Part shown: positions 1-32,251 of the stretch, piece after piece
Layout of the letters: each line of letters begins with the position of its first letter
Position numbering within the stretch: position 1 is the stretch's first letter
Source: Candidatus Babeliales bacterium
GTDB lineage: Bacteria > Babelota > Babeliae > Babelales > JABCYS01
Reading direction: 5' to 3'
Assembly (NCBI GenBank): GCA_016929235.1
Contig: JAFGJD010000001.1
Coordinates: 1 to 32,251, forward strand
DNA length: 32,251 bases
Notes under the pieces: model-generated
What the model was told of the DNA's origin: nothing
Database searches by the model: none
What the model saw: only the letters and a program-made list of their open reading frames with translations
Translations under genes and position numbers: made by a program

Positions 1-1170
1 ATATGAAAGGTCTGTGTTTTGGAGGTGAGCGTTGGTTAAGCGAGTATTTTGAAAGTTTGCTCCTTGCAGATTAGAGCCGCAGAATCGTACACCATACACA
101 TTAGCCCCTTTGAAGTGTGCTCCTACAAGATCTTTACGACCAGCAAAGTCCTGTTCCAAGAGGTGTTGGCCGGTAAATATATGGACTTGGGGCGATTGTG
201 CAAGACTGGCTCTTTCTTCTTCTAGTCTTCGTTGTTCTGCTGCTGCTTGTTCGGCAGCTGCGCGTTCTCTTCGCTCTCTATGTGGAGCTTCAAGCCGTTC
301 ATATTCGTGTTTGATAAAATCAACAAAAGTTTTATCTTCCGAATTTCCTTCATGTGCTTGCCATTGGTTCTGACATATATCTAAGTTGCATTGCAACGTT
401 TGGCGATTCTTTACATCCTCATTGGTGATCTGTTTCCCATGTTCTAACGATTGTATCTGCTCATAAAGAGCGTATATCTCACTTTCATACTGTTTTCTAA
501 ATTTGATTTGCACGAGGGCGCGATATTTACGACTTTTGTATGATCCGTAATTTCGTACAACGGCTGTTTGCGCCTCTCCGCTAAAGACTGTGTCAAAATT
601 GTTTCGTATGTAGTCATATGCATCTACTTCTGCAGCTGAACCAAATCGATAGTCTGCGTAATCAACAGACTTGCCTGCATAGTACGAGAATACGTGAGGA
701 GCGTCTTCTCTTGAGAATGGTTCAGGTCTGCGTTCGGGATCTTGTATGAATTGTGGGTCATGCTGAGAGACGACACAATGAGAGATAGGATTGACTTTGG
801 TTGTTACGCGCTTCATGACACTTGCAATCAGTACGTTGGTGAGTGAATGTTTCAGTGTAGGGGCAGGTTGATCATAGAGTTCTGCTGGCGCAACAATGGA
901 TGTCAGATTATGTTGTTGGTTGTATCGTATTTGTTCGCGGACAAAAAGGCATAATGCTGCGGGAAAAGCAATAGCTGGAGGAGCATTCTGGATAAGATAA
1001 CCAAGAAGAGACGGATTGTCTGCCATGGTAAGATGGCCTACAGCGACACGATGTGAATTAGGGTCCTGCATAAAGCACTGTAATTGCCGTTGTTCATGAG
1101 TTGCGTTTGCACCTGTACGTGCATAGCCACAGTAGAGGATGAGGGCTATAAACAGTGTGACCGTCTTCAC
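1..1170 (-). CDS. Exported protein with coiled-coil linker and pentapeptide repeats; 3' end runs off the window
   Basis: Not in the ORF track because there is no stop in the window. Hand translation gives 390 open codons from GTG at 1170, preceded by AAGGGA. N-terminus MKTVTLFIALILYCGYARTGANA is signal-peptide-like, followed later by a charged helix (RERRERAAAEQAAAEQRRLEEERA) and LVGAH-FKGAN-VYGVR-FCGSN-LQGAN-FQNTR-LTNAH-LQNTD-LSY. Confidence 0.85.
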   Translation of the reverse strand, partial: MKTVTLFIALILYCGYARTGANATHEQRQLQCFMQDPNSHRVAVGHLTMADNPSLLGYLIQNAPPAIAFPAALCLFVREQIRYNQQHNLTSIVAPAELYDQPAPTLKHSLTNVLIASVMKRVTTKVNPISHCVVSQHDPQFIQDPERRPEPFSREDAPHVFSYYAGKSVDYADYRFGSAAEVDAYDYIRNNFDTVFSGEAQTAVVRNYGSYKSRKYRALVQIKFRKQYESEIYALYEQIQSLEHGKQITNEDVKNRQTLQCNLDICQNQWQAHEGNSEDKTFVDFIKHEYERLEAPHRERRERAAAEQAAAEQRRLEEERASLAQSPQVHIFTGQHLLEQDFAGRKDLVGAHFKGANVYGVRFCGSNLQGANFQNTRLTNAHLQNTDLSY

Positions 1171-1416
1171 AATAATTATCCCTTAGTGGCTATCGTCTGG
1201 CAATCTTCTGTCAGTGATATAGCACGGGGGATATCAAAAATCTATGAACTTGAAGATTGATGAATATTGATTGCTTGGTCTAACTTTCTACGGGTAGTAA
1301 TCCGCAAGGCCTCTTGCTGTGGTAACGCACTTAATCATACGGTATGCATCGGTTTCGTATTTTCTCTAATTTTCTGCAAAGAATTGATCAGCTCTTTTTG
1401 TTGTACATAGTAGCCA

Positions 1417-2076
1417 CTACTTTTTGATTGCTGTATACAAATCTTGCAGTGCTTTGACGTGATCGTCATGGTCAAAGATTCCACTGCCTATGCAGAATGT
1501 ATCAATGCCCATGTTTGCAAGCTGGTTGATATTGGAAAGGTCTATTCCACCATCAATTGCGATAGATATGGGAAGCTTATGTTGCTTCTTATATGAAATG
1601 AGCTCTCGTGCTTTGGCCGTGATACTTGGAATAAAATCTTGACCAGCAAATCCAGGTGTAACAGCCATTATGAGAATGCCCGCAACCATATCAAGCCATG
1701 GATAGACAGTCTCGATGTTTGTTTTTGGGCTTACAGCAAGATATGGTTTCCAGCCGTGTCCGGAGATTTTTTGTAGAAGAGCCCTAAGAGCTTTCGTACT
1801 TTCGATATGTACTGCAAGTATGGCTTCGTCTTTGAGTTTTAGTCTCTCTATCCACTGGTCTGGGTTATCTACCATGAGCTGTACAAAGAGAGGTTTTTTT
1901 GTGACTTCTGCCATCTTATTGACTGTCATTGGGCCCATGGAGATGTTTGGGACAAAATGATCGTCCATTACATCAATGTGGAATCCGTCGCAGTGTTCTC
2001 TGAGATTTTCAATGACATCACCAAGATGAAGGGGATCTGCTGCCATGAGAGACGGGAATATACGTATGCTTTTCAT
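1417..2076 (-). CDS. rpe: Ribulose-phosphate 3-epimerase
   Basis: IFPSLMAAD, HIDVMDDHFVPN, MAVTPGFAGQDF, IDGGI and GSGIF motifs; 219 aa. Confidence 0.93.
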   Translation of the reverse strand: MKSIRIFPSLMAADPLHLGDVIENLREHCDGFHIDVMDDHFVPNISMGPMTVNKMAEVTKKPLFVQLMVDNPDQWIERLKLKDEAILAVHIESTKALRALLQKISGHGWKPYLAVSPKTNIETVYPWLDMVAGILIMAVTPGFAGQDFIPSITAKARELISYKKQHKLPISIAIDGGIDLSNINQLANMGIDTFCIGSGIFDHDDHVKALQDLYTAIKK

Positions 2077-2148
2077 TAAGGAGGCCTTTCATTGTTTAGT
2101 TTGTTTTTACTATAGAAAAAGGCCTTTTATTATCGCAATGATTCGCAT

Positions 2149-2176
2149 TTGGCATTGAGGTAGAATCCTCTATACT
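2149..2176 (+). promoter_or_regulatory. Candidate sigma70 promoter for the VOC gene
   Basis: TTGGCA-N16-TATACT, ending 35 nt upstream of the ATG at 2212. Confidence 0.3.
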
Positions 2177-2211
2177 CGGTACTATCACATGTCTGGACAC
2201 AGGGGGTATAT

Positions 2212-2604
2212 ATGATCCAAAGACTCGGCATGGTCATTATTCGTCAGTCTAATCTCGACGAGGCGATTTCTTTTTATAAGGATATTCTTGGTTTACCGCC
2301 CCGGTTTAAGGTGGAAGGGGTTTGGGCTGAGTTTGATTTGGGTAACACCAGACTCGGGCTTTGTCCGACACAGGACGCGATTGAAGGTACAAGAACAGGG
2401 GTTGTATTGGAGGTCAGAGATCTGAAAAAGACCTACAAGGCCTGGAAACATATGGGGGTTACCTTTTTGAACGAACCTGTAGAAAAAGTTCATGGAATTA
2501 TGGTTTCGTTTATGGATCCCAGTGGAAACCATATTGATCTCTATCAGCCGACCCCAGATAGGGTAACATCATTGGTCGAAACGATAGCCGCACAGGACGA
2601 GTAG
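2212..2604 (+). CDS. VOC/glyoxalase-bleomycin resistance family protein
   Basis: NLDEAISFYKDILGL and GVTF...FMDPSGNHIDLYQ pattern; GGGGG SD-like site upstream. Confidence 0.85.
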   Translation: MIQRLGMVIIRQSNLDEAISFYKDILGLPPRFKVEGVWAEFDLGNTRLGLCPTQDAIEGTRTGVVLEVRDLKKTYKAWKHMGVTFLNEPVEKVHGIMVSFMDPSGNHIDLYQPTPDRVTSLVETIAAQDE

Positions 2605-2742
2605 GAAAGGTTTTGGAGTATTTCTAGGCTTGAAGTTCATTCTTTTTTTTATATACTTGAACCCATAAATTGCGCATGTAAGTGCCGCATTCTAAATCAG
2701 GGAAAAAACGATAGTTGTAACTTATAATCACCAGGAGGAAGC

Positions 2743-3030
2743 ATGTTTGATAAGATTCGTCCACTTCATGATCGTGTGCTAGTTGAACGTGTCGAACAAG
2801 AAGAAAAAACTGCTGGCGGTCTGTATATCCCAGAAAATGCCAAAGAGAAGGCGCAGACTGGCAAGGTTGTTTCGGTAGGCAGTGGTCGCCTAGCAGCTGA
2901 TGGAACACGTGTTCCGCTTCAGGTCAAAGTCGGAGATATTGTCTTTTTCGGTAAGTATTCTGGAACAGAAGCTGGAAAAGATCATCTCGTCATTAAAGAA
3001 GATGATATTTTAGGGATTGTAGAGAAGTAA
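2743..3030 (+). CDS. groES: Co-chaperonin GroES
   Basis: [35 protein letters not shown]; strong SD AGGAGG. Confidence 0.98.
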
Positions 3031-3043
3031 TTTTCAACATTAG

Positions 3044-4699
<1,656 letters not shown>

Positions 4700-4714
4700 G
4701 TAAGAAACTCTTAC

Positions 4715-4748
4715 AAAAAAAGAAGGCCTTTTACGGGCCTTCTTTTTT
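4715..4748. terminator. Bidirectional intrinsic terminator
   Basis: AAAAAAGAAGGCC-loop-GGCCTTCTTTTTT inverted repeat with T tracts on both strands, between convergent groEL and the 4769 gene. Confidence 0.9.
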
Positions 4749-4768
4749 GTCTTGATTGTGTTCACAAT

Positions 4769-6229
4769 TTAGAACGAAGCTCCAGCCTTACCCCAGATAC
4801 CCCATTGTGCAAGGGCGGCATTGTTTTGTGGATATTCGAAAAATGCACCAAAATTACAGAACCCATCAAACTTTTCACCTTGGGTCCCATAGCCAATTGC
4901 GGCATGTACCTTATGGGTAGTGGCGCTTGCTGCGGCTCCTGAATATTTATCTATATCTCTGTATCTGAGAGCGGTGAATGTAGAGTCATTTGCTGCACGT
5001 GCGGCTATGGTACTTTTGCTTGCGGTATAGCCTGCCGCTGTGCCGGCAATTCCATATTCTCTGATATCGACAAAGTTATTGCATTTTGAACAGACTGTAT
5101 CATCGATGTATTCGATGCGTTCACCGCGATGTGCCCATAAATTATACGCTAATTCCGCCTCAAACCCGTTATGAGCGAGCCTAAACCCGGTTACAAAATC
5201 CACAAAACTATCTGGATGAACTTTGACTCTTTGTGTCAAAACATTGACTCCTGGTGTTGGTGGAGTGCCAACAGTATCATTGGCATGGTAAAGCAAGAGA
5301 TACCGGCTCCAAGGCTTATCTTTGAGATCAAATGTGCGGTATTGTTTTCTTGCAAATAAGTACTGGTGTTCAACATTCATAAAAAAGCGAATAGGCCATT
5401 GGTTTGATTTGCGTGTGATTGGGAGTTGAAAGCATACCGCATTTCCGTATCCAACATGTTTATTGTTACCGATGTATGGAGAAAATAAATATCGTGGATC
5501 GCTGTCATCGCCAGAATTTAATGCCAAAAATGTGTAATAGATAGCTTCATAACCTTTTTTTGCGTAGATGTTTGCTGTCAACTGAAAGCGTACATTGCCT
5601 ACACCTGTTACTTTTTTTTCGCATGGTGCCAGTTTTGCATAGTTCCATGAATCTTGATTGAATGCCTCACAGATAGTATCAGGTACTCCGTCAGCCATCG
5701 TTGTTGTTTCGGCAAATTGTGTAAATGTTAGATTATTTTTGACGACTTCATATGGAACACGAATGCCAACTAACCAGTGATCGAGAAATTCATTGTCAGT
5801 GAGTTCAGAAAGTGCCTGGCTATATTCAAACACACAACCATACTGTTTCTGTTTGGGATCAAAACTGAAGTTTCCGACAAAGTCAGTTGGAAGGCCGAGC
5901 CATTCGGCTCTGATATAGGTTCCTGTCGTAGTGTACTCGGCGTTGTCACCGAGAACGTATACCGGTGTTTGACACGATGGATAGAAGTATTGTGCTGTTT
6001 TGTGATTACAGCTTCCATGATCAGTGGAGTCGTTATAAAAAGGAACGATTTGTAGGCTGCCTCCTAGAGGACCGTGGTCTTCATAGATTTTGCTGTGCCA
6101 GAGCGATTGGAGCATTGGAAGATTATGATTTGCTGGTCGCGTGAACATGAATGACCGTGAAATATGATCAGTTAATGCATACATGAACGACGGTATGAGT
6201 ACCATCAAACCGAGCAATCTTTTTTGCAT
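4769..6229 (-). CDS. Putative outer-membrane beta-barrel protein of unknown function (486 aa)
   Basis: Start moved to ATG 6229 (SD AAGGA; signal-like MQKRLLGLMVLIPSFMYA). Aromatic/Gly-rich amphipathic segments; C-terminus WGIWGKAGASF ends in Phe like a beta-signal. Confidence 0.6.
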   Translation of the reverse strand: MQKRLLGLMVLIPSFMYALTDHISRSFMFTRPANHNLPMLQSLWHSKIYEDHGPLGGSLQIVPFYNDSTDHGSCNHKTAQYFYPSCQTPVYVLGDNAEYTTTGTYIRAEWLGLPTDFVGNFSFDPKQKQYGCVFEYSQALSELTDNEFLDHWLVGIRVPYEVVKNNLTFTQFAETTTMADGVPDTICEAFNQDSWNYAKLAPCEKKVTGVGNVRFQLTANIYAKKGYEAIYYTFLALNSGDDSDPRYLFSPYIGNNKHVGYGNAVCFQLPITRKSNQWPIRFFMNVEHQYLFARKQYRTFDLKDKPWSRYLLLYHANDTVGTPPTPGVNVLTQRVKVHPDSFVDFVTGFRLAHNGFEAELAYNLWAHRGERIEYIDDTVCSKCNNFVDIREYGIAGTAAGYTASKSTIAARAANDSTFTALRYRDIDKYSGAAASATTHKVHAAIGYGTQGEKFDGFCNFGAFFEYPQNNAALAQWGIWGKAGASF

Positions 6230-6436
6230 AAGTACTTCCTTTTTTTCCAACGCTTTCACACGACAATTATGCGGAACATACCAAAGACAATGCGTCGCTT
6301 TGTGCATTAGCTTATGATACTGGCTCATGAAATACAAGGGATGTTCGTCATCTTACGGTACGTCATAGCAAGATTATTGTTTTAGTGCCAACTTGTGTAG
6401 TAAGATTCGTGTCGAACGGTGGAAAAAGGTGAGAGT

Positions 6437-7045
6437 ATGAAGCGTCATGTTACGCAAGGTTTGTCGCGGTATCGTAATCGCAGAGATTTTAAACAGTCTC
6501 CGGAGCCGCACCGTACACCAAGGCAAAATCTCAAGAGAAAAAATCGTTTTGTCATACAAAAACATGCCGCGAGAAATTTGCACTATGACTTTCGATTGCA
6601 GGTGGGGAATGTTCTTAAATCATGGGCAGTGCCAAAGGGACCATCAATTAATCCTGCAGATAAACGTCTTGCTATTCCAACTGACGATCATCCATTAGCA
6701 TATGCAACCTTTGAAGGTGTTATTCCAAAAGATAACTATGGTGCTGGAGTAGTCATGGTATGGGATATTGGTACGTACAAAAACATTACCAAGCATGATG
6801 GTAAAGCTATTTCTATGGCAAGGGGTTATCGTGAGGGGCATTTAGAATTTGAGCTTTATGGGAAAAAATTGCGGGGTAAGTTTGCGCTTGTGCAAACTGA
6901 AAGCAAGTATAAAGGTAAGCAATATTGGCTCCTTGTTAAGATGAGAGATACGCATGAAGATCGAAGGCGCAAGCCTATTGTTTCGCAGCAGCGATCAGTT
7001 TTGACTGATAGGACTATGGACCAGATCAAACGGGATGAATCATGA
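6437..7045 (+). CDS. Stand-alone LigD 3'-phosphoesterase (PE) module
   Basis: YRNRRDFKQSPEP, FVIQKHAARNLHYDFRL, SWAVPKGPS, DHPLAYATFEGVIP, YGAGVVMVWDIGTY. Start chosen at ATG 6437 (the ORF track uses GTG 6419). Confidence 0.92.
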   Translation: MKRHVTQGLSRYRNRRDFKQSPEPHRTPRQNLKRKNRFVIQKHAARNLHYDFRLQVGNVLKSWAVPKGPSINPADKRLAIPTDDHPLAYATFEGVIPKDNYGAGVVMVWDIGTYKNITKHDGKAISMARGYREGHLEFELYGKKLRGKFALVQTESKYKGKQYWLLVKMRDTHEDRRRKPIVSQQRSVLTDRTMDQIKRDES

Positions 7046-7896
7046 GTCGGGTTATTTTCACTAACAAAGAGAAAGTCTGGTTTTCTAAAACTAAGATAAC
7101 TAAGGGAGACATTCTTGCCTATTACAAGCTTGTTGCTCCTATTATGAGGCCTTATCTTAAGGACCGCCCCTTAGTGATGCAGCGATATCCTGATGGAATC
7201 AAAGGTGAGTCATTTTATCAAAAAGATATTCCCGATTATTTTCCTGATTGGATTCCAAGACTTAAGGTTAAAAAAGAGGGCGGGACCGTTACCCACGTGC
7301 TCTGCAATACTTCAGATACGTTGCTGTACATTGTAAATCAGGGGTGCCTGACGCCACACATTTGGCTCAGTAAAAAACCAAATATTCGTAAGCCAGACCG
7401 TATGATTTTTGATTTAGATCCTTCGTCACGTGGTTTTGGGCCTGTTGTTGATGCGGCGCATAGATTAAAGGTTGAGCTTGAAGATAGGGGCTTAGTTCCT
7501 TTTGTTATGACGACAGGCTCTCGAGGTGTACATGTAGTGGTTCCTCTGAAACCATCGGTTTCGTTTATGCAAGTAAAACGTTTTGCAAAGAATGTCGCGA
7601 GGACGTTGTGTGAAAAATATCCCGATGAAGTAACTCTAGAAACTCGTAAAGCAAAACGAAGAGCTCGTTTATATATTGATGTGATGCGGAATGCATATGC
7701 GCAAACAGGTGTGTGTCCATATGCCGTACGAGCATTACCTGAAGCACCAGTTGCTACGCCACTTTTGTGGAAAGAGCTTACAAAACGTATCTCTGCCCAT
7801 TCTTATACGATCAAGTCAATCAAACGACGCCTTAAAACTAAAGCGAATCCTTGGAGAGATTTCGTTCGATCTGCGCGTATGTTACCTCGTCTTTAA
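7042..7896 (+). CDS. Stand-alone LigD-type primase-polymerase (AEP) module
   Basis: RPLVMQRYPDGI, FYQK, PDRMIFDLDP (DxD), TTGSRGVHVVVP, YIDVMRN, PYAVRA, VATPLLW. ATGA overlap with the PE gene. Confidence 0.92.
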   Translation: MSRVIFTNKEKVWFSKTKITKGDILAYYKLVAPIMRPYLKDRPLVMQRYPDGIKGESFYQKDIPDYFPDWIPRLKVKKEGGTVTHVLCNTSDTLLYIVNQGCLTPHIWLSKKPNIRKPDRMIFDLDPSSRGFGPVVDAAHRLKVELEDRGLVPFVMTTGSRGVHVVVPLKPSVSFMQVKRFAKNVARTLCEKYPDEVTLETRKAKRRARLYIDVMRNAYAQTGVCPYAVRALPEAPVATPLLWKELTKRISAHSYTIKSIKRRLKTKANPWRDFVRSARMLPRL

Positions 7897-8742
7897 TAGC
7901 TCAGCAATTTTATATGTTATGTCTATTGCGCGTGGCAATTCATGTGAAAAGATGTTGCGACCAACTGCGCAGCCAAATGTGTTGCCTTTGGTTAACTGTT
8001 CATTGAGCTGTTTAAGGAAAGAACGTGTTGGTATTTTGTGACCACCAGTACAGATTACTTTTGTCATGCCAGCAGCATGTACAGCAGTTTTAAGTGCCTT
8101 ATGTCCGCTGCGAGGTGGGTTGATTTTTACAAAATCAGCGCCAAGGGCCGCTGCAACCCCTGTGGCCCCTGAGATGAGCGCATCCGAGCGATCCTCCTTG
8201 ACTGCCTTCCCTCGAGGATAAACCCATAGGATAGCGACTAGACCATGTCGATGGGCGGATATAATCGTTTGCGCAGCTTGTGTGAGCATCACTGATTCAT
8301 ACTCGCTTCCAAGGTATACGGTGTAACCAATACCTCTAACCTTAAGTCCCGATGATTTTTGAAATGTTATGACATCATCCACAGACCACAGTTGTGTACT
8401 CAGTGGGTCGCGTTGTGTGGTAGGAACAATGTTTGTTTTGCCATTTAATTTTACTATGTAGTTAATATCTGAATAATCAGGTCCATATCTAGCAATGAGT
8501 CCAAGATGAGTTGCAAAAGCACCAATGGAACCTTGTTGGGCAATCTCAAAAAGATGTTTTGGATTATTAACTGATTTTGGTATTGTCTTGCCTGCAAAAT
8601 CACTGTTGAGGTGTTCTATTTTTTGATCAGCCGCAAATAGAAAGAGACGACCATTTTCATAGGTGATCGCTTGATAATTTTTGCAATACTGTGCGTGAGC
8701 TCCCTGAGGAACATCGGCGGGAATAAATACTTTAGATGTCAC
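7882..8742 (-). CDS. Class I (DhnA/FbaB-type) fructose-bisphosphate aldolase
   Basis: LFAADQKIEH, GYTVYLGSEYE, AILWVYPRG, LGADFVK (Schiff-base Lys), AVGRNIF. Confidence 0.85.
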   Translation of the reverse strand: MTSKVFIPADVPQGAHAQYCKNYQAITYENGRLFLFAADQKIEHLNSDFAGKTIPKSVNNPKHLFEIAQQGSIGAFATHLGLIARYGPDYSDINYIVKLNGKTNIVPTTQRDPLSTQLWSVDDVITFQKSSGLKVRGIGYTVYLGSEYESVMLTQAAQTIISAHRHGLVAILWVYPRGKAVKEDRSDALISGATGVAAALGADFVKINPPRSGHKALKTAVHAAGMTKVICTGGHKIPTRSFLKQLNEQLTKGNTFGCAVGRNIFSHELPRAIDITYKIAELLKTR

Positions 8743-8753
8743 GATATGCCTTT

Positions 8754-10391
8754 CTAGAGAACCTTGTCATGGATTAACATTTTTTCTGCAACTTTTTCAA
8801 ATAACGGAACGGCAGTTCGAGTTGCACGAAGATTTTTAATGCCAGCATCCTTAACAAAGGTTACGATTATTCTTCTATAATTTCCTTTTTCTACGATGCC
8901 TGAGAACGTGAAGATATTATGATCTGATGAATAAGTTCCATCAACAACTAAGTTTGCGGTACCTGTTTTACCAATGACATTGTATCCCTTGATGCGTGCA
9001 CGGCGAGCTGTTCCTTTCATAGTTGTGCGTTCCAGAATGTCTCGCACAGCAGCAAGTGTTTCTTCCGAATACAAGGGTTGTTTACAGGTCATGGGGACAG
9101 GCAGTTCTGGGTTGATGAGTAATCGTGGTATTACTGGAATTCCATTGTTAATGACAATGCTAAGCGCAGTTGCTAGCTGTAGAATCGTTATACGTATTTC
9201 GTAGCCAAATGAAAGAGATACGATGGATGGCCGAGACCAATTTCTTGGAGGGTTGATGAATCCCTTTTGTTCTCCAGGCCAGTTCAGAACGCTCTTTTCT
9301 CCAAAACCAACAGCCTTGTAATGATCATACAGTTTTGGGCCTAAGCGTGTTGCTACTTTGGCAACACCGATATTATTGGAATATGCAACTACATCTGCAA
9401 ATGGTATGACCCCGTGGGGAACTAGCGTGCCGAAGCGTGCGCCATTGACATATCCCTGTTTAGTATTTTCGCAATCGATCAACTCTTCAGGCGTTACTAC
9501 TCCTTCCTCAAGAGCTGCGAGTGCTAGATAGACTTTGATTACTGAACCTGGTTCGTGTGCATCCGTTAATACTCGGTTTTTCATGTGGTCAAGAGAAATA
9601 TTTTTTGTGTTATTTGGATCAAACGTTGGGTAACTGACCATTGCCAAAATATCACCAGAATCAGGATCCATGATCAGCACGGAGCCCTCTTTTGCCTTGA
9701 AGGAATCAATTGATCGCTTGAGTTCCTCGAATGCGAGATATTGTAGATCGCTGTCAATGGTAAGCGTGATCGGTTCCCCTTGTTTGCCAGAACCAATGAG
9801 TTCTTTCGTAAAATAGAAATGTCCTGACCGAGCATCCTTCTCAAGTAAGCAGCTAGAAGCTTTGCCTGCGAGTCGATCATTAAAGATCATCTCTATACCT
9901 GCGATTCCGGTATTATCAATATCAGTGACCCCAACCACTGGTGCTGCAGCATCAAGTGAATAGTAGCGACTTGGTTCTTTGAGAATTTGAATATCATCCA
10001 GCTTACTTTTTTCTATAAGTTTAATTTGTTCTTCTGTGAGTTTCCTTTGGATGTACATGAAATGTTTGTCGGTGGTTTTGAGTTTTTCTGCAGCCTCTGG
10101 AAAATGCTTGTTCAAGAACTTCATAACTTCTTGTTTATCTTTGATTTGTTTCGGGAGCAGAAATGCAGCCAGGCTATCATGATTTATCGCAAGTGGTTCT
10201 CCGTTACGATCATAAATTGCTGCACGTGGCGGCATATGAGTTACTGTAGTGGCATACTGTTTTGTTGCAAGGTCTTTGTAAAAATTCTGTTGTTTTATTT
10301 GAATTAGATACAGGTTAAAGAGAACGAGCATGTAGAGCAGAAGCAGGAGAAAGAAAATAAATGCGACACGTAGTTTATGTGAGTTGGTCAT
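8754..10391 (-). CDS. ftsI: Class B penicillin-binding protein (FtsI/PBP3-like)
   Basis: N-terminal TM helix, RAAIYDRNG, SxxK (EPGSVIK), SNN and KTG motifs; lies directly after an ftsL-like gene. ATG 10391 chosen (the track uses TTG 10400). Confidence 0.88.
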   Translation of the reverse strand: MTNSHKLRVAFIFFLLLLLYMLVLFNLYLIQIKQQNFYKDLATKQYATTVTHMPPRAAIYDRNGEPLAINHDSLAAFLLPKQIKDKQEVMKFLNKHFPEAAEKLKTTDKHFMYIQRKLTEEQIKLIEKSKLDDIQILKEPSRYYSLDAAAPVVGVTDIDNTGIAGIEMIFNDRLAGKASSCLLEKDARSGHFYFTKELIGSGKQGEPITLTIDSDLQYLAFEELKRSIDSFKAKEGSVLIMDPDSGDILAMVSYPTFDPNNTKNISLDHMKNRVLTDAHEPGSVIKVYLALAALEEGVVTPEELIDCENTKQGYVNGARFGTLVPHGVIPFADVVAYSNNIGVAKVATRLGPKLYDHYKAVGFGEKSVLNWPGEQKGFINPPRNWSRPSIVSLSFGYEIRITILQLATALSIVINNGIPVIPRLLINPELPVPMTCKQPLYSEETLAAVRDILERTTMKGTARRARIKGYNVIGKTGTANLVVDGTYSSDHNIFTFSGIVEKGNYRRIIVTFVKDAGIKNLRATRTAVPLFEKVAEKMLIHDKVL

Positions 10392-10656
10392 ACGACTCAA
10401 GCTTTCTAATTTGTTTCATCGATATTGGTTGCATGCCGAGAACGTTTTGAGCATGTTGTTCTACCGCACGATGGTTTTTAAGTAAGCACAACTCTTGGGT
10501 AAGAGCCTTTTTATGTTCTTCAAGCTGTGTAATCTCTCGTTCATATTTTTGTTTTTTGTATGAAAGGTTAATGAATAGATTTTGTTTATGAATGAGCAAT
10601 ACAACAAAAGCAATATGTGCAGCAGCAAAGATGAATACGAACAATTTCTTATTCAT
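10375..10656 (-). CDS. ftsL: FtsL-like cell division protein
   Basis: 93 aa; TM helix then a heptad coiled coil ending VEQHAQNVLGM; overlaps the ftsI start. Confidence 0.72.
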   Translation of the reverse strand: MNKKLFVFIFAAAHIAFVVLLIHKQNLFINLSYKKQKYEREITQLEEHKKALTQELCLLKNHRAVEQHAQNVLGMQPISMKQIRKLESYDQLT

Positions 10657-10725
10657 GAGAGCTCCTCGCGTGTGGAAAGAGTATTGCCTTATTCTACCGA
10701 AGTTGCATTGTGTAAAACAAGGGTG

Positions 10726-13281
10726 TTAGAACGTTCTGTTCATCGTCAAATGAACTTCGGTGAGTGGCTCTCCTGCCTTTTTATTGCGATCCAGTTTAAG
10801 TCCCCAGTCAATTTGAGCAGGGAATGGTCCACCAAGGATTCTGACACCAAATCCAATTGCATGGCGATAGTTAAAGCCATTATTTCTAAGTTGATCAGCT
10901 GGAATCAAATCTGCATCAGGGGTATCCCAACCGGCACCACCATCATAAAAGACCGCAGCCTTATATTGGAAGTCAGGAGTCAGAGGAACAACAATTTCGG
11001 TATTAATCCAGAATGCATTTTTTGCTCCAATAGAATCACTATCATAGGTCCCCGGAACACGCCACTGTGGACTTATTTGTCCAAATAAGAAACCGCGAAC
11101 ACTTGCAGGCCCACCAACATGGAACAACTCTCGATATGGAATAGTATGGTTGCCAAGCCGCGCCACCACCCCAATGTGACCATGGAGTCCAAGGACCATA
11201 TCGTGTTCACCGATCAGAGGGGTATACCAGCTTGCATCACCTTCAAATCGTAAGAAGCCAAAATTGGTTCCAACAATACTGTTTTTGTTTGTACCTACCG
11301 CATTTTTTGCGCAATCGTAACTAGTATTATCATTCGTACTTCCCGAAGATTGGGTTGGAATACCTACCTTAAAGTTTAATGACCATTGATGGCCTCGAGA
11401 TGGGTGTGTTGGGTGATTTCGTGTATCGAAGTTAGTTATATTAGAGGCCCAGAGCATGGTTCCCTGTTCAAATCGACGCTGCAAAATAGCATTGAAGGTT
11501 GCTGCATATTCTGCACCAAGAGCAGTATTGGCCTGTGGCATATTGTTTCCATACGCCAGATGTTCTGCTCCGATTTGGAATTGTGAATGAATATCTGAAC
11601 GCTTACCCATAAAGAATCCGATACCAGCCGTTCCTCCAACGCGATTTTCAGTTACCTTTGATTGAATGTTATTTCTCATCTCATCATAAGTCTGGCTGCT
11701 GGTTCCAAATGCAAGAGCGCCAGAGATTGGTTTATCAAATAACCATGGATACATAAGGCTTGCGTTTCCACTGATTCTTTGCCAGGATGCTGATCCATTG
11801 ACGTTATATTGTAAGCCTTGTCCCCATGCGTTATTGTCAAAGAAGGTAGCGTTAGCTGTGAAAGCGCTTGCGGCATTTCTTATATTCACAGCATCACCGC
11901 CAGTTCCGAGTTGAAATTCAAATTTACCGGTTCGAACTTCTTTGACCATCAAATCAAGGTCACAGAGTTCATCGTTGATACGATTAATTTTCCAGTTTAC
12001 ACCGTCGCGCGGATCAAAATATCCAAGGCCTGATACCCGATCTTTTGCTCTATCCATTCGGCGGCTGTTAAGGATCTCTCCTTCGTCAAGATCAATCTGT
12101 CGTCGAATCATTTTATCGCGACTTTTTTTATTTCCTACGATATTAATTCGATTCAAACGGACTTTATTACCAAGTTCTGAATAAAGGGCTACTTTGACGG
12201 TTTTGGTTTGTTCATCTGGTTGTACTGATGGTTCAACGTCTGCATAAATATATCCATGTTCTCCCCATAGTGATCGGAGAAACTCAATAGATCGTTTGAG
12301 GCGATCTTGTGAATAGGTTTGTCCGGGACGTATCGGAAGGACGCGAAGAATTTCTTCTTCATTTAGCAATTCATTTCCTGGCGCAGATATCTCTGAGAAA
12401 GAATATTGTGGTCCTTCTTCGATATAGAACGTTATAAGAAAGTCGCCTCGGTCCTGATCCTTCTCGATTTCAGTTTTTACTACCTTTGCGGTTAAAAATC
12501 CTTGGTTATGATACATCGTTTCAATCGTGTACTTGTCTTGTTCTACTGCATCGGGGTGATAGGTTCCGGCACGGTCCATGATGCTAAAGAGCCAATCTTC
12601 TCGCGTGAAAATACTGTTGCGCAGTACTTTGCTATTTATACGTTGATTGCCCTTGAAGCTAACACGTTTTACAACGGTGTAGGCTCCCTCATTGATGGTA
12701 AATACTACATCAACTTTTCCGTCAGCGGTTTCTTTTAGTTGTGCGTGTACTTGAGCGCCATGATAACCGCGTTCTGCGTACATGTGTCTGATGATTTGTT
12801 CGAATTTTGGTAATTCATCTGCTTCAAGTGTTTTAATTTTTGTAAAATCTATTTTCTTGCGAATAGCTGTTTCTAATAAATGTTTATTTCCAACAAAGCG
12901 AGCAGACTGGAACCGCTTCTTTTCAGTAAGATCGATATACAAATATAATCCTCTTATTCCACTGTACTCAATGGATACTTCGATCTGCTTGAAGTATCCA
13001 AGTTCGTGTAAGTTTCTGATGAGGGTACTGGTTTTTGTAGGGTCAAAATGATGTCCGAGTTGGTACGGGATTCGGTGCCTGATTGCTTCTTCTGAGACAA
13101 GCGTATTGCCAGAGATAATGATTTTTTTGATATAACGCTCATCGACGGTTGTATCTTCTTCTAGAGACGTTTGTTCAAGGCGAGCGGCATGATCCTGTCG
13201 AGCAATAGCATGAATTGCAGTTGCAAGGGTTAAGAGCGCAATGCCATAAAAAGCTTTCTTTGTGGTGAAGCGGGGAACCAT
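10726..13281 (-). CDS. bamA: Outer membrane protein assembly factor BamA
   Basis: Signal peptide, five POTRA-like segments (ISGN, FVGN, FKGN, APGN, IVGN), the SVRGF lid-loop motif and terminal Phe; 851 aa. Confidence 0.95.
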   Translation of the reverse strand: MVPRFTTKKAFYGIALLTLATAIHAIARQDHAARLEQTSLEEDTTVDERYIKKIIISGNTLVSEEAIRHRIPYQLGHHFDPTKTSTLIRNLHELGYFKQIEVSIEYSGIRGLYLYIDLTEKKRFQSARFVGNKHLLETAIRKKIDFTKIKTLEADELPKFEQIIRHMYAERGYHGAQVHAQLKETADGKVDVVFTINEGAYTVVKRVSFKGNQRINSKVLRNSIFTREDWLFSIMDRAGTYHPDAVEQDKYTIETMYHNQGFLTAKVVKTEIEKDQDRGDFLITFYIEEGPQYSFSEISAPGNELLNEEEILRVLPIRPGQTYSQDRLKRSIEFLRSLWGEHGYIYADVEPSVQPDEQTKTVKVALYSELGNKVRLNRINIVGNKKSRDKMIRRQIDLDEGEILNSRRMDRAKDRVSGLGYFDPRDGVNWKINRINDELCDLDLMVKEVRTGKFEFQLGTGGDAVNIRNAASAFTANATFFDNNAWGQGLQYNVNGSASWQRISGNASLMYPWLFDKPISGALAFGTSSQTYDEMRNNIQSKVTENRVGGTAGIGFFMGKRSDIHSQFQIGAEHLAYGNNMPQANTALGAEYAATFNAILQRRFEQGTMLWASNITNFDTRNHPTHPSRGHQWSLNFKVGIPTQSSGSTNDNTSYDCAKNAVGTNKNSIVGTNFGFLRFEGDASWYTPLIGEHDMVLGLHGHIGVVARLGNHTIPYRELFHVGGPASVRGFLFGQISPQWRVPGTYDSDSIGAKNAFWINTEIVVPLTPDFQYKAAVFYDGGAGWDTPDADLIPADQLRNNGFNYRHAIGFGVRILGGPFPAQIDWGLKLDRNKKAGEPLTEVHLTMNRTF

Positions 13282-13484
13282 TCCTACTCTGCTCCTACGT
13301 AGTCTGAATTTTGTTATGCCCGTGATTCTATAGAAAACTGAGGAAAAGAGAATAGTTTATTTTAGACATGCAATGGGAAAGAGCGACATAGAGAGCCGAA
13401 ATGATTGATGACAGACCATGTGCTTGTGGTATGCTGCTTAACGTTGTCGTTGCGTTTACTGTGATTTTGGGTGAAGAACCTATA

Positions 13485-14828
13485 ATGAAGAATCTTTCAC
13501 TAACCAACACTCTTTCAGGAACACAAGAACCATTTCAGGCTCGATCAAATCAAAAAGTATCACTGTATGTTTGTGGCGTCACGCCATATGATTTTGCGCA
13601 TATGGGACATGGCCGCTGTTATGTGACATTTGATCTTTTGTATCGATTGCTTTTGTTTCTTGGATATGACGTTACCTACTGTCGTAACTTTACTGATGTT
13701 GACGACAAATTGTTGTCTCGGGCGCAACAAGAGCTTGGTGATCGGCTCCAGTATCCGGCCGTTGCACAAAAATATATTGATGCTTATCACGAAGATATGA
13801 AAGCGCTGAACTGTCTTATTCCCTCATGTGAGCCTCGTGTGACTGAAACAATCCCGGAGATTATTGCATTTATAGAAGGGCTTATCGGGCAAGATAAAGC
13901 CTATGTTGTCAATGGTGATGTATATTATCGTGTTCGATCATTTGAACCATATGGAAAATTATCTAAGCGTGACATTGATGAGCTTGAGTCGGGAGCACGG
14001 ATCGATGTAGATGACCGTAAAGAAGATCCATTGGACTTTGCTCTTTGGAAATCGGAGCCGGAAGGAATGTTTTGGAAAAGCCCATGGGGATATGGGCGTC
14101 CGGGATGGCATATAGAATGTTCTGCTATGGCGAAGAAGTTTTTGGGTGATCAGATTGATATCCACGGTGGTGGTATGGATCTTATGTTTCCACACCATGA
14201 AAATGAAATAGCTCAGACAGAGGGCTTGACTGGGAAAGAGTTTGTGAAGTACTGGGTGCACAATGCATTCGTTACGATTAATAAAGAGAAGATGTCGAAA
14301 TCATTAGGGAATTTTTTTACCTTACGAGAGGTATTCAAAAAGTTTGATCCGATGGTGATTCGCTATTATTTTTTAGCGCACCATTATCGAGCGCCGCTTG
14401 ATTTCACCTTTGAGAATCTCGAAGCAATGAGTAAAAGTTATCAACGTTTATGTAAGGCGTTTGAACAGTACGATTGTTCACAAAAGATGACTACTGAACA
14501 AATGAAAACATCTTCAACGGTAGAGCGTATGCTTGGCTTTTTGTGTGATGATTTGAATGCGTCCGGGATGTTTGGTGTGTTGTTTGAGGCATTGCGTACA
14601 CTCCGTGCTGATGAAGCATGTAAAATCAAGGCATTTGTTCTAACTGTCTTGGGATTGGATCTAATACCACTTAAGCAAGAAGTTATTATGACACCTGAGA
14701 TTGAACGCATGATGCGTGAACGCGATGAGGCACGAGCGACTCGTGACTGGAATCGTGCTGATCAGCTACGTGACGCGTTACAAAAGCTTGGCGTTGAAGT
14801 TCAAGATAAGCCTATAAAAAAAGGATAA
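13485..14828 (+). CDS. cysS: Cysteine--tRNA ligase
   Basis: YVCGVTPYD, HMGH, GRPGWHIECSAM, FPHHENE, KMSKS. Start moved to ATG 13485 (MKNLSLTNTL). Confidence 0.97.
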   Translation: MKNLSLTNTLSGTQEPFQARSNQKVSLYVCGVTPYDFAHMGHGRCYVTFDLLYRLLLFLGYDVTYCRNFTDVDDKLLSRAQQELGDRLQYPAVAQKYIDAYHEDMKALNCLIPSCEPRVTETIPEIIAFIEGLIGQDKAYVVNGDVYYRVRSFEPYGKLSKRDIDELESGARIDVDDRKEDPLDFALWKSEPEGMFWKSPWGYGRPGWHIECSAMAKKFLGDQIDIHGGGMDLMFPHHENEIAQTEGLTGKEFVKYWVHNAFVTINKEKMSKSLGNFFTLREVFKKFDPMVIRYYFLAHHYRAPLDFTFENLEAMSKSYQRLCKAFEQYDCSQKMTTEQMKTSSTVERMLGFLCDDLNASGMFGVLFEALRTLRADEACKIKAFVLTVLGLDLIPLKQEVIMTPEIERMMRERDEARATRDWNRADQLRDALQKLGVEVQDKPIKKG

Positions 14829-14875
14829 GAGAAGCCCTGAACGAACTTCCCTTATCGCAGACTCTTAAATGCATG

Positions 14876-15259
14876 TTATCGCATTCTAACGGTTATTTTT
14901 CCGTGAGTGTCAATAGCAAATGTCATCCTCTCGGCTTGTTTATTGACGTTATCAATGGTGATGTATTGTCCTTCATGAGGACAAATGACAATCTTTGAGA
15001 TTTCGCGTGCAGGCTCAAAGGGATCATTACTTTTATGTTGTCGCTTTATATCGGTAGATATGATCTGACGGGGCTGTATGTTGTTAAACGACAGAGCAAC
15101 TGATCCTTTATCACATACCATTTCCTTACCATCAGGGCCCTTGCAGACGAAATGTATCTCCACGCTATGAATTTTGATGGCAAGGGGATTTTTTATGGTG
15201 AGTCCTTGTGTAGAACAGCCGATGAGCATAAGACCTGTAATGAGTAATATTTGCTTCAT
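14876..15259 (-). CDS. Small exported protein, possible lipoprotein
   Basis: ATG 15259 with SD AAGGA; MKQILLITGLMLIGC contains a lipobox-like LIGC. Confidence 0.7.
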   Translation of the reverse strand: MKQILLITGLMLIGCSTQGLTIKNPLAIKIHSVEIHFVCKGPDGKEMVCDKGSVALSFNNIQPRQIISTDIKRQHKSNDPFEPAREISKIVICPHEGQYITIDNVNKQAERMTFAIDTHGKITVRMR

Positions 15260-15291
15260 AACTATTCCTTTCAAGGCTTAGCCCCAGCTAT

Positions 15292-15765
15292 TTAGACGTC
15301 TATTTCTACTTTAGTCGTATGCCCGCCATGTTTTGCTGGATCTACATCATCGATTTTGATTTCGATATCATGAGGAGCTTTAGCTTTCTCGAATTTAACT
15401 CGTGCTGTATCAAAGTGATATTTACAGCGGCCGCCCTTTTCACTCAGTGGATGACTCTTACTGGTACATTTTTCAAGGAGGTCTACACGGATTTTTTTGA
15501 CTTTTGCGCACTCTCTGATTTTACTGCCATCTTCATTTTCGCCTTTGACAACTAACGCTACTTTGAACTGTGCTCCCGGCGCAATATCTTCAAACTTAAG
15601 GCTATTTGTTATCCCGCCTTTGCTGACAAGCTTGAGGCGAAGGTTGGAGATTATTTTTCCTGTTTCATTCTTTATGGTCATCATACGGTCTTTGTGTTTT
15701 GCATCAGCAATGCCGCTGATGCAAAGTGCAATGATACCACTTATAACGAGTGATTTCTTGTTCAT
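15292..15765 (-). CDS. Small exported basic protein, unknown function
   Basis: SD AAGGA; signal peptide MNKKSLVISGIIALCISGIADA. Confidence 0.75.
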   Translation of the reverse strand: MNKKSLVISGIIALCISGIADAKHKDRMMTIKNETGKIISNLRLKLVSKGGITNSLKFEDIAPGAQFKVALVVKGENEDGSKIRECAKVKKIRVDLLEKCTSKSHPLSEKGGRCKYHFDTARVKFEKAKAPHDIEIKIDDVDPAKHGGHTTKVEIDV

Positions 15766-15811
15766 ACTGGTTCCTTTCTTGTATGGTTATCTTCGACTAA
15801 CTTTTAGAGCC

Positions 15812-15889
15812 CCCGTTACTACGATCGGGGTGTTTTCCAATCCTGTGGGTGGCTTTCGCCTAGGATAATGGAACAATCGTAGTAACGGG
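15812..15889. other. Long intergenic hairpin, candidate structured RNA or palindromic element
   Basis: Perfect 14-bp inverted repeat CCCGTTACTACGAT/ATCGTAGTAACGGG enclosing TTCCA/TGGAA, ATCCT/AGGAT and a GGC-GAAA-GCC cap when read on the minus strand. Confidence 0.6.
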
Positions 15890-15914
15890 TATTCTGTAAT
15901 AATCCTTTTTCTTA

Positions 15915-16412
15915 CTACTCCCCAAGCGTATCATTGAAGTACGGACCATACTCTGCATAGTACCTTACCCCATTGTTTTTAATCACAAATTCTGTGGCAT
16001 GAGATCCGAGAGGAAATGTTATTTTCGAATGAATAGGCGTCCTTCGAGGATTGATCTTAATTTTACGGATCGAGATATCTTCTACTGTATCTAGAGTAGA
16101 TGCAACCGCTCCCGAAATATCTGGATGAGTTGCTTCTAGGACGTTGATAACTATGTCTGTGTCAGGGGCAATATTTTTTACTTTGATGAATCCGTCAGCG
16201 AAGGTTTGGTTCGCCTGTGATGACCCAGAAAAGCGCACAAATACCAAGAGCTCTTCGATAGATTTAGTTGCTTCGTTTCGTATAAAAATTGTCGGATTGG
16301 TGGGGGAAAGTTTTGTACTCGAGATTCCAAGTACAACGGCGTTGACCCCTGACGTTAGGGCTAGAAGGCCGAAAAGGATGCATGTGCGGATATCGTGTTG
16401 TTTATGCTTCAC
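15915..16412 (-). CDS. Small exported protein, unknown function
   Basis: GTG start with GAGGTGGAG upstream; signal-like ILFGLLALTSGVNA. Confidence 0.72.
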   Translation of the reverse strand: MKHKQHDIRTCILFGLLALTSGVNAVVLGISSTKLSPTNPTIFIRNEATKSIEELLVFVRFSGSSQANQTFADGFIKVKNIAPDTDIVINVLEATHPDISGAVASTLDTVEDISIRKIKINPRRTPIHSKITFPLGSHATEFVIKNNGVRYYAEYGPYFNDTLGE

Positions 16413-16507
16413 TACTCCACCTCAGATTACTACTCTCTTACTACTGTACCTGAGGGGGAGATCGTCTCACAATAGTTTGTATCTAAAAGTAAGCAATCGC
16501 TTCTGGT

Positions 16508-16831
16508 TTAGGCACCAAAAGCCTTTTGGATTTTAGCTTTTAGGTCTTCTTTGCTCATGTAGCCGCCAGTCCGGCCGACTACTTCATTATTTTGCACAAA
16601 GATGAAGGTAGGAACTGATGTGACGCCGTACTGAATAGAGAGATCACGAGACTCATCAACATTAATCTTTGCAAATTTGTAAGTAGAGCCGATTTCTTCC
16701 TCTAGTTCTGCAAAGATAGGAGCCATGTGCTGACATGGGCCACACCATGATGCGTAAATATCGATGATGATTGGCTTGGTTTCATTTTTAATTTCTTGAT
16801 TAAAATTTTCATTTGTGACTACAACGGCCAT
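16508..16831 (-). CDS. trxA: Thioredoxin
   Basis: WCGPC active site, KINVD and SVPT motifs; 107 aa. Confidence 0.96.
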   Translation of the reverse strand: MAVVVTNENFNQEIKNETKPIIIDIYASWCGPCQHMAPIFAELEEEIGSTYKFAKINVDESRDLSIQYGVTSVPTFIFVQNNEVVGRTGGYMSKEDLKAKIQKAFGA

Positions 16832-16910
16832 AATGCTTCCTTAAGGTCAAAATTATAATTTGTATGTGTAGTGTTTAGTGTATCAGGATAGAATGGGATG
16901 TGAATGTGTC

Positions 16911-17435
16911 TTAGTCCTTACATTCACAGGTTTTATCTGGGTCGCGATGTTTGTATCCTTTGATAACCAAATTGTTGAGTGCTTGGAATGAGATCTCTTT
17001 TTCAATGGGTCCAGCATCATTTAATTGATCACAGTAGATTTTGCGTGATAATTCAATTATGTAGCGATACTCGGTTTTATTTTTGTCATTTGAGACAATG
17101 ATAATGTCGACATATTCACGTTTATCGAATTTAGTAATTATAGGTTCGGTTCCTGGCATTTTTATGGCGTATACTTCTGCGAGATCAATGCGCGATTTGT
17201 TGATATCTGGATTGATATCGTGTTTTTCTGGTTTTTGGTAAACCGGTATTTGTTTGTAGAGGCCTGAGATTGAAATGTTATCAACATCGCAGACATTACC
17301 CTGGTTGTCGGTTAAAGTTCCATAAAAATTAACACTGTGTTTTTCTTTACCGCCAGTGGTGGAATTATCCGATGAAAAATGTGCCAAAACAACGAATGAA
17401 AGTGCTGCTATGATGATACGTGAGAAACACTTCAT
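16911..17435 (-). CDS. Exported hypothetical protein
   Basis: 174-aa ORF with a hydrophobic N-terminus, GAGGT SD and C-terminal CECKD. Confidence 0.7.
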   Translation of the reverse strand: MKCFSRIIIAALSFVVLAHFSSDNSTTGGKEKHSVNFYGTLTDNQGNVCDVDNISISGLYKQIPVYQKPEKHDINPDINKSRIDLAEVYAIKMPGTEPIITKFDKREYVDIIIVSNDKNKTEYRYIIELSRKIYCDQLNDAGPIEKEISFQALNNLVIKGYKHRDPDKTCECKD

Positions 17436-17565
17436 ACCTCGATCCCTTTTTTATACGAGTTTCACGAGCATTACACTCAAGGTCTACTATATCTGTTTAG
17501 TTTTGTGCAAGAGCTGTGTATATTTTCCCCAATTGGTGTGAGCATATTTGAACGAAGGAGAAAGT

Positions 17566-19206
17566 GTGAGCAGGGTAAGACAATCTACGTTCGTTGTGAT
17601 TATGGTGGGGATGGCCATTCAGATCCACGCCAAACGAGTCTTTAGCAAGTTGGATGATCTTGAGAGCGCTTCGATTGTTGAAGATGCTTCGCTTGTTGTT
17701 GAGGACAAATTGAGTATCGACTTTGCAAAAAAGCGAGAGCGCGTTGTTACTCTAGTGAAAAAGGGAATTACTCATTTGAATAGTGTTGGTCCTGAACGTG
17801 CGTTTAATGACTTTCTTTCTAATCCAAAATTTGTTGATGGAGACGTTCAAATCTTTGTTGATGGGGCGGATGGAGTTGTGTACGTCCGGCCTCCTGTTAG
17901 GGATGATATATGGCTCGATTTTTCGAAATATACCAACGCGCATGGTATTAATATTCAAGAGCTGATTTTAAAGAAGGCTAATCAGGGTGGTGGTTGGGTA
18001 TCGTATGAATGGGACGGGGGTTATAAGGAGTCGTACGTTGAAAAACTGACATATAAAGATACCGCCTACATTATTGGTGCAGGTTGGTATCCAATTTCGC
18101 GCAAAATGGCAGTAGAAAATTTTGTTCGAAGTGCTATTGCATATTTTAATAAGAATGGTGGAGAGGCAGCGTTTAGTGCTTTTTCCAACAAGTTCGGTGA
18201 TTTTATAAAAGGTGATTTATATATTTTTGTTCATGATGTCGATGGGATCGAATTAGCGCATGGTCAAAATCCTTCTTTAGTTGGTGCGGATGTCTCTTGG
18301 GATGAGGGGGTTCGACTTGAAAATGAGATGGGTAAACGCGGTGAATCTGGCTGGGTAGTAGAAAAATGGCGCAATGCTGAAAAACATTCTTTTATTCAGA
18401 TCATAGAGTATAAAGGTAAAAAATGTGTGCTTGGTGCTGGTTACTACCCTGCAACCAATCGGGATAGTGTCGTTGATTTGGTAAAAAGTGGCGTGAAATT
18501 TTTCTACGCGTGGGGGAGAGAAAAAGCTGCTGCCGAATTTAGTAATAGAGGCGGTGATTTAGGAAAATTTATCTCAGGGGAACAGTTTTTGATGATGTGT
18601 CGGTTTGATGGCGTTGTTGTTGCACATGGCGATAATCCAGACATGATAGGTCAAAATATTTTGGAACTTAAAACGCCGATTGGGCGTTACGTAATTAAAG
18701 AAACTATAGAGGTCGCTAAGCGTGGTGGGGGTTGGCTCAAGTATCGTTGGAATGGGGCATTGCTCTATTCTTATGTAGAGAAGGTGAGTGATCAGGATGG
18801 AGATTATTTTATTTCCAATGGATTTTATCCACGAACCCAAGTGCAAGAAGTTGAAAATCTTGTGACGTCGGCAGCTGAGCATCTCAAATGGATGCCGCTC
18901 GAAGAGTCACTTTATGTTTTTGGTCAAAGATCTGGTCAATTTATTCATGGATCCTATCATTTATTCTTATTCACGGAACAAGGTCGATGTCTTTTGTACG
19001 GCGCCAATCATACTTTGGTATGGGAAGACTTTAAAGACTATAAGCTTTCTGATGGTGATACTCTTATAATGCGTATGATTAATAAGGCGAAAAATGGTGG
19101 AGGTTGGTTATCATATGCGTCACGCAACAGCACCAGATGGGTGTATGTGAGAAAAATGAAAAAAGATGGCAAGGAATATATCCTTGGTTCAGGGTTCTAC
19201 GTGTAG
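17566..19206 (+). CDS. Exported protein made of four tandem single-Cache (sCache_2-like) domains, paralog A
   Basis: GTG 17566 after SD AAGGAG; signal-like N-terminus. Four ~120-aa repeats, each with a GW-containing motif (GGGWVSY, ESGWVVE, GGGWLKY, GGGWLSY), ending GAGWYP, GAGYYP, SNGFYP and GSGFYV. Confidence 0.85.
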   Translation: MSRVRQSTFVVIMVGMAIQIHAKRVFSKLDDLESASIVEDASLVVEDKLSIDFAKKRERVVTLVKKGITHLNSVGPERAFNDFLSNPKFVDGDVQIFVDGADGVVYVRPPVRDDIWLDFSKYTNAHGINIQELILKKANQGGGWVSYEWDGGYKESYVEKLTYKDTAYIIGAGWYPISRKMAVENFVRSAIAYFNKNGGEAAFSAFSNKFGDFIKGDLYIFVHDVDGIELAHGQNPSLVGADVSWDEGVRLENEMGKRGESGWVVEKWRNAEKHSFIQIIEYKGKKCVLGAGYYPATNRDSVVDLVKSGVKFFYAWGREKAAAEFSNRGGDLGKFISGEQFLMMCRFDGVVVAHGDNPDMIGQNILELKTPIGRYVIKETIEVAKRGGGWLKYRWNGALLYSYVEKVSDQDGDYFISNGFYPRTQVQEVENLVTSAAEHLKWMPLEESLYVFGQRSGQFIHGSYHLFLFTEQGRCLLYGANHTLVWEDFKDYKLSDGDTLIMRMINKAKNGGGWLSYASRNSTRWVYVRKMKKDGKEYILGSGFYV

Positions 19207-19222
19207 TCAATAGGAGAGTCTG

Positions 19223-20818
19223 ATGAAACGAATTTTACTTTGGTATGTGGTGGCGAGCGTATGGATCATGGTATGCGGGCAGAGTAAGGAGCATATTCAC
19301 ACTATTGGTGAGCAGGTGATTAATGCACATACTAAGTATGAACGGGCAGAAGCATTGGTACACGACGGGGTTGCCTTCTTAAATGAGCACTCGCTTGAAG
19401 ATTCATGTTACGCATTTTTGAATGATCTTGAGTTTATCGATGGTGATATGCAGTTATTTATTATGAATGAAGGTGGTGTGCTTTTATGCGCGCCGCCGTT
19501 TAATGCTCAAGTATGGCAGAATTTACAATCGTATAAGAATGAGCACGGTATTGTTGTTGGTGAATATTTTAGTAGGTATGCAACAGACGAGGGGAACTGG
19601 TTGCAACTTCGGTGGCACGGTGCGTATCAGTCATTTTACGTACAAAGAATAATGAAAAATAAGAAGCAGTATGTGATTGGTTCTGGGTGGGCTCCCATGA
19701 CAGGGGAAGTGGCATCTAAAGATCTAGTAAAACGCATTGTTGCCCATGCGGAACAGTATGGTAAGCATGAGACTTTTCAAGAGATTTCCAACAAGCACGG
19801 AAAGTTTGTTATAGGTGATTTATATGCCTTTGTTTATGATTTTGATGGATATTGTTTAGCAAATGGAGATGATTCTGAACTTATTGGTCAAAGGCTTATT
19901 GGTGATGAAAGAAAAGATAGAGGAATGATTCTTCAGCGAGTGATTGATCTTGCAAAAACGGAAGGTGCTGGTTGGGTTGAGTATATGTGGGAAAATGCGC
20001 CGAAGCGTGCATTTATCAAGCGTGTTCATGATATTGAGGGAGATTATTTAGTTGGAGTTGGGTACTATCCCGGAGATACAAGGGATGTTGTGCTTCGATT
20101 AGTTAGCCAGGCTGTTGATTTTTTCCAAAAACACGGGCTTGAAAAAGCTGCTGCACATTTCAACTATGATCGAGATCCTGATGTAGAGTATGGAGAGTCA
20201 CTTATATTTATGTACCGAACTGATGGATTGGTTCTTGCGCATGGTGAGGATCCTAATTTGGTTGGGCAGAATTTATTATTATTCCAAACGCCTCTTGAAC
20301 AAGAGTCGGCAAAACGCGTTATTGAAATTGCGCAAAAAGGCGGAGGTTGGGTTAAGTATCGTTGGAAGCGTAATACGTTTGTAGCGTATGTGCGTAAGGT
20401 CAGGGATGGCAAAGGAGAATACGTTATTGGTTCAGGATTTTATCCCTATAGTGAGCGACAAACTTCAGAAGATTTAGTAAAGGATGCCATTATACATATT
20501 CATAATACTAAACTTACCTCAGCGCTCAGAGATTTTCTTGTTCAAGGGGATTACAACAAAGGTTCTTATTCTGTGTCAGTTTTCAATGCACAGGGTGATT
20601 GTCTTGTTTATGGTCGAAATGCAGATATGATCTGGAGAAATTTTAAGTTGTTTAAGGATACACGTGGCGTAAATGTGTTTTCCCTTATGAAAAAGGCGGC
20701 AAAAAAAGGTGGTGGCTGGATTACCTATGAGTCTAAGAACGTACAAAAACATGTATACGTGGAGCCGGTGAAAAAGGACGGAAAATGGTTTCTTGTTTCA
20801 TCTGGATTCTACGAGTAG
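19223..20818 (+). CDS. Exported protein made of four tandem single-Cache domains, paralog B
   Basis: SD AGGAG; signal-like MKRILLWYVVASVWIMVCG. Four repeats ending GSGWAP, GVGYYP, GSGFYP and SSGFYE; contains GDLYAFVYDFDGYCLA, typical of sCache_2. Confidence 0.85.
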   Translation: MKRILLWYVVASVWIMVCGQSKEHIHTIGEQVINAHTKYERAEALVHDGVAFLNEHSLEDSCYAFLNDLEFIDGDMQLFIMNEGGVLLCAPPFNAQVWQNLQSYKNEHGIVVGEYFSRYATDEGNWLQLRWHGAYQSFYVQRIMKNKKQYVIGSGWAPMTGEVASKDLVKRIVAHAEQYGKHETFQEISNKHGKFVIGDLYAFVYDFDGYCLANGDDSELIGQRLIGDERKDRGMILQRVIDLAKTEGAGWVEYMWENAPKRAFIKRVHDIEGDYLVGVGYYPGDTRDVVLRLVSQAVDFFQKHGLEKAAAHFNYDRDPDVEYGESLIFMYRTDGLVLAHGEDPNLVGQNLLLFQTPLEQESAKRVIEIAQKGGGWVKYRWKRNTFVAYVRKVRDGKGEYVIGSGFYPYSERQTSEDLVKDAIIHIHNTKLTSALRDFLVQGDYNKGSYSVSVFNAQGDCLVYGRNADMIWRNFKLFKDTRGVNVFSLMKKAAKKGGGWITYESKNVQKHVYVEPVKKDGKWFLVSSGFYE

Positions 20819-20830
20819 GAATGTTTGAGG

Positions 20831-21441
20831 ATGAAACGATTGGAATCCGCTCTGATATTCCTAGTTTCTATACTTTTATTTCATAGAAGCGCGTGCGCAG
20901 CCGTATCAGATGTGTATGAAACGGTTGTTCCACACTGTTTGGAGCATTGCCAACGGTTGTGCAAAAAAATAACTATGCAATTTTACTGAATTTTGGTCAG
21001 TATCTCTGGGTTAAAGATGGGTGTGATGATGCAATTGAAAAAGTGATGACATGCACCTTCGTTCTGCGGTTGGAAGACACCAGCTTTCACCGTTAGGTGT
21101 TGGATTATTTTTTCGTGTTGGATGGGCTCCGAAGAACCAAAACATTATAGATCAGTTTTACAGTATTGGTTTTGGAGGATTTGGAGTATCGGGGCGGATA
21201 GATGATAGGTGGGGTATTGGTTATGCAATGACATACGTATCAAAGAATCTTAGGAACGATCTGATAACGCTTGATAATAATGATTTACATGCAAGCGAAC
21301 ATGCAATTGAGGCATTTTATAATTTACAGGTCGCGCCATCTATACATACAACATTACACATGCAGGCGATTACATCTCCGCTTACAACACAAAGTATTGC
21401 GTTTCCAATGAGCGTAACGCATACAGGTCGATTTTTTTTAG
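20831..21441 (+). pseudogene. Degraded OprB-family (carbohydrate-selective) porin
   Basis: Four colinear pieces in shifting frames: signal peptide MKRLESALIFLVSILLFHRSACA (20831); NNYAILLNFGQYLWV (about 20968); GVGLFFRVGWAP...GRIDDRWGIGY...EHAIEAFYNLQV (21051 ORF); and RIQVDFF-stop (21418..21441). Confidence 0.75.
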
Positions 21442-21457
21442 ACAAGCAGTGCAATTG

Positions 21458-21613
21458 TTATTTTTTACAGCATGTGGAGCATGTGCTTTTCTTGGAGTTG
21501 TGTTTCGTACACAATCCGCAGCATTTTTCACAGTTCTTACTGCATGTCTTAGTGCCAGAACAGCACATGCTACATGCTTTGTTGCATTTTGGACAACACT
21601 TTTTGCAAATCAT
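21458..21613 (-). CDS. Small Cys/Lys-rich metallothionein-like protein (51 aa)
   Basis: Hand translation MICKKCCPKCNKACSMCCSGTKTCSKNCEKCCGLCTKHNSKKSTCSTCCKK: 15 Cys, 12 Lys, no Phe/Tyr/Trp. SD AAGAGGAG upstream of the ATG; TAA stop. Confidence 0.78.
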   Translation of the reverse strand: MICKKCCPKCNKACSMCCSGTKTCSKNCEKCCGLCTKHNSKKSTCSTCCKK

Positions 21614-21789
21614 ATTCTTCTCCTCTTAGCATAAGAATTCCTCTTATATGAATATACTTATGAGCTTCATGTGAAACAAGAATTATGATTTGATTGTTTT
21701 AAATTATGTGAAACAGGAAGACGAAAAAGAGCAGAGTTCTCTTGGTATTGGGTACGTCAGTAGGAGATTAGGTTATTTGTTCGAAATAA

Positions 21790-21881
21790 TGGAGGAGAGA
21801 GAGGGATTCGAACCCTCGATTCCGATCTCTCGGAATAACGGTTTTCAAGACCGCCGCATTCGACCGCTCTGCCATCTCTCC
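21790..21881 (-). tRNA. tRNA-Ser(TGA)
   Basis: GGAGAGA/TCTCTCC acceptor stem, GCGGT-CTTGAAA-ACCGT anticodon arm, long variable arm, GTTCGAATC, encoded CCA. Confidence 0.96.
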
Positions 21882-21891
21882 GGTAAGGTTT

Positions 21892-21968
21892 TGGTGCGCC
21901 CAAAAGGAGTCGAACCTTTAACCTTCAGATCCGTAGTCTGATGCTCTATCCAATTGAGCTATGGGCGC
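21892..21968 (-). tRNA. tRNA-Arg(ACG)
   Basis: GCGCCCA/TGGGCGC acceptor stem, TCAGA-CTACGGA-TCTGA anticodon arm, encoded CCA. Confidence 0.97.
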
Positions 21969-21984
21969 AATATATGTCAATTTA

Positions 21985-22075
21985 TGGTGGAGAGAGAGGG
22001 ATTCGAACCCTCGTGCCCCATTTCTGAGACTCTTGCTTAGCAGGCAAGCGCTATAGACCACTCAGCCATCTCTCC
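21985..22075 (-). tRNA. tRNA-Ser(GCT)
   Basis: GGAGAGA/TCTCTCC acceptor stem, CTTGC-CTGCTAA-GCAAG anticodon arm, long variable arm, encoded CCA. Confidence 0.96.
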
Positions 22076-22182
22076 ATGCTATACTACTTGTACTACCTCT
22101 ACAAGAGAATACTGAGTATGAGGCTAGTATGCAAAAGAGAATAAGGATTCTATCATTTTATGCAAGTATAAAAAGGACTCTA

Positions 22183-22476
22183 ATGGCGCTGATGCTAACG
22201 ATAAAAGTAGTTCCAAAATCGGGGAATCCTCGATGGAAATTGGAATCATCGGGTCAATTAAAATGCTATCTCAAAAATCCCCCAGAAAAAGGGAAGGCTA
22301 ATGCCGAGCTTATCAAGCGCTTGGCTCAGGCACTCAAATTGTCGACTGAGCGTATTGTTCTGGTATCTGGTGCGACAAGCCGGATTAAGATGATTAAAGT
22401 TATTGCTGATATTACCTATGATCAGGTCCTTGAAGCCTTAGACATTGCGCAGCAAACCTCATTTTTGGTTAACTAG
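22183..22476 (+). CDS. DUF167 (YggU/UPF0235) family protein
   Basis: IKVVPKS, PPEKGKANAELI, LVSGATSRIK; start moved to ATG 22183 (SD AAGGA). Confidence 0.9.
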   Translation: MALMLTIKVVPKSGNPRWKLESSGQLKCYLKNPPEKGKANAELIKRLAQALKLSTERIVLVSGATSRIKMIKVIADITYDQVLEALDIAQQTSFLVN

Positions 22477-22525
22477 AATCATACAGGGATTTTTGTCACG
22501 GTCTGATTATGGGGGGTGTCATAGA

Positions 22526-23749
22526 ATGCCGTATTTTATCTGGAAGGGACTTGATCTTGCTGGGGAACAGCAGGAGGGCTCTTCATTTGCTGAGACATAC
22601 AAGGAGTTAGAGAATCTCTTGCTTGAGCATGATATTGCCCTTTTAGATGCTCACATTACTCAGCCGGTACAGAAGGCCTCATCCTATAAACTAAGCCGAA
22701 AAGAACTACTTAATATTCTTCAACATCTTGGGTTACTGTTAGATTCAGGTTTATTGGTTCCCGATGCTTTAGCTGTTATTGCTGCACAGATTACGACGCT
22801 TCGTATTAAAAATTTATTGGAAGATATAGGAGAGCGGGTGCAGGCAGGTGAATCGCTTGCGCAGGTTATGGAGTCGATTCCTAAGCTTTTCCCTGCTCTG
22901 ATTGTTGCTATGGTTCATGCCGGGGAAGTATCAGGTTCATTGGGGGATGCTCTCGGGCATTTGTCAGATCATCTTGAGCGCATGGAATCATTTTATAAAG
23001 CATTTCGTTCAGCCGCACTTGTTCCTCTGGTCACCCTGAGTTTTTTCATAATTATTTCGGGAGTGCTTTTGACGTGTGTTGTTCCTCATTTTGCATCAGT
23101 AATTTTGTCTGTTGGTGGTGAACTTCCCTGGAGTACTCGGCTCTTATTGAATTTGAGCGCTTGGTGTATGAGCTTCAAGCCATTGGTTGTTGTCGCAATG
23201 GTAGTCGTAGGATTGATAGGGGCTAAAATTGCCTACCTTAATGATGAACGGATTACATACTTCGTTGATCGACTAGTATTGATGGTTCCAGGCATTGGTG
23301 GTTTTACTGCTCGGGTTCAGTTGATGTCATTTTTTGCTTCATTAAGCATGTTATTAGCACGCTCGGTTTCGATTGTTAATGCACTTGAGTGTTCGGTTCA
23401 TTCAATTTCTAATCTCGTATTGCATGAACAATGTATGATGCTTAGTTCTTTGGTTTTAACAGGGAATTCCTTGAGTGATGCAGTTGGATCTTTAAATTCT
23501 TTTTGGTTTGACCAAGAAGTTAGGGCTCTTGTACGTATTGGGGAGGAGTCGAGTCGGCTTGCTCAGCTCATTGATCGAGTGGCATCCAGATATAGAGAAC
23601 ATATAGAAAATACGCTCTCTATGGTTACGCTTCTGGTGCAACCGACGCTTCTTATTTTATTAGGGGGTTTGATTGCTGCCCTCATCATGGCAATTTATGT
23701 ACCCATTTTTACCTTATCGGATACTATTGGGTTTGGTGGGGTGCGTTGA
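22526..23749 (+). CDS. Type IV pilus/type II secretion inner-membrane platform protein (PilC/GspF family)
   Basis: MPYFIWKGLD N-terminus, two T2SSF repeats (AGEVSGSL, IGEESSRL), C-terminal AIYVPIF; start moved to ATG 22526. Confidence 0.9.
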   Translation: MPYFIWKGLDLAGEQQEGSSFAETYKELENLLLEHDIALLDAHITQPVQKASSYKLSRKELLNILQHLGLLLDSGLLVPDALAVIAAQITTLRIKNLLEDIGERVQAGESLAQVMESIPKLFPALIVAMVHAGEVSGSLGDALGHLSDHLERMESFYKAFRSAALVPLVTLSFFIIISGVLLTCVVPHFASVILSVGGELPWSTRLLLNLSAWCMSFKPLVVVAMVVVGLIGAKIAYLNDERITYFVDRLVLMVPGIGGFTARVQLMSFFASLSMLLARSVSIVNALECSVHSISNLVLHEQCMMLSSLVLTGNSLSDAVGSLNSFWFDQEVRALVRIGEESSRLAQLIDRVASRYREHIENTLSMVTLLVQPTLLILLGGLIAALIMAIYVPIFTLSDTIGFGGVR

Positions 23750-23805
23750 CCCTGTGGTGCTTTTCAAGTAGTCTTGAGACGATTTTCCTTGAGGTTTTGA
23801 TTGAT

Positions 23806-23892
23806 GCCGGGATGGCGGAACTGGTAGACGCACGGGACTCAAAATCCCGCGATAGCAATATCATGTCGGTTCGACTCCGACTCCCGGCACCA
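23806..23892 (+). tRNA. tRNA-Leu(CAA)
   Basis: GCCGGGA/TCCCGGC acceptor stem, CGGGA-CTCAAAA-TCCCG anticodon arm, long variable arm, encoded CCA. Confidence 0.97.
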
Positions 23893-23912
23893 GATATTGT
23901 CGGAGCATTTCT

Positions 23913-24254
23913 ATGGCAGACCAAGATTGTATTTTTTGCAAGATTATTGCGCGAGAAGTGCCTGCACAGATTATTCAAGAAACAGAAGATATTGTCGTCA
24001 TTAAAGATATTGCTCCCAAAGCACCTGTGCATTATTTGATCATTCCGAAGAAACATATTCGCGATTTGCGTGTATTAGAGCCTTGTGATTATAATGTTGT
24101 ATCCAATTTATTATTAATGGCACAGCGATTAGCAAAAGATCTTCCTCAGCCAGGTGCATTTAATTTAGTATCCAATAATGGTCGCGAAGCTGGTCAGCAA
24201 GTGCATCATATTCACTTCCACTTTCTCGCTGGCAAACAATTTCCGAGTCTATAA
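23913..24254 (+). CDS. HIT (histidine triad) nucleotide-binding protein
   Basis: DCIFCKII, DIAPKAPVHYLIIPKKH, AGQQVHHIHFH. Confidence 0.95.
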   Translation: MADQDCIFCKIIAREVPAQIIQETEDIVVIKDIAPKAPVHYLIIPKKHIRDLRVLEPCDYNVVSNLLLMAQRLAKDLPQPGAFNLVSNNGREAGQQVHHIHFHFLAGKQFPSL

Positions 24255-24305
24255 ATTATTTAGGTTCTTTGGTAGAGTGCCTCCACACGGTAGATAGGAG
24301 ATTAG

Positions 24306-25904
24306 ATGCACGCGTTGGTTATTCTTTTTAGCGTTTTGTTTTCATGTTTTTCAACGGTAATCATGGCGTACATTTCTATGGCAACACCGATTGGGCCATG
24401 GATTGCAACGACCGTCGTTTTACTTGCTTCGCTAGTTATGAGATTTTTTATTCGCGATGTCCAACGCAGTGCGGCACTTGGATATGTAACGATGGCGTCG
24501 TCTATTGGTGGTATTGCGGCAACGGCTGTTGGTTTTTCTTTTCCTGCGATTCATTTTTTAGTGCCAGAACAATTTGCATTGTGGATGCATTCTCCTGTGT
24601 GGTTTATATCAATTGTTGGAGGAATTACGTTGGCCGGGGGGTTGATGGGGTTATGGTTTGCTGGTGTTGTGGAAGATGATCTCCTGTATTCTCAGCAGCT
24701 ATCATTTCCCATTGGACAATTGGTTCATAAAATGATTATTGCTCAAGAAGGCATTCGTAAATCATATGAATTAATTATCGGATTTTTTTCTACGATTCTA
24801 TTTCACGTTGTGCAGAGTGGTATTGGAATTTTTTCACGTGTTGCATGGTTGTTGCCCCGTTCGTTGACCTTGCTGCCTAAGGTCGATTTAGGGGGCTTTT
24901 CTTTGCCTGTAATTCGTTTTGATATATGGCCGCTTGTGTGGGCAATTGGTTTCGTAACAGGCCATGTTATTATGGTTCCCCTTGGCGTTGGAGCTCTTGC
25001 GCAAATTGGCATTATTGGTCCCGTTCATGCTTGGTTCTTTTCTCATATTTCATTTAGTGATTTTGTGCTTGCATTTGCGAGTGGGATGGTGCTTATTAGT
25101 GCCGTGCAAGGAATGATTAAAACGCCCAAATCATTATGGTATACGGTCCGTCGATGGTTCTCGGAGCGCACAGTTTTGCATCGAAATCTTAGATCATTTG
25201 TTTCGTTTGAGATTGCGTTGATTATAGGCATTGTGGTTGGTTTGTTATCATATTTCCAATTTTCACTTGTAACACAAATGTATCTTATTGTTGGAACACT
25301 GGTATGTACATATCAGATATCAGTTATTGCAGGGAAAATTGGGCTTGCGCAGTTGGGACGATTTGCAACTTTTGTAATGGTACCAGCCTTAGTTGGCTTA
25401 CGTGTGACATTTGTACAGGCTATTATTATTGCGACGTTTGTGGAAATATGTGGGGGGGTAGCGGTTGATGTTTTATTTGGAAGAAAAACTGCATCTCTTT
25501 TGAAATTAAATAGAGTCCTTGTTAAACGTTATCAGCTACTTGGGCTTGGTGTTGCGACTCTGGTGGTTGGTGGAGTTATATGGCTTTTAATTACACGATT
25601 TGGCCTGGGAACCGATGAACTTTTTGTACAACGAGCCTATGCACGAGCTTTATTAGTACAATCAGGTTCTGTTGATCTGAAGGTGCTGGGCCTGGGGTGT
25701 CTGTTCGGCTACGTGATTTCGTTACTTCGCATGAGTCCTATGTTGGTCCTTGGTGGCGTACTGATGCCGTTTAATCTTACGCTTGGATTAGTTGCCGGTG
25801 GTTGTATGACATTGCTTACCAAAGACAGAGAGTCGTGGTATCCGTTCTGGTCAGGAGTCTTTGCTGCCGGATCATTGTGGATGTTGGTACAAGCGTTGTG
25901 GTGA
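24306..25904 (+). CDS. OPT/YSL-family oligopeptide transporter (divergent)
   Basis: 532 aa, highly hydrophobic multi-pass protein; GFSFPAI and LSFPIGQ segments resemble OPT-family motifs; SD AGGAG. Confidence 0.65.
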   Translation: MHALVILFSVLFSCFSTVIMAYISMATPIGPWIATTVVLLASLVMRFFIRDVQRSAALGYVTMASSIGGIAATAVGFSFPAIHFLVPEQFALWMHSPVWFISIVGGITLAGGLMGLWFAGVVEDDLLYSQQLSFPIGQLVHKMIIAQEGIRKSYELIIGFFSTILFHVVQSGIGIFSRVAWLLPRSLTLLPKVDLGGFSLPVIRFDIWPLVWAIGFVTGHVIMVPLGVGALAQIGIIGPVHAWFFSHISFSDFVLAFASGMVLISAVQGMIKTPKSLWYTVRRWFSERTVLHRNLRSFVSFEIALIIGIVVGLLSYFQFSLVTQMYLIVGTLVCTYQISVIAGKIGLAQLGRFATFVMVPALVGLRVTFVQAIIIATFVEICGGVAVDVLFGRKTASLLKLNRVLVKRYQLLGLGVATLVVGGVIWLLITRFGLGTDELFVQRAYARALLVQSGSVDLKVLGLGCLFGYVISLLRMSPMLVLGGVLMPFNLTLGLVAGGCMTLLTKDRESWYPFWSGVFAAGSLWMLVQALW

Positions 25905-26000
25905 CATTTGCATATTACTTATTGTATTCGAAACCATTGTTGAGTTTATTCTTGTCTACTAGTCTAATACGCATTGATCATACTGCAGTTATGATTTTGA

Positions 26001-28070
26001 TTAGTTATTATCTGCTAGGATAAAATTATAATCGACTGATACTTCGGTACCGGCAGCTTCTGCTATACCAGACCACCATACATCTGTTTTTTCTGGAATA
26101 CGTATTTGTGTTGCGAAGTTTGCTGATCCTTGAACGCCGTACGCTTCGAGCATGATTCTTTTTGCTCCTATTGGACTAGAAGTATTTCCGGCATTTTCTC
26201 GTTTCCAAAATATGAGTCGGGCAGTTTTACTGGATGCTACATATGCATTTGCTTGGGAAAGAAACATAGTTTTACCCGCGGGTACGGTATACATGCTCAT
26301 AAGAGTTTGCCCAAATCCGATTCCAGAAAAGCCAATAACAGCAAGGGTTGCGGGAGTTTCATTTTGTATGGTTATGATACCCGCATTGGTTGCTCCGTAT
26401 GTCCCAACTGAAGTGATATATGCTCGATAAATTCTACGAAAGCTTTGGGTGGTATATGAGCTTTCTGTTGCTCCTGCAAGTGTGATTTCTTCTGATATTG
26501 GATTGAAGTTGTTGTCCAGGCCCACCACCATGATTTTTTGTGCATTTGCTCCCCCAGCAGTATCAGCAGCATTACCTCCTGCTGCGACTCGAACTCTAGA
26601 TGCAGTGGTTGGCCATGGGTATGTTCCGCCGTTTGTCCAAATATCCGCGAAGCTTGTGGTTAATGATTCATAGTGGGCAAACTTGTAATTGCTTTCCTTA
26701 CCGCTAATGAGTCCAAGACCAGTATCACAACGAAAATCATTAGAAATTCTTACGAGTTGTGTGTCAGCGTTCTTTGTGATGGTGTTGGTTATGCTAAGGG
26801 TTGTGCTTTTATTTTTTGATACATGGTACATGCTCTGTAGCCTGAATGCGGACTGGGCGGAGGATCCATTGGTATATACAACTCGATAGTAACGAGCGGT
26901 TACTGGAAAAATGTGTTCTTGTGGTATTGCTGCTGATACAGTAAATGTTTTTATAAAATCCCAATTGGTATTATCGTTTGACTGTTGTAAAGATAAGCCG
27001 TTGGCTGCCGATTCAACGTCAGAGTAAACACTTATAGAAATGGTAGCATAGTTAGAGACATCTTCGCCGGTTCCTGTAAATATTGATCCACCAGCTAATG
27101 GAGTACTTGTTGAGTTGCTTGTTGAGATAGTTGCAGAATCAAGTAGATCAACAATATCCCGAAGTGTTCCAGATATGGTTGCATCAGGTCCAAGAATATT
27201 TCCAACATCTCCGAGTGTTGTATAGATAGGATTAAGATCCAAAGAATCAAGTATGGTGAATGTACCTGAAATGGCCTCTGATATACTGGTTCCAAGATAC
27301 GTATCTGCATCTCCAAGCACACCGAGCACGGTATTTGCAGATGCTGGTTGTGACACATCACCAATCATGGTGTATGTGCCGTTGAATCCTTCGTTCATGA
27401 TAGTGGTCATTTCATGCAGTGTTGTGTATGTGTTATTAAAGCCTGCGTCGATGGATGTGAATGTTCCAGCAAGTGCTTCTGAGATGCTTGTTCCTAAATG
27501 TGTACACGCATCGCCCAAGATACCCAGTACTGATCCCGCACATGCACCTTGTGTTATATTGCCAAAACGATCTGATACTAATAAATGAAGTTGATGAAGT
27601 TTTTGTTCTATTACTCCTAAGCGCAATGAATCACTTCTCGTTGGCAGCTTTTGTATTGTTTGAATCAGTGATTGTAGCGCGATGATCATGTCTCCTTTTG
27701 TTACAGCATGCGGTGCACATTGCAATGATTCGTAACATGCTATAAATGGCTCTGGAAGGATATTTTCAGCGTTATATGCTTCTGCATCGCAGTAAATATC
27801 CTCAATGATGGTTTGAAGTTCTTCTTCAGTGAGCACCGTCATCTCCGGACTGTTGAGTAATTCACGATAGGTTAAAAATTCTTCTGGAAGTTGGTTAGTA
27901 AAGTGTCGGCTTTGTGCGTAATCGTAAAATGCGTTGACAAAATGTTTTAACGATTCAGTTCGTGTTTGGGTTTCTTGAGCGATACGATCTGCATCATCCA
28001 GTACATACACAGATGGGAACCATAGTAGGAGACATATACTAATGAGTGTATTGTGTTGTGAAAGCTTCAT
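26001..28070 (-). CDS. Large exported repeat-containing fibre/adhesin-like protein
   Basis: 689 aa; signal-like N-terminus, helical region, repeated GT[FY]T/YTTL stalk motifs and a Gly/Thr/Ala-rich beta C-terminal half. Confidence 0.6.
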   Translation of the reverse strand: MKLSQHNTLISICLLLWFPSVYVLDDADRIAQETQTRTESLKHFVNAFYDYAQSRHFTNQLPEEFLTYRELLNSPEMTVLTEEELQTIIEDIYCDAEAYNAENILPEPFIACYESLQCAPHAVTKGDMIIALQSLIQTIQKLPTRSDSLRLGVIEQKLHQLHLLVSDRFGNITQGACAGSVLGILGDACTHLGTSISEALAGTFTSIDAGFNNTYTTLHEMTTIMNEGFNGTYTMIGDVSQPASANTVLGVLGDADTYLGTSISEAISGTFTILDSLDLNPIYTTLGDVGNILGPDATISGTLRDIVDLLDSATISTSNSTSTPLAGGSIFTGTGEDVSNYATISISVYSDVESAANGLSLQQSNDNTNWDFIKTFTVSAAIPQEHIFPVTARYYRVVYTNGSSAQSAFRLQSMYHVSKNKSTTLSITNTITKNADTQLVRISNDFRCDTGLGLISGKESNYKFAHYESLTTSFADIWTNGGTYPWPTTASRVRVAAGGNAADTAGGANAQKIMVVGLDNNFNPISEEITLAGATESSYTTQSFRRIYRAYITSVGTYGATNAGIITIQNETPATLAVIGFSGIGFGQTLMSMYTVPAGKTMFLSQANAYVASSKTARLIFWKRENAGNTSSPIGAKRIMLEAYGVQGSANFATQIRIPEKTDVWWSGIAEAAGTEVSVDYNFILADNN
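27256..27531 (-). repeat. Intragenic degenerate direct repeat with 201-nt (67-aa) period
   Basis: SVLGILGDACTHLGTSISEALAGTFT versus TVLGVLGDADTYLGTSISEAISGTFT; the DNA copies begin GTGAATGT at 27457 and 27256. Confidence 0.85.
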
Positions 28071-28154
28071 ACATACTACTCCGTCATTAGAAAAACTTTA
28101 TTACGGATGATCGTATGAAATGTATTCGAATATTGTCAATCACTCTTTGAATGA

Positions 28155-29237
28155 TTAAACGGCATTCCAGGAAAGGTAGCTTTCTATGAATGGCATGATG
28201 TCACCGTCAAGTACGAGATCAGGTTGTGGTGATTCATAGTTTGTGCGGTGATCCTTAACCATTTTATAAGGATGCAAGACGTACGATCTGATCTGTGAGC
28301 CCCATTCTATTTTTTTCTTTTCGCGTGCAGATGCTTTGGCAAGTTGTTCTTCCTTTTGTTTTTGTGCCAATTTTGCCATTAACATTTTCATAGCAGTTTC
28401 TTTATTTTGATGTTGTGAGCGTTCATTTTGGCACTGTGTAACAATGCCGGTTGGTATGTGTGTGATGCGTACGGCAGATTCTGTTTTGTTGACATGTTGT
28501 CCGCCGGCGCCGCCTGCACGATATGTGTCAATGCGTAGATCGTTGGGATCAATAGTGATCTCAATATCCTGTACTTCGGGCAAGATGTGTACACCTGCGA
28601 ATGACGTATGGCGACGCTTATTGGCATCATATGGGGAAATGCGCACAAGTCTATGAATGCCGTGTTCTCCCTGTAGGAGGCCGTATGCGTTTTGTCCTTG
28701 TACGAATACGACGGCTGATTTGATGCCGGCTTGTTCGCCGGGTTGCAGATCAACAACTTTTGCCTTCAATTTATGTCGCTCGCAGAATCGCATGTACATG
28801 CGCAGAAGCATGTCTGCCCAATCTTGAGCCTCAGTTCCACCTGCTCCTGCATTGACGTGGACAAAACAGTTGCCGGCATCTTCAGGGTTAGTGAGAAACA
28901 GATTGATTTTGAATTCAGATGCCTGCTTGGTTAGCTGTGCAAGATCAGCTTCGATTTTTTGTAGCTCAGTTTCATCTTCTTTGAATAGATCAAGAAGTTC
29001 CTGAATTTCTCTATATGATGATACGAGCTGTTGATAATGGTCTCGAATATTTTTGAGTGCTTGCAAGTCTTTGAGCACTTGTGCCTGGTCAGATCTCTTC
29101 CAGAATGTTTCTTGCGTGCTCTCTGCTTTGAGGGTCTGGTACCGCTCTTCTAACTTCGAATCGTTCCAGAATGTGGTAATGGCGGTCATGGTTGGTTCAA
29201 GAGCTTTCACCTGCTCTTTTAGTTCATCGAATAACAT
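28155..29237 (-). CDS. prfB: Peptide chain release factor 2
   Basis: [48 protein letters not shown]; one continuous 360-aa frame. Confidence 0.96.
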
Positions 29238-29323
29238 GGCCTTGTTTCTCTGATTGGGTATCCTTATATAAATATATCTTTATCACTATAACAAAGTGAT
29301 CTCTGTCTTACTATGGAGTGGGT

Positions 29324-29908
29324 ATGAATCCTGGTCGGTTATTTCTTGTTTCTGCGCCTTCGGGTGCCGGCAAAAGTTCATTAGTTGCGGCAGTTATAGA
29401 GCAACTTGCATCGTCCTATTCAATTCGTCGGGTTATTACCTATACAACTAAACATCCTCGTCAGGGTGAGGTTGAGGGTGTGGACTATCATTATATAGGG
29501 GAGGTTGAGTTTCTCAGGAAATTAGATGAAGGGTTCTTTCTAGAATCAAGTACTGCCTACCACGCCTATTATGGGTCGCCTCGTTCTATTATTACAGATC
29601 TTGCTCAGGGACATTCGTGGATATTGGTCGTTGATCGTGTTGGGGCTTTAAGGATTCTCGAGGAGGTTTCTGATGTGGTGGCGATTTGGATCACAGTTCC
29701 ATTTAATTCACTTGCCCAGCGGTTACGGGAGCGGGGAACAGAATCAGAGGAGCAGATTCAGTATAGGATTGAGCAGGGCAAGAGTGAGCAGGCCCAAGAG
29801 GATGCGCGGTCCCTCTATAGCCATGTTATTGTGAATGATGATTTTAATAGTGCTGTTGTGCAGTTGGGGAATCTTATCATTTCATATATTGATGCTGCCA
29901 GACGGTAA
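29324..29908 (+). CDS. gmk: Guanylate kinase
   Basis: SAPSGAGKSS P-loop, TTKHPRQGEVEGVDYHY, YYGSP, RLRERGTE, VIVNDD. Confidence 0.9.
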   Translation: MNPGRLFLVSAPSGAGKSSLVAAVIEQLASSYSIRRVITYTTKHPRQGEVEGVDYHYIGEVEFLRKLDEGFFLESSTAYHAYYGSPRSIITDLAQGHSWILVVDRVGALRILEEVSDVVAIWITVPFNSLAQRLRERGTESEEQIQYRIEQGKSEQAQEDARSLYSHVIVNDDFNSAVVQLGNLIISYIDAARR

Positions 29909-30001
29909 AGAGATGGGGGCGTGGAATGGGTTGTTTTTAAGAGGGTCGTCCATGCTTTGGAGGTGGTTTATGAAAAAGTTTCTATGTATGTAAAAAATGT
30001 A

Positions 30002-30029
30002 TTGACGGCCATCGGTGCATCTGTATAAT
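30002..30029 (+). promoter_or_regulatory. rRNA operon sigma70 promoter
   Basis: TTGACG-N16-TATAAT with an A/T-rich UP-like tract just upstream. Confidence 0.85.
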
Positions 30030-30066
30030 GGATTGAGCATTCACAAACATATACGTGATGAAAAAA

Positions 30067-30078
30067 GTTCTTTGAAAT
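30067..30078 (+). promoter_or_regulatory. boxA-like antitermination element in the rrn leader
   Basis: GTTCTTTGAAAT; the same sequence recurs in the spacer before 23S. Confidence 0.7.
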
Positions 30079-30153
30079 ACTTACAAGATCCTTAACAATT
30101 TTTTTATTAGGCAAATTGAGCCTGCAAGTTTTGTCAGTCCGCTCGAACTTTTC

Positions 30154-31694
<1,541 letters not shown>

Positions 31695-31782
31695 CGAGGG
31701 AGATATCCACAGATTCTTAATCGAGTCTGTTATATAATAAGGTGTAATAGTGGAAAGGCACACTTGCAGGCGCCTCTAGTTT

Positions 31783-31859
31783 GGGCCTATAGCTCAGCTG
31801 GTTAGAGCACCCCGCTGATAACGGGGAGGTCAGTCGTTCGAGTCGACTTAGGCCCACCA
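31783..31859 (+). tRNA. tRNA-Ile(GAT)
   Basis: GGGCCTA/TAGGCCC acceptor stem, CCCCG-CTGATAA-CGGGG anticodon arm, CCA; lies in the 16S-23S spacer. Confidence 0.97.
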
Positions 31860-31899
31860 TTTTCTGGTGGGGGGCACAAAGATGACTGATCGTGGAAAA

Positions 31900-31975
31900 G
31901 GGGATGTAGCTCAGTTGGTAGAGCGTCCGTTTTGCACGCGGAAGGCCAGCGGTTCGACTCCGCTCATCTCCACCA
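31900..31975 (+). tRNA. tRNA-Ala(TGC)
   Basis: GGGGATG/CATCTCC acceptor stem with G3:U70, TGC anticodon, CCA. Confidence 0.97.
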
Positions 31976-32033
31976 AAATATCCTGATCTTGTAAGTAGAA
32001 AAAATGTAAGAGTAGTAGATAAAAATTTCTTGT

Positions 32034-32045
32034 GTTCTTTGAAAT
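32034..32045 (+). promoter_or_regulatory. boxA-like element in the 16S-23S spacer
   Basis: GTTCTTTGAAAT, identical to the leader copy. Confidence 0.7.
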
Positions 32046-32121
32046 ATTCGTAACATAATATCCTGAAAACAAAACAAGTTTTCTTGAGTTTTTAATTATC
32101 TCAATTTTTATAAAGACTTGT

Positions 32122-32251
32122 GGTTAATTGAAAAGGGCATTTGGTGAATGCCTTGGTATCAGGAGGCGATGAAGGAGGTGGAAGACTGCCAAAAGCTTCG
32201 GGGAGCTGTCAATCAAGCTTTGATCCGAAGATTTCCGAATGGGGAAACCCA
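32122..32251 (+). rRNA. rrl: 23S rRNA, 5' part (truncated by the window)
   Basis: GGTTAA...GGTGAATGCCTTGG...GGCGATGAAGGA...TTTCCGAATGGGGAAACCC. Confidence 0.97.

Follow-up and report, generated by a model that had tools for sequence, protein, structure and literature searches.

Tandem four-Cache proteins of exported type and without signalling output in a Babelota genome

What does a bacterium do with Cache domains that are joined to no receptor? Cache domains are usually treated as receptor input modules, and the four-repeat, output-less version described here departs from that. The question arises in Candidatus Babeliales bacterium (assembly GCA_016929235.1, contig JAFGJD010000001.1), within a window of 32,251 nucleotides, the whole stretch of DNA analysed. 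Two adjacent genes on the same strand, A and B, lie 16 nt apart. Each encodes a signal-like peptide followed by four Cache repeats that end at the C-terminus, an arrangement proposed in a preliminary description and on which Pfam, an independent repeat HMM and AlphaFold agree.

16911..17435, minus strand: conserved, divergent gene "X", part of an ancestral bamA-cysS-trx-X-ybhL block
17566..19206, plus strand: gene A (P0001), exported-type four-repeat sCache_2 protein, 546 aa, GTG start; a 546-aa database record (P0030) lies on the same contig
17566..17631, plus strand: signal-peptide-like segment of gene A, residues 1-22, from hydropathy, cleavage site placed by eye
17734..18093, plus strand: gene A repeat 1, pocket Q-F-R-Y-W-K, with Arg at the His position and the first Tyr lost
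18103..18450, plus strand: gene A repeat 2, pocket Y-F-H-E-W-K, with Tyr, His and Lys kept and Glu for the second Tyr
18460..18831, plus strand: gene A repeat 3, degenerate pocket F-M-H-Y-W-L
18841..19203, plus strand: gene A repeat 4, degenerate pocket H-F-Y-Y-S-R, running up to the stop codon
19207..19222, plus strand: 16-nt spacer with an AGGAG ribosome-binding site at 19212-19216
19223..20818, plus strand: gene B (P0002), exported-type four-repeat sCache_2 protein, 531 aa, 38% identity to gene A
19223..19279, plus strand: signal-peptide-like segment of gene B, residues 1-19, from hydropathy, cleavage site placed by eye
19337..19696, plus strand: gene B repeat 1, pocket lost (Q-F-A-L-W-Q)
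19706..20071, plus strand: gene B repeat 2, best-kept pocket (Y201, F203, N214, Y254, W256, K261)
20081..20446, plus strand: gene B repeat 3, degenerate pocket L-F-H-Y-W-F
20456..20815, plus strand: gene B repeat 4, degenerate pocket S-S-Y-Y-S-K, running up to the stop codon
20831..21380, plus strand: broken OprB-family porin remnant 12 nt past gene B; a short signal-like ORF from 20831, stops, and a C-terminal barrel fragment at 21075-21380

Both reading frames are intact, an AGGAG lies 4-5 nt upstream of the gene A start, and the two genes are probably co-transcribed, judging from the sequence. A promoter and terminator scan gave 6 promoter-like matches where 12.2 were expected, at or below chance. 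One contig from a public DNA run, possibly of the source sample, spans 16500-21819 with zero differences, and the tandem pair therefore shows no obvious sign of misassembly. Genes A and B are uncovered in two RNA runs of the same study, which has no bearing on their expression.

The repeats score as sCache_2 (PF17200), as the preliminary description had anticipated: the two proteins reach 79.1 and 73.4 bits against a Pfam cut-off of 25, with 7 of the 8 repeats matched, and both also pass the dCache_2 cut-off. An HMM built independently, from 82 repeats of non-Babelota-type arrays alone, found exactly four domains per protein (36-83 bits, iE 3e-13 to 1e-27) and none in 100 shuffled sequences. 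The AlphaFold model of gene B shows four equal repeats (pLDDT 86.5). Among solved folds, the carboxylate-binding sCache_2 domains 4K08, 4EXO/2QHK and 5G4Y come nearest; 4K08 is matched by the AlphaFold models at Z 16.7/17.6 and is the best match of gene B (Z 16.7, rmsd 2.3 Å, 123 residues), with the sCache_2 build of two N-terminal helices and a PAS-like five-stranded sheet present. The alignment-based models form a single defined four-domain body (pTM 0.78 and 0.85); an Atlas single-sequence model reaches a pTM of 0.36, so the claim of rigidity rests on the alignment-based ones. No whole-chain structural match was seen, with TM-scores of at most 0.21 among the matches listed. An NCBIfam scan returned MctS/CtpM sensor matches only, all below threshold, and no CXXCH motif is evident in either sequence. 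The eight domains are real folds, most of them without the known carboxylate pocket.

The gene products are probably exported, to judge by their N-termini. Each begins with one short hydrophobic stretch (11-residue hydropathy 2.6 in A and 2.3 in B), and none follows (19-residue maximum 1.09 and 1.04), in line with the single hydrophobic segment reported before. A Cache-type receptor, with the Cache domain held between two transmembrane helices, was considered and rejected, as neither protein has a second such segment. The N-terminal stretch recurs in 73/78 homologs, by a hydropathy measure in which a cleaved peptide and an anchor look alike; one of the 78 homolog cores reaches the threshold for a second segment. 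The N-terminal extension ranges from 25 to 211 residues.

We then asked how widespread this form is. With carriers called at E≤1e-20 among 214 genomes, the family occurs in 101/105 genomes of four Babelota (Dependentiae/TM6) families and in 0/109 others. The gene is single-copy in 89/101 carriers, and A and B are a local duplication of it. A quick repeat tree suggests, with weak support, that the four position-specific repeats have stayed in place since the ancestor of the clade; such trees give no resolved sister group for the Babelota repeats. One genome of family f4 holds a separate, diverged array, and distant arrays reach as many as 16 repeats or include an autotransporter barrel. A locus search from one protein gave no relatives other than six proteobacterial proteins of a single domain each. 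In some databases homologs carry the label "signal transduction histidine kinase"; domain scans disagree, and on that evidence the labels are wrong. Our survey of the accessible literature on Babelota/Dependentiae and on Cache domains found no description of a four-Cache Babelota family; papers on tandem Cache domains dealt mostly with alpha2delta. The earlier statement that no characterised tetra-Cache protein is known holds within that scope.

Could the genes be truncated or decaying relics of a receptor gene? The pockets of A and B are more degenerate than the family's, and the neighbouring ybhL and porin genes are lost or broken, as in a decaying locus. Against this, 68/78 homologs share one end column (the longest tail is 46 aa), open frames in the 101 carriers do not exceed 746 aa apart from one eight-repeat fusion, signalling domains occur in 0/42 long or extended hits scanned, and both ORFs of the window are intact. 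A search for longer fused forms returned none, which is weak evidence since it also missed a known 1179-aa member. For the family, the idea of a relic is already refuted, and on the whole it is very improbable; truncation of a receptor fusion, which the preliminary description named as a danger to its own claim, is not what the homologs show.

Another possibility is a stand-alone sensor acting in trans on a histidine kinase, chemoreceptor or cyclase. The majority of Cache domains work for receptors of this kind (PMC4822843), and the kinase label on some homologs, not borne out by domain scans, would point the same way. As described before, none of the 25 window proteins scanned has a HAMP, kinase, MCP or cyclase domain. 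The absence extends to the source genome, which is 99.3% complete and returned zero matches for MCPsignal, receiver, HAMP, GGDEF, cyclase, Pkinase and dCache_1; its two HATPase_c matches look like MutL and GyrB. The genome-wide list of kinases and MCPs from which a partner was to be drawn is therefore empty, and trans signalling to a kinase or chemoreceptor is not supported. Across the 101 carriers we counted MCP in 0, HisKA in 4 and receiver domains in 5 (96/101 without), while two families that retain two-component systems, f11 (25/27) and f6 (9/9), lack the four-Cache gene. A trans-acting sensor is very improbable and already largely refuted. A gene kept in 101/105 reduced genomes almost devoid of such receptors therefore has a useful role outside classical signalling.

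Is that role likely to be ligand binding? We compared each repeat with Tyr90, His103 (or Leu), Tyr143 and Lys156 of carboxylate-binding sCache_2 domains of the PscD/McpP type, residues given in PMC5062169 and PMC12415202. At least one repeat of 64/78 homologs has the motif Y-aromatic-x-Y/F-x-K; by position, 58 homologs have it in repeat 2, 34 in repeat 1, 2 in repeat 3 and none in repeat 4. The full Y-H-Y/F-K set is kept in repeat 2 of 35/78 and repeat 1 of 27/78. Buried pocket positions of repeat 2 rank with the most conserved columns (Y201 87%, K261 88%, 78 homologs). None of the eight repeats of A and B has the full Tyr-His-Tyr-Lys set; repeat 2 alone keeps three of the four residues (Y/N/Y/K in gene B, Y/H/E/K in gene A) and the remaining six fail. 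The multivalent binding, with eight sites, proposed at the outset thus gives way to pockets in repeats 1-2 across the family and to repeat 2 alone in A and B. The Glu in the repeat 2 pocket of gene A would disfavour an anion.

The reading that we favour, at a probability of about 45%, is that these are rigid, periplasmic four-domain binding proteins that capture small carboxylates and no longer signal. It builds on the observed fold, architecture, lack of signalling partners, distribution, pocket conservation and gene context, from which we infer location, ligand, partner and hand-over. Because carriers are almost without signalling receptors, small-molecule capture is the most likely role; of the two roles first suggested, ligand capture is retained as likeliest and signalling to a separate receptor is not. 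The proteins would be Sec-exported, probably to the periplasm, where repeat 2 (in many relatives also repeat 1) would hold acetate, pyruvate, lactate or a similar small anion, with repeats 3-4 serving as scaffold or contact surface. In the manner of a solute-binding protein, they may capture and hold host-derived small acids that enter by an outer-membrane porin, and may hand them over to an inner-membrane carrier, for which the usual candidate would be the co-transcribed YbhL. Babelota take up metabolites from their hosts, as related in PMC6561590.

The neighbourhood bears on this model in several ways. In 71/79 carriers with listed coordinates, the gene immediately upstream, in the same orientation, belongs to the Bax1-I family. 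It matches E. coli YbhL at 48% and YccA at 27% over 123 aa, which marks it as a YbhL ortholog, and it adjoins the four-Cache gene in 51/52 mapped loci holding both, usually at a gap of 3-60 nt. Older E. coli annotation labels YbhL an acetate transporter; no such label was found in the literature examined or in RefSeq annotation. DcaP prefers dicarboxylates. A DcaP-like porin family (TM 0.78 to a DcaP-named atlas cluster, but only E 0.27 to 6EUS) occurs in 66/101 carriers versus 9/113 non-carriers and sits directly downstream in 5/71 mapped loci from three families. This co-occurrence is confounded by kinship, and in family f4 the porin is found in 7/8 genomes lacking the four-Cache gene. No recognised carboxylate carrier adjoins the four-Cache gene in any mapped locus, and none was seen among 40 source-genome proteins scanned (mostly membrane proteins, a subset of 121 with at least two predicted helices).

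In the source genome, no ybhL stands between X and gene A, and the OprB remnant, its sole OprB match, sits in the place of the DcaP-like porin. Neither ybhL nor the DcaP-like porin nor a pLGIC-like gene is present in this genome, and three carriers (G000, G059 and G192) have none of the three. The duplication, the missing ybhL and porin and the diverged pockets of the two copies mean that the ligand or partner of A and B may have shifted.

The same neighbour suggests an accessory, ligand-sensing ion-channel subunit akin to alpha2delta, which would bind a host metabolite and gate or stabilise YbhL/TMBIM or a pentameric ligand-gated channel as a kinase-free cue of host entry. Besides the adjacency, ybhL and the four-Cache gene have moved jointly to a new site in G004/G069, and YbhL is related to the calcium-leak channel YetJ (PMC7876416). 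In G003 a second copy comes after genes for an UrtA-like binding protein and for a pLGIC-like protein fused to dCache_1, which parallels a stand-alone Cache protein beside a pLGIC in PMC549065; alpha2delta, too, is built with four Cache domains, and its known ligand site lies within the first two (PMC9901441). However, the whole block is syntenic (X-ybhL adjacent in 32/33 loci, bamA-cysS in 29/31), so the adjacency may be inherited gene order. Fourteen of 101 carriers, including the source genome, have no Bax1-I match while 71/113 non-carriers have one, and pLGIC-like genes, sought with a single query, occur in 49/101 carriers and not in the source genome. A predicted complex of the G003 four-Cache core with its YbhL neighbour scored 0.00 in two runs without control complexes and is counted neither for nor against binding. 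We regard such a subunit as unlikely. Quite improbable is the stronger form, drawn by analogy, in which an obligate intracellular lineage that has shed two-component and chemotaxis signalling would sense its host through a free four-Cache protein, alpha2delta-like and independently assembled, that gates YbhL or a pentameric channel. Alternatively, the Cache fold may serve as a rigid block for the envelope, for adhesion or in proteins secreted into the protist, ligand binding being of lesser weight. Despite their lost pockets, repeats 3-4 match repeat 1 in overall conservation (mean top-residue frequency 0.47-0.50 vs 0.48); the variable N-terminal extensions and the distant arrays are in keeping with this, as are the signal peptides on 44% of C. 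destructans proteins (PMC6561590). Host-facing proteins usually vary in copy or repeat number, whereas this gene is mostly single-copy with four fixed repeats, and the buried residues of repeat 2 are conserved. A structural or host-directed role is likewise unlikely.

How does the four-Cache protein compare with known systems? The chemoreceptor sCache_2 domains of Adeh_3718 (4K08), V. parahaemolyticus (4EXO/2QHK), PscD (5G4Y/5G4Z) and H. pylori TlpB (3UB6) share its fold (Z 13.8-17.6) and Pfam family, and most family members keep their pocket residues in repeats 1-2. Here, however, four copies stand in tandem without flanking transmembrane helices, HAMP or output, the pockets of repeats 3-4 are lost, and carrier genomes lack chemotaxis. 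According to bioRxiv 10.64898/2026.02.01.703092, more than 90% of Cache members are joined to a signalling module, and those that stand alone can have roles other than sensing. The exported, output-less proteins sCache_heme/Tll0287 cluster 1 (same preprint), SMP_2 (PMC4822843) and the pLGIC-adjacent Cache protein (PMC549065) are similar, but are single domains of other Cache families, and the portions consulted describe no four-repeat sCache_2 core gene. Alpha2delta and CACHD1 likewise have four extracellular Cache domains and no output of their own, but they bind amino acids and consist of two dCache_1 units with VWA and a membrane anchor; TM-scores to them over the whole chain are only ~0.15, and no dCache_1 or VWA match was found in A or B. 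The parallel is one of analogy, with no homology of architecture.

Closest in repeat type, with the same short hairpin, are output-less poly-sCache_2 arrays and two fusions, P0159 (Fundidesulfovibrio) and P0166, in which two such repeats are joined to an L-lactate permease (LctP). Outside the family, no single repeat scores above theirs (106-113 bits). They have 2-16 repeats with mostly intact pockets, are exported or membrane-bound without a signalling domain and are themselves uncharacterised; the tree did not place them as sister group. In all four repeats of the fusions Leu takes the place of the His, as in the lactate signature described in the literature, and these fusions count, as a natural control, in favour of carboxylate capture. 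ABC/TRAP/TTT solute-binding proteins would resemble the four-Cache protein in working mode, as exported soluble capture proteins encoded beside porin and membrane-protein genes, but their fold is unrelated to Cache and no cognate ABC or TRAP permease is among the recurring neighbours in mapped loci.

Altogether, the four-Cache gene is a marker for its branch of the Babelota and a clean test case for the role of stand-alone Cache proteins. It also gives a hint as to what YbhL might do, a protein that would gain its first partner if the channel reading were true, and it offers a handle on the uptake or sensing of host metabolites by parasites of protists.

The two genes, each preceded by an AGGAG site, encode proteins that share 38% identity, and their named homologs come from Ca. 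Dependentiae and candidate division TM6, that is, from Babelota, a phylum whose members are reported to live strictly inside protist cells (PMC12172432):

17566-19206, gene A, 546 aa
19223-20818, gene B, 531 aa, starting 16 nt after gene A

Both proteins pass the Pfam cut-offs for sCache_2 and dCache_2, and when searched with an HMM trained on 82 outside repeats, each yields four domains; 100 shuffles yield none. The top structural matches are single sCache_2 domains, led by 4K08 (Z 16.7, rmsd 2.3 Å, 123 residues) and followed by 4EXO, 5G4Y and TlpB. Together, this bears out the Cache identity assigned in the preliminary description. AlphaFold predicts four equal repeats for the gene B protein (pLDDT 86.5, pTM 0.78) and, on a 41-row alignment, the core of a relative at pLDDT 93.1 and pTM 0.85; a single-sequence Atlas model reaches a pTM of only 0.36. 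The AlphaFold models suggest that the four repeats form one defined body. Each protein carries one short hydrophobic stretch at its N-terminus and none further on. The domains fall within sCache_2; the proteins themselves belong neither to the Cache receptors nor to alpha2delta or the classical solute-binding proteins.

A profile search (E≤1e-20) over 214 Babelota genomes found the four-Cache family in 101, in families f1 (3/4), f2 (31/32), f19 (66/68) and f21 (1/1), and in none of the 109 genomes of the other 17 families. The sole f2 genome without a match has a gene fragment at a contig end. Carriers mostly have a single match (89/101), and 12 have two to four, fragments among them; one carrier encodes an eight-repeat fusion. 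Since kin are not independent, this distribution may reflect a single gain. The Pfam sCache_2 model, run on 43 non-carriers, matched only one f4 genome (G141), at a different locus:

L142:3515-7587 (G141, contig C12), three tandem output-less poly-Cache proteins, strongly diverged, 454-467 aa

We aligned 78 copies of 500-800 aa, out of 80 in 71 mapped loci. An N-terminal hydrophobic stretch is present in 73 and one in the core in a single homolog; 68 end at the same column, and across the alignment no tail exceeds 46 aa. Repeats cluster by position in a quick tree, and the four-repeat layout is therefore older than the radiation. From the best 150 profile hits in a representative library, we scanned 42 proteins picked for length or extensions: none carried a kinase, MCP, HAMP or cyclase domain, and the extra domains were lactate permease (two), cupin and autotransporter. 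The common end and the lack of signalling domains show that the genes are not truncations, and their output-less architecture stands. Cache models were derived from proteins with output domains (Upadhyay et al., PMC4822843), and a 2026 preprint terms stand-alone Cache domains unusual (bioRxiv 10.64898/2026.02.01.703092). Open papers yielded no description of a four-sCache_2 protein from bacteria, nor of any Babelota Cache protein.

Signalling in trans to a separate kinase or MCP had been proposed. The source genome, an 809-kb assembly of 99.3% completeness in which the window is contig C6, gave no hit for MCPsignal, Response_reg, HAMP, GGDEF, Guanylate_cyc, Pkinase or dCache_1, with working controls for each; the two HATPase_c hits appear to be MutL and GyrB, and its sCache_2 matches are confined to the gene pair. 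Across the 101 carriers, MCP domains occur in none, HisKA in four and receivers in five, and the families that keep a two-component system, f11 (25/27) and f6 (9/9), lack the four-Cache gene. These counts speak against the proposal, and a stand-alone sensor serving a kinase or MCP is very improbable. Elsewhere in this genome, two ~920-aa membrane proteins (L122 and L123, contig C3) have a C-terminal sigma-54-activator-like AAA+ match (E 2e-11 and 8e-8) and no receiver domain, and are possibly unrecognised transmembrane regulators. GyrB (G000:C4:9565-13380) is 1271 aa long and has a large insertion that by eye resembles an intein with an HNH-type endonuclease.

In PscD, the carboxylate is contacted by Tyr90, His103, Tyr143 and Lys156, flanked by two aromatics (PMC5062169), and lactate binders are recognised by a Leu in place of the His (PMC12415202). 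Transferring these positions by alignment, we scored the pattern Y-aromatic-x-Y/F-x-K in 78 homologs and found it in 34 first repeats, 58 second repeats, two third repeats and no fourth repeat; 64/78 homologs have it at least once. A natural control is offered by P0159 (from Fundidesulfovibrio magnetotacticus) and P0166, two proteins with two sCache_2 repeats each fused to L-lactate permease, as all four repeats carry the lactate-type Leu. The pocket of repeat 2 reads Y-F-N-Y-W-K in gene B and Y-F-H-E-W-K in gene A; in repeat 1 of gene A, Arg replaces the His, and the remaining pockets are degenerate. Judged by these residues, no more than two or three of the eight domains seem capable of binding a small acid, none fully canonical, which gives no support to a picture of eight binding sites.

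The four-Cache gene resides in an old block, bamA-cysS-trx-X-ybhL. Its Bax1-I neighbor is orthologous to YbhL (48% to the E. coli protein, against 27% over 123 aa to YccA). Acetate is a putative cargo of YbhL. Bax1-I matches occur in 87 carriers, eight without listed coordinates; in the other 79, ybhL lies immediately upstream in 71, as it does in 51/52 mapped loci. X-ybhL (32/33) and bamA-cysS (29/31) are just as stable, and ybhL is missing from 14 carriers, including the source genome, and found in 71/113 non-carriers. X, whose product is probably exported, was seen in 51 loci as a stable part of cysS-trx-X-ybhL, in carriers and non-carriers alike. An RPE65/carotenoid-oxygenase family gene (cluster c9) also recurs in both, near the block in 11 mapped loci (e.g., L110:2546-4153). 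The window contains:

16911-17435, minus strand, X, conserved, no Pfam match
20831-21380, plus strand, broken OprB-family porin remnant with a signal-like start, stops and a C-terminal barrel fragment
21458-21613, minus strand, Cys-rich 51-aa ORF, resembling a metallothionein by eye and running towards the remnant; the antisense frame of this ORF inflates ORF 21051-21629
4769-6337, minus strand, ~500-aa protein with a terminal Phe, no Pfam match
6419-7896, plus strand, adjacent but separate genes for the LigD phosphoesterase and primase-polymerase domains, in a genome of 0.8 Mb

The remnant after gene B is the sole OprB match in the source genome. Proteins similar to the ~500-aa one occur at L030, L078 and L084 and likely form an unnamed outer-membrane barrel family; two of their genes follow a four-Cache gene. 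DcaP probably prefers dicarboxylates, and a DcaP-like porin gene lies directly downstream of the four-Cache gene in 5/71 loci. Such porins occur in 66/101 carriers versus 9/113 non-carriers (seven of the nine in f4) and were not found in the source genome.

In genome G003, a second four-Cache copy is the last gene of an operon:

L026:8379-12733 (G003, contig C5), UrtA-like binding protein, dCache_1-fused pLGIC-like gene, four-Cache gene

The C-terminus of the fused protein weakly resembles pentameric ligand-gated channels (E 0.015 to GLIC). With one query, pLGIC-like genes were found in 63/214 genomes (49/101 carriers, 14/113 non-carriers) and not in the source genome; many of the proteins are ~1000 aa, in a phylum almost without chemotaxis. 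A ligand-dependent ion-channel accessory, which has parallels in PMC549065 and PMC9901441, is an unlikely role, as is that of a structural or host-directed protein. Other roles are quite improbable, and a relic is the least credible reading of all.

We favor, at a probability of about 0.45, a capture protein: exported as a rigid body, it would hold a small carboxylate of host origin in repeat 2, and often in repeat 1, and hand it over between a porin and an inner-membrane carrier. The fold, architecture, distribution, pocket pattern, gene context and lack of receptors are demonstrated, and a periplasmic location, the ligand and the hand-over are inferred. The gene pair is real and is an atypical member of the family: it is duplicated, its pockets have diverged, and YbhL, the DcaP-like porin and the pLGIC-like gene are all missing, which weakens every partner-based reading for the source genome. 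In the permease fusions P0159 and P0166, a Cache domain is used directly on a transporter. What is new is a near-universal gene with four fixed repeats in a receptor-less intracellular clade.

Follow-up and report, generated by a model that had tools for sequence, protein, structure and literature searches.

The locus downstream of a tRNA cluster

We analysed a window of 32,251 nucleotides from the genome of a Candidatus Babeliales bacterium (labelled G000; 809 kb, 99.3% complete). On the minus strand, the genes for tRNA-Ser(GCT), tRNA-Arg(ACG) and tRNA-Ser(TGA) form a cluster at 21790..22075, and 176 nt downstream of it lies the gene of a metallothionein-like microprotein rich in cysteine and lysine (21458..21613), here called P0001. 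The gene is supported by its translation, by the codon pattern of a homologue and by a copy in a relative that has no indels in the frame. A Shine-Dalgarno sequence, AGGAG, is found at 21620..21624 on the minus strand, 6 nt before the ATG. The preliminary description had called this site strong. In the genome, GGAG precedes the start of only 94 of 3579 small open reading frames (ORFs), compared to 135 of 500 long ones.

The spacer that separates the gene from tRNA-Ser(TGA) (21625..21789, minus strand) is poorly conserved, as 91 other letters replace 159 in the closer relative described below. It contains a 10-nt direct repeat, which accounts for two of six copies in the genome; the other four follow no pattern. 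The spacer includes one weak sigma-70-like match, and a promoter scan did not exceed chance (3 sites, 4.4 expected). Read-through from the upstream tRNA cluster is a possible source of transcription. The cluster is kept in the same-family genomes G002 and G003, but there other genes follow it. Overall, its 3' flank varies among relatives, and in five relatives compared by synteny the microprotein was not seen at the cluster.

On the plus strand, a frameshifted pseudogene of an OprB-family porin (PF04966; 20825..21441), with pieces in three frames, converges on the microprotein gene. A listed plus-strand ORF of 192 aa (21051-21629) overlaps the gene. The PF04966 match is limited to residues 9-110 of this ORF, and porin homology ends at about 21380. 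In comparison to the relative, the porin has a one-base indel at 21416 and other indels near its end. The natural stop of the porin likely lies at 21439-21441, 16 nt from the stop of the microprotein gene. From the limit of the Pfam match and the indel that places the natural stop, we conclude that the 192-aa ORF is an artefact of reading through the pseudogene.

Two further regions of the window may be mentioned. Positions 17548-20818 encode two tandem secreted proteins that consist solely of repeated Cache domains (dCache_2/sCache_2), with no signalling output domain. At 6419-7896, genes resembling the phosphoesterase and polymerase modules of LigD were recognized by inspection as separate ORFs; the homologue of the microprotein follows an ATP-dependent ligase gene.

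Composition of the microprotein

The translation yields 51 aa with 15 Cys, 12 Lys, one His and no Phe, Tyr or Trp, and the CxxCC motif occurs at residues 3-7, 14-18, 28-32 and 45-49, all of which reproduces the preliminary description. The protein has a mass of 5.5 kDa, a pI of 9.1, a GRAVY of -0.46 and a net charge of about +11. It includes no leader, signal peptide, lipobox or hydrophobic segment. Metallothioneins are characterised by low mass, 15-30% Cys and C-X-X-C or C-C motifs (excerpts of PMC12097635 and PMC13578184). P0001 agrees with this in size, in its Cys content of 29% and in the presence of CxxC and CC. It also agrees with metallothioneins in being hydrophilic, in having no aromatic residues and in carrying no export signal.

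The genome contains 7014 ORFs that are 30-100 aa long. None of the others is as rich in Cys as P0001 (fraction 0.29), and no other carries four CxxCC motifs: 6988 have none, 24 have one and one has two. When its residues were shuffled, four motifs arose in 86 of 200,000 cases. Cys density by itself is insufficient as proof of a gene: a frame elsewhere in the genome that has no start reaches 18 Cys per 51 codons, and Ala/Val repeats produce Cys-rich shadow frames.

The gene had been described as unannotated. Indeed, neither P0001 nor its homologue is present among 15 billion predicted proteins, although the same collection contains the GroEL of the P0001 contig and the ligase adjoining the homologue. 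Gene callers thus miss this gene.

A homologue in a different family and evidence of selection

We searched 261 genomes of the phylum for a DNA pattern comprising a Shine-Dalgarno site, ATG and CxxCCxxC, which listed 38 places in 33 genomes. Among these we found one clear homologue, P0008 (60 aa, 16 Cys), in genome G227, which belongs to the same order but to another family (f19). The two proteins share 28 identical columns, including 14 of the 15 Cys, Pro8 and the segment KCCGLCTxH. Cys14 of P0001 is lost in P0008. Since P0008 retains only two strict CxxCC motifs, next to one CxCC and one CxCCC variant, the four CxxCC motifs are not a conserved feature. Neither protein has a hydrophobic leader or aromatic residues.

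The alignment score was reached by none of 20,000 shuffles, even with the Cys fixed. Identity at the three codon positions is 0.73/0.69/0.29, and different codons are used at 16 of 27 identical residues. All three antisense frames at P0008 carry stops. The P0008 gene has its own Shine-Dalgarno site and a terminator hairpin at its end. It comes after a gene for an ATP-dependent DNA ligase, and its neighbours are unrelated to those of P0001.

The locus is also covered by two sequencing runs. Run X1 has zero differences from the window over 20700-21819 and may be where the window comes from. Two RNA runs of the study behind the best DNA match, in which the organism was not shown to be present, leave the region uncovered. 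In run X2, from another study, a 780-nt contig of a closer relative can be aligned to 21096-21624; it has 74 substitutions and six gap letters, and all six gaps lie outside the microprotein ORF. This copy was judged from its gaps, as 40 of the 74 substitutions are not displayed and its Cys and stop codons are unreadable. The alignment stops at the 5' end of the Shine-Dalgarno site, at 21624, and resumes at the tRNA.

A search for homologues and for Cys conservation had been proposed as a check. As far as sequences can tell, its outcome is that P0001 is a real frame that looks like a translated gene, and the comparison with P0008 shows purifying selection on the Cys, Pro8, KCCGLCTxH and the lysines. 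The conservation of Cys expected of a metallothionein, 14 of 15, is estimated from two full sequences.

Distribution of the family

The family occurs in two of the 261 phylum genomes, which belong to different families; proteins of the same order are labelled Candidatus Dependentiae or TM6 by the sources. Three genomes of the same family as G000 do not show it. No third full member was found with three further DNA patterns and an HMM search over the 261 genomes. Several candidates were rejected. The initial pattern for the phylum lacked stringency, as it matched 237 of the 261 genomes, mostly at Ala/Val repeats in another frame (in the listed first places that were inspected). Three matches of the phylum search are the zinc knuckle of UvrA, a mere resemblance, and the four weak matches obtained by searching 41 genomes with the single protein are all shadow frames.

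When collections of genomes, metagenomes and viruses were scanned with exact patterns, 160 loci resulted (7 + 4 + 75 + 74). Among the 119 stop-free segments scored, only that of G227 is a relative of P0001; these patterns have a fixed spacing and overlook relatives with indels. Scanning viral and metagenome contigs for related loci turned up 16 and 268 stretches with the pattern, none of which was confirmed, and tblastn of plasmids and phages gave no relative. At the protein level, a word-index search found no match for P0001 or for the alignment of both sequences (at lengths close to its own and above), and phmmer against 1.84 billion representatives gave none at E<=0.001. P0001 has no match in Pfam or NCBIfam; against PDB sequences it has a single one, a lectin with E 0.39, and the best values in the ESM Atlas (0.76-0.77) are below the chance range. 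Composition filters weaken such protein searches for Cys-rich peptides. The suggestion that the gene was acquired from a protist host is unsupported, as no relative was found outside the phylum in the collections searched, which did not include protist genomes.

Other Cys-rich proteins of the phylum

The phylum is rich in exported Cys-rich proteins and in lipoproteins rich in Cys and Lys. In family f11, we compared 30 loci (L275-L304) around one conserved anchor gene for a secreted protein. In most of them, the lipoprotein encoded in the next slot is small, rich in Lys and has 1-14 Cys; lipoproteins with Cys-rich tails are found at L284, L297, L298 and L301. At 11 of the 30 loci, we find an unannotated, signal-less Cys/Lys peptide of 30-53 aa with a Shine-Dalgarno site, 11-16 Cys, CxC and CxxC motifs and no Pfam match (for instance L078 1438-1530; L079/L080 1511-1672; L282, L283, L290, L298 and L300). 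Between two of these peptides, 12 codon differences are synonymous and 4 are non-synonymous. The signal-less peptides resemble classical metallothioneins more than P0001 does. We also considered grouping the four f11 peptides that start with KCCPKC with P0001 and rejected this, as their similarity does not reach significance (z 1.4).

Further types of Cys-rich proteins were observed. Acidic peptides of 56-60 aa with 13-15 helically spaced Cys occur in tandem or as four paralogues (L084 1509-1914; L132 981-1163; L134/L241, four copies). They are candidates for half-size copper-storage proteins (Csp), and one has a sub-threshold DUF326 match (E 0.0035). Csp/DUF326-like proteins of 127-148 aa contain 26-34 Cys (L092, L114, L115, L116, L128, L131, L238 3904-4287), well above the 18-19 seen in Csp3s of solved structure. 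OEP, DUF305 and MauE-like genes are among their neighbours, as are an ArsR and two methyltransferases in the case of G227. Two peptides with sites resembling a Shine-Dalgarno sequence are absent from the protein collection: one of 50 aa with repeated CxxC and eight His (L132 1246-1398), and a basic one of 55 aa with 15 Cys in CxxCCxxC units (L117 1411-1578; z 2.6 to P0001). Lastly, signal-peptide proteins with long Cys strings were found at L020/L037 (G056), L065 and L082, and in G000 itself (contig C2, 169182-169643). Some of them form paralogous arrays and have a C-terminal membrane segment, which makes them candidates for host-facing proteins.

Genes for metal handling and peptide modification

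The survey of metal genes in G000 took in ArsR, CsoR, Fur, MerR, CDF, P-type ATPases and DUF326; RND exporters and CopZ were left out of it. ArsR, CsoR, Fur, CDF and DUF326 were not found. The sole P-type ATPase carries a PEGL rather than a CPC-type motif, so that no P1B-type ATPase was found, and the two MerR proteins contain 0 and 2 Cys. No metallothionein Pfam matches P0001. This includes the profile of SmtA/BmtA (PF02069), which detected its control in Synechococcus.

No metal sensor or transporter is encoded near P0001, which has tRNAs and the porin as neighbours, or near P0008, which has the DNA ligase. Linkage to a metal sensor, usual but not obligatory for metallothioneins, is therefore not seen at either locus, and the gene context does not tie P0001 to metals. 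The missing sensors and pumps cut both ways: no known sensor could induce P0001, yet a cell without these pumps has a use for a chelator.

Enzymes of the radical-SAM, MNIO and YcaO types were not found in the 99.3% complete G000, whereas the controls were positive. Not a single radical-SAM domain was found in G000, and all 14 control genomes have one. G227 has two radical-SAM genes, both on contigs other than that of P0008. Beside P0001 and P0008 we found no maturase, peptidase, exporter or LanB/LanC/LanM synthetase.

A putative metallothionein-like metal binder

We consider it probable that P0001 is a cytoplasmic, metallothionein-like binder of metals through its thiols and represents a new and very small family. 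Its membership in the functional class of metallothioneins is putative. Because it has no signal peptide, the protein would be cytoplasmic with reduced thiols. The reducing cytoplasm would keep its 14 conserved Cys, perhaps with His38, as ligands, the Cys in the thiolate form. The thiolates may wrap several soft metal ions in one or two clusters (analogy suggests about 4-5 Zn/Cd or a larger number of Cu(I)), and the lysines could offset the charge of the clusters. P0001 would then buffer or detoxify Zn/Cu in a small genome in which a P1B pump, a CDF exporter and a Csp were not found. Since no ArsR, CsoR or Fur was found, expression is probably constitutive or tied to development, and transcription reading through from the tRNA cluster might drive it. 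That P0001 counters metal poisoning by the host in the vacuole is plausible, though only by analogy. In another system, amoebae deliver toxic Zn into the vacuoles of pathogens (excerpts of PMC7858047), and cultured members of the phylum grow within protists (excerpts of PMC4378268).

Searched with a profile of 13 phylum peptides including P0001, the PDB returned only two sequences at E<=10. Both are metallothioneins, but these matches (E 4 and 7.7) are not significant and are driven by the 11 CxC-type rows of the profile. Several observations speak against the metallothionein-like reading. The Cys spacing is helical and does not follow the CxC pattern of most metallothioneins. The many secreted Cys-rich proteins and Cys/Lys-rich lipoproteins of the phylum indicate that richness in Cys need not mean metal. 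In addition, the family is confined to the two genomes, and metal regulators or transporters were not found beside either gene.

Alternative explanations

P0001 might be a miniature copper store of the Csp type. Short helices with Cys on one face would oligomerise into a bundle that fills with Cu(I); such a bundle is pre-formed and lined with Cys, in contrast to an unfolded apo-peptide that folds around its metal. Csp proteins take their Cys ligands from helices, with CXXXC sites (excerpts of PMC5171941). The Cys of P0001 likewise lie on one helix face with a spacing of 3-4, a feature that the preliminary description did not mention. They recur with a periodicity of 98 degrees both over residues 1-18 (p 0.0004) and over residues 22-39 (p 0.008). 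The conserved core of P0008 (residues 27-45) has the same periodicity (p 0.01), compared to about 150 degrees in the CxC-type peptides of the phylum. Furthermore, the unit CxxxCxxCCxxC recurs in the DUF326-positive proteins of 127-148 aa and in the acidic 56-60-aa peptides, to one of which P0001 has a z of 4.3. AlphaFold2 predicts helices at residues 2-6, 14-17, 26-39 and 45-48 (pLDDT 70.7). The helix at 26-39 would have 14 residues; the other three, with 4-5 residues, speak against the bundle, as do the invariant Pro8 and Gly33 and the missing Cys14 of the first helical unit in P0008. This model was built from two sequences; Foldseek found no match for it, and the best fold match by VIA has a Z of 3.0, with no Csp among the fold matches. 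The DUF326 profile (PF03860) matches neither P0001 nor P0008 while it matches other phylum proteins, and P0001 does not reach half of the length of a Csp. It is also too short, and too broken by Pro and Gly, for a four-helix bundle of one chain. We regard this explanation as unlikely.

A combination of both ideas can be proposed, which we consider tentative and rather doubtful. P0001 would be a helical mini-metallothionein, standing between the metallothioneins and the four-helix copper-storage proteins. It would belong to an overlooked Cys-rich repertoire (CxC-type, acidic half-Csp-type, His/CxxC-type and 33-Cys Csp-like proteins) by which the Dependentiae sequester metals where the usual sensors and efflux pumps are missing from their reduced genomes.

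The Cys/Lys-rich lipoproteins of the phylum, which the preliminary description did not mention, open a structural rival. P0001 could have a role other than metal binding in the infectious stage, either as an OmcA-like disulfide cross-linker of the envelope or as a basic, Cys-cross-linked peptide that compacts the nucleoid. The high positive charge is consistent with this, as is the f11 gene slot, which holds either Lys-rich lipoproteins or signal-less Cys/Lys peptides, some of them starting M-A-C-..-KCCPKC like P0001. Babela has a developmental cycle and secreted beta-barrels with Cys-rich N-termini (excerpts of PMC4378268), and OmcA is a cross-linked lipoprotein with 15% Cys (excerpts of PMC1403754). 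The similarity to the f11 peptides is nonetheless within chance, and neither P0001 nor P0008 carries the signal peptide or lipobox by which it should reach an oxidising compartment. The exact Cys spacing and KCCGLCTxH are retained, which resembles a defined cluster fold more than a random cross-linker. This role thus appears rather improbable.

It is very unlikely that P0001 is delivered to the protist host, where its Cys clusters beside lysines would be S-acylated or scavenge host metal. Signal-peptide proteins with Cys strings exist in G000 and its relatives, but P0001 has no export signal, hydrophobic segment or eukaryote-like domain. Similarly, we give little credence to a carrier or store of iron-sulfur clusters. 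The motif CxxxCxxC is present at residues 10-17 and 24-31, yet the first is broken in P0008, there is no Pfam match to ferredoxin, YkgJ/CxxCxxCC or radical SAM, and G000 contains no radical SAM enzyme.

A link to radical-SAM maturases had been named as evidence that would point to a RiPP precursor, and no such link was found. A precursor of the sactipeptide, ranthipeptide or MNIO-modified type is highly improbable: P0001 is small and Cys-rich and G227 does have its two radical-SAM genes, but the Cys begin at residue 3 with no leader before them, radical-SAM, MNIO and YcaO enzymes were not found in G000, and no maturase, peptidase or exporter lies beside either copy. Lastly, that P0001 is a shadow of the porin antisense strand or a chance ORF is hardly credible, although it sits inside the listed plus-strand ORF and shadow frames can be very Cys-rich, since porin homology and the natural porin stop both end before the gene, and P0008 lies beside other genes, at a place where the antisense frames are closed and the third codon positions have diverged.

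Comparison with known systems

Metal-binding peptides of bacteria offer the closest comparisons for a metallothionein-like P0001. MymT, the copper metallothionein of Mycobacterium tuberculosis, has seven Cys and is induced by copper through a repressor of the CsoR family. Linkage to a metal regulator is known for smtA/smtB and mymT, unlike the loci of P0001 and P0008. MymT has no sequence match to P0001, which has about twice as many Cys, and its CsoR-type regulation is unmatched in G000, where CsoR was not found. SmtA and BmtA (PF02069) feature a zinc-finger motif and an aromatic core, which P0001 does not have. They are similar to it in length and in the availability of both Cys and His as ligands; P0001 differs in having CC doublets and 15 Cys, and it has neither a PF02069 match nor an SmtB/ArsR partner.

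MymT and P0001 are alike in several other respects: both are Cys-rich, about 5 kDa in size and cytoplasmic, in the case of P0001 by prediction, both were missed by annotation, with MymT first known as a non-annotated 4.9-kDa ORF, and both come from bacteria whose hosts are phagocytic cells (excerpts of PMC7558416). Characterised bacterial metallothioneins are few according to excerpts of PMC7558416 and PMC13578184. P0001 had been described as unlike the known bacterial families, which is borne out by a metallothionein-like composition that no profile matches. Among the papers listed in the literature searched, we found no metallothionein described for Dependentiae, TM6 or Babela and no report on Cys-rich proteins under the name Babelota, although supplementary or review tables could still list one.

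Eukaryotic metallothioneins (mammalian, sea urchin, ciliate and fungal) share with P0001 the Cys content, the abundance of Lys, Ser and Thr, the missing aromatic residues and the C-C and C-X-X-C motifs (excerpts of PMC12097635). P0001 differs from them in having no CxC at all and no significant match. The one instance of CxxCC in a metallothionein that the literature search brought up is a motif engineered into PMCd1 of Paramecium.

Csp3 proteins (DUF326, PF03860) resemble P0001 in their cytosolic location, predicted in the case of P0001, with Cys 3-4 apart on a helix face, CXXXC units and a His near a helix end. They are tetramers of four-helix bundles with more than 100 residues (excerpts of PMC5171941 and PMC7558416), whereas P0001 has 51 aa, is basic, is broken by Pro and Gly and has no PF03860 match. 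The chlamydial OmcA is likewise small and rich in Cys, and it too comes from a bacterium that is obligately intracellular and passes through a developmental cycle. It is a lipoprotein with an SPII signal and is co-transcribed with OmcB (excerpts of PMC1403754); neither P0001 nor P0008 has an SPII signal peptide with a lipobox, and no large Cys-rich partner lies beside P0001.

By the tests run, P0001 falls outside SmtA/BmtA, Csp and OmcA, and it most probably works like a metallothionein. The surprise is tempered by a family of two full members with no metal gene context. Nevertheless, P0001, which at 51 residues is within reach of chemical synthesis, would allow a new arrangement of Cys, with CC doublets in a helical register, to be tested directly. 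It bears on whether small Cys-rich peptides grade into Csp bundles, and it makes testable whether protist parasites with reduced genomes handle Zn/Cu by sequestration.
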